Virus record (IMG/VR): IMGVR_UViG_2693429728_000005
Span: 1 to 6,964 of that record
Source of the DNA: a virus
Lineage: Duplodnaviria; Heunggongvirae; Uroviricota; Caudoviricetes
Reading direction: 5' to 3' (one strand)
DNA: 6,964 nucleotides
Part shown: positions 1 through 6,964 of the stretch, in pieces
Numbering within the stretch: position 1 is the stretch's first letter
Layout of the letters: each line of letters begins with the position of its first letter
Translations under genes and position numbers: made by a program
Notes under the pieces: generated by a model
What the model was told of the DNA's origin: nothing
The model's input: only the letters and a program-made list of their open reading frames with translations
Databases searched by the model: none

Positions 1-1
1 G

Positions 2-406
2 GTGGTGAAGGATGCTTTTTATATTCATCAGCATAAAGGGACCACCAGTGCCGTGCGGCGGGTGGTGGAGCCGTTCGGATTCCTGATCCGCATTATTGAG
101 TGGTGGCAGACCGGAGAAACACCGGGCACGTTTCGCCTGGATATCGGCGTGCAGGACCAGGGCATCACTGAAGATACCTATCTGGAACTTGAGCGACTGA
201 TAAGCGATGCCAAACCATGTAGCCGCCACATGATCGGCATGTCCATCAATCTGCAGACCAGCGGCCCGCATTGGGTGGGAGCCGCCAGCTATCTTGGCGA
301 AGAAATCACGATCTATCCGTATATCAACGAAACGATTATTTCCGGTGGCACCGCGCATGAAGGCGGGGCGGTCCATGTTATTGACACAATGAGAGTGAAT
401 CCATGA
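2..406 (+). CDS. Baseplate assembly protein, P2 gpI-like, C-terminal part (5' end lies upstream of window)
   Basis: ORF runs from window edge; stop TGA overlaps ATG of the downstream fibre gene (ATGA at 403..406), typical translational coupling; position immediately upstream of H-like fibre gene matches P2 order I-H-G-FI-FII. Identity by synteny, not by search. Confidence 0.55.
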   Translation: MVKDAFYIHQHKGTTSAVRRVVEPFGFLIRIIEWWQTGETPGTFRLDIGVQDQGITEDTYLELERLISDAKPCSRHMIGMSINLQTSGPHWVGAASYLGEEITIYPYINETIISGGTAHEGGAVHVIDTMRVNP

Positions 407-1929
407 GCACAAAATTTTATACCCTGCTGACGGATATTGGCGCGGCGAAACTTGCCAGCGCCGCCGCGCTCGGTGTGCCGCTAAAAATTACCCATATGGC
501 GGTGGGCGATGGCGGTGGAGTATTGCCAACGCCGGACGCAAAACAGACGGCACTGGTAAATGAGAAACGCCGGGCTGCGCTGAATATGCTTTATATCGAC
601 CCGCAGAACAGCAGCCAGATTATTGCCGAACAGGTGATCCCTGAAAACGAGGGCGGTTGGTGGATACGTGAAGTGGGTCTGTTTGATGAGTCCGGGGCAT
701 TGATTGCCGTGGGCAACTGCCCGGAAAGCTATAAGCCGCAACTGGCTGAAGGTAGCGGGCGCACTCAGACCGTGCGCATGGTGCTGATTACCAGCAGCAC
801 GGACAATATCACCCTGAAAATCGACCCTGCTGTAGTGCTGGCAACCCGCAAGTATGTGGATGACAAGGCACTGGAGCTGAAGGTGTACGCGGATGATCAG
901 ATGGCAAAACATCTTGCCGCACCGGACCCGCATTCACAGTACGCGCCAAAAGCCAGCCCGACATTTACCGGAACCCCCAAAGCGCCAACGCCAGCGGCGG
1001 GGAATAATACCACGCAGGTTGCGACCACTGCGTTTGTACAGGCGGCACTGACGGCCCTTATTAATGGTGCGCCAGCCACGCTGGACACGCTGAAAGAAAT
1101 AGCCGCAGCCATTAACAATGATCCGAATTTCAGTACCACCATTAACAATGCGCTGGCACTAAAAGCACCGTTGTCGAGTCCGGCACTCACCGGAACGCCA
1201 ACAGCCCCCACGGCGGCGCAGTCGGTCAACAATACACAGATTGCCACTACGGCTTTTGTGAAATCGGCGATTGCAGGAATGGTGGGTTCTGCACCTGCTG
1301 CACTGGATACACTGAACGAACTGGCGGCGGCACTGGGGAATGATCCGAACTTTGCCACGACAATGCTTAATGCGCTGGCAGGTAAACAACCGCTGGACAA
1401 TACGCTTACCAATTTGAGTGGAAAGGATGTAGCTGGTCTTCTCACATACCTTGGTTTGGGAGAAGGCTCTGCATTGCCTGTTGGTGTGCCTGTTCCGTGG
1501 CCTTCAGCCACTCCGCCAACAGGCTGGCTGAAATGCAATGGTGCGGCTTTTTCTGCTGAAGAATACCCGGAACTGGCAAAGGCTTACCCGACAAATAAAT
1601 TGCCTGATTTACGCGGTGAATTTATTCGCGGCTGGGATGACGGGCGCGGGGTTGATGTTGGGCGTGCAATCTTATCATCGCAGGGCGATGCCATCAGAAA
1701 TATAATTGGCAAGTTTGGTAATACTCAATTGTACCCAAGTATCTATTGTGATGGTGCATTTGGCGTCACTGTTGAGAATGTGTCACAAACTTTAGGATTA
1801 ACTCTTGCGCCTTCAGGGGCAGGTAATGGGACTGTAAACTTTAGCTTTGATGCATCTAAAATCGTTCCTGTTGCCACTGAAAACCGGCCGCGCAACGTCG
1901 CATTTAACTTCATTGTGAGGGCTGCATAA
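403..1929 (+). CDS. Tail fibre protein (P2 gpH / Mu S-like): constant part Sc (aa 1-354) fused to variable tip Sv(A) (aa 355-508)
   Basis: 508-aa ORF; N-terminus MSTKFYTLLTDIGAAKLA...MAVGDGGG resembles P2 H N-terminus; internal NNTQxATTAFV...LDTLxExAAAxxNDPNF repeats typical of fibre shafts; C-terminus carries a tail-collar-like motif (PWPSATPPTGWLKCNGAAFSAEEYPELAKAYP...LPDLRGEFIRGWDDGRG); crossover site lies in-frame at codons 346-354 (LTYLGLGE). Confidence 0.9.
   Translation: MSTKFYTLLTDIGAAKLASAAALGVPLKITHMAVGDGGGVLPTPDAKQTALVNEKRRAALNMLYIDPQNSSQIIAEQVIPENEGGWWIREVGLFDESGALIAVGNCPESYKPQLAEGSGRTQTVRMVLITSSTDNITLKIDPAVVLATRKYVDDKALELKVYADDQMAKHLAAPDPHSQYAPKASPTFTGTPKAPTPAAGNNTTQVATTAFVQAALTALINGAPATLDTLKEIAAAINNDPNFSTTINNALALKAPLSSPALTGTPTAPTAAQSVNNTQIATTAFVKSAIAGMVGSAPAALDTLNELAAALGNDPNFATTMLNALAGKQPLDNTLTNLSGKDVAGLLTYLGLGEGSALPVGVPVPWPSATPPTGWLKCNGAAFSAEEYPELAKAYPTNKLPDLRGEFIRGWDDGRGVDVGRAILSSQGDAIRNIIGKFGNTQLYPSIYCDGAFGVTVENVSQTLGLTLAPSGAGNGTVNFSFDASKIVPVATENRPRNVAFNFIVRAA
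1439..1464. other. Invertase crossover site cix1 (26 bp, TTCTCACATACC-TT-GGTTTGGGAGAA), inside fibre gene at Sc/Sv boundary
   Basis: Near-palindromic 12-2-12 site resembling hix/gix/cix sites (half-site like TTCTCCCAAACC); sequence identity between copies begins within it; core dinucleotide TT on top strand. Confidence 0.75.
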
Positions 1930-2271
1930 TGGCACAGGCAAAATTAAACAGCGAACTGATTGCCACGGTAGCGGGTGATGTGACCGTGTTTAACTACGAC
2001 AGCAAGACGCGGGAATATCTTTCCACATCAACTGAATATCTTGCTGTTGGCGTCGGTATCCCGGCATGTTCTTGTTTAGATGCACCAGGTATACATAAAG
2101 CTGGTTATGCAATCTGCCGTTCAGCAGATTTAAACTCATGGGAGTATGTGCCAGACCATCGCGGTGAAATCATCTATAACACCGAAACGGGAGACGCCAA
2201 AGAAATCACAACTCCGGGTGATTACCCTGAAAATACAACCACTATCGCCCCGTTAACGCCATTCGATAAAT
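1451..2271 (+). repeat. Direct repeat copy 1 (821 bp): Sv(A) tip plus first 114 codons of tfa(A); identical to 2981..3801
   Basis: Base-for-base identity read from sequence and identical ORF translations; divergence at 1450 vs 2980 and at 2272 vs 3802. Confidence 0.9.
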
Positions 2272-2273
2272 AA
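1929..2273 (+). pseudogene. Truncated tail-fibre assembly gene (first 114 codons of tfa(A), then immediate TAA created by the rearrangement junction)
   Basis: 114-aa ORF identical to residues 1-114 of the 200-aa ORF at 3459..4061; lacks the C-terminal Tfa region (LNAVLDYIDAV...); sequence after codon 114 switches to the reverse complement of the invertase-downstream region. Confidence 0.8.
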
Positions 2274-2346
2274 GCGCAGTTGTACCGTTATTCACACAAA
2301 ATGACGGTATTTGTCTGCTTGCAGGGATAATCAAAATAATGCTGAT

Positions 2347-2913
2347 TCAGGGAGATTCATTGCTCTTATTTGCCGGAAATTTTCTATAAATAGTAGAAAC
2401 GCCTACATCAAAAATCAGTGCAATACGCTGTCTTGATTCTCCGGCCTCAAGTAAACGCCCAATCTGTGCCCACTGTTCGGTGGTCAACTTAGGACGGCGT
2501 CCACCTACTCTGCCTTTGGCACGAGCTGCAGCCAGCCCTGCCCTGGTACGTTCAACTATCAGTTCGCGTTCCATTTCAGCCAGGGCACCCATAACATGAA
2601 AAAAGAAACGGCCCATTGGGGTACTGGTATCAATACTGTCAGTCAGGCTTCGGAAATTCACGCCACGCTGGCGCAACTCTTCTATCAGCGTAACAAGATG
2701 CCGCATACTGCGCCCCAGTCTGTCCAGCTTCCAGACAACCAGAGTGTCTCCTGCCGATAGTGTCCTGAGCAGTTTTTTAAGCCCCGGTCTGTCGGACTTA
2801 GTGCCACTGATTTTATCCTCAAAAATCCGCTCACATCCCGCGCAGTTCAGTGCATTACGTTGCAAATCGGTGTTCTGGTCATTTGTTGACACGCGTACAT
2901 AGCCAATAAGCAT
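2347..2913 (-). CDS. Serine DNA invertase, Gin/Pin/Cin/Hin family, copy 1 (189 aa from the MLIGYVRVS start; ORF as drawn extends to 2958)
   Basis: N-terminus MLIGYVRVSTNDQNTDLQRNAL with catalytic-serine motif, VVWKLDRLGRS, FFFHVMGALAEMERELIVERT, and C-terminal HTH region GVSTIYRKF are hallmarks of small serine invertases, very close to Mu Gin as remembered; preferred start has an AGGGGA Shine-Dalgarno 7 nt upstream. Confidence 0.9.
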   Translation of the reverse strand: MLIGYVRVSTNDQNTDLQRNALNCAGCERIFEDKISGTKSDRPGLKKLLRTLSAGDTLVVWKLDRLGRSMRHLVTLIEELRQRGVNFRSLTDSIDTSTPMGRFFFHVMGALAEMERELIVERTRAGLAAARAKGRVGGRRPKLTTEQWAQIGRLLEAGESRQRIALIFDVGVSTIYRKFPANKSNESP

Positions 2914-2940
2914 GATCAATCCCCTGAATAAAAACCGGGG

Positions 2941-3459
2941 ATGATGCCAGTTAGCCATTATCTCTGCATTTTCATAAACGTTGGTTTGGGAGAAGGCTCT
3001 GCATTGCCTGTTGGTGTGCCTGTTCCGTGGCCTTCAGCCACTCCGCCAACAGGCTGGCTGAAATGCAATGGTGCGGCTTTTTCTGCTGAAGAATACCCGG
3101 AACTGGCAAAGGCTTACCCGACAAATAAATTGCCTGATTTACGCGGTGAATTTATTCGCGGCTGGGATGACGGGCGCGGGGTTGATGTTGGGCGTGCAAT
3201 CTTATCATCGCAGGGCGATGCCATCAGAAATATAATTGGCAAGTTTGGTAATACTCAATTGTACCCAAGTATCTATTGTGATGGTGCATTTGGCGTCACT
3301 GTTGAGAATGTGTCACAAACTTTAGGATTAACTCTTGCGCCTTCAGGGGCAGGTAATGGGACTGTAAACTTTAGCTTTGATGCATCTAAAATCGTTCCTG
3401 TTGCCACTGAAAACCGGCCGCGCAACGTCGCATTTAACTTCATTGTGAGGGCTGCATAA
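2941..3459 (+). CDS. Second copy of Sv(A) fibre-tip cassette, promoterless and not fused to Sc in this arrangement (cassette proper 2995..3459; the first 18 codons of the ORF are read-through across cix2 into invertase-upstream DNA)
   Basis: Residues after GLGE are identical to aa 355-508 of the fibre gene; N-terminal [14 protein letters not shown] is the antisense of the invertase leader and also appears at the start of the Sv(B) ORF, so it is not a genuine N-terminus. Confidence 0.6.
   Translation: MMPVSHYLCIFINVGLGEGSALPVGVPVPWPSATPPTGWLKCNGAAFSAEEYPELAKAYPTNKLPDLRGEFIRGWDDGRGVDVGRAILSSQGDAIRNIIGKFGNTQLYPSIYCDGAFGVTVENVSQTLGLTLAPSGAGNGTVNFSFDASKIVPVATENRPRNVAFNFIVRAA
2969..2994. other. 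Invertase crossover site cix2 (TTTTCATAAACG-TT-GGTTTGGGAGAA), same orientation as cix1
   Basis: Exact reverse complement of cix3; the left half-site is continuous with invertase-upstream sequence, the right half with Sv(A). Confidence 0.75.
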
Positions 3460-3801
3460 TGGCACAGGCAAAATTAAACAGCGAACTGATTGCCACGGTA
3501 GCGGGTGATGTGACCGTGTTTAACTACGACAGCAAGACGCGGGAATATCTTTCCACATCAACTGAATATCTTGCTGTTGGCGTCGGTATCCCGGCATGTT
3601 CTTGTTTAGATGCACCAGGTATACATAAAGCTGGTTATGCAATCTGCCGTTCAGCAGATTTAAACTCATGGGAGTATGTGCCAGACCATCGCGGTGAAAT
3701 CATCTATAACACCGAAACGGGAGACGCCAAAGAAATCACAACTCCGGGTGATTACCCTGAAAATACAACCACTATCGCCCCGTTAACGCCATTCGATAAA
3801 T
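2981..3801 (+). repeat. Direct repeat copy 2 (821 bp), identical to 1451..2271
   Basis: See copy 1. Confidence 0.9.
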
Positions 3802-4061
3802 GGGATGGTGAGAAATGGGTGACCGATACTGAGGCACAGCATTGCGCCGCAGTAGACGCGGCAGAAGCACAGCGTCAGTCACTGATTGATACTGCAATGG
3901 CTTCCATCAGTCTGATTCAACTGAAATTGCAGGCCGGGCGGAAGCTGACGCAGGCAGAAACCACCCGACTTAACGCTGTGCTGGATTACATTGACGCGGT
4001 GACGGCAACAGATACCAGCACCGCGCCGGATGTCATCTGGCCTGAACTGCCGGAGGCGTAG
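3459..4061 (+). CDS. Tail-fibre assembly protein tfa(A) (P2 gpG / Mu U-like), full length, 200 aa
   Basis: Start ATG overlaps the Sv(A) stop (TAATG); C-terminal LNAVLDYIDAVTATDTSTAPDVIWPELP resembles conserved Tfa C-termini; position directly after the fibre tip. Confidence 0.85.
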   Translation: MAQAKLNSELIATVAGDVTVFNYDSKTREYLSTSTEYLAVGVGIPACSCLDAPGIHKAGYAICRSADLNSWEYVPDHRGEIIYNTETGDAKEITTPGDYPENTTTIAPLTPFDKWDGEKWVTDTEAQHCAAVDAAEAQRQSLIDTAMASISLIQLKLQAGRKLTQAETTRLNAVLDYIDAVTATDTSTAPDVIWPELPEA

Positions 4062-4473
4062 GCCATTCAATATCTGGCGCACCGGAAGTATCGACCAGTT
4101 CCAGTGCGTCCAGGTAATCCAGCCACAAATTATATTGCGCCAGTTCGTCACCTTTCAGACGACCAATAGCCGCTTTACCAGGCCATTGTTTACTGTTCAT
4201 ATAATCGTTGGCCTGATTAATCAATTGCTGCTTCTCCAGTTCGGCTGCAGCAATTTGTTCCTCATGTGTTGGTGGTGGAATTTCGGACCATGCAGGAAAA
4301 CCATTTTCTCCAGCGATACGGATTTTTCCTTTCGGCGGTAATCCGGAAAACTCAATATACACTTGCTCATCAACTTCAACAGCATCATCTGGCCATGAGT
4401 CAGCTTGAGTGTAATCCTCTTTCATCTCCAGCGGATAGAAAGAGTTTGTAGTCGCGGAATATATGTAATTCAT
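4033..4473 (-). CDS. Alternative tail-fibre assembly protein tfa(B) (Mu U'-like), 146 aa
   Basis: Convergent with tfa(A), with 3' ends overlapping by 29 bp (4033..4061); C-terminal NLWLDYLDALELVDTSGAPDIEWPTPP parallels the tfa(A) C-terminus; GGAG Shine-Dalgarno upstream on minus strand. Confidence 0.8.
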   Translation of the reverse strand: MNYIYSATTNSFYPLEMKEDYTQADSWPDDAVEVDEQVYIEFSGLPPKGKIRIAGENGFPAWSEIPPPTHEEQIAAAELEKQQLINQANDYMNSKQWPGKAAIGRLKGDELAQYNLWLDYLDALELVDTSGAPDIEWPTPPAVQAR

Positions 4474-4494
4474 TTTTCACTCCATATAGCTAAA

Positions 4495-4887
4495 TTAACA
4501 GCCTAACGCTAAAAATGAAGCGCCGAGGCCAGGAGTACTGGCTCTGGATATAAATTTAACCGGGTCGGGACTAAAACCTGCACAGGCAATATAACCAACA
4601 GCCCCGCTATCTGGTGTGTAGTCTTGTGAGACCAAAACACGCAGACATCTGTTTGGAAATGCAATCGGGAAATGGGTTACTACATCCTGTGCAATGCCTG
4701 GTGCGCCGATTGAGCCCCACTGAAGAATAAAACCTGATGGTAATTTTTGATATCCAGTACCTGAAACAGAAAGCGTGAAGCTACCCATATCAGGTATCTG
4801 ATTCGCCCCTGTCCCTACATTCCTTTTAGCCGCTTCTCCCAAACCAACGTTTATGAAAATGCAGAGATAATGGCTAACTGGCATCAT
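4495..4887 (-). CDS. Alternative fibre-tip cassette Sv(B), silent in this orientation (cassette proper 4495..4833, 112 aa after GLGE; the ORF as drawn reads through cix3)
   Basis: Minus-strand reading through cix3 gives ...NVGLGE then [19 protein letters not shown]...ALGC, in the same frame as Sc across the crossover site; inversion would produce a 466-aa Sc+Sv(B) fibre; sits directly upstream (minus sense) of tfa(B). Confidence 0.75.
4834..4859. other. Invertase crossover site cix3 (TTCTCCCAAACC-AA-CGTTTATGAAAA), inverted relative to cix1 and cix2
   Basis: 12-2-12 site; close to the hix half-site as remembered (TTATCAAAAACC); core AA on top strand versus TT at cix1/cix2. Confidence 0.8.
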
Positions 4888-4914
4888 CCCCGGTTTTTAT
4901 TCAGGGGATTGATC

Positions 4915-5481
4915 ATGCTTATTGGCTATGTACGCGTGTCAACAAATGACCAGAACACCGATTTGCAACGTAATGCACTGAACTGCGCGGGATGTGAGCG
5001 GATTTTTGAGGATAAAATCAGTGGCACTAAGTCCGACAGACCGGGGCTTAAAAAACTGCTCAGGACACTATCGGCAGGAGACACTCTGGTTGTCTGGAAG
5101 CTGGACAGACTGGGGCGCAGTATGCGGCATCTTGTTACGCTGATAGAAGAGTTGCGCCAGCGTGGCGTGAATTTCCGAAGCCTGACTGACAGTATTGATA
5201 CCAGTACCCCAATGGGCCGTTTCTTTTTTCATGTTATGGGTGCCCTGGCTGAAATGGAACGCGAACTGATAGTTGAACGTACCAGGGCAGGGCTGGCTGC
5301 AGCTCGTGCCAAAGGCAGAGTAGGTGGACGCCGTCCTAAGTTGACCACCGAACAGTGGGCACAGATTGGGCGTTTACTTGAGGCCGGAGAATCAAGACAG
5401 CGTATTGCACTGATTTTTGATGTAGGCGTTTCTACTATTTATAGAAAATTTCCGGCAAATAAGAGCAATGAATCTCCCTGA
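4915..5481 (+). CDS. Serine DNA invertase, Gin/Pin/Cin/Hin family, copy 2 (ORF as drawn starts at 4870)
   Basis: Identical protein to copy 1; AGGGGA Shine-Dalgarno before ATG 4915; a GATAAT -10-like hexamer at 4866..4871 abuts cix3, consistent with a promoter overlapping the crossover site. Confidence 0.9.
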   Translation: MLIGYVRVSTNDQNTDLQRNALNCAGCERIFEDKISGTKSDRPGLKKLLRTLSAGDTLVVWKLDRLGRSMRHLVTLIEELRQRGVNFRSLTDSIDTSTPMGRFFFHVMGALAEMERELIVERTRAGLAAARAKGRVGGRRPKLTTEQWAQIGRLLEAGESRQRIALIFDVGVSTIYRKFPANKSNESP

Positions 5482-5529
5482 ATCAGCATTATTTTGATTA
5501 TCCCTGCAAGCAGACAAATACCGTCATTT

Positions 5530-5547
5530 TGTGTGAATAACGGTACA
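5530..5547 (+). promoter_or_regulatory. TGT-N12-ACA dyad, candidate P2-type late-promoter activator (Ogr/Delta family) site upstream of the sheath gene
   Basis: TGTgtgaataacggtACA lies about 75-95 nt upstream of the sheath ATG (5624), appropriate for an element centred near -55; P2 late promoters carry this dyad. The same dyad is mirrored at 2281..2298 inside the left repeat arm. Confidence 0.4.
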
Positions 5548-5623
5548 ACTGCGCTTAGCTGTTTGTCAGGCACAATCACTTCAACATAGGGCGAAGCCTA
5601 ATCCAATCAGGAGGTTCGCCACT

Positions 5624-6796
5624 ATGGCTCAGGATTACCACCACGGGGTGCGCGTTGTTGAAGTCAACGAAGGCACCCGATCCATTACCACGGTGAGCAC
5701 CGCCATCGTGGGTATGATCTGCACGGGCGATGATGCCGATGCAAAAATGTTTCCTCTTAATAAACCCGTGCTGATCACTGATGTGCTGACTGCCAGCGGT
5801 AAAGCGGGTGAGTCCGGTACTCTGGCCCGTTCGCTGGATGCCATCGCTGACCAGGCAAAACCCGTGACCGTTGTTGTGCGTGTGCCGCAGGGTGAAACGG
5901 AAGACGAAACCACGACCAATATCATCGGCGCTGTGACTGCTGAAGGTAAAAAAACAGGCATGAAAGCCCTGCTATCTGCCCAGTCACAGCTCGGCGTTAA
6001 ACCGCGCATTCTCGGCGTGCCAGGTCACGATAACAAAGCCGTTGCGACTGAGTTGCTGAGCGTGGCGCAAAGCCTGCGTGGGTTTGCTTACCTGTCAGCG
6101 TATGGCTGCAAGACGGTACAGGAGGCGATCACTTACCGTGAAAACTTCAGCCAGCGCGAAGGAATGCTGATCTGGCCCGACTTTACTGGCTGGGATACGG
6201 TGTTGAATGCCGAAGCAACGGCATATGCCACCGCCCGTGCGCTTGGTCTGCGCGCCAAAATTGATGAGCAGACCGGGTGGCACAAAAGCCTGTCCAACGT
6301 GGGCGTGAACGGTGTCACCGGAATTTCTGCAGATGTGTTCTGGGATCTGCAGGACCCGGCAACCGATGCGGGACTGCTTAACCAGAACGACGTCACCACG
6401 CTTATCCGCAAAGACGGTTTCCGCTTCTGGGGTTCCCGCTGCCTGAGTGATGACCCGCTCTTTGCCTTCGAAAACTACACCCGCACGGCGCAGGTACTGA
6501 TGGACACGATGGCAGAAGCGCATATGTGGGCGGTGGACAAACCGCTGAACCCGTCGCTGGCCCGCGACATTATCGAAGGTATCCGCGCCAAAATGCGCAG
6601 CCTGGTCAGTCAGGGGTATCTCATTGGTGGTGATTGCTGGCTGGACGAGTCGGTGAACGACAAAGACACGCTGAAAGCCGGAAAACTCACCATCGACTAT
6701 GACTACACGCCAGTGCCGCCACTTGAAAATCTGATGCTGCGTCAGCGCATCACCGATCAGTACCTGGTGAATTTTGCCAGCCAGGTCAGCGCGTAA
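5624..6796 (+). CDS. Tail sheath protein (P2 gpFI-like), 390 aa
   Basis: Strong AGGAGG Shine-Dalgarno 8 nt upstream; N-terminus [31 protein letters not shown] matches the contractile-tail sheath N-terminus of P2-like phages as remembered; followed by tail tube gene. Confidence 0.9.
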
Positions 6797-6805
6797 GGGG
6801 ACAAC

Positions 6806-6964
6806 ATGGCTTTACCACGCAAATTAAAACATCTGAACCTGTTTAACGACGGGAACAACTGGCAGGGGATCGTAGAGTCTTTGACGCTGCCGAAATTCAC
6901 CCGCAAATATGAGAAGTATCGCGGCGGCGGAATGCCGGGTGCAGTGGATGTGGATCTGGGGCTT
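6806..6964 (+). CDS. Tail tube protein (P2 gpFII-like), N-terminal 53 codons; continues beyond window
   Basis: ATG at 6806 preceded by AAGGGGA; translation MALPRKLKHLNLFNDGNNWQGIVESLTLPKFTRKYEKYRGGGMPGAVDVDLGL read manually; resembles FII N-terminus and follows the sheath gene as in P2. Confidence 0.75.
   Translation, partial: MALPRKLKHLNLFNDGNNWQGIVESLTLPKFTRKYEKYRGGGMPGAVDVDLGL

Follow-up and report, generated by a model that had tools for sequence, protein, structure and literature searches.

The best explanation of the real locus in the 6,964-nt stretch of viral DNA analysed here (the window) is a canonical tail-fibre inversion switch of a P2-like (Peduoviridae) prophage, which would have two crossover sites and one invertase gene, and the extra 1,530 bp at 1465-2994 are probably an assembly or scaffolding artefact. 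Such a canonical locus would comprise a constant fibre part, an invertible segment of 1.84 kb in which two cassettes mirror each other, each encoding a fibre C-terminus and the assembly protein that belongs to it, and, just outside the segment, a Gin-like serine invertase and the enhancer. Read literally, the window would imply that self-resolving switches with two invertases form a new class; the evidence instead favours a switch of known type carrying a private duplication, most likely an assembly artefact. The case also cautions that mixed-orientation cultures of invertible phage regions may yield second copies of invertase genes, truncated forms of tfa and additional crossover sites, artefactual features that may pass for biology and then spread into annotation.

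Crossover sites, repeats and genes of the window

A scan with the crossover-site consensus TTCTCNNAAACCNNGGTTTNNGAGAA revealed exactly three matches in the window at up to three mismatches, two of them with a TT core on the plus strand (1439-1464 and 2969-2994) and one with an AA core (4834-4859), each lying only one or two mismatches from the consensus (Table 1). No match was obtained in shuffled sequence (200 shuffles), and the best non-site position in the window agreed with the consensus at 13 of 20 positions. The sites show the features of their class, being 26-bp imperfect palindromes with a non-palindromic 2-bp core that are inverted around the segment, and canonical relatives have exactly two of them, in inverted orientation. 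The left site of the Escherichia coli SL124 prophage is identical to site 1, and the junction type at site 2 (invertase side plus Sv(A)) occurs in the canonical locus in the other orientation only. Two perfect repeats are associated with these sites, namely a direct repeat of 821 nt (1451-2271 versus 2981-3801, 100% identity) and an inverted repeat of 725 nt, whose arms at 2271-2995 and 4833-5557 are perfect reverse complements (100%). The first-pass annotation, which had described the sites at 1439 and 2969 as direct and that at 4834 as inverted, together with two identical and opposed invertase genes, was borne out on both counts, with the genes located at 2347-2913 on the minus strand and 4915-5481 on the plus strand.

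Regarding the tail genes, the counterpart of the gpI-type gene in SL124 is annotated as 'phage tail protein I', and the fibre gene encodes a Phage_tail_fib N-terminal domain (E 6e-65) and a Collar domain and is, at 1,527 nt, exactly as long as the fibre CDS of SL124. The 508-aa ORF at 403-1929 agrees with the earlier proposal that the fibre now expressed is Sc+Sv(A), read through the first site. The tfa(A) copy next to this gene is cut to 114 aa by junction 2270|2271, a truncation on which the annotation had been silent; the truncated protein had no Pfam match, whereas the full 200-aa copy matched Caudo_TAP, and an exact look-up of the truncated form in the gene catalogue returned no record.

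The invertase aligned to the Mu Gin structures 3UJ3 and 4M6F across residues 1-184 (E 8e-93), with far weaker matches to resolvases (E 2e-34 or weaker). Its motif GYVRVSTNDQ aligned with Gin, the serine corresponding to S9 of 4M6F and to the S9A substitution in 3UJ3. Size, domains and catalytic serine all fit the Din (Gin/Hin/Cin/Pin) subclass of small serine recombinases, to which the protein is assigned from its sequence. In addition, two Fis-consensus matches at the 5' end of the gene have centres 48 bp apart, the nearer one ~98 bp from the centre of site 3, a placement that agrees with the geometry of Hin, where the native hix-enhancer spacing is roughly 100 bp and the enhancer 65 bp (PMC3798978). 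For this candidate enhancer, however, such matches are common, the window containing 173 of them at up to one mismatch.

Table 1. Features of the window, in order of position
Feature	Position	Strand	Remarks
P2 gpI-type baseplate/tail protein gene, 3' part	2..406	+	Pfam Tail_P2_I, E 6e-24
Expressed tail fibre gene, 508 aa	403..1929	+	Constant part to site 1, then Sv(A) copy 1
Crossover site 1	1439..1464	+	TTCTCACATACC TT GGTTTGGGAGAA; constant-part half and Sv(A) half; 1 mismatch to Din consensus
Direct repeat, copy 1	1451..2271	+	Sv(A) and first 114 codons of tfa(A); equals 2981-3801
tfa(A), truncated tail-fibre-assembly gene, 114 aa	1929..2273	+	From ORF list; stop codon made by the junction
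Illegitimate junction	2270..2271	.	Segment base 806 joined to reverse complement of position 5557
Inverted-repeat arm	2271..2995	-	Duplicates the crossover site, the invertase gene and the 76 nt that follow the gene
Invertase gene, extra copy, 188 aa	2347..2913	-	Identical to 4915-5481
Candidate enhancer, mirror copy	2829..2891	-	Mirror of 4937-4999 inside the exact inverted repeat; putative
Crossover site 2	2969..2994	+	TTTTCATAAACG TT GGTTTGGGAGAA; invertase-side half and Sv(A) half
Invertible segment	2995..4833	.	Gene order as in SL124 and in phage 500465-1
Silent Sv(A), copy 2	2995-3459	+	Inside the invertible segment
Full tfa(A)	3459-4061	+	Pfam Caudo_TAP
tfa(B)	4033-4473	-	Pfam Caudo_TAP
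Silent Sv(B)	4495-4833	-	Pfam Gp53-like_C
Crossover site 3	4834..4859	+	TTCTCCCAAACC AA CGTTTATGAAAA; exact reverse complement of site 2
Invertase gene, canonical position, 188 aa, Gin/Cin/Pin type	4915..5481	+	Resolvase E 2e-53; HTH_7 E 1e-15
Candidate recombinational enhancer	4937..4999	+	Fis-consensus matches 4937-4951 and 4985-4999; putative function
Tail sheath gene, P2 FI type	5624..6796	+	Pfam Phage_sheath_1, Phage_sheath_1C, Gp18_domIII_N

Canonical relatives, the illegitimate junction and its look-alikes

Deletion of 1465-2994 yields a canonical 5,434-bp locus that is collinear with the SL124 prophage, with 5 mismatches and no indel, and has the same arrangement as phage 500465-1. The window itself was rebuilt base for base from the canonical locus in the other orientation by a 1,530-base tandem duplication and one inversion between the outer sites; its junctions are those of both orientation states, and nothing else in it is new besides the illegitimate join. 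Among complete E. coli genomes, the junction of the constant part with Sv(A) was found in 534 and that of the invertase with Sv(A) (at least 80% coverage) in 966, including UTME-13 at 100%, which is collinear with the computed other orientation of the window. Both switch orientations are thus found among public genomes of P2-like E. coli prophages, and the two junction types show that the segment inverts in this family of loci. The co-occurrence of both-orientation junctions in the window suggests that the switch was flipping in the sequenced strain, and this holds whether the duplication is an artefact or real.

The junction at 2270|2271, the sole illegitimate one in the window, has a microhomology of 1 nt (T) and contains neither N nor another gap symbol. 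It was present in none of the 5,426 complete E. coli genomes searched by BLAST and had no exact 31-mer match in IMG/VR, the GTDB representatives or JGI metagenomes, and a BLAST search of phages and plasmids gave no match spanning it. A functional landmark at the breakpoint 5557 was considered and rejected, as no terminator-like or promoter-like match was present there.

Complete E. coli genomes were also queried with a construct of arm, 2-kb random spacer and arm, designed for inverted invertase pairs up to ~2.2 kb apart. No identical inverted pair was detected in the 5,426 genomes with this query; only two genomes gave a pair, each a hybrid join of different invertases from two different elements. 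Among 162 related loci, one (L099) had the exact topology of the window, with a 912-nt inverted repeat, a 799-nt direct repeat and three sites, and two others (L102 and L153) had related perfect-repeat structures. All three are independent IMG/VR scaffolds in which every illegitimate junction coincides exactly with a single N, the mark of a scaffolding join. The overhang sizes are alike in the window (821 and 725), L099 (799 and 912) and L102 (782 and 615), and the repeats of L153 are much longer (1,330-2,833 nt). Moreover, many draft contigs stop at the crossover site, 64-131 nt before the invertase gene begins, indicating that assemblers routinely break there. In the data of Forde et al. (2014), ~50% of PacBio reads had the alternative orientation and gave rise to spurious alternative-allele contigs, and a warning about artefactual duplications from such contigs at invertible phage regions has been published (PMC4134206).

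Under an assembly origin, the sequenced culture would hold both switch orientations, and a contig or read path of the other orientation, running on the reverse strand through the downstream spacer, invertase, site and Sv(A), would be joined end-to-end to a contig stopping 806 nt inside the segment. Such a join would produce junction 2270|2271 together with the perfect 821-nt direct repeat and the perfect 725-nt inverted repeat. The extra sequence consists of base-perfect copies of neighbouring DNA with junctions of both orientations, as an artefact of this kind predicts, and the N-free junction of the window may have arisen in the same manner as the N-marked scaffold joins. Certain observations run against an artefact: the junction bears no gap mark, so that an assembler or gap closer must have made a clean join; the structure can also be explained by two plausible biological steps, namely a tandem duplication and then an ordinary flip; and the breakpoints lie within 1.8 kb of each other, as in a real local duplication.

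Alternative origins of the extra copy

Should the extra copy be real DNA, it would stem from a very recent 1,530-base tandem duplication by illegitimate recombination in the B-on orientation, extending from segment base 806 through the site and invertase gene to 76 nt downstream, and from one subsequent inversion between the outer sites, a history that appears somewhat unlikely. The locus would then flip among four states with two fibres, and RecA acting between the long perfect repeats would collapse it to the canonical form. This two-step route gives the window exactly and is compatible with a junction without N; in addition, the B-on precursor state is common (966 genomes; UTME-13), and the intact sites and invertase copies make the needed inversion feasible. 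However, it requires that DNA ends sharing only 1 nt of microhomology were joined illegitimately, which is a rare event in E. coli, and that the product was then fixed in the sequenced clone. Furthermore, no second gap-free example was found in ~2,470 complete E. coli genomes with such invertase loci or among the 162 related loci, all look-alikes are scaffold joins, and a perfect 821-nt direct repeat should disappear quickly. A real tandem duplication in an active Din switch after one flip, in which the locus would have four states, two enhancers and two invertase genes that both function, is regarded as unlikely; if real, such duplications could provide the raw material for multi-site switches, such as the EPEC three-repeat locus and p15B Min, once the duplicated cassette diverges or is replaced.

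The first-pass annotation favoured a multi-state or self-resolving variant of the flip switch, which would amount to an evolved three-site, two-invertase system kept by selection. This reading draws on three good sites, two intact invertase genes with candidate enhancers, and the natural occurrence of three-repeat, four-variant switches in P2-like prophages (PMC4272514). The proposed inversions between sites 2 and 3 and between sites 1 and 3 were formally possible in simulation, in which inversions of 1,865 and 3,395 bp (between site starts) linked four states. These four states encode only two fibres, of 508 aa and 466 aa, as does the canonical switch, and the most accessible flip, that of site 2 with site 3, is phenotypically silent; there is no third cassette, and what adjoins the third site is a copy of Sv(A) with 100% identity. 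The additional distinct cassettes and more than two products of a multi-site switch are therefore lacking, the copies show zero divergence, the tfa gene adjoining the expressed fibre is truncated, and the arrangement is conserved in no other genome searched, the junction being absent from every collection searched for it. The predicted deletion between sites 1 and 2 by the invertase is not expected, as in wild-type DNA invertases the Fis/enhancer invertasome imposes a synapsis that depends on site orientation and serves inversion (PMC3798978). With Hin-H107Y, a mutant independent of Fis, inversion and deletion are reported to occur at nearly equal rates when the substrates are linear (PMC4817059). 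Were the extra copy real DNA, it would be removed by RecA acting over the 821-nt direct repeat and not by the invertase. An evolved three-site switch is very unlikely and already largely refuted. The anatomy drawn in the annotation and its proposed refutation by an assembly chimera were thus sound, whereas the self-resolving, shufflon-like reading is unsupported in view of the private junction, the lack of new sequence and the N-marked look-alikes elsewhere.

It is extremely unlikely that the invertase itself made the junction on quasi-sites at 3789-3814 and 5546-5571. The former agrees with the consensus at 11 of 20 positions (top 0.25% of positions), its right half GGATGGTGAGAA matches at 8 of 10, its core begins exactly at the breakpoint, and the use of quasi-sites by Cin is documented (Iida & Hiestand-Nauer 1987, as cited in PMC4134206). 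Its partner, however, has an ordinary score (6 of 20), the cores differ (TG versus GC), and the duplication would require an intermolecular reaction, which the invertasome disfavours. To our knowledge, the documented events pair a quasi-site with a genuine site, which also speaks against this route. Other rearrangements were considered and rejected. A simple inversion between 3801 and 5557 should create one more novel junction and put the wrong cassette behind site 2, and the window did not match. In a Roth-type tandem-inversion duplication with two deletions, one deletion must end exactly at the crossover core, which is less parsimonious than duplication and flip. Snap-back priming at the palindromic crossover site predicts two identical half-sites, but site 2 is of the ordinary recombinant type.

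Comparison with known inversion systems

The locus resembles the Mu Gin/G segment, P1 Cin/C segment and e14 Pin/P segment in its 26-bp imperfect palindromic sites with a 2-bp core, a candidate enhancer in the 5' end of an invertase gene just outside the segment, and mirror-image cassettes that each consist of a fibre C-terminus and its Tfa. Unlike Mu and P1, the phage of the window is P2-like (Peduoviridae), with Wadgaonvirus 500465-1 as the closest named phage, and a third site and second invertase copy, attributed here to a duplication artefact, set the window apart from all three switches. The p15B Min system has six sites and one min gene. It shuffles several distinct cassettes with this one invertase and is conserved as such, whereas the window has no extra cassette. 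Both are Din-family systems with crossover sites of the same consensus, the p15B sites sharing a consensus table with Mu, P1, e14 and S. boydii (PMC4134206).

In the P2-like prophage of EPEC E2348/69, three homologous sites support overlapping inversions of ~2.2 and 1.8 kb and four interconvertible variants (Goldberg et al. 2014, PMC4272514). The window likewise has three sites, two overlapping inversions and four variants, but the EPEC locus has three different C-termini, whereas the third site of the window borders a duplicate cassette and the four states give two fibres. Canonical P2-like switches are present in SL124, UTME-13, phage 500465-1 and the EC958 Phi prophages, none of which has the 1,530-bp duplication or junction 2270|2271; the EC958 prophages have the same 26-bp sites, with mixed orientations in one culture (PMC4134206). 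Although the join in the window differs from those of the N-marked look-alikes in having no gap symbol, the extra copy shares with alternative-allele-contig artefacts a base-perfect match, locus sequence only, junctions of both orientations and one arbitrary join.

Gene layout, crossover sites and repeats

The window represents a tail module from a P2-like (Peduoviridae) prophage, for which Escherichia phage 500465-1 (Wadgaonvirus), canonical in gene order, was the nearest named phage. Scanning with the Din crossover consensus revealed three 26-bp matches with 1-2 mismatches each; the control of 200 shuffles yielded 0 matches, and the next best window position scored 13/20. Sites 2 and 3 are exact reverse complements of each other; site 2 is composed of an invertase-side half-site and a half-site of Sv(A), one of the two alternative variable fibre parts, Sv(A) and Sv(B), whose tail-fibre-assembly genes are tfa(A) and tfa(B). 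In addition, the two invertase genes are identical and opposed because they lie in the arms of an exact inverted repeat. The consensus scan, the cores and the repeats thus confirm what the first-pass annotation had described, namely two direct sites with a third inverted to them and two identical, oppositely oriented invertase genes.

Features of the window and their coordinates
Feature	Position	Remarks
gpI	2-406	
Tail fibre gene	403-1929	
Site 1	1439	direct to site 2; core TT
Direct repeat, exact, 821 nt	1451-2271 = 2981-3801	
Truncated tail-fibre-assembly gene	1929-2273	114 aa
Inverted repeat, exact, 725 nt	2271-2995	reverse complement of 4833-5557
Invertase gene	2347-2913	minus strand
Silent cassette	2941-3459	plus strand
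Site 2	2969	direct to site 1; core TT
1.84-kb segment	2995-4833	silent Sv(A) fragment, full tfa(A), tfa(B), silent Sv(B)
Silent cassette	4495-4887	minus strand
Site 3	4834	inverted
Second invertase gene	4915-5481	
Tail sheath gene	5624-6796	

The silent cassettes read as ORFs with the start ATG inside the invertase leader, and such fragments are annotated as the proteins 'gp53-like domain-containing protein' and 'phage tail protein' in SL124 and UTME-13, two E. coli strains with related prophages. Similarly, the invertase ORF from 4870 encodes 203 aa and is longer than the 188-aa protein, whose first residue is already aligned with Gin. Moreover, the constant part of the fibre carries the motif LDTL(K/N)E(I/L)AAA(I/L)(N/G)NDPNF twice (~1075-1135 and ~1297-1356, ~75 codons between), resembling a repeat within the fibre shaft.

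Derivation of the extra 1,530 bp

Without 1465-2994, the window is reduced to a canonical locus of 5,434 bp, as the earlier proposal had it, that is collinear with the SL124 prophage (5 mismatches, no indel). The differences from SL124 are confined to window positions 3349, 3764, 3793, 3929 and 6196. Four of them fall close together, in a 600-nt part of the invertible segment (Sv(A) end, tfa(A)), and where the duplicated part is concerned, its two copies in the window share the same alleles.

The invertase|Sv(A) half-site junction of site 2 is shown by a canonical locus solely in the other orientation of the switch (B-on), and this type of junction is common in nature, being found in 966 complete E. 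coli genomes versus 534 for the constant-part|Sv(A) junction. Of the four canonical junction types, constant-part|Sv(B) does not occur in the window. UTME-13 is collinear with the computed B-on form of the window locus over all 5,434 bp. In the B-on state, the reverse complement of the 1,530 bases at 2271-3800 forms one uninterrupted stretch, made up of the segment's first 806 nt, followed by the site, the invertase gene and the 76 nt that lie downstream. When the canonical locus was turned to B-on, this stretch duplicated in tandem and the part between the outermost sites inverted, the rebuilt sequence was identical to the window at every base; therefore, the whole anomaly comes down to one illegitimate junction, 2270|2271, with a microhomology of 1 nt, and everything else in the locus is ordinary switch behaviour. 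A weak quasi-crossover site at 3789-3814 (CCATTCGATAAATGGGATGGTGAGAA; 11/20, right half 8/10) has its core start exactly at the duplication breakpoint 3800|3801, probably by coincidence, because its partner at 5546 scores only 6/20.

Of 5,426 complete E. coli genomes, none had a match spanning the illegitimate junction, although 1,914 matched one of its halves; phages and plasmids gave no spanning match either. Exact matches were absent from IMG/VR, the GTDB species representatives and the JGI metagenomes, and the truncated 114-aa Tfa protein is not on record. By these sequence comparisons, the junction is private to the window. Three small 'plasmids' (15-37 kb) of one pig E. coli in PLSDB (NZ_CP019274.1, NZ_CP019275.1 and NZ_CP019279.1) match the P2-like tail region; CP019275.1 is also present in the phage collection, and the three may in fact represent phage genomes, or contigs of alternative alleles, that were submitted as plasmids.

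Related loci and the cause of the duplication

An inverted-pair query of two arms with 2 kb of random sequence between them, reaching invertase pairs up to ~2.2 kb apart, matched just two complete E. coli genomes, FDAARGOS_1287 and bR_120_Kylling. Both were rejected as instances of the same phenomenon, as each has two different invertases from two different elements on either side of a segment without the constant fibre part. In bR_120_Kylling both of the opposed partners are P2-like tail modules, and in FDAARGOS_1287 a pinE remnant beside ssrA faces a P2-like module. In these two genomes (L163, NZ_CP182374.1, 5077-8204, and L164, NZ_CP070071.1, 4895-8076) and in the IMG/VR contig L090 (4444-7567), different invertase genes (83-93% identity) lie head-to-head around one invertible segment, with the constant fibre part on neither side. 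Such hybrids resemble the outcome of recombination, or of mis-joining, between switches belonging to different elements, perhaps a chromosomal inversion.

Among 162 related loci surveyed, five had more than one invertase gene: L090 and L007, both hybrids of the different-invertase kind, and L099, L102 and L153, which are IMG/VR prophage scaffolds from isolate genomes. L099 has exactly the topology of the window, with three sites in the same relative orientations and an inverted repeat of 912 nt and a direct repeat of 799 nt abutting a single junction, and L102 and L153 have related perfect-repeat structures. All three carry a single N exactly at every illegitimate junction (L099, 7831; L102, 2494 and 4146; L153, 3875) and are thus mis-scaffolded redundant contigs at an invertible switch; the junctions are scaffold joins, and the contig ends carry redundant sequence of both orientation states. 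In L102, the sheath gene start is joined straight to the fibre-side crossover site. The overhangs are similar in length in the window (821 and 725), L099 (799 and 912) and L102 (782 and 615), and the repeats of L153 are far longer (1,330-2,833 nt).

Many draft contigs (e.g., L010, L011, L018, L024, L032, L035) end at the crossover site, 64-131 nt ahead of the start codon of the invertase gene, indicating that short-read assemblies routinely break at the switch, presumably because both orientations are present in the culture. In EC958, Forde et al. (PMC4134206) found the alternative orientation in about half of the PacBio reads that covered regions of this kind, giving rise to spurious alternative-allele contigs; both observations fit the picture of scaffold joins. 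The extra piece is probably an artefact that arose in the assembly of a mixed-orientation culture. Counting against an artefact, the window junction has no N, unlike those of L099, L102 and L153, which favours real DNA in the form of a very recent, private and unstable duplication, although this is rather unlikely overall. The artefact is taken as the most likely cause, and otherwise a private, unstable duplication.

Expected behaviour if the arrangement is real DNA, and known switches

The invertase and Mu Gin can be aligned over residues 1-184 (E 8e-93), and the YVRVST catalytic motif is present in the invertase. Two Fis-consensus matches 48 bp apart at the invertase 5' end, ~98 bp from site 3, form a candidate enhancer with the spacing described for the Hin enhancer (PMC3798978), and this sequence recurs in the inverted copy at 2829-2891. 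When every inversion between sites of opposite orientation was simulated, four states resulted: the window itself (W0), with an Sv(A) fibre, as the first-pass annotation had read it, followed by truncated tfa(A); W1 (site 1 x site 3), with a 466-aa Sv(B) fibre and the two invertase genes direct in a 1,531-bp tandem repeat; W2 (site 2 x site 3), phenotypically silent; and W3, with an Sv(A) fibre followed by full tfa(A). As these states make just the two usual fibres, the duplication adds no coding capacity. Both predicted inversions are formally reachable; the invertase itself would not be expected to carry out the predicted site 1 x site 2 deletion, because the Fis/enhancer invertasome imposes orientation-specific synapsis for inversion (PMC3798978). 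For Hin-H107Y, a mutant that works independently of Fis, inversion and deletion on linear substrates were reported at nearly equal rates (PMC4817059). Loss of the extra copy would instead go through homologous recombination between the perfect direct repeats of 821 nt or 1,531 nt.

In summary, the private junction, the base-perfect duplicate, the two usual fibres and the N-marked look-alikes do not support the proposed new multi-state or self-resolving, shufflon-like switch. Apart from the extra piece, the locus is an ordinary Gin/Cin/Pin-family switch of the kind that many P2-like E. coli prophages carry. Min of p15B is a multi-site Din system, and three-site switching is already documented for a P2-like prophage of EPEC E2348/69 (three repeats, four variants, three C-termini; PMC4272514). 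Those two systems have distinct cassettes, whereas the third site of the window borders only a duplicate and adds no new cassette.

Follow-up and report, generated by a model that had tools for sequence, protein, structure and literature searches.

Is the duplication in the tail-fibre locus of this tailed virus a property of the phage, or of the assembly in which its sequence was recorded? The window, that is, the whole stretch of DNA analysed (6,964 nucleotides, positions 1 to 6,964 of IMG/VR record IMGVR_UViG_2693429728_000005), had been predicted to hold an unstable locus with an uncoupled fibre chaperone. The anatomy described in that original prediction stands, but misassembly, which it had itself named as the case that would overturn its interpretation, is now the best-supported reading. 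We put at about 0.65 the probability that the 1530-bp duplication is an assembly artefact from a culture in which an ordinary invertible segment was present in both orientations. The extra 1530 bp (1451-2980) are most likely present in no DNA molecule, and the duplication is most likely neither a new nor a defective phage locus.

What kind of locus underlies the anomaly? It is a host-range switch for tail fibres of the ordinary P2-like (Peduoviridae) kind, in which a Gin/Cin-type serine invertase flips a 1.9-kb segment, Sv(A)-tfa(A) plus Sv(B)-tfa(B), between two 26-bp crossover sites. The features of the window are as follows.

403..1929, plus strand: tail-fibre gene (P2 H-like; open reading frame and Pfam), constant Sc fused to variable Sv(A), 508 aa
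1439..1464, plus strand: crossover site cix1, TTCTCACATACC TT GGTTTGGGAGAA, central TT at 1451-1452, the Sc/Sv(A) joint of the G(+) state
1451..2271, plus strand: first direct-repeat copy, Sv(A) and tfa(A) codons 1-114, 821 nt, 100% identical to 2981-3801
1929..2273, plus strand: truncated tfa(A), 114 aa, all residues native, TAA stop made at the junction
2270..2272, no strand: junction at which tfa(A) position 3801 meets the reverse complement of 5557
2271..2995, minus strand: inverted invertase block, 725 nt, a 100% copy of 4833-5557 with the invertase gene within it
2969..2994, plus strand: hybrid crossover site cix2, TTTTCATAAACG TT GGTTTGGGAGAA, an invertase/Sv(A) joint typical of the G(-) state
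2981..3801, plus strand: second direct-repeat copy, 821 nt
3459..4061, plus strand: intact tfa(A), 200 aa (open reading frame), with the Pfam domain Caudo_TAP on residues 78-199
4033..4473, minus strand: tfa(B), 146 aa (open reading frame), with Caudo_TAP
4495..4887, minus strand: silent Sv(B) cassette, open reading frame running across cix3, with the Pfam domain Gp53-like_C
4834..4859, plus strand: crossover site cix3, TTCTCCCAAACC AA CGTTTATGAAAA, inverted relative to cix1 and cix2
4915..5481, plus strand: serine DNA invertase in its normal position, 188 aa, with Resolvase and HTH_7
5624..6796, plus strand: tail sheath gene (P2 FI-like; open reading frame and relatives), the right-hand flank

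The fibre protein carries the Pfam domains Phage_tail_fib (residues 1-150) and Collar (361-408), and two related loci, L002 and L012, have the same 508-aa gene. Sv(A) and tfa(A) lie on the plus strand and Sv(B) and tfa(B) on the minus strand, providing alternative C-termini, each with its cognate chaperone gene. The invertase is a small serine recombinase with a resolvase domain (residues 3-135) and a C-terminal helix-turn-helix (HTH_7, 138-181), as in Gin, Cin, Hin and Pin. Its best match among solved structures is chain 3uj3, deposited as 'DNA-invertase' (E 8e-93, 184 residues), which we take to be phage Mu Gin. The crossover sites are near-palindromes of 26 bp with a 2-bp centre; cix1 and cix3 have the inner half-site TTCTCCCAAACC in common and read TT and AA, respectively, at their centres on the plus strand, as two inverted sites should. 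A requirement for a Fis-dependent recombinational enhancer, expected within the 5' portion of the invertase gene, is known from Hin (PMC3798978). Natural isolates show the segment in both orientations: G(+) in L002, and G(-) in L005, L006 and L010, whose flanks are identical or nearly so.

The anomaly has a simple geometry. Self-comparison of the window shows that the two 821-nt stretches agree at every base with a spacing of 1530; their identity ends at 1450/2980, within crossover sites, and at 2272/3802. The 821-bp direct duplication of Sv(A) and 5' tfa(A) described in the original prediction is thus confirmed, with the same outer coordinates. Between the copies, and not stressed in that prediction, the inverted block contains the invertase gene together with the crossover site upstream of it and 76 nt of the gene's 3' flank, and a perfect inverted repeat of 725 nt is too long for a chance match. 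Since 2271-2995 is a perfect inverted copy of 4833-5557, the whole anomaly is a single 1530-bp insertion (1451-2980), and the locus that received it is a standard P2-like inversion switch for tail fibres, with an invertase of the Gin/Cin type. The inserted invertase gene appears in the list of open reading frames as an antisense frame at 2347..2913/2958 on the minus strand, and a second Sv(A) frame with an ATG start occupies 2941..3459.

Where does each part of the window come from? When 1451-2980 is removed, the remaining sequence matches the canonical G(+) prophage L002 (E. coli, NCBI GCA_041003375.1) at 5434 of 5434 nt (100.000%), and E. coli SL124 with 99.9% identity. Positions 2961-4847 and 4833-5600 match L006 and L010, the same prophage in the G(-) state, with 100% identity. 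From these identities it follows that every base but the join at 2271 belongs to one or other natural state. The crossover sites tell the same story: cix1 and cix3 are G(+)-type joints, whereas cix2, in direct orientation relative to cix1, is a G(-)-type joint, so that the window mixes both states. By these comparisons, the window is a mosaic: it combines both natural states of one prophage with one new, homology-free junction.

The junction itself is of the inversion type and unites points 1756 bp apart. The two sides overlap by a single common T at 2271, with no flanking homology in either orientation; with one base of homology, microhomology or template switching was rejected as a specific mechanism. 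A 22-mer across the junction has no match in GTDB representative genomes, IMG/VR or JGI metagenome contigs, a 400-nt junction query is covered to at least 80% in none of 5426 complete E. coli genomes, and the reciprocal junction was not found in IMG/VR. The exact 114-aa Tfa(A) protein has no match in a catalogue of 153 billion gene positions. The exact intact Tfa(A) occurs in 198 indexed blocks of the contig collection, from which the 24 longest contigs were examined. A 9-of-12 match to a crossover half-site, GGATGGTGAGAA at 3803-3814, adjoins the tfa(A) breakpoint in the correct register, as a junction made by the invertase would predict; this speaks against an artefact. Non-cix positions that score as well number only 5 of 5392, and our own rough estimate is p = 0.01 after allowing for registers, for a site chosen post hoc.

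How could an assembly produce such a structure? In at least 20 of 79 draft contigs, the end falls at the crossover site, 64-131 nt before the invertase start; therefore mixed orientation in the sequenced DNA is routine. One contig, built from G(+) reads, would begin in the constant part of the fibre gene and extend into Sv(A)/tfa(A) for about 0.8 kb. A second would start about 0.7 kb beyond the invertase, read backwards through the invertase and across the G(-)-type joint, and continue through the whole invertible segment and over the G(+)-type joint into the invertase and sheath genes. The two overlapping contigs would then have been laid end to end at 2271. A walk through a de Bruijn graph was considered as a sufficient cause and rejected: in a mixed-orientation graph, the path from the inverted invertase through G to the invertase is valid, but the mid-segment join at 2271 is not, so that an abutment of contigs or a chimeric read must still be invoked.

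Similar structures exist in the same collection. Among 80 IMG/VR loci with this invertase, four (L029, L032, L059 and L083) contain perfect direct and inverted duplications, with the invertase present two or three times. Read as its reverse complement, L029 has the exact architecture of the window with other breakpoints, its blocks running Sc-cix-a / (part of the sheath gene plus invertase) inverted / cix-a-b-cix / invertase-sheath. All six novel junctions in these four loci consist of a single N, which is a scaffold join, and no other N occurs in loci L001-L092. The non-cix contig ends of the four loci lie 601-949 nt from a crossover site in seven of eight cases; the breakpoints of the window lie at 821 and about 710 nt. 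As in the window, then, there are duplications with breakpoints 0.6-0.95 kb from the sites, and the difference is that these joins carry an N and that of the window does not. By analogy, the N-free join of the window probably arose in the same way as the marked ones.

The case for an assembly artefact rests on this combination: the collapsed sequence is 100% canonical, the junction is unique, and the same architecture is found elsewhere only across single-N joins. Removal of the extra block restores a normal relative, the copies are identical, and joints of both states are combined in one sequence. The unmarked join does not fit. Unlike in all four analogues, the junction bears no N or other mark, and all bases of the window are A, C, G or T; an unmarked abutment or a filled gap must therefore be assumed. 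N-free duplications of this kind are absent from 79 GTDB loci, 80 metagenome loci and the complete E. coli genomes, and no comparable N-free locus was found among 239 related loci or the complete E. coli genomes.

The best of the alternatives, which we regard as unlikely, is a real, very recent and private rearrangement, in which 3801 (tfa(A) codon 114) was joined to 5557 (76 nt beyond the invertase gene) and crossover sites were exchanged between G(-) and G(+) copies. The same outcome could be written as a 1530-bp circle (Sv(A)-tfaA' plus inverted invertase) integrated at cix1 or within Sv(A), or as a 3801/5557 inversion followed by unequal sister exchange at cix; in each form the product is a switch with three crossover sites, two invertase genes and four isomers. 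The lack of any N or ambiguity in the window agrees with this reading, and the hybrid cix2 is exactly the product expected of a crossover-site exchange. Yet at least two rare events are needed, one of them intermolecular, and Gin/Cin-family invertases strongly disfavour intermolecular exchange. Neither copy of the invertase gene has lost any of its upstream region, and each could therefore be expressed. The structure would also be workable internally: the inversions simulated with the window taken as given yield one isomer with fibre A and no Tfa but the truncated one, another with fibre B (466 aa, from inversion of Sv(B), matching L005) and a fully canonical fibre A-Tfa(A) isomer. Against a natural origin are the zero divergence between the copies, the lack of a second case in any collection searched, the fact that the sole structural twins are scaffold joins, and breakpoint distances within the range of scaffold artefacts. 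In addition, an 821-bp perfect direct repeat should be readily lost by RecA-dependent recombination.

If the rearrangement is real, the invertase might have made the first joint at quasi-sites, and recombination at quasi-cix sites by P1 Cin has reportedly been seen by Iida and co-workers. The in-register 9/12 half-site at the 3801 breakpoint, with its rarity in the window, favours such an origin; the partner site at 5557 scores poorly, with 4 and 6 of 12, and the two sites have different central dinucleotides (TG vs TA). The joining of two quasi-sites, neither of them a true cix, is not a usual event. With one good half-site, a poor partner and unequal centres, invertase action at two quasi-sites was retained as no more than a minority reading. 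The full version, in which the invertase acted at a weak secondary site in tfa(A) beside 3803-3814 and a G(+)/G(-) crossover-site exchange then duplicated the invertase gene and added a third crossover site, is accordingly quite improbable.

The slimmest chance is given to a junction that was present in the sequenced molecules but made in vitro, with which an assembler confused by mixed orientation bridged the locus. Possible sources are a ligation chimera, a mate-pair circularisation junction or a strand-switch chimera from multiple-displacement amplification. The insert corresponds to a 1530-bp G(-) fragment, from 5557 back across the invertase/Sv(A) joint to 3801, with its ends joined, and circularising one such fragment would give exactly this insert; the inversion type, the 1756-bp separation, the one-base overlap and the unmarked sequence all agree with this. 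A lone chimeric molecule is normally outvoted by normal coverage, however, and the sequence cannot tell an in vitro chimera from a plain contig abutment.

What remains of the predicted defect in fibre assembly? The first tfa(A) copy is indeed truncated at codon 114, as the open reading frame and Pfam agree. It lacks the conserved C-terminal region: Caudo_TAP occupies residues 78-199 of the intact protein, and the sole similarity between Tfa(A) and Tfa(B) is confined to residues 128-198; a Pfam search of the 114-aa copy found no domain, and Tfa(A) has no sequence-level match among solved structures. The intact tfa(A) does lie 1530 bp downstream, behind the antisense invertase gene, but the functional concern about uncoupling is weaker than was claimed. 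The distal gene retains a GAGG Shine-Dalgarno sequence of its own, 8 nt upstream, as well as a TAATG overlap with the ATG-initiated Sv(A) frame, and the same one-base TAATG overlap is found at both fibre/tfa boundaries. No convincing terminator, only weak candidates, is predicted on the plus strand between 2271 and 3459; a hairpin at about 2283-2311 was rejected as a terminator, as it does not stand out from shuffled sequence (z = -1.0). Tfa-type chaperones are separate proteins, and Mu Tfa remains bound to the fibre (PMC9608196). As a separate protein, Tfa could therefore act from the distal gene.

The instability of the locus, if the structure is real, would follow from its long perfect repeats, direct over 821 bp and inverted over 725 bp. 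Recombination between cix1 and cix2 had been proposed to delete the 1530 bp and restore coupling; the geometry is right and both centres are TT, but Gin/Cin/Hin invertases strongly disfavour deletion between direct sites, and the realistic route to this deletion would be RecA-dependent recombination. In simulation, two ordinary inversions of the window suffice to give an isomer that equals the canonical locus over its first 4027 nt, without any deletion.

How does the locus compare with known switches? It resembles the G segment of Mu (Gin) and the C segment of P1 (Cin) in its serine invertase, its 26-bp sites and its Sc plus Sv(A)/Sv(B) parts with their own Tfa genes, and its prophage is likewise found in both orientations; the backbone is P2-like instead, and the third crossover site and second invertase gene, which the canonical systems lack, are probably not real. 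Also comparable are P2-like Peduoviridae with an invertible H-G region, for example Escherichia phage 500465-1 (Wadgaonvirus, NC_049342) and the L002 and E. coli SL124 prophages. These have the same gene order, I-H-tfa / tfa'-Sv' / invertase / sheath, but are 1530 bp shorter, with a single invertase gene, a single tfa(A) and only two crossover sites. Min of p15B and the Rci shufflons have several different cassettes served by one recombinase and conserved between isolates. The window, if real, would likewise exist as several isomers, with more than two sites for crossover, but its extra segment is an exact copy that brings no new cassette and has been seen once. With the junction and the truncated protein found nowhere else, it does not appear to be a natural multi-site inversion system of the Min or shufflon type.

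A real structure would be a rare snapshot of a two-site fibre switch growing into a multi-site, multi-isomer system, while still a single unstable variant of a well-understood one. In one isomer, the chaperone would be made as a truncated, fibre-binding fragment, which might hamper the assembly of fibres; the locus would offer a natural experiment on whether Tfa's N-terminal half disturbs this process. If the duplication is an artefact, the lesson is that invertible phage and bacterial loci get sequenced as mixed populations. Scaffolded drafts may then hold perfect duplications, phantom second invertases and phantom truncated chaperones, as in 4 of the 80 IMG/VR loci studied here, and such phantoms are open to misreading as pseudogenes, gene-dosage changes or new multi-site switches.

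Two further candidates were dismissed. The only dual-invertase locus matched in complete genomes, in E. coli FDAARGOS_1287, is natural but has two different invertases and other flanks, and therefore represents a different phenomenon. A second, near-identical G cassette branching the graph at 3801 was rejected, as the cassettes show no difference at the breakpoint; the cassette recurs in Mu-like and other prophages with 99.6-99.9% identity.

The window spans late tail genes of a P2-like prophage, as judged from open reading frames (ORFs) and Pfam matches, with the following features:

2..406: 3' end of a gpI-like gene (ORF)
403..1929, + strand: fibre gene, 508 aa (Phage_tail_fib and Collar domains)
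1929..2273, + strand: tfa(A) fragment, 114 aa (ORF; no Pfam matches)
2347..2913, - strand: extra copy of the invertase gene (ORF)
2941..3459, + strand: second Sv(A) frame (ORF)
3459..4061, + strand: intact tfa(A) (Caudo_TAP on residues 78-199)
4033..4473, - strand: tfa(B) (ORF and Pfam)
4495..4887, - strand: silent Sv(B) cassette (ORF and Pfam)
4915..5481, + strand: second invertase gene (ORF and Pfam)
5624..6796, + strand: sheath gene (ORF)
1451-1452 (TT), 2981-2982 (TT) and 4846-4847 (AA): centres of the three 26-bp crossover sites, cix1, cix2 and cix3

Among solved structures, the invertase best matches chain 3uj3 (E 8e-93), an entry deposited as 'DNA-invertase' that we recognise as phage Mu Gin. 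The mechanical ORF begins at an upstream ATG and would encode 203 aa (window 4870-4914 being extra); public annotations and the solved-structure alignment support a predicted start at 4915, giving a 188-aa form.

The original prediction described an 821-bp direct repeat, and positions 1451-2271 and 2981-3801 are indeed identical at 821/821 positions. The anomaly is larger than was stated: the 725 nt at 2271-2995 repeat 4833-5557 perfectly in inverted orientation, and this block carries the invertase gene together with the crossover site upstream of it and 76 nt of 3' flank. The direct and inverted blocks overlap at base 2271 and at the inner crossover half-site; the anomaly is therefore one 1530-bp insertion. 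With S for the constant part of the fibre, a for Sv(A) and tfa(A) codons 1-114 together, b for what remains of the invertible segment, i for the invertase block, and T for the sheath side, the canonical order is S a b i T and that of the window is S a i' a b i T. At the 2271 junction, tfa(A) position 3801 is joined to the reverse complement of 5557, with one T in common and no flanking homology. The first tfa(A) copy is truncated as described: only native residues 1-114 remain, the junction creates the stop codon, and the conserved C-terminal region (residues 128-198, which hold all similarity to Tfa(B)) is missing.

Is this structure a property of the phage or of its assembly? The nearest phages, Escherichia phage 500465-1 and Klebsiella phage Kp4845-2, and E. 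coli SL124 all follow the usual gene order (fibre, tfa, tfa', Sv', invertase, sheath), and this stretch is 1530 bp shorter in each. When 1451-2980 is removed from the window, the remaining 5434 nt are identical at every base to a canonical G(+) prophage (L002, NCBI GCA_041003375.1), while window 2961-4847 and 4833-5600 are identical at every base in two loci (L006 and L010) that carry the opposite orientation of the same prophage. Thus, the window is a mosaic that combines both natural states of one prophage, and only the join at 2271 is new.

We collected loci encoding this invertase from IMG/VR (80), GTDB (79), and metagenomes (80), and screened each for internal repeats, ambiguous bases, and additional copies of the invertase. 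Four of the 80 IMG/VR loci carry perfect duplications, with the invertase present two or three times. One of these, L029, has on its reverse strand exactly the architecture of the window: S-cix-a (799 nt), an inverted sheath part with the invertase (about 897 nt), and cix-a-b-cix-invertase-sheath. Its crossover joints are of the same three kinds as those of the window. All six novel junctions in the four loci consist of a single N (L029, 7831; L032, 2494 and 4146; L059, 2523 and 5198; L083, 3875), and no N occurs elsewhere in loci L001-L092. Such a lone N is the mark that a scaffolder leaves where it abuts two contigs. The duplications in these four loci are products of assembly: contigs that overlap, but were built from cells in opposite orientation states, are written successively. 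Seven of their eight non-crossover contig ends lie 601-949 nt from a crossover site, and the window breakpoints lie at 821 and about 710 nt. Draft contigs very often break off at the crossover site, 64-150 nt before the invertase gene begins. Of the 79 GTDB loci (L094-L172), at least 20 have an end 64-131 nt before that point, and by our count about 15 of the 80 metagenome contigs (L173-L252) also stop at the crossover site. This is consistent with sequenced DNA of mixed orientation, apparently the rule in such cultures. Scaffolding duplications of this kind in public IMG/VR contigs will raise gene counts falsely and lead the annotation of these phages astray.

We put the probability that the window duplication is an assembly artefact at roughly 0.65. 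The original prediction was accurate as description, but the N-joined twins and the mosaic of two states argue against a biological feature. It is probably no feature of the phage itself, and the locus beneath it is a switch of a well-known type.

A real rearrangement private to this phage is unlikely, although the window is free of N and a 9-of-12 crossover half-site in the correct register, one of five such among 5392 positions, adjoins the tfa(A) breakpoint. The partner site at the other breakpoint is poor, the central dinucleotides of the two are unlike, and at least two rare events would be required, one of them intermolecular. Moreover, the copies show zero divergence, and the sole twins are artefacts with matching breakpoint distances. 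Finished genomes show nothing similar: a 400-nt query spanning the 2271 join reached at least 80% coverage in 0/5426 complete E. coli genomes, and no comparable N-free duplication was found in these genomes or among the 79 GTDB and 80 metagenome loci. An exact search with a 22-mer spanning the join was negative in GTDB representative genomes, IMG/VR, and JGI metagenomes; the 114-aa Tfa(A) was absent among 153 billion gene positions, and the reciprocal junction from IMG/VR. A chimeric molecule formed in vitro and picked up by the assembler is very improbable.

What would follow if the structure were real? The cix1 and cix2 sites are direct repeats, with cix3 facing the other way; four isomers arise when the allowed inversions are simulated. 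In the window state, fibre A is coupled to the truncated Tfa, and intact tfa(A) lies 1.5 kb downstream in the sense direction. A second isomer has fibre A with intact tfa(A) antisense, and we predict that this would be the defective one. A third has fibre B (466 aa), and the first 4027 nt of the fourth are identical to the canonical locus. This last isomer is reached by two inversions, so coupling could be restored without the proposed deletion. RecA-dependent recombination at the 821-bp repeat would be the main expected route to losing the 1530 bp; in this invertase family, deletion between direct sites is disfavoured. The case for an uncoupled chaperone is weaker than was proposed: the distal tfa(A) retains its own GAGG 8 nt upstream and a TAATG overlap with an ATG-initiated frame, and no convincing terminator candidate was found between the two tfa copies. 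Tfa proteins bind the fibre by their variable N-terminal domain, and their conserved C-terminal helices act in trimerisation and assembly (work summarised in PMC9608196); a 1-114 fragment might therefore compete with intact Tfa.

Whichever Sv cassette is silent gains an ATG-initiated frame (window 2941-3459, +; 4495-4887, -) that starts in the opposite-strand invertase leader and reads through the crossover site. It is annotated as a gene in public records, for example as 'gp53-like domain-containing protein', and its expression is putative. The right-hand breakpoint lies 10 nt past a TGT-N12-ACA dyad at 5530-5547 (copy at 2281-2298), about 80 nt upstream of the sheath gene. The dyad, also the stem of a weak hairpin, is similar to the activator-binding element in P2 late promoters; the excess of the motif in the window is not significant (5 observed, 2.1 expected).

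Of the complete E. coli genomes, FDAARGOS_1287 alone matched a query for two invertases flanking a segment, and it was rejected as a counterpart because its two invertases are different genes with different flanks. There (L093, NZ_CP070071.1, 129686-132867), a similar invertible segment lies between a P2-like recombinase and pinE, bordered by P2-like tail genes at one end and by ssrA-proximal genes at the other. It looks as if crossover sites from two different prophages had recombined, and the result may be a large inversion of the chromosome. The 1.9-kb invertible cassette Sv(A)-tfa(A)-tfa(B)-Sv(B) (window 2981-4846) is 99.6-99.9% identical across unrelated prophage backbones (L003, L004, L007-L009, and L011, at about 7520-9394 in each), which are P2-like, Mu-like (with Gp45-48 baseplate genes), and of at least one other contractile-tail type. 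The invertase and constant fibre part differ from one backbone to the next, and the cassette appears to travel between phages as one unit.

Follow-up and report, generated by a model that had tools for sequence, protein, structure and literature searches.

Known inversion systems

The closest described counterpart of the locus considered here is the Pin switch of the e14 element of E. coli K-12, where inversion has been mapped experimentally at the 16-mer TTGGTTTGGGAGAAGG (PMC12529663). The layout of that switch runs from the fibre gene through a crossover site, a tip and its tfa gene to a second tfa gene and a second tip, both reversed, and then to another site and the invertase gene; the tetrapeptide GLGE is found at the crossover in both StfP and StfE. 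A similar plan, in which a constant fibre part is combined with one of two tips that come with matching chaperones, is found in the Gin/G system of phage Mu and the Cin/C system of phage P1, both of which use 26-bp sites of the 12-2-12 type with a central crossover and carry a recombinational enhancer in the 5' part of the invertase gene. In the Hin/H segment of Salmonella, the invertase likewise depends on Fis and an enhancer and acts on 26-bp sites, the enhancer being located about 100 bp from the nearest site (PMC3798978). Finally, in P2-like prophages the flipping of fibre segments has been shown by sequencing and PCR, and the three-repeat fibre locus of the prophage of EPEC E2348/69 has been shown experimentally to invert (PMC4272514).

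The switch described below shares the layout and the site features listed for e14, Mu and P1, with a candidate enhancer in the corresponding place, and departs from each of them in specific ways. Thus, it is found in a P2-type tail module (gpI, H, sheath) that looks complete, whereas e14 is a decayed lambdoid remnant. The invertases of Mu and P1 are just 74-77% identical to the one encoded here; their sites differ too, gix having the core GA and cix the halves TTAAGAGAA. In P1, furthermore, cin is transcribed towards the invertible segment and cixL overlaps its 3' end. Hin resembles one of the two invertase genes of our locus in that its gene is located within the invertible segment, but it flips a promoter for flagellin genes and not a fibre-tip cassette.

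The fibre gene and its alternative tips

In the window, by which we mean the whole stretch of 6,964 nucleotides that was analysed, the expressed tail-fibre gene is of the P2 gpH type (403..1929, + strand) and codes for 508 aa, namely, the constant part Sc up to the GLGE linker (aa 351-354) and then a tail-collar tip, SvA, of 154 aa. Pfam assigns Phage_tail_fib to aa 1-150 and Collar to aa 361-408 of this fibre, and the identical protein is present on at least 35 blocks of public contigs. The alternative tip, SvB, is silent and reversed (4495..4887, - strand); it forms a 130-aa ORF that begins in the invertase leader and in which GLGE is followed by 112 aa of the Gp53-like_C fold family. The chaperone genes are convergent: the full-length tail-fibre assembly (tfa) gene for the SvA tip (3459..4061, + strand; 200 aa; Pfam Caudo_TAP, aa 78-199) is TfaE-like and similar to e14 TfaE, and it faces the tfa gene for the SvB tip (4033..4473, - strand; 146 aa; Pfam Caudo_TAP). 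The SvA/tfa pair is homologous to StfE/TfaE, with 86-94% DNA identity in parts, whereas the Gp53-like tip has diverged from its e14 counterpart, and only the window contains an extra block of 1530 bp. Two more reading frames belong to this block: a truncated tfa gene of 114 out of 200 aa (1929..2273, + strand), the product of which has no Pfam match, and a 172-aa leader-SvA ORF (2941-3459, + strand) that contains a second, silent copy of SvA.

The crossover sites

The three candidate crossover sites have a 26-bp 12-2-12 layout. Site 1, the left crossover site (1439-1464, + strand), reads TTCTCACATACC TT GGTTTGGGAGAA, with its outer half in Sc and its inner half in the invertible DNA. Site 2 (2969-2994, + strand), which reads TTTTCATAAACG TT GGTTTGGGAGAA, points the same way as site 1 and lies between the invertase leader and SvA. 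Site 3, the right crossover site (4834-4859, - strand), is the same 26-mer as site 2, TTTTCATAAACG TT GGTTTGGGAGAA, and appears on the + strand as TTCTCCCAAACC AA CGTTTATGAAAA, so that the + strand cores of sites 1, 2 and 3 are TT, TT and AA. The inner half GGTTTGGGAGAA codes for GLGE both in the fibre frame of the 508-aa ORF (403-1929) and in the silent tip ORF (4887-4495). All these particulars, down to the sequences, the cores, the inner and outer halves and the GLGE frame, had been proposed by a sequence-only reading of this DNA and were reproduced from the window sequence.

When the window was scanned with a 26-bp family consensus, only sites 1-3 were retrieved at up to 2 mismatches, the next best match having 7. 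Sites 1 and 3 differ from this consensus by 1-2 mismatches, have the same 2-bp core, and are in inverted orientation; the alignment with known family sites, which the same reading had called for, gave a pattern that matches P1, Mu and e14, and the centre of the 12-2-12 pattern coincides with the annotated P1 cixL/cixR crossover points and with the boundaries of the Mu G segment. Site 1 is also found in other loci of the comparison (L001, L003, L006, L014-L016). The designation of these sites as cix holds at the level of the family, but the pix sites of e14 are closer than those of P1: site 3 is identical to pixR at 26 of 26 positions (K-12 e14 locus L008, 5606-5631), pixL has the same inner half-site GGTTTGGGAGAA, and positions 1451-1466 of the window carry the 16-mer TTGGTTTGGGAGAAGG. 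The left sites differ in the outer half, which is TTCTCACATACC in the window and CTCTCGAAAACC in e14. Taken together, these comparisons identify the sites as crossover sites of a Hin/Gin/Cin/Pin-family invertase, of the pix type, and the sites and the invertase alike place the system in the Pin/pix (e14-type) subgroup.

The inner half-sites being identical, inversion would leave the 26-bp sites as well as the GLGE junction unaltered, and since GLGE is in frame, either tip could be fused to the constant part. Site 2 carries less weight than the other two. It lies in a stretch of 725 bp that repeats the surroundings of site 3 perfectly in inverted form, it also forms the start of an 821-bp perfect direct copy of the sequence after site 1, and, being embedded in perfect repeats with sites 1 and 3, it leaves only two sites as independent evidence.

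Natural flip states

Both orientations of the segment exist in nature. The Sc-GLGE-SvA junction is present in 428 complete E. coli genomes and the Sc-GLGE-SvB junction in 53. In silico, the flip yields an Sc-SvB fibre of 466 aa, in line with the earlier prediction that the 154-aa tip is exchanged for a 112-aa one; a fibre of 466 aa is indeed annotated in one of the SvB-state genomes, E. coli 160-11H1 (L006), and is identical to the predicted one from residue 327 to the end. Colinearity between the window and the naturally flipped 160-11H1 breaks within 1451-1465 and 4833-4859. Hence, the segment of the canonical locus, i.e. that with two sites and one invertase, occurs in both orientations, with breakpoints at the sites. 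Flipping of the canonical locus by RecA was considered and appears unlikely: the shared repeat is only 15-16 bp long, and colinearity breaks precisely where family-type sites adjoin an invertase gene.

The invertase and the putative enhancer

The invertase gene is present in two identical copies, each coding for 188 aa. Copy B (4915..5481, + strand) occupies the canonical place between the invertible segment and the tail-sheath gene, with its start assigned as in the annotation of the SL124 locus; copy A (2347..2913, - strand) is the mirror of 4915-5481. The protein is 85% identical to PinE, 77% to Cin and 74% to Gin, matches the Pfam families Resolvase (E = 2e-53) and HTH_7 (E = 1e-15), and aligns with the Gin crystal structure 3uj3 at E = 8e-93. 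When it is aligned with PinE, Cin and Gin, all four proteins share S9, R7, R65 and R68. Judged by its sequence, the protein is a small serine recombinase, with about 190 aa, an N-terminal resolvase domain with the serine nucleophile, and a C-terminal HTH_7 domain.

The residues of Hin that contact Fis or the enhancer are Q151, R154 and L155 and the basic residues 47, 48 and 51 (PMC3798978). In the alignment of the four invertases, namely, that of the window, PinE, Cin and Gin, Q150, R153 and L154 are invariant, and K46, K47 and R50 are all basic. Presumably, these correspond to Hin Q151/R154/L155 and 47/48/51 via a one-residue offset in the numbering. The recombinational enhancer annotated in P1 (nt 19-90 of cin) has a homologous stretch in the window at 4933..5004 (+ strand), about 87 bp from the centre of site 3, with a mirrored copy at 2824-2895; its identity is 78% to P1, 88% to e14 and 72% to Mu, but it overlaps coding sequence, and conservation alone is no proof of enhancer function. 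A scan of the invertase region for promoters and terminators returned no more sites than in shuffled sequence, and the Rfam and Tandem Repeats Finder scans returned nothing.

By homology, the invertase is expected to bind the 26-bp imperfect-dyad sites, with Fis on the enhancer in the 5' part of its own gene, to make double-strand cuts with a 2-bp stagger at the centre of both sites, and to rotate the half-sites by subunit rotation; its activity, its Fis dependence and the cleavage at the 2-bp core are ascribed to it from the homologues. The DNA between the site in the fibre gene and the site ahead of the invertase gene would thereby be inverted, and Sc would be joined in frame via GLGE either to SvA (collar type, 508 aa) or to SvB (Gp53-like, 466 aa), each tip being followed by what would be its own assembly chaperone.

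The 1530-bp block and its junction

All close relatives have two sites and one invertase, and what sets the window apart is the 1530-bp block around site 2, which consists only of perfect copies: the first 343 nt of tfa, SvA, one site, the whole invertase gene and 76 bp of downstream DNA. These copies form two pairs of repeats. The 821-bp direct repeat has its first copy at 1451..2271 (+ strand), with the core and the inner half-site, SvA and the first 343 nt of tfa; it is 100% identical to the second copy at 2981..3801 (+ strand), which holds the silent SvA. The inverted-repeat arm A of 725 bp (2271..2995, - strand) is 100% complementary to 4833-5557 and contains the 76 bp of downstream DNA, invertase copy A, the leader and site 2. 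At the novel junction (2270..2271), tfa breaks off at codon 114 and continues, with 1 bp of microhomology (T), into inverted sequence 76 bp past the stop codon of the invertase, and the TAA stop codon of the truncated tfa gene arises there.

This junction was sought widely. BLAST searches with a query of 100 bp across it gave no match spanning it in 5426 complete E. coli genomes or in the phage and plasmid collections, and an exact 29-mer was likewise missing from three collections of contigs (genome, viral and metagenome); in a protein look-up, neither the 114-aa junction-specific protein nor the 172-aa leader-SvA ORF was on record. Look-ups by fibre and by invertase retrieved only canonical one-invertase loci, and the same invertase protein was found on 9692 blocks of a public collection, always in a two-site layout, with varied fibre tips. 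In CP019274/5/9 the piece downstream of the invertase occurs in two places; CP019275, however, proved to be an ordinary flipped-state P2-like element free of the duplication.

The structure of the block can be reduced to simpler forms. Its removal leaves a locus of 5434 bp that is identical at 5434 of 5434 positions to the E. coli contig GCA_041003375.1, with one invertase and two sites. In turn, an in-silico inversion of site 1 against site 3 at the core converts the window into a perfect 1530-bp tandem duplication, the collapse of which gives exactly the flipped canonical state. The repeat boundaries confine the exchange to 2981-2995, core included, and this interval is as fine as their resolution goes.

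Origin of the third site

Inversion as such is unable to create a third site; site 2 exists only because the 1530-bp block is present twice. The sequence-only reading had taken site 2 for a hybrid of site 1 and site 3 and, hence, for the footprint of a past inversion. As a 26-mer, it is no hybrid, being identical to site 3; its flank, however, is recombinant, with the invertase leader joined to SvA as an exchange between sites 1 and 3 would give. The footprint thus holds only if the duplication is real, and the novel junction, unique to the window, may be an artefact of assembly or of a chimera. Given that the in-silico inversion turns the window into the flipped state with a perfect duplication in tandem, the simplest course of events is a flip, a tandem duplication and an inversion. 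The starting point would have been a canonical locus in the flipped, SvB-expressing state. Illegitimate recombination at 1 bp of microhomology would then have produced a head-to-tail tandem duplication from the 5' 343 nt of tfa through 76 bp past the invertase, whereupon the invertase would have flipped the left site against the distal copy of the right site, giving the present arrangement with one invertase copy inside the invertible DNA. We infer this order of events, along with the reality of the duplication, and consider it an evenly balanced proposition that the locus is a Pin-type tail-fibre host-range switch of a P2-like E. coli prophage which gained its third site by a real 1530-bp duplication followed by inversion; that we have caught such a switch in the act of gaining a site, its site, tip and invertase having been duplicated in tandem and then rearranged by a single inversion, falls slightly short of an even chance.

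Against a real duplication we count that the junction 2270/2271 has been seen nowhere else, that both repeat pairs are 100% identical, so that the structure must be either very recent or not real, and that direct repeats of 821 bp are expected to be lost quickly in a recA+ host, where RecA recombination between them would bring back the canonical locus. The same points, namely, uniqueness, perfect identity and expected genetic instability, favour the view that the window contains a canonical two-site Pin-type switch and that the block with site 2, invertase copy A, the second SvA and the truncated tfa is an assembly or library artefact; moreover, outside the block the window matches a canonical public contig with 100% identity, and flipping regions are known trouble spots for assembly, with the short-read contigs L004 and L005 stopping inside the region. 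Such an artefact would stem from a chimeric long read used as the assembly backbone where the sequenced population mixed both flip states. Mixed flip states in the reads can be rejected as the sole cause, given that neither state contains the 2270/2271 junction: the two ends that meet there fall within tfa and 76 bp beyond the invertase gene, away from any site, and a separate chimeric molecule would be required. It also speaks for biology rather than for a random chimera that the arrangement can be resolved, exactly to the base, into one tandem duplication and a single site-specific inversion. All in all, we regard the artefact as less likely than not, but as a serious contender.

A real duplication could also have arisen without the invertase, in which case site 2 would be no footprint of inversion. 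In E. coli, mutations are well known to arise when replication changes templates at short inverted repeats. During replication of the unflipped locus, a jump at 1 bp of microhomology, leaving tfa at nt 343 and landing on the other strand 76 bp beyond the invertase gene, and a return at the 15-bp identity TTGGTTTGGGAGAAG common to sites 3 and 1 would produce the block, and its second boundary does fall within the 15 bp that the sites share (2981-2995). Yet two coordinated switches are required, whereas tandem duplication takes just one illegitimate event and one routine inversion; besides, an invertase that looks active is encoded on the spot, and relatives naturally flip at exactly the same position, all of which makes template switching unlikely. 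Still less credence can be given to an evolved three-site, shufflon-like system with one tip per site, in the manner of Min of plasmid p15B or of the EPEC prophage. By enumeration, three sites give four isomers, each convertible into two others, which is the graph described for the three repeats and four variants of the EPEC prophage, a phage of the same type (PMC4272514). However, the EPEC locus combines three different C-termini with one invertase, as expected of a multi-site system (at least three sites, a different C-terminus for each, one invertase), whereas the third site of the window brings a duplicate tip and a second invertase copy, so that two fibre products are all that it could offer. 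The perfect identity of the two SvA copies already contradicts a shufflon-like reading, and the relatives with the identical invertase all have two sites, making such a system very improbable.

Implications

The switch system is already known, and the anatomy of its sites is textbook for the Hin/Gin/Cin/Pin family, to which it adds nothing new. The single unusual feature is the perfect 1530-base duplication, possibly an assembly error, to which the third site and the second invertase gene are due; the three-site picture depends on it entirely, and a check of the reads should precede any use of this structure. If the duplication is true, it would be a small example of how extra crossover sites and cassettes could join fibre-switching systems, and a natural intermediate on the way from a two-site switch to a multi-site, shufflon-like system such as p15B Min or the three-repeat EPEC prophage. 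It would, in addition, contain a built-in record of the invertase acting in vivo on non-adjacent sites. Among the four enumerated isomers, SvA would be expressed by three and SvB by one.

Organization of the tail module

The genes in the window make up the tail module of a P2-like prophage. The end of gpI (ORF 2-406) is followed by the 508-aa tail-fibre gene (403-1929), whose product has an N-terminal Phage_tail_fib domain and, at aa 361-408, a Collar domain. In Sc, the constant part of the fibre, there are two 74-aa tandem repeats (window 955-1176 and 1177-1398; aa 185-258 and 259-332), with approximately 60% of positions identical when the two are aligned and with TGTP.APT, ATTAFV, LDTL and NDPNF in each. 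The tail-fibre assembly (tfa) genes lie between the fibre gene and the silent Gp53-like tip SvB (4495-4887, minus strand), and the 188-aa serine invertase (4915-5481, plus strand) is followed by the tail-sheath gene (5624-6796).

Unusually, the window has two copies of the invertase gene, in opposed orientations (2347-2913, minus; 4915-5481, plus), and likewise two of the collar-type tip SvA. In the present arrangement, a truncated tfa, devoid of most of the Caudo_TAP domain, directly follows the fibre gene, while an intact copy is found 1.2 kb downstream, past the antisense invertase copy. The 3' ends of the convergent tfa genes overlap by 29 bp (4033-4061), and the corresponding overlap is 29-32 bp in most of the relatives with two full-length chaperone genes. 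Each of the non-expressed tips (4495-4887, minus; 2941-3459, plus) lies within an ORF beginning in the leader of the invertase gene, so that 18 residues precede the tip; the 130-aa ORF made up of the leader and the Gp53-like tip has the same build as 'StfE2' of the cryptic prophage e14, a protein reported to block adsorption of phage T2 (PMC12529663). A weak hairpin with a T-run behind it (4876-4895, plus; mirrored at 2933-2952) is located between the right-hand site and the start codon of the invertase gene, and could keep down transcription that reads through into this gene from the late operon; in a promoter/terminator scan, the count of such matches in the invertase region was not above that in shuffled sequence.

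Crossover sites of the Pin type

Re-checking the window sequence confirmed everything that the sequence-only reading had stated about the sequences of the three crossover sites. Site 1 (1439-1464) is TTCTCACATACC TT GGTTTGGGAGAA, site 2 (2969-2994) is TTTTCATAAACG TT GGTTTGGGAGAA, and site 3 (4834-4859), read as its reverse complement, is TTTTCATAAACG TT GGTTTGGGAGAA, the same as site 2. These three are the only sites in the window with two or fewer mismatches to the 26-bp family consensus, the next candidates having 7 mismatches. In the reading frames of both the fibre (aa 351-354) and the silent tip, the inner half GGTTTGGGAGAA is translated as a GLGE linker, and ORF translation bore out the lengths of the tips that follow it, 154 and 112 aa. 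Identical inner and divergent outer halves are the usual anatomy of Hin/Gin/Cin/Pin-family sites; owing to this arrangement, the 26-mers and the in-frame junction stay constant through each flip.

Alignment with known family sites, proposed beforehand as a check, was run against the homologous regions of phage Mu, e14 of E. coli K-12 and phage P1, taken from public records. The 12-2-12 pattern is common to all of them and falls exactly on the annotated boundaries of the Mu G segment and on the cixL/cixR crossover points of P1. In e14, the site in front of pinE matches the right-hand site of the window at 26/26 positions, the site inside stfP has the same inner half, and GLGE is found at the crossover in StfP and StfE, as in the window fibre. 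Inversion of the e14 P segment has been mapped to TTGGTTTGGGAGAAGG and its complement (PMC12529663), and this 16-mer is window 1451-1466. The invertase shares 85% identity with PinE, 77% with Cin of P1 and 74% with Gin of Mu, and the crystal structure of Gin is a match with E = 8e-93; alignment with PinE, Cin and Gin shows that the catalytic serine is kept, as are the residues reported to be particular to Fis- and enhancer-dependent invertases (PMC3798978). A stretch that aligns with the annotated P1 enhancer (78% identity to P1, 88% to e14) is located some 87 bp away from site 3, a spacing comparable to the approximately 100 bp reported between the Hin enhancer and the nearest site (PMC3798978); since this stretch is also coding sequence, the similarity is no more than suggestive of an enhancer. 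Taken together, these comparisons identify the window sites, therefore, as pix-type members of the Hin/Gin/Cin/Pin family. Accordingly, the name cix is adequate at the level of the family, but not of the type, as can be judged from the 26/26 match with e14 and from PinE being the closest invertase.

Evidence for inversion

Both products of the switch are found in public genomes. A 300-bp query joining Sc to SvB at the site had a full match in 53 complete E. coli genomes (best identity 99.7%), and the Sc-SvA junction had a match in 428. The flipped fibre had been predicted at 466 aa; inversion in silico yields this length, and strain 160-11H1 has a fibre annotated at 466 aa that is identical to the predicted protein from residue 327 to the end. 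When the unflipped sequence is compared with the 160-11H1 locus, the strand switches within 1451-1465 and 4833-4859 (window coordinates). Sequencing and PCR have shown that fibre segments of P2-like prophages flip (PMC4272514). Two short-read contigs in which the fibre gene is identical stop short within the invertible DNA, one (L004) in SvB and the other (L005) 540 nt into tfa, which fits the idea that assembly breaks here when orientations are mixed.

Origin of the third site

Site 2 is not independent of the other two. Two perfect repeats are present in the window, one direct, of 821 bp (1451-2271 = 2981-3801), and one inverted, of 725 bp (2271-2995, the reverse complement of 4833-5557), and together they account for exactly 1530 extra bases. 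Deletion of 1451-2980 leaves a 5434-bp sequence that is identical at 5434/5434 positions to a contig of GCA_041003375.1 and has 5 differences from strain SL124; both genomes have two sites and one invertase. The only sequence beyond this canonical locus is the 2270/2271 junction, where tfa codon 114 is joined, with 1 bp of microhomology, to inverted DNA at a point 76 bp past the stop codon of the invertase. The switch is of a known kind and, after the collapse, of known sequence; the candidate structural variant is the only new element of the window.

Inversion alone cannot produce an extra site. In-silico inversion of the window, with exchange between sites 1 and 3 at their 2-bp core, yields a sequence that has a perfect 1530-bp head-to-tail tandem duplication (units 2497-4026 and 4027-5556 of the inverted sequence), the collapse of which gives exactly the flipped canonical locus. 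The most economical history would, therefore, comprise three steps: the locus would have been in the flipped state; the segment containing the 5' part of tfa, SvA, the right site, the invertase and 76 bp would have been duplicated in tandem; and a site-specific inversion would then have taken place between the left site and the distal one of the two right sites. That a real duplication was followed by inversion is, in our judgement, about evenly poised between true and false; it is favored by the fact that the structure can be resolved, with base precision, into an ordinary mutation plus a routine inversion.

The same exactness argues against the 1530-bp duplication being an artefact, and mixed flip states in the reads would not suffice, by themselves, to make the 2270/2271 junction. 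Nevertheless, an artefact is a tentative possibility to be taken seriously: the duplicated copies are all 100% identical, the remainder of the window is identical to canonical public sequence, 821-bp direct repeats are expected to be unstable in a recA+ host, and invertible regions disturb assemblies, as with the two short-read contigs that end within the locus. Furthermore, the junction is unique to the window: no match turned up among 5426 complete E. coli genomes, in collections of phages and of plasmids, or in contig collections of genome, viral and metagenome origin; a protein look-up returned no record of the 114-aa truncated tfa product. A real event in which double template switching made the structure with no involvement of the invertase appears improbable, and a system that evolved to have three sites is very improbable indeed.

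The sequence-only reading was, hence, largely right on the working of the switch and its products, but incomplete on the reason for three sites: the hybrid site taken as a footprint of past inversion is one only if duplication preceded inversion, a duplication which that reading left out. By enumeration, three sites give four isomers, each of which can turn into two others by a single inversion; the fibre ends in SvA in three of them and in SvB in one. The isomer graph equals that of the three-repeat P2-like prophage of EPEC, but the window gains no third tip.

Relatives with an identical invertase

In a public collection, 9692 blocks list a 188-aa invertase identical to that of the window. 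Ten different genomic contexts that encode this invertase all have one invertase and the same two sites, with no more than 1-2 substitutions, whereas their tip cassettes vary and occur in either orientation. The invertase and the two sites form a fixed scaffold, between the sites of which widely different tips and chaperones are found. One of these loci (L018) carries an IS insertion, and two others (L013 and L019) have truncated chaperone genes. In GCA_003547705.1, a second site-like sequence, TTCGCTTCTACC TT GGTTTAGGAGAA, lies 80 bp downstream of the left site in the same orientation (1038-1063 and 1118-1143 in the coordinates of that locus, L010); the fibre gene of this locus is split, and its tip ORFs are unrelated and much larger (359 and 366 aa).

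Follow-up and report, generated by a model that had tools for sequence, protein, structure and literature searches.

The 6,964-bp stretch of DNA analyzed here (the window) is the tail-fiber end of a P2-like Escherichia coli prophage whose net change relative to one prophage is a 1,530-bp insertion bounded by a single novel joint. When the locus is read in the flipped state of its fiber switch, this joint becomes a plain head-to-tail tandem joint, and a duplication made in that state, followed by one ordinary flip, returns the window base for base in silico. As the best explanation we propose a homology-independent tandem duplication that took place in a cell carrying the flipped state and was followed by a flip by the phage invertase, a proposition that we judge to be evenly balanced. 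The underlying system is well known, a standard Gin/Cin/Pin-type tail-fiber switch, and the event is private to one sequence.

The native switch and the extra 1,530-bp unit

The window contains, in order, the end of gene I, gene H, an invertible cassette, a serine invertase gene, the tail sheath gene, and the start of the tail tube gene (Table 1). The switch follows a simple layout, in which the constant part of H (Sc) leads into a cix crossover site, the segment SvA, tfaA, tfaB', and SvB', a further cix site, and the serine invertase gene. Among annotated records the closest is a prophage of E. coli SL124 (NZ_CM194971.1), with 5,434 bp in the corresponding region. Removing positions 2271 to 3800 from the window leaves exactly this length, and the collapsed 5,434 bp are 100% identical to locus L002, a contig of assembly GCA_041003375.1, and differ from the SL124 prophage at 5 SNPs.

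Protein domains agree with this layout. The H protein matches the Pfam families Phage_tail_fib (residues 1 to 150) and Collar (residues 361 to 408), and the invertase matches Resolvase (residues 3 to 135, 2.2e-53) and HTH_7 (residues 138 to 181, 1.4e-15). Pfam identifies Tail_P2_I on the L002 gene that is identical to the gene I-like part of the window, and the families found on genes identical to the sheath and tube genes back their annotation. Among public contigs, the identical H protein is encoded on 35 blocks and the exact full-length TfaA protein on 198. Within the constant part of H we also noted two tandem repeats of about 73 aa (940-1158 and 1159-1392; 61% identical, E = 2e-28), which represent the usual tail-fiber repeat motif. 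Tandem Repeats Finder reported no repeats in the window.

Table 1. Coordinates of features in the window. Positions count from the first base; L001 to L012 denote related loci.
Feature	Position	Strand	Basis
P2 gene I-like tail protein, 3' part; single-copy left flank	1..406	+	collinear with L001 CDS "phage tail protein I"
Tail-fiber gene H, 508 aa, intact; Sc up to the cix core, SvA beyond	403..1929	+	ORF
cixL, TTCTCACATACC-TT-GGTTTGGGAGAA, core 1451-1452	1439..1464	+	22/24 against half-site consensus
tfaA', truncated assembly gene, 114 aa	1929..2273	+	translation; in-frame TAA stop made by the joint
Extra 1,530-bp unit	2271..3800	.	100% identical, contiguous in L006 and L010 at 8813-10342
Inverted second copy of the TGT-N12-ACA dyad, core promoter absent	2281..2298	-	pattern scan
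Second serine DNA invertase gene, inverted, 188 aa	2347..2913	-	mirror of 4915-5481 in exact inverted repeat
Second SvA, promoterless hybrid ORF starting in the invertase leader	2944..3459	+	ORF; Collar domain
cixM, TTTTCATAAACG-TT-GGTTTGGGAGAA, third site, core 2981-2982	2969..2994	+	identical to invertase-side site of flipped L005, L006, L010
tfaA, full-length, 200 aa	3459..4061	+	Caudo_TAP at 78-199
cix-like 26-mer, CCATTCGATAAA-TG-GGATGGTGAGAA, core position abutting the tfaA breakpoint	3789..3814	+	13/24 matches
tfaB, alternative assembly gene, 146 aa	4033..4473	-	ORF; Caudo_TAP on identical gene
SvB', silent alternative variable fiber part	4495..4887	-	ORF; Gp53-like_C
cixR, TTCTCCCAAACC-AA-CGTTTATGAAAA, core 4846-4847	4834..4859	+	reverse complement of cixM sequence
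Resident invertase gene, 188 aa	4915..5481	+	L001 annotation; stop codon 5479-5481
TGT-N12-ACA dyad upstream of the sheath gene	5530-5547	+	pattern scan; consensus from PMC3931495
Tail sheath (5624-6796) and start of tail tube (6806-); single-copy right flank	5624..6964	+	L001 annotation

The extra unit is recorded in the window as two long exact repeats. Positions 1451 to 2271 recur at 2981 to 3801 as a direct repeat of 821 nt with an offset of 1530, and positions 2271 to 2995 are the reverse complement of 4833 to 5557 over 725 nt, lengths that are far beyond chance. At 2270|2271 the sequence passes from codon 114 of tfaA (AAA, 2268-2270) to the reverse complement of position 5557, which lies 76 bp past the stop codon of the invertase gene. 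The first-pass annotation had placed the switch at this point, and the repeat coordinates agree. The native partners of the two breakpoints are 3800|3801, in the full-length tfaA, and 5557|5558, upstream of the sheath gene. Comparing the parent sequences at the joint, GATAAA|TGGG and ACAGC|TAAGC, we counted a microhomology of exactly 1 nt (T2271); the earlier estimate of 1 to 3 nt was correct in that there is almost none, and its upper value drops away. As had also been claimed, the joint lies outside the true crossover sites, and we rejected a crossover at a true cix site since all the cores are elsewhere.

The truncated 114-aa TfaA' gave no Pfam match. The full TfaA holds Caudo_TAP at residues 78 to 199, and tfaA' in the window isomer is thus without most of this domain. 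On the other side of the joint, the TGT-N12-ACA dyad matches the P2-type late-activator site of the P2 late promoter consensus (PMC3931495). It stands 77 bp upstream of the sheath ATG, and the breakpoint at 5557|5558 falls 10 nt downstream of it. The duplicated unit takes along the activator dyad without the core promoter, and the copy faces the truncated tfaA from the opposite strand. Scans for promoters and terminators near the joint found none above shuffle expectation.

To look for the joint elsewhere, we used a 301-bp query (2120-2420) against 5,426 complete E. coli genomes, 50,697 phage records, and 72,556 plasmids, together with exact 30-mer and 22-mer scans of viral (IMG/VR), JGI metagenome, and species-genome (185,579) contigs. 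The joint was absent from the E. coli, phage, plasmid, IMG/VR, JGI metagenome, and species-genome collections, in keeping with the earlier description of it as novel. The matches from 1,914 E. coli genomes all break at the joint base, position 152 of the BLAST query, and none of them crosses it. An exact look-up of the 114-aa truncated Tfa found no gene with this product on record, and the 24 contigs that we read among those encoding the identical H protein all have the native layout, without the joint.

Inverted invertase arms on both sides of the segment occur in only 1 of the 5,426 genomes, FDAARGOS_1287. We rejected this strain as a like duplication, as it carries two different invertase genes with 92.6% identity. 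In its locus (NZ_CP070071.1, 129,610-132,867; L012), the same cassette sits between a P2-like recombinase gene and pinE, which are inverted relative to each other, with P2 tail genes on one side and unrelated genes and ssrA on the other. This arrangement suggests a chromosomal inversion in which cix sites from two prophages recombined.

A tandem joint in the flipped state

The extra unit is the reverse complement of a block of the flipped prophage that runs through codons 114 to 1 of tfaA, SvA, cix, the invertase gene, and its 76-bp 3' flank. That 2271 to 3800 reads as a flipped molecule had been proposed before, and it is borne out by two sequences in the flipped state, in which the same 1,530 bp are contiguous and identical at every base. 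One of them, L006, comes from an ENA metagenome and the other, L010, from assembly GCA_019661135.1, and in both the cassette is opposite to the native form of the window. L002 is in the A-on state, with an H protein of 508 aa; L005, L006, and L010 are B-on, with H as an Sc-SvB protein of 466 aa, and the flanks are identical. Because L002 and L006/L010 are 100% identical to the corresponding parts of the window, both flip states of exactly this sequence occur in nature. The 171-aa hybrid SvA ORF that is found as the second SvA in the window is also called in the flipped loci L005 and L006, in which SvB' is fused to Sc as the 466-aa H.

In the B-on locus constructed in silico, the two points joined at 2270|2271 share one strand and lie 1,530 bp apart, and the 1,530-bp unit occurs once. 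The joint is therefore a plain head-to-tail tandem joint when viewed in this frame, where the unit is contiguous, its copies stand head to tail, and a single junction is new. We simulated the sequence of events by flipping the collapsed locus at the cix cores, duplicating the block, and then flipping between the fiber-side cix and the outermost invertase-side cix. The product equals the window at 6,964 of 6,964 bases. A simulated flip at the inner invertase-side cix did not reproduce the window. Since the match is exact, one nonhomologous joint and one ordinary flip suffice, and the three cix sites of the window stand in the orientations that duplication plus flip requires.

The proposed route would begin with the cassette in the flipped (SvB-on) state. 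The 1,530-bp block, which spans codons 114 to 1 of tfaA, SvA, the invertase-side cix, the invertase gene, and the next 76 bp after its stop, would be doubled head to tail by a homology-independent exchange with a 1-nt overlap, perhaps an unequal sister exchange or a template switch. The resulting locus would have three cix sites and two invertase genes. A flip between the fiber-side cix and the outermost cix, presumably by the invertase, would then reverse one copy of the unit, so that the tandem joint would now appear as tfaA fused to the far end of the inverted invertase arm. Each of these events is well known. Because the tandem joint is seen only after a site-specific flip, the assembled orientation resembles an inverted insertion.

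This resemblance bears on the mechanism suggested by the first-pass annotation, which took an inverted-duplication-type join between molecules or sister strands in opposite flip states as the simplest explanation. Such a join is not needed when a tandem joint and an ordinary flip give the window exactly. Nor does one inverted join between molecules lead to the observed sequence, since beyond it would come Sc' and the left flank instead of the invertase gene and sheath. A single inverted join is thus insufficient, and a second exchange, which that account left unspecified, would be required.

Cell, library, or assembler as the origin of the joint

We infer that the joint arose in a cell rather than in a library or an assembler, and that the duplication preceded the flip. 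The same geometry could have a nonbiological source, in a chimeric molecule or read or a blunt mis-join of contig ends from a culture of mixed flip states, and we consider this a substantial possibility, if somewhat short of even. Polymerase template switching, MDA, or library ligation would then have made the joint, and the assembler would have threaded it through the shared invertible segment. By our own derivation the geometry does not separate biology from artifact, because an A-on end spliced to a flipped-state read that starts past the invertase gene equals duplication plus flip. We reason that the joint was present in at least one read, because assembly by overlaps or de Bruijn graphs has no means of creating a joint with a 1-nt overlap, and single-read joints are usually dropped by modern assemblers, which speaks against the artifact. 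So does the position of the breakpoints, which lie within 1.5 to 1.8 kb of each other at one locus; ligation chimeras are distance-independent (PMC3411829), and we estimate that a random ligation chimera would bring breakpoints this close in about 1 in 1,000 cases in a 5-Mb genome. Junction homology of 0 to 1 bp is on record for real duplications (bioRxiv 10.64898/2026.05.22.727201); in Salmonella, verified spontaneous duplications had at least 11 bp at the joint (PMC3411829), longer than the 1 nt of the window. Against an origin in the cell, no second instance of the joint turned up in the collections searched, and a random blunt join would show an overlap of 0 to 1 nt with a probability of 0.84, so that the 1 nt found here is compatible with one. 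Inheritance of the duplication is unsupported because its copies match at 100% of positions, the 821-nt direct repeats make the structure unstable, and a truncated tfaA hardly points to a benefit. We rejected a fold-back (missed-adapter) read, since reverse-complementing the sequence on one side of the joint does not give that on the other, as well as tandem lysogens or two prophages with a deletion, on grounds of parsimony and because the flanks are collinear with one prophage.

The literature on sequencing artifacts cuts both ways. Long-read assemblies of prophage tail-fiber regions with mixed flip states are known to yield spurious contigs of 7.5 to 12.7 kb, and artifactual duplications at such loci have been warned of (Forde et al., PMC4134206). 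The window is of the same locus type and, at 6,964 bp, of the same size class, and it may be a whole small contig. The spurious contigs described there depend on a mixed-orientation culture and are clean alternative orientations without a novel nonhomologous joint, whereas the window has one. Short-read contigs of this prophage do break at the invertible segment: two with the identical H stop at or inside it, L014 at 8899, near cixR, and L015 at 8066, in tfaA, as expected if the sequenced cultures held both orientations. The outer junctions of the window are A-on with a flipped piece inserted, the outcome expected of a minority-state read spliced into a majority-state path. In the A-on view, moreover, the joint links points 1,757 bp apart in inverted orientation, and such joins are the dominant class of MDA chimera (85% inverted, most less than 10 kb apart; PMC1855051). 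Of the proximal inverted MDA chimeras, however, 93.5% have at least 2 bp of complementarity (PMC1855051), and here there is 1 nt. Had a chimera formed on an A-on molecule, the invertase would also be followed by SvB and not SvA, so two further state switches would be needed in the assembly path, and on a flipped molecule the join would belong to the rare direct class under 10 kb (11/475; PMC1855051). The artifact leaves one coincidence without explanation, the breakpoint on a cix-like site considered below (~1%). An artifact had been named as the alternative from the start, and the near-blunt singleton joint and the contig-like size of the window keep that reading alive.

Two further routes would place the event in the cell by other means. 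A template switch in the A-on state, of the fork-stalling or tandem-inversion-duplication kind, or a sister join between opposite flip states, would link codon 114 of tfaA to the opposite strand past the invertase gene and switch back within 2981-2995. The window can indeed be written as a direct copy, an inverted piece, and a direct copy, with the second junction in the 15 nt (2981-2995) that the direct and inverted repeats have in common, and models of tandem inversion duplication of such a kind exist (PMC4689423, citing Kugelberg 2010). These models start at short inverted repeats, whereas the first junction of the window has 1 nt and no inverted microhomology, and folding at both breakpoints is no better than that of shuffled sequence (z from -0.75 to +0.67). 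Hairpin-driven template switching was rejected on these nonsignificant scores; near the breakpoints there is no hairpin except the TGT-N12-ACA dyad, at 10 nt from one of them. Set against one rare event and a flip shown in nature, the two coupled rare switches of the A-on route make it improbable.

The remaining route turns on the cix-like 26-mer at the breakpoint in tfaA. Among all 26-mers of the native locus this sequence ranks at the 99.8th percentile, and 9 of 12 positions in its right half agree with a cix half-site, a level reached at only 9 of 10,846 half-site positions; its left half is copied at 2259 to 2270. Allowing for the 6 to 8 registers tested, a breakpoint would fall on such a site by chance in about 0.7 to 0.9% of cases, and an artifact would be indifferent to it. 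The invertase itself may have made the joint by cutting or exchanging strands at this cryptic site and at a weak site past its own gene, CTGACAAACAGC-TA-AGCGCAGTTGTA, either between sister copies or through a 1,530-bp circle that re-integrated. The tfaA breakpoint falls exactly where a serine recombinase on the 26-mer would cut, and by our reasoning the TA at the joint equals the bottom strand of a TG x TA heteroduplex. Documented quasi-site events join a quasi site to a true cix site, with matching central dinucleotides favored. Here, neither partner is a true cix site, the cores differ (TG and TA), and the partner site is ordinary, with 9 of 24 matches (89th percentile). Quasi-site use by Cin has been reported (Iida and Hiestand-Nauer 1986 and 1987, as cited in PMC4134206). 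Invertases strongly prefer intramolecular inversion, in line with the preference of bacterial inversion systems for inversion over deletion (PMC11850598), and the duplication would need an intermolecular step. A clean quasi-site exchange is unlikely on these grounds, and we give an invertase-made joint a very slim chance. A related version, in which the invertase only triggered a real duplication by cutting the cryptic cix-like site in tfaA and a two-site switch was thereby becoming a multiple-inversion locus, is a long shot, though a shade less so.

Crossover sites, isomers, and related systems

The tandem duplication followed by a flip would leave the locus with an unusual set of crossover sites. 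All three cix sites of the window have the 12-2-12 structure and the same TT/AA core; cixL and cixM are in direct orientation to each other, and cixR is inverted relative to both. cixL is found as the same site in the same place in L001 and L002 and flipped in L006, and cixM is identical to the invertase-side site of the flipped loci L005, L006, and L010. Across the related loci (n = 12), there are at most two cix sites each, 1,865 bp apart and with the same TT/AA core. The natural relatives examined have two sites and one invertase gene, whereas in the window there are three sites and two invertase genes, and one tfaA is truncated.

Simulation of the possible flips gave four isomers: the plain tandem form in the B-on state, the window itself, the product of the inner flip, and the product of a flip between cixM and cixR. 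Sc-SvB is expressed by the plain tandem form alone and the other three make the same Sc-SvA fiber, which adds no new variant. In the isomer represented by the window, H (Sc-SvA) is intact and the full tfaA lies 1.2 kb downstream, behind the antisense copy of the invertase gene. A return to the native form is possible by way of the 821-nt direct repeats and, with less ease, by a deletion that joins cixL to cixM; for this reason the rearranged structure should be unstable.

The native form of the switch resembles known systems. As in the Mu G/Gin, P1 C/Cin, and e14 P/Pin switches and E. coli prophage versions such as EC958 Phi1/2/4, a constant fiber part is fused at a 26-bp site. As in these serine-invertase switches, there are two variable parts, each with its own assembly gene, and the invertase gene lies beside the segment (PMC4134206). 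The sites have the 12-2-12 form with an identical central dinucleotide, and both orientations are found in public sequences. The Resolvase and HTH domains of the invertase, the inverted sites with the same dinucleotide, and the occurrence of both orientations place the locus with the Gin/Cin/Pin/Hin type. Switches of this type have a Fis-bound recombinational enhancer in cis, usually in the 5' end of the invertase gene, and by analogy with the family this locus would probably have one as well.

Several observations on the cassette extend beyond the window. In L002 to L011, a 1.87-kb cassette (SvA, tfaA, tfaB', SvB'; about 9511 to 11394 per locus) is at least 99.6% identical behind unrelated tail modules, which are P2-like, Mu-like (Phage_Mu_Gp45/48), or of another myovirus type. 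In L005, identity falls to 96.8% in Sc and is 99.7 to 99.9% in the cassette and right flank. The cassette appears to be exchanged as a module. L011, a natural locus, has more than two variable parts, with an extra, third Collar-domain variable fiber fragment (2117-2593) between SvB' and the invertase gene.

The rearranged form invites comparison with other classes of events. In the flipped frame, like an illegitimate (RecA-independent) tandem duplication, it has one contiguous unit, identical copies, and one joint of 1 nt. In the A-on frame it joins points less than 2 kb apart in inverted orientation, in the manner of MDA chimeras and tandem inversion duplications, but the usual starting point of both is a short complementary or inverted repeat, and the novel joint has 1 nt. 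Like Min of p15B and the shufflons, the window has more than two crossover sites in mixed orientation and several isomers; in such multiple-inversion systems, inversion is preferred over deletion between same-oriented sites (PMC11850598). Min and the shufflons have several distinct variable segments and one recombinase gene, and they are conserved, whereas the extra site of the window comes from an exact private duplication and adds no variable segment. The resemblance is one of form only.

If the window is an artifact, it is an actual instance of the mis-assembly that Forde et al. warned of at invertible prophage segments, and the record needs correction. If it is real, a plain tandem duplication has been made to look like an "inverted duplication" by a site-specific flip, a pitfall in calling structural variants and in reading mechanism from the orientation of a junction. 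A real event would also be one step by which a two-site switch gains a third site and a second recombinase gene. Should the invertase have triggered it, off-target cutting by a phage invertase would have reshaped its own locus, and the window would be a snapshot of how complex systems like Min of p15B could arise.

What the first reader, a model, noticed from the sequence alone, without database searches (positions are those of the whole stretch)
2271..5557. Perfect 724-bp inverted repeats flank the invertible cassette
The two arms (2271..2994, 4834..5557) look identical by inspection, implying a very recent duplication or ongoing gene conversion. Such long perfect inverted repeats are substrates for RecA-dependent homologous inversion of the intervening 1.84 kb, so fibre switching could occur even without invertase activity or its Fis-dependent enhancer. 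They can also cause replication-associated instability and confound short-read assembly.
Basis: partly seen in the sequence, partly recalled or inferred. Interest (0 to 1): 0.55.

Follow-up and report, generated by a model that had tools for sequence, protein, structure and literature searches.

The report
Probable misassembly at phage tail-fibre switch
The perfect 725-base inverted repeat is really in the sequence, but it most likely arose when assembly software butted together two contigs showing the two orientations of an ordinary, single-copy, flip-flop tail-fibre switch of a P2-like prophage, so it is probably not a biological feature.

Summary
Bases 2271-2995 and 4833-5557 are exact reverse complements (725 nt, no mismatch). 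Together the two repeats form one extra 1,530-bp block. Removing it gives a sequence 100% identical over 5,434 bp to a normal single-invertase P2-like prophage found in other assemblies.

The locus is a standard Gin/Cin-type tail-fibre inversion switch. The only new join is at 2270/2271, and it appears in no other collection searched.

Four of 80 related IMG/VR loci carry perfect long duplications at this locus. One (L024) has exactly the window's layout. In all four, every new join is a single 'N', which is a scaffold gap. No complete E. coli genome shows the layout, and 18% of related contigs break at the crossover site.

Best reading (about 0.7): a scaffolding or gap-closing artefact caused by a population with mixed orientations. 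Rival (about 0.25): a real, very recent 1,530-bp tandem duplication followed by one invertase flip.

In either case, flipping between the two arms cannot switch the fibre.

The parts
2..406 (+). 3' part of the baseplate gene (P2 gpI family)
   Evidence: Pfam Tail_P2_I, E 6e-24. Same position as 'phage tail protein I' in strain SL124.
403..1929 (+). Tail-fibre gene H. The constant part Sc (403-1438) is fused through crossover site L to the variable part Sv (1465-1929).
   Evidence: Pfam Phage_tail_fib plus Collar. The 508-aa product is identical to one carried on at least 24 other contigs.
1439..1464 (+). Crossover site L: TTCTCACATACC TT GGTTTGGGAGAA
   Evidence: 26-bp site with a 2-bp core TT. 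Same inner half as sites M and R. Site R aligns with Mu gixR.
1451..2271 (+). Direct-repeat copy 1 (821 nt, exact): inner half of site L, Sv and the first 342 nt of chaperone gene U
   Evidence: Identical to 2981-3801.
1929..2273 (+). Truncated tail-fibre assembly gene U (114 of 200 codons), cut by the new join
   Evidence: No Pfam hit, whereas full-length U hits Caudo_TAP at residues 78-199. This exact product is in no other assembly on record.
2270..2271 (.). The only new join: the middle of U is joined to the reverse complement of position 5557. One base (T, 2271) fits both sides.
   Evidence: Absent from 5,426 complete E. coli genomes, phage and plasmid records, species-representative genomes, IMG/VR and JGI metagenomes.
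2271..2995 (-). Left arm of the inverted repeat: 76 nt downstream of the invertase gene, invertase copy (2347-2913, minus strand) and site M
   Evidence: Exact reverse complement of 4833-5557. Pfam Resolvase plus HTH_7.
2969..2994 (+). Crossover site M: TTTTCATAAACG TT GGTTTGGGAGAA. It is the exact reverse complement of site R and lies in the same orientation as site L.
2996..4832 (.). Complete invertible cassette: Sv (to 3459), U (3459-4061, +), U' (4033-4473, -), Sv' (4495-4832, -)
   Evidence: Pfam Caudo_TAP twice and Gp53-like_C. Same gene order as Mu G and P1 C segments.
4834..4859 (+). Crossover site R: TTCTCCCAAACC AA CGTTTATGAAAA
   Evidence: Aligns with Mu gixR. The core AA is the complement of the cores of L and M.
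4833..5557 (+). Right arm of the inverted repeat. This is the copy in the normal position.
   Evidence: Co-linear with SL124 and L002.
4915..5481 (+). Gin-family serine DNA invertase (188 aa), catalytic Ser9 present
   Evidence: E 8e-93 to the Mu Gin structure 3uj3 over residues 1-184. Pfam Resolvase plus HTH_7.
4933..5004 (+). Stretch homologous to the annotated P1 cin recombinational enhancer (nt 19-90 of the gene). Its copy in the left arm lies at 2824-2895.
   Evidence: The P1 record annotates the enhancer at 31678-31749, inside cin. Alignment of the 5' ends of the three invertase genes. Function is inferred, not tested.
5530..5547 (+). TGT-N12-ACA dyad about 86 nt upstream of the sheath start codon. 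Candidate late-promoter activator site; its copy lies at 2281-2298.
   Evidence: not enriched overall. The annotated P2 pF activator site lies 83 nt upstream of FI. This is a lead only.
5624..6796 (+). Tail sheath gene (P2 FI family)
   Evidence: Pfam Phage_sheath_1, Phage_sheath_1C and Gp18_domIII_N.

Best explanation
The locus is an ordinary P2-like prophage tail-fibre switch of the Mu Gin / P1 Cin kind. It has one serine invertase, two 26-bp crossover sites, and a 1.84-kb cassette holding two alternative fibre tips with their chaperones. The second invertase copy, and so the perfect 725-nt inverted repeat, is most likely an assembly product. The sequenced culture held both orientations of the cassette. 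One contig ran from the fibre gene through site L into the cassette and stopped 821 nt later. A second contig covered the cassette and the genes to its right, but at its left end it followed flipped-state reads through the site into 725 nt of reverse-complemented invertase DNA. A scaffolder then placed the two contigs end to end without recognising their overlap, and the gap was closed or left at zero length. That adds exactly 1,530 false bases, one join with no homology, an 821-nt direct repeat and a 725-nt inverted repeat. Shown here: the anatomy, the identity to a single-copy parent, and the same kind of N-marked duplication in four other scaffolds, one with exactly the window's layout. Inferred: that the window's own join arose the same way.
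For: 1) Removing 2272-3801 gives 5,434 bp with 0 differences to L002 and L004, and 5 SNPs to the complete genome SL124, which has one invertase.
2) The join and the truncated U product occur nowhere else.
3) Of 80 IMG/VR loci with this invertase, four (L024, L027, L054, L078) carry perfect long duplications at this locus. They are the only four that contain any N, and each N sits exactly on a new join. L024 has the window's exact layout: Sc-L-Sv-partial U | reverse-complemented invertase-M-cassette-R-invertase, with a 912-nt inverted repeat, a 799-nt direct repeat and 1,840 nt between the arms.
4) None of 80 unscaffolded metagenome contigs and none of 79 species-representative genome loci shows it. 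No complete E. coli genome shows it among 2,611 that match the probe.
5) In the window, L024, L027 and L054, the distance from a crossover site to the join is 615-949 nt. That is about one long read or one insert length, which is what contig overhangs past a branch point would give.
6) 43 of 239 related contigs end 63-204 nt upstream of the invertase start, which is at site R, and contig L004 ends 2 nt before it. Assemblies break here routinely.
7) PMC4134206 documents alternative-orientation contigs at prophage tail-fibre inversions and warns that integrating them gives 'artefactual duplications in phage regions'.
Against: The window has no N at the join, whereas all six joins in the four comparison scaffolds do. 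A gap-closing step, or a zero-length gap, has to be assumed. The source assembly, its method and its reads are unknown. The sequence is also exactly what a real tandem duplication plus one legitimate inversion would give. It has a single new join with 1-nt microhomology, which is typical of illegitimate recombination. Automated graph assemblers do not normally create a join that no read supports.
Confidence: 0.7

Rival explanations
1. A real, very recent segmental duplication. While the cassette was in the flipped state, a 1,530-bp block (first 342 nt of U, Sv, site R, the invertase gene and 76 nt downstream) was duplicated in tandem by illegitimate recombination. The invertase then inverted everything between site L and the distal site R, which gives the window. 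The locus would then have three crossover sites, two invertase genes and four interconvertible isomers. It would be unstable, because RecA recombination between the 821-nt direct repeats (or between the 1,530-bp tandem copies) restores the parent.
For: In-silico L x R inversion turns the window into an exact head-to-tail 2 x 1,530-bp repeat (2497-4026 / 4027-5556) with a single new join. The join has 1-nt microhomology and no N. Both copies carry the window-specific SNPs. Both fibre fusions, Sc-Sv and Sc-Sv', occur in nature (428 and 53 complete genomes), so the sites are active. The isomer with Sc-Sv' is in frame and is followed by intact U'.
Against: No second example without a scaffold gap was found: 0 among 2,611 matching complete E. 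coli genomes, 80 metagenome contigs and 79 genome loci. Scaffolded records do show such duplications, but always with an N at the join, and one of them has the window's exact layout. Both simple cases (the window and L024) are in the same one of four possible isomers. The lengths from site to join look like read or insert lengths. The junction-specific protein is in no other assembly.
Confidence: 0.25
2. An old duplication of the invertase gene, with the two copies kept identical by gene conversion.
For: Long inverted repeats can be homogenised by conversion.
Against: The same prophage with 0 differences exists without the duplication. At least 24 contigs with the identical fibre allele are single-copy. 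The join is unique. An old arrangement would be shared by relatives.
Confidence: 0.02
3. Invertase-mediated recombination between the crossover sites of two different prophages, as seems to have produced the double-invertase loci in strains FDAARGOS_1287 and bR_120_Kylling.
For: Complete genomes L088 and L089 and IMG/VR locus L015 do have a cassette flanked by two inverted invertase genes without any N.
Against: In those loci the two invertases are only 80-86% identical, and each continues outward into its own, different flanking genes. In the window the left arm is 100% identical and stops after 725 nt at a non-site join inside U.
Confidence: 0.02

Closest known systems
Phage Mu G segment / Gin invertase
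   Same: The invertase is about 75-80% identical to Gin, with Ser9 and the HTH domain. The 26-bp sites align with gixR. The gene order Sc | Sv-U-U'-Sv' | invertase is the same. The switch fuses alternative C-termini to a constant fibre N-terminus.
   Different: The host element is a P2-like prophage: baseplate gene I upstream and sheath gene FI downstream. Mu has one gin gene and 34-bp inverted repeats. The window shows a second, identical invertase copy, which is probably false.
Phage P1 C segment / Cin, with its 0.6-kb inverted repeats
   Same: This is a natural case of long, near-perfect inverted repeats at an invertible tail-fibre cassette: 636 nt, 98%, 3,006 nt apart. The enhancer lies inside the 5' end of the invertase gene.
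   Different: The P1 repeats lie inside the invertible segment, starting at the cix sites and running inward. They encode the shared part of Sv and Sv', and cin is single-copy. The window's arms lie outside the crossover sites and consist of the invertase gene itself.
Alternative-orientation contigs at prophage tail-fibre inversions (E. coli EC958, PMC4134206)
   Same: Same kind of locus. Mixed orientations in the sequenced culture gave extra contigs, and the authors warn explicitly that merging them creates artefactual duplications. Here four IMG/VR scaffolds show this kind of duplication, with N-marked joins.
   Different: The EC958 authors kept the alternative contigs out of the chromosome. 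In the window the pieces appear fused, with no gap character.
Multiple-inversion systems (Min of plasmid p15B; shufflons)
   Same: Taken at face value the window has three crossover sites and could adopt four isomers. This is the type of state from which multi-cassette systems could evolve.
   Different: Those systems have diverged cassettes and one recombinase gene, and they are conserved across relatives. Here the third site belongs to an exact, unshared copy. What I say about p15B Min comes from my own knowledge and the P1 record's notes; it was not tested.

Membership tests
Gin/Cin/Hin/Pin-type DNA inversion switch | Small serine recombinase with the catalytic serine near the N-terminus and a C-terminal HTH domain | tested here: met
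   Pfam Resolvase 2.9e-53 and HTH_7 1.7e-15. E 8e-93 to Gin structure 3uj3, Ser9 present.
Gin/Cin/Hin/Pin-type DNA inversion switch | Two 26-bp crossover sites (12-nt half-sites around a 2-bp core) in inverted orientation with matching cores | tested here: met
   Site L has core TT and site R has core AA, and they share a 12-nt inner half. Site R aligns with Mu gixR. The form matches the consensus table in PMC4134206.
Gin/Cin/Hin/Pin-type DNA inversion switch | Fis-dependent recombinational enhancer in cis, inside the 5' part of the invertase gene | tested here: inconclusive
   Window 4933-5004 is homologous to the enhancer annotated in the P1 record, and the three genes align well there. Fis binding cannot be tested with these tools.
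Gin/Cin/Hin/Pin-type DNA inversion switch | Inversion swaps alternative fibre C-termini, each with its own chaperone gene, and both states occur in nature | tested here: met
   In-silico L x R inversion gives an in-frame Sc-Sv' (466 aa) followed by U'. The Sc-Sv join is found in 428 complete E. coli genomes and the Sc-Sv' join in 53.
Scaffolding / contig-abutment artefact at a mixed-orientation locus | Layout is [flank-site-part of cassette] + [reverse-complemented far flank-site-whole cassette-site-far flank], with exact copies and one join without homology | tested here: met
   L024 has the same layout.
Scaffolding / contig-abutment artefact at a mixed-orientation locus | A gap character (N) at the join | tested here: not met
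   The window has no N; base 2271 is T. All six joins in L024, L027, L054 and L078 are a single N.
Scaffolding / contig-abutment artefact at a mixed-orientation locus | The arrangement is absent from gap-free complete genomes and from unscaffolded contigs | tested here: met
   0 window-like cases among 2,611 matching complete E. coli genomes; the two hits at 80% coverage or more have diverged invertases. 0 of 80 metagenome contigs and 0 of 79 genome loci.
Scaffolding / contig-abutment artefact at a mixed-orientation locus | No read spans the join, and depth is single-copy | not testable with these tools
   The source assembly and its reads are not available.
Real tandem segmental duplication | One isomer is an exact head-to-tail repeat with a single new join | tested here: met
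   L x R inversion in silico gives 2 x 1,530 bp, exact.
Real tandem segmental duplication | Independent support: the same join in another assembly or clone, or in reads | tested here: not met
   The join is absent from every collection searched. Reads are not available.
P1 C-segment-type long inverted repeats | The inverted repeats lie inside the invertible segment and encode the shared part of the two fibre tips | tested here: not met
   Apart from the 26-bp sites themselves, the window's arms lie outside the crossover sites and hold the invertase gene. In P1 the arms run inward from cix.

The most novel reading that the evidence does not exclude
The duplication is real and was caught within a few generations of forming. 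A 1.53-kb tandem duplication gave a P2-like prophage a second invertase gene, a third crossover site and a spare fibre-tip cassette. The invertase has already shuffled it into a non-tandem isomer. That would be a snapshot of how two-state fibre switches grow into multi-cassette inversion systems such as Min.
Probability: 0.25. Interest if true: 0.35.

Novelty: not a real feature. Interest (0 to 1): 0.12.

Why it matters
Mainly as a caution. Invertible prophage tail-fibre segments are heterogeneous in almost every culture, and they leave characteristic false duplications in scaffolded assemblies: an extra, perfectly identical invertase gene in inverted orientation plus a partial second cassette. 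The recognisable signature is an exact inverted repeat that starts at a crossover site, together with an exact direct repeat that starts at the other site, the two meeting at one join with no homology. This signature can be used to flag such errors and to avoid annotating phantom 'two-invertase' switches. If the duplication were real, it would be a modestly interesting intermediate in the growth of multi-cassette inversion systems.

Tried and rejected
1) Invertase-made duplication by unequal sister exchange at pseudo-sites. Rejected: the two parental sequences at the join share 1 nt, not a 2-bp core, and neither resembles a half-site (read by eye).

2) Simple fold-back (hairpin) read artefact. 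Rejected: a fold-back gives X followed directly by its own reverse complement. Here the arms are separated by 1,837 unique bases, and the join links two positions 1.5-1.8 kb apart.

3) De Bruijn graph walk without a physical join. The walk 'reverse-complemented right flank -> cassette -> right flank' is valid in a mixed-state graph, but it cannot create the mid-gene join at 2271. The artefact therefore needs contig abutment.

4) Looking for the source contig. The junction 24-30-mers were scanned in species-representative genomes, IMG/VR and JGI metagenomes, with no hit. A control then showed that the pattern letter N does not match a literal N in a target, so N-gapped joins are invisible to such scans. 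This was covered for IMG/VR by fetching all 33 contigs that carry the flanking U allele; all continue normally.

5) Exact-protein look-ups of the truncated U and of the site-M-spanning ORF. Nothing is on record.

6) Alignment of the region upstream of the sheath gene to the P2 pF promoter. The DNA similarity is poor; only the spacing of the dyad agrees.

7) Sigma-70 promoter and terminator scans. Counts were at or near chance and are not used.
Full report
OBSERVATION. The repeat is real in the sequence. Positions 2271-2995 and 4833-5557 are exact reverse complements over 725 nt, with 1,837 nt between them. The match ends abruptly on both sides. The direct and inverted repeats meet at base 2271. 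Together they describe one extra block of 1,530 bp.

WHAT THE LOCUS IS. The window is the tail-fibre region of a P2-like prophage:
- end of baseplate gene I (2-406);
- fibre gene H (403-1929);
- a 114-codon stump of the fibre-assembly gene U (1929-2273);
- an invertase gene on the minus strand (2347-2913);
- a second copy of the fibre tip Sv, then full-length U (3459-4061);
- U' and Sv' on the minus strand (4033-4473 and 4495-4832);
- an invertase gene on the plus strand (4915-5481);
- the sheath gene (5624-6796).
These assignments rest. The invertase is a close relative of Mu Gin (E 8e-93 to structure 3uj3, catalytic Ser9 present).

There are three 26-bp crossover sites. Site L (1439-1464) and site M (2969-2994) lie in one orientation with core TT. 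Site R (4834-4859) lies in the other orientation with core AA. All three share the inner half-site GGTTTGGGAGAA. Site R aligns with Mu gixR. The 5' end of the invertase gene is homologous to the stretch annotated as the recombinational enhancer inside P1 cin; its function here is inferred only.

RELATION TO NORMAL COPIES. Every close relative has a single invertase. The best complete genome, E. coli SL124, covers the same genes in 5,434 bp, which is 6,964 minus 1,530. Deleting 2272-3801 from the window gives a sequence with 5 SNPs to SL124 and 0 differences to two other assemblies, L002 and L004. Three of the SNPs against SL124 lie in the duplicated part, and both copies carry them. The extra block was therefore copied from this very allele. 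The exact fibre protein is on at least 24 other contigs, all with the single-copy layout.

The one join that a normal locus cannot supply is 2270/2271. It links the middle of U to the reverse complement of position 5557 and shares 1 nt. This join, and the truncated U product, were found nowhere else: not in 5,426 complete E. coli genomes, phage or plasmid records, species-representative genomes, IMG/VR, JGI metagenomes or the gene-position index. The other unusual adjacency, reverse-complemented invertase next to Sv across site M, is simply what the flipped state of a normal locus looks like when read backwards.

WHAT THE ARRANGEMENT WOULD DO IF REAL. I modelled inversion at the site cores.
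- Inversion between M and R gives the same outcome as homologous recombination between the two arms. It leaves the fibre gene as Sc-Sv (508 aa) followed by the truncated U, and it turns the only full-length U onto the other strand.
- Inversion between L and R gives Sc-Sv' (466 aa) followed by intact U'.
Arm-to-arm inversion therefore does not switch the fibre. L and M are direct repeats. Invertases of this family are constrained by the enhancer-bound invertasome to give inversion only (PMC3798978), so they should not excise the block. RecA acting on the 821-nt direct repeats would excise it and restore the parent exactly. Both fibre fusions exist in nature: the Sc-Sv join occurs in 428 complete E. 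coli genomes and the Sc-Sv' join in 53.

TWO WAYS TO GET THIS SEQUENCE. (a) Real event. The L x R isomer of the window is an exact head-to-tail 2 x 1,530-bp repeat. A tandem duplication made in the flipped state, followed by one ordinary inversion, therefore reproduces the window with a single illegitimate join.

(b) Artefact. One contig ends inside the cassette. A second contig starts with a reverse-complemented invertase overhang built from flipped-state reads. Placing them end to end gives the same sequence.

EVIDENCE THAT DECIDES BETWEEN THEM. I fetched 239 related loci using the invertase protein: 80 from IMG/VR, 79 species-representative genomes and 80 metagenome contigs. I then compared each locus with itself.

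Perfect long duplications occur in exactly four loci: L024, L027, L054 and L078, all from IMG/VR. These four are the only IMG/VR loci that contain any N, and each N sits exactly on a new join (L024:7831; L027:2494 and 4146; L054:2523 and 5198; L078:3875). L024 has the window's layout piece for piece, with different breakpoints: a 912-nt perfect inverted repeat, a 799-nt direct repeat and 1,840 nt between the arms. Those joins are scaffold gaps, so the duplications there are overlapping contigs from the two orientation states.

No unscaffolded metagenome contig and no species-representative genome locus shows the pattern. I also built a probe that reaches 80% coverage only when two invertase copies flank a cassette. 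It found 2 of 2,611 matching complete E. coli genomes, and in both the two invertases are only 80-86% identical and continue into different flanking genes. That is a different phenomenon.

In the window, L024, L027 and L054, the distance from a crossover site to the join is 615-949 nt, about one long read or one insert. Contig breaks at site R are routine: 43 of 239 loci end 63-204 nt upstream of the invertase start, and L004 ends 2 nt before the site. The EC958 genome paper describes alternative-orientation contigs at just such loci and warns that merging them creates artefactual duplications (PMC4134206).

WHAT KEEPS THE REAL-EVENT READING ALIVE. The window has no N at the join, and the join base T fits both sides. 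Filling a one-base gap with a base supported by reads would produce this, but that step is assumed, not shown. I could not identify the source assembly or see its reads. I put the artefact at about 0.7 and the real recent duplication at about 0.25. An old duplication homogenised by conversion is excluded by the identical single-copy parent and the absence of the join in relatives. An origin by recombination between two prophages is excluded by the 100% identity and by the join lying away from any crossover site.

COMPARISON WITH KNOWN SYSTEMS. The switch itself is a standard member of the Gin/Cin/Hin/Pin class. The recombinase, the sites, the cassette logic and the natural occurrence of both states were all tested and met; the enhancer is inferred by homology. 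Long inverted repeats at such cassettes are known from P1: 636 nt at 98%, measured here. The EC958 prophages also have them. In those cases the repeats lie inside the invertible segment and encode shared fibre sequence. The window's arms lie outside the sites and are the invertase gene itself, so the window is not of that kind.

VERDICT. Interest is low. Its value is as a recognisable signature of misassembly at invertible prophage loci.

Noticed in passing
L089 (NZ_CP182374.1, 4760-7887), L088 (NZ_CP070071.1, 4895-8076), L015 (4456-7564): Two complete E. coli genomes and one IMG/VR contig carry an invertible fibre cassette flanked by two diverged invertase genes (80-86% nt identity) in inverted orientation, with no N. 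In L089 each invertase is followed outward by its own sheath, tube and tape-measure genes, a mirror image of two different P2-like prophage halves. In L088 the left neighbour is pinE beside ssrA. This looks like invertase-mediated recombination between crossover sites of two different prophages, which would mean a large chromosomal inversion.
   Followed up: partly
239 related loci (L008-L248); window site R at 4834-4859: 43 of 239 contigs end 63-204 nt upstream of the invertase start codon, which is at the crossover site. Contig L004 ends 2 nt before site R. Assemblies break at this site routinely, which implies mixed orientations in most sequenced populations.
   Followed up: yes
window 5530-5547 (copy at 2281-2298): TGT-N12-ACA dyad about 86 nt upstream of the sheath start codon. 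The activator-binding site annotated for the P2 pF late promoter has nearly the same spacing (83 nt). The right end of the duplicated block (5557) falls just downstream of it. The motif count in the window is not above chance.
   Followed up: partly
NZ_CP019274.1, CP019275.1, NZ_CP019279.1 (E. coli strain 13P477T): Small records of 15-37 kb, filed as plasmids or as a phage, contain the P2-like tail-fibre/invertase region that is also present in the strain's chromosome record (NZ_CP019273.1). They may be alternative-orientation contigs deposited as separate replicons.
   Followed up: no
L003 (GCA_036918795.1), locus 11692-12808: The same prophage allele has an internal deletion that truncates the sheath gene (247 aa) and removes the tube gene, so this copy is defective.
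   Followed up: no
tool behaviour: In collection scans the pattern letter N does not match a literal N in the target. A control with L024's own N-containing join found nothing. Scans with junction k-mers therefore cannot detect joins that contain a gap character.
   Followed up: yes

Follow-up and report, generated by a model that had tools for sequence, protein, structure and literature searches.

A predicted late-promoter activator site upstream of the tail sheath gene in a P2-family prophage, and its mirrored copy in a probable tandem duplication flipped at the invertible fibre segment

Introduction

The TGT-N12-ACA dyad at positions 5530..5547 of a 6964-base stretch of phage DNA (hereafter the window) is the predicted activator site of a sheath-operon late promoter, the orthologue of pF in phage P2 and of pJ in phage 186. 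A mirrored copy of the dyad lies in what appears to be an inverted duplication within the same window. This "inverted duplication" agrees at every base with a head-to-tail tandem duplication of 1530 bp in the flipped locus, followed by one inversion. Taken as a whole, the account in which the native dyad belongs to the late promoter of the sheath and tube genes, and the mirrored copy arose by tandem duplication followed by inversion, is very probably correct. The native element is unremarkable, being orthologous to a promoter already known, and the mirrored copy came about by accident in a rearrangement private to this sequence. The four late promoters of P2 have a common TGT-N12-ACA element and are Ogr-dependent (PMC3931495). 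In this study, we describe the native dyad and its conservation in relatives, the rearrangement that produced the mirrored copy, and the candidate activity of that copy.

Materials and methods

Two samples of relatives were used. The wider sample consisted of 80 IMG/VR loci with close relatives of the sheath gene, which gave 67 distinct upstream sequences. The named sample consisted of 13 Peduoviridae from about nine genera. The "-55" position of the dyad was taken from the GenBank annotations of P2 and 186 and from PMC3931495. Register positions such as +43.5 are counted in nucleotides from the dyad centre.

The window was rebuilt in silico as follows. Briefly, one 1530-bp unit was dropped, and the fibre segment was inverted at the central dinucleotides of crossover sites L and R. 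A 1530-bp segment was then duplicated, and the DNA between L and the distal R was inverted. The duplicated segment began in tfa(A), at nt 832 when numbered from site L, and took in Sv(A), site R, and the invertase gene up to 10 bp past the dyad.

Results

The whole window is the tail region of a P2-family prophage, and the source phage is a member of this family (Peduoviridae, Wadgaonvirus-like). Among named phages, the nearest are Escherichia phage 500465-1 (Wadgaonvirus), Cartapus, and several Klebsiella phages. The E. coli SL124 prophage shows 99.9% identity and has 5434 bp where the window has 6964, that is, 1530 bp fewer. The genes of the window are as follows:

2..406: end of gpI
403..1929: tail fibre gene H, encoding a 508-aa fibre
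1929..2273: truncated tail-fibre-assembly gene tfa(A), 114 aa against the 200 aa of the full copy
2347..2913, minus strand: invertase gene, inverted copy
3459..4061: full-length tfa(A), 200 aa, preceded by a fragment of Sv(A)
4033..4473, minus strand: tfa(B)' of the opposed alternative cassette
4495..4887, minus strand: Sv(B)' of the opposed alternative cassette
4915..5481, plus strand: invertase gene in its native place, Cin/Gin family, with Pfam Resolvase and HTH_7 matches
5609..5614, plus strand: Shine-Dalgarno sequence AGGAGG, 9 nt before the sheath ATG, read off the sequence
5624..6796, plus strand: tail sheath gene (homologue of P2 FI and 186 J), assigned from the annotation and the Pfam Phage_sheath match in near-identical prophages

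The sheath gene is the first gene of the operon served by the predicted promoter, and the tube gene starts after it, at the end of the window. The window invertase shares 79% amino-acid identity with Cin of phage P1.

The intergenic region between the invertase and sheath genes contains three elements of the predicted promoter:

5530..5547, no strand assigned: native TGT-N12-ACA dyad TGTGTGAATAACGGTACA, centre 5538.5, predicted Ogr/B/Delta-type activator site
5582..5587, plus strand: predicted -10 hexamer CAACAT, starting at +43.5 from the dyad centre
5594..5597, plus strand: predicted transcription start region, +55.5 to +58.5 from the dyad centre, by homology to the annotated starts of P2 and 186

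No -35-like element is present in the sheath promoter region. A sigma-70 consensus scan of the plus strand called no promoter before the sheath gene; an empty scan is expected for an activator-dependent promoter, and the scan is therefore uninformative here.

In the GenBank record of P2, an activator binding site is annotated for pF; the start follows the dyad centre by 56.5-58.5 nt, and FI, the sheath gene, lies 25 nt beyond the annotated start. The record of 186 has a B-protein site, the pJ start at a distance of 57.5 nt from the centre of the dyad, and J as the sheath gene in a P2-like layout. The distance from the dyad centre to the sheath ATG is 82.5 nt in P2, 81.5 nt in 186, and 85.5 nt in the window. 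Like P2 pF (FI-FII-E-T-U-D operon) and 186 pJ, the native copy stands directly upstream of the sheath gene. The dyad letters are of the same kind in P2 (TGTGCTGTCGATTAGCCA), 186 (TGTGCCAGACATCATCCA), and the window (TGTGTGAATAACGGTACA), except that the right half-site is a perfect ACA in the window and CCA in P2 and 186. Common to the three promoters are an nAnnnT -10 hexamer at +43.5 or +44.5 and the lack of a -35 element. The +43.5 register is also found at P2 pO (GAAACT), P2 pP (TAGCCT), and 186 pJ (GACAAT), whereas P2 pF is one base off the register, with GAAAAT at +44.5. Two further features distinguish the window from P2 and 186. The sequence between the dyad and the -10 hexamer is unrelated to theirs, and a Cin-like invertase gene, absent from both phages, ends 48 bp upstream of the window dyad; other phages have a terminator at this place.

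The activator gene lies outside the window and was identified in near-identical prophages. The SL124 prophage and other contigs with an identical fibre gene encode a 72-aa Ogr_Delta zinc-finger protein, which is annotated as ogr/Delta-like, has a Pfam PF04606 match, and shows 54% identity to the B protein of 186. The cognate Ogr/B-type zinc-finger activator occupies the same place in the genome in P2, in 186, and in the near-identical prophages of the window. In the SL124 prophage, TGT-N12-ACA also occurs before the capsid operon O (12007) and the baseplate operon V (17915), and the pO and pF sites of this prophage are alike (TTTGTGTG..CGGTACAA). At the sequence level, the predicted native promoter has every feature of a P2-type late promoter, namely the dyad, the -10 register, a late operon behind it, and an encoded activator. 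From homology we infer activator binding, activator dependence, the start site, and the -10 assignment at this copy. During lytic growth, the small Ogr/B/Delta zinc-finger activator would bind the dyad, centred approximately 55-58 bp upstream of the start. The bound activator would help the host RNA polymerase to use a weak promoter with the -10 hexamer CAACAT and without a -35 element, and transcription would begin near 5594..5597 and proceed into the sheath gene.

The bare TGT-N12-ACA pattern is not enriched in the window. Five matches were found against 2.10 ± 1.37 in shuffled sequences, 11 of 200 shuffles reached five, and two of the five matches are duplicates that stem from the repeats. 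Because the bare-motif count is not significant, positional conservation was used as the test instead. By our own arithmetic, the chance expectation of a correctly placed dyad is approximately 0.004 per random upstream region. All 67 distinct IMG/VR upstream regions have the dyad 78.5-85.5 nt before the sheath ATG (an 8-nt range). Across these sequences, T-TGT and ACA are invariant and the interior of the dyad is variable. Every one of them has an nAnnAT hexamer that starts exactly at +43.5, despite a 7-nt variation in the spacing of dyad and ATG; the hexamers include CAACAT (the commonest), GAACAT, and TACCAT. Among the 13 named Peduoviridae, 12 have exactly one TGT-N12-[A/C]CA located 78.5-85.5 nt before the sheath ATG, with ENT90 as the sole exception. 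The position is kept in the named phages whatever the upstream neighbour is, be it an invertase gene, a tfa gene with a terminator, or another element. Further examples of an invertase gene followed by a sheath gene were sought in P88, vB_EcoM-689R6, and vB_YpM_23; their gene orders differ, and none was gained. The significance of the dyad lies in its position and conservation, both of which are direct observations, and not in the bare pattern. An earlier note on this DNA had proposed that the TGT-N12-ACA upstream of the sheath gene fits the activator element of P2-type late promoters. The proposal is supported by the shared position with the annotated P2 pF and 186 pJ sites and by its retention in the relatives of both samples.

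The rearranged part of the window is delimited by two long repeats, three crossover sites, and a single novel junction:

1439..1464: crossover site L, TTCTCACATACC-TT-GGTTTGGGAGAA, matching 19/20 consensus positions
1439..2271, plus strand: direct repeat, copy 1, containing site L, Sv(A) as the variable fibre end, and tfa(A) up to its nt 342
2270..2271, no strand assigned: sole novel junction, where nt 342 of tfa(A) is joined, inverted, to the base that lies 10 bp beyond the dyad; the microhomology is 1 nt (T)
2271..2995, minus strand: left arm of the inverted repeat, an inverted copy of site R, the invertase gene, and 76 bp downstream including the dyad
2969..2994: third crossover site, the reverse complement of R
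2969..3801, plus strand: direct repeat, copy 2, which starts with the third crossover site and runs into the full-length tfa(A)
4833..5557, plus strand: right arm of the inverted repeat in its native place, containing site R, the invertase gene, and 76 bp of the intergenic region, of which the last 10 bp lie beyond the dyad
4834..4859: crossover site R, matching 18/20 consensus positions

The two arms of the inverted repeat (725 nt) are 100% complementary. The direct repeat (833 nt, period 1530) is identical in its two copies bar four differences in the outer half of the crossover site. Each of the three crossover sites is 26 bp long and has 12-2-12 symmetry. In the tandem form, the novel junction reads TTA|TTTATC. 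The TAA (2271..2273) that ends the truncated tfa ORF is made by the junction itself.

The ordinary 5434-bp locus, which is the window minus one 1530-bp unit, differs from SL124 at five positions; this ordinary form is the one present in all relatives. The sequence rebuilt from it is identical to the window at 6964/6964 positions. This exact rebuild means that the structure needs one illegitimate join and one ordinary invertase reaction. In the proposed course of events, a head-to-tail duplication of the 1530-bp segment would have arisen with the invertible fibre segment in the other orientation. The invertase would then have inverted the DNA between L and the distal R, turning one duplicated unit around. 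The earlier note had called the structure an inverted duplication. It is not a primary one and has to be replaced by a tandem duplication with one inversion, which rebuilds the window exactly. Its description of the endpoints was accurate. The duplication was said to end about 10 bp past the dyad, and the right arm ends at 5557. The left dyad was said to lie 8 bp from the truncated tfa stop, and it starts 8 nt beyond the end of the TAA at 2271..2273. The endpoint was placed inside the promoter, and it falls between the dyad and the -10 hexamer, at approximately -37 to -40 relative to the predicted start. The note described the left copy as devoid of the native -10/start region, and the left arm stops 10 bp past the dyad.

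The context is that of an invertible tail-fibre segment of the Gin/Cin/Hin/Pin type. As in Mu (G/Gin), P1 (C/Cin), and e14 (P/Pin), a Cin-family serine invertase is accompanied by 26-bp crossover sites with 12-2-12 symmetry, the sites lie at the Sc/Sv boundary of the fibre gene, and alternative Sv and tfa cassettes are present. The three sites of the window allow several isomers, as do those of the multi-site Min system of p15B. Unlike the sites of multiple-inversion systems, the third site of the window is a recent, 100% identical duplication and not an evolved part, and it is accompanied by a second invertase gene and part of a promoter, which is not so in the known systems.

The mirrored copy and its flank contain the following elements:

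2281..2298, no strand assigned: mirrored dyad TGTACCGTTATTCACACA (reverse complement of TGTGTGAATAACGGTACA) in the left arm, centre 2289.5
2241..2246, minus strand: fortuitous -10-like hexamer GATAGT, at +43.5 from the mirrored dyad centre

The dyad at 2281..2298 reads as the exact reverse complement of 5530..5547, as the earlier note had stated. That note also held that the copy points back toward the fibre gene. Such a direction says little for a dyad whose TGT and ACA half-sites are symmetric. In the P2 record, one TGT-N12-CCA dyad is annotated for the divergent promoters pP and pO, and each start lies 55.5 nt from its centre. This single site implies that the polarity of the dyad matters little and provides a precedent for the mirrored copy. 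The likeness to pP/pO has a limit: both flanks of the P2 site evolved as promoters, whereas the flank of the mirrored copy is accidental, being tfa(A) coding sequence read backwards. The hexamer GATAGT matches TATAAT at 4/6 positions, has A2 and T6, and is equal to or better than the natural hexamers with which it was compared. In this sequence, a hexamer as good as GATAGT occurs at 1.5-1.7% of single positions and in approximately 5% of three-position windows. At a chance of approximately 5%, the presence of GATAGT at +43.5 is an accident and not design. The predicted minus-strand start lies at approximately 2231..2234, and transcription from it would be antisense into the truncated tfa(A), Sv(A), and the fibre gene. 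The ORF list of the window contains no substantial minus-strand ORF downstream of the mirrored dyad. No late operon is served by the copy, and its arrangement occurs in no other record searched.

Searches of GTDB representative genomes, IMG/VR, and JGI metagenomes gave no match to the junction at 2270..2271, which was spanned by 0/5426 complete E. coli genomes. Exact look-ups of the duplication-specific ORF products (114 aa and 172 aa) gave no record. The ordinary arrangement is present in 24/24 contigs with the identical 508-aa fibre, and some of the identical-fibre contigs break inside the invertible segment. The duplication is private to one sequence and may not exist beyond one clone or assembly.

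Discussion

That the native dyad is something other than an activator site, whether a chance match, a terminator hairpin of the invertase gene, or a site of the inversion system, is hardly credible. The bare pattern count (5 against 2.1 expected) is compatible with chance, and a 6-bp inverted repeat, TACCGT..ACGGTA (5519..5545), overlaps the dyad. The position is nevertheless kept in 67/67 and 12/13 upstream regions, including those of P2, 186, and the Klebsiella phages, which have no invertase gene upstream. In 500465-1, the ACGGTA arm of the putative hairpin is changed to ACGACA while TGT and ACA are kept; no T-run follows the stem, and a terminator scan calls nothing at the site. TACCGT..ACGGTA was thus ruled out as a terminator, the stem not being conserved and the T-run being absent. 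As for a role in inversion, the enhancer of the Gin, Hin, and Cin systems lies inside the invertase gene and not downstream of it. For the novel junction, an alternative to illegitimate recombination or replication slippage is that the invertase itself made it by acting on two quasi crossover sites. The breakpoint in tfa(A) is the central dinucleotide of CCATTCGATAAA-TG-GGATGGTGAGAA, a quasi site that matches 11/20 consensus positions, ranks in the top 0.2% of 26-mers of the ordinary locus, and has a good right half-site. The promoter-side partner matches only 8/20, a score reached by about 9% of 26-mers, and the central dinucleotides differ (TA vs CA/TG). In Cin quasi-site events, moreover, the quasi site is usually paired with a genuine site, and wild-type invertases disfavour the intermolecular or deletion-type exchange that a duplication would need. 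With one side suggestive and the other poor, a junction made by the invertase was rejected as the main explanation, and we consider it improbable. An illegitimate join that produced a tandem duplication, followed by ordinary inversion, is the preferred course.

Two further alternatives concern the mirrored copy. The 1530-bp duplication may be an assembly or library artefact, in which a chimeric inverted join at 2270|2271 was threaded by the assembler through a population of mixed orientation; the native dyad would remain part of a late promoter. This is a substantial possibility, which we place somewhat below an even chance. The junction is in none of the other public records searched (GTDB, IMG/VR, JGI, and complete E. 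coli genomes), the 114-aa and 172-aa products are without record, and all 24 contigs with the identical fibre are ordinary, while the contig breaks in the segment show that assemblers struggle there. Both repeats are 100% identical (the direct repeat apart from the four positions in the crossover site), and the join has only 1 nt of microhomology. Uniqueness, perfect repeats, and minimal microhomology are equally expected of a chimeric read. On the other side, two ordinary biological events give the exact structure, and the second junction lies precisely at the central dinucleotide of a crossover site; this exact fit to duplication and site-specific inversion speaks for real DNA. To resolve perfect repeats of 725 and 833 nt in one contig also needs spanning reads, and tandem duplications with minimal microhomology often arise spontaneously. 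Even with a real duplication, the mirrored dyad may be inert, with the activator bound and no open complex formed for want of the native sequence from approximately -38 to +1; we give this reading an even chance. GATAGT departs from the family pattern nA(A/C)CAT over positions 3-5, with a G at position 5 where 67/67 relatives have A, and the replaced stretch (about -40 to -13) might matter. The match at +43.5, which a three-position window gives in approximately 5% of cases by chance, bears no sign of selection, and no ORF of note follows on the minus strand. Against inertness, mapped P2 promoters use poorer hexamers at +43.5 (GAAACT and TAGCCT), the dyad is known from P2 pP/pO to act in either direction, and the key -10 bases A2 and T6 are present in GATAGT.

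The mirrored copy is therefore best regarded as a candidate promoter that is not obviously inert. If its DNA exists, we infer roughly even odds that it fires in an activator-dependent manner. The copied dyad has lost its own -10 hexamer, and the accidental GATAGT at the correct distance may let the copy fire in late infection. The resulting antisense RNA would extend over the truncated tfa(A) and into the fibre gene, and its synthesis would run head on with transcription from the baseplate-operon promoter. From the tandem isomer, transcription started at this copy would first cross tfa(A)/Sv(A) in antisense and then enter the second copy of the invertase gene, in the direction of the sheath operon. 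Both the head-on and the tandem-isomer transcription are scenarios drawn from the positions of the elements.

A more far-reaching reading is that the duplication is a real heritable allele, a three-site inversion system with a working late promoter and a second invertase gene on invertible DNA. We hold this to be quite unlikely. If it were true, the isomer seen in the window would fire antisense across the fibre and tfa genes, and in the tandem isomer transcription would pass through the second copy of the invertase gene in the direction of the sheath operon. Orientation would then govern fibre expression or the frequency of inversion, and the element would be a newly born invertible promoter. 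For the mirrored copy to matter, the duplication would have to be real and the copy active.

The current picture of P2 late gene control is unchallenged by these results. The predicted late promoter of the sheath operon is fixed for a very common group of P2-like prophages of E. coli and Klebsiella. A strict rule for finding such promoters is to locate TGT-N12-ACA and then an nAnnAT hexamer that starts 43.5 nt from the dyad centre. A plain tandem duplication that was disguised by the resident invertase is also a caution for the interpretation of rearrangements, or possible misassemblies, at phase-variable segments.

A possible leftward promoter from the native dyad, antisense to the invertase gene, would have CAAAAT at +42.5 or AATAAT at +45.5 as its hexamer, and neither of these lies in the strict +43.5 register. 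These two leftward hexamers are not kept in Fels-2 and are kept in 500465-1.

Sequence flanking the native dyad

Immediately beyond the duplicated arm, on the side of the sheath gene, and on the opposite, invertase side of the native TGT-N12-ACA dyad, two elements were located.
5558..5569, GCTGTTTGTCAG, beginning one base past the end of the duplicated arm
5488..5496, minus strand, -10-like hexamers, mirrored on the plus strand at 2332..2340

The reverse complement of the first element, CTGACAAACAGC, is identical at 11 of 12 positions to CTGACAAATAGC, which lies directly downstream of the dyads in 186 pJ and P2 pF, the sheath-operon late promoters of these phages. In the window, the element is reversed in orientation and lies approximately 7 nt farther from the dyad. 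Its AGCTGT is partially retained in diverged relatives.

The invertase-side hexamers are CAAAAT at +42.5 and AATAAT at +45.5 from the dyad centre; neither is in the strict +43.5 register. A promoter scan also called TTGTCT-18-AATAAT in this region. Both hexamers are retained in phage 500465-1, as CAACAT and CATAAT, and those of the window are not retained in Fels-2. If used, a leftward start here would yield RNA antisense to the invertase gene and sense for the opposed fibre cassette Sv(B)'/tfa(B)'.

Crossover sites and products of the duplication

The window contains three 26-bp crossover sites of the invertible fibre segment and one quasi crossover site.
1439..1464, crossover site, L version, TTCTCACATACC-TT-GGTTTGGGAGAA
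2969..2994, crossover site, R version, first of two copies
4834..4859, crossover site, R version, second of two copies
3789..3814 (first copy from 2259), quasi crossover site, CCATTCGATAAA-TG-GGATGGTGAGAA, 11 of 20 consensus positions

Both invertase genes of the duplicated locus are intact. Since three crossover sites are present, several isomers are possible: as read from the sequence, the locus can invert between R' and R or between L and R, or it can recombine its direct repeats, a deletion that would restore the ordinary locus.

The match of the quasi site places it in the top 0.2% of 26-mers, and the breakpoint of the duplication in tfa(A) falls on its central dinucleotide. The boundary between the Pfam domains Caudo_TAP_N and Caudo_TAP of tfa, the fibre assembly gene, lies at roughly the same place. 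That the breakpoint coincides with a quasi crossover site and a domain boundary is probably fortuitous.

A 172-aa ORF (2941..3459) owes its existence solely to the duplication. The ORF starts at an ATG in the reversed leader of the invertase gene and continues in-frame across the crossover site and on into the Sv(A) fragment. Look-up of its product in a gene-position index (ENA, JGI, NCBI, Logan) returned no record.

Dyads and invertase cassettes in related phages

Two dyads were located in the E. coli SL124 prophage (coordinates of that prophage).
11949..11966, second perfect TGT-N12-ACA, overlapping the start codon of terminase gene P
17915..17932, dyad before V, at a distance of just 55.5 nt from the ATG annotated for V

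The predicted leftward start from the dyad common to O and P falls on the P ATG. Given this and the short V spacing, V and P would have either leaderless mRNAs or misannotated starts.

TGT-N12-[A/C]CA before the sheath gene was missing in only one of 13 phages, Erwinia phage ENT90, where TGTCCTGCCAGAGACCAG lies approximately 85 nt before the sheath ATG. This can be read as TGT-N11-CCA or TGT-N12-CAG, and the ENT90 activator may tolerate other spacing.

Peduovirus magyaro, a P2-like phage of E. coli O157:H43 T22, has a true P2-type pF region (dyad TGTGTCATCCCTTAGCCA), with the same downstream sequence as in P2. An invertase gene ends approximately 60 bp before this dyad; thus, more than one Peduoviridae lineage appears to have had an invertase cassette placed directly upstream of the pF dyad.

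Among L018 (GCA_036918795.1), L019, and L020, three contigs from relatives, one is a prophage with an identical fibre gene. It is decaying, as both its sheath/tube and its U/D genes carry internal deletions. The other two contigs break off within the invertible segment, a pattern typical of assemblies interrupted by a mixture of orientations.
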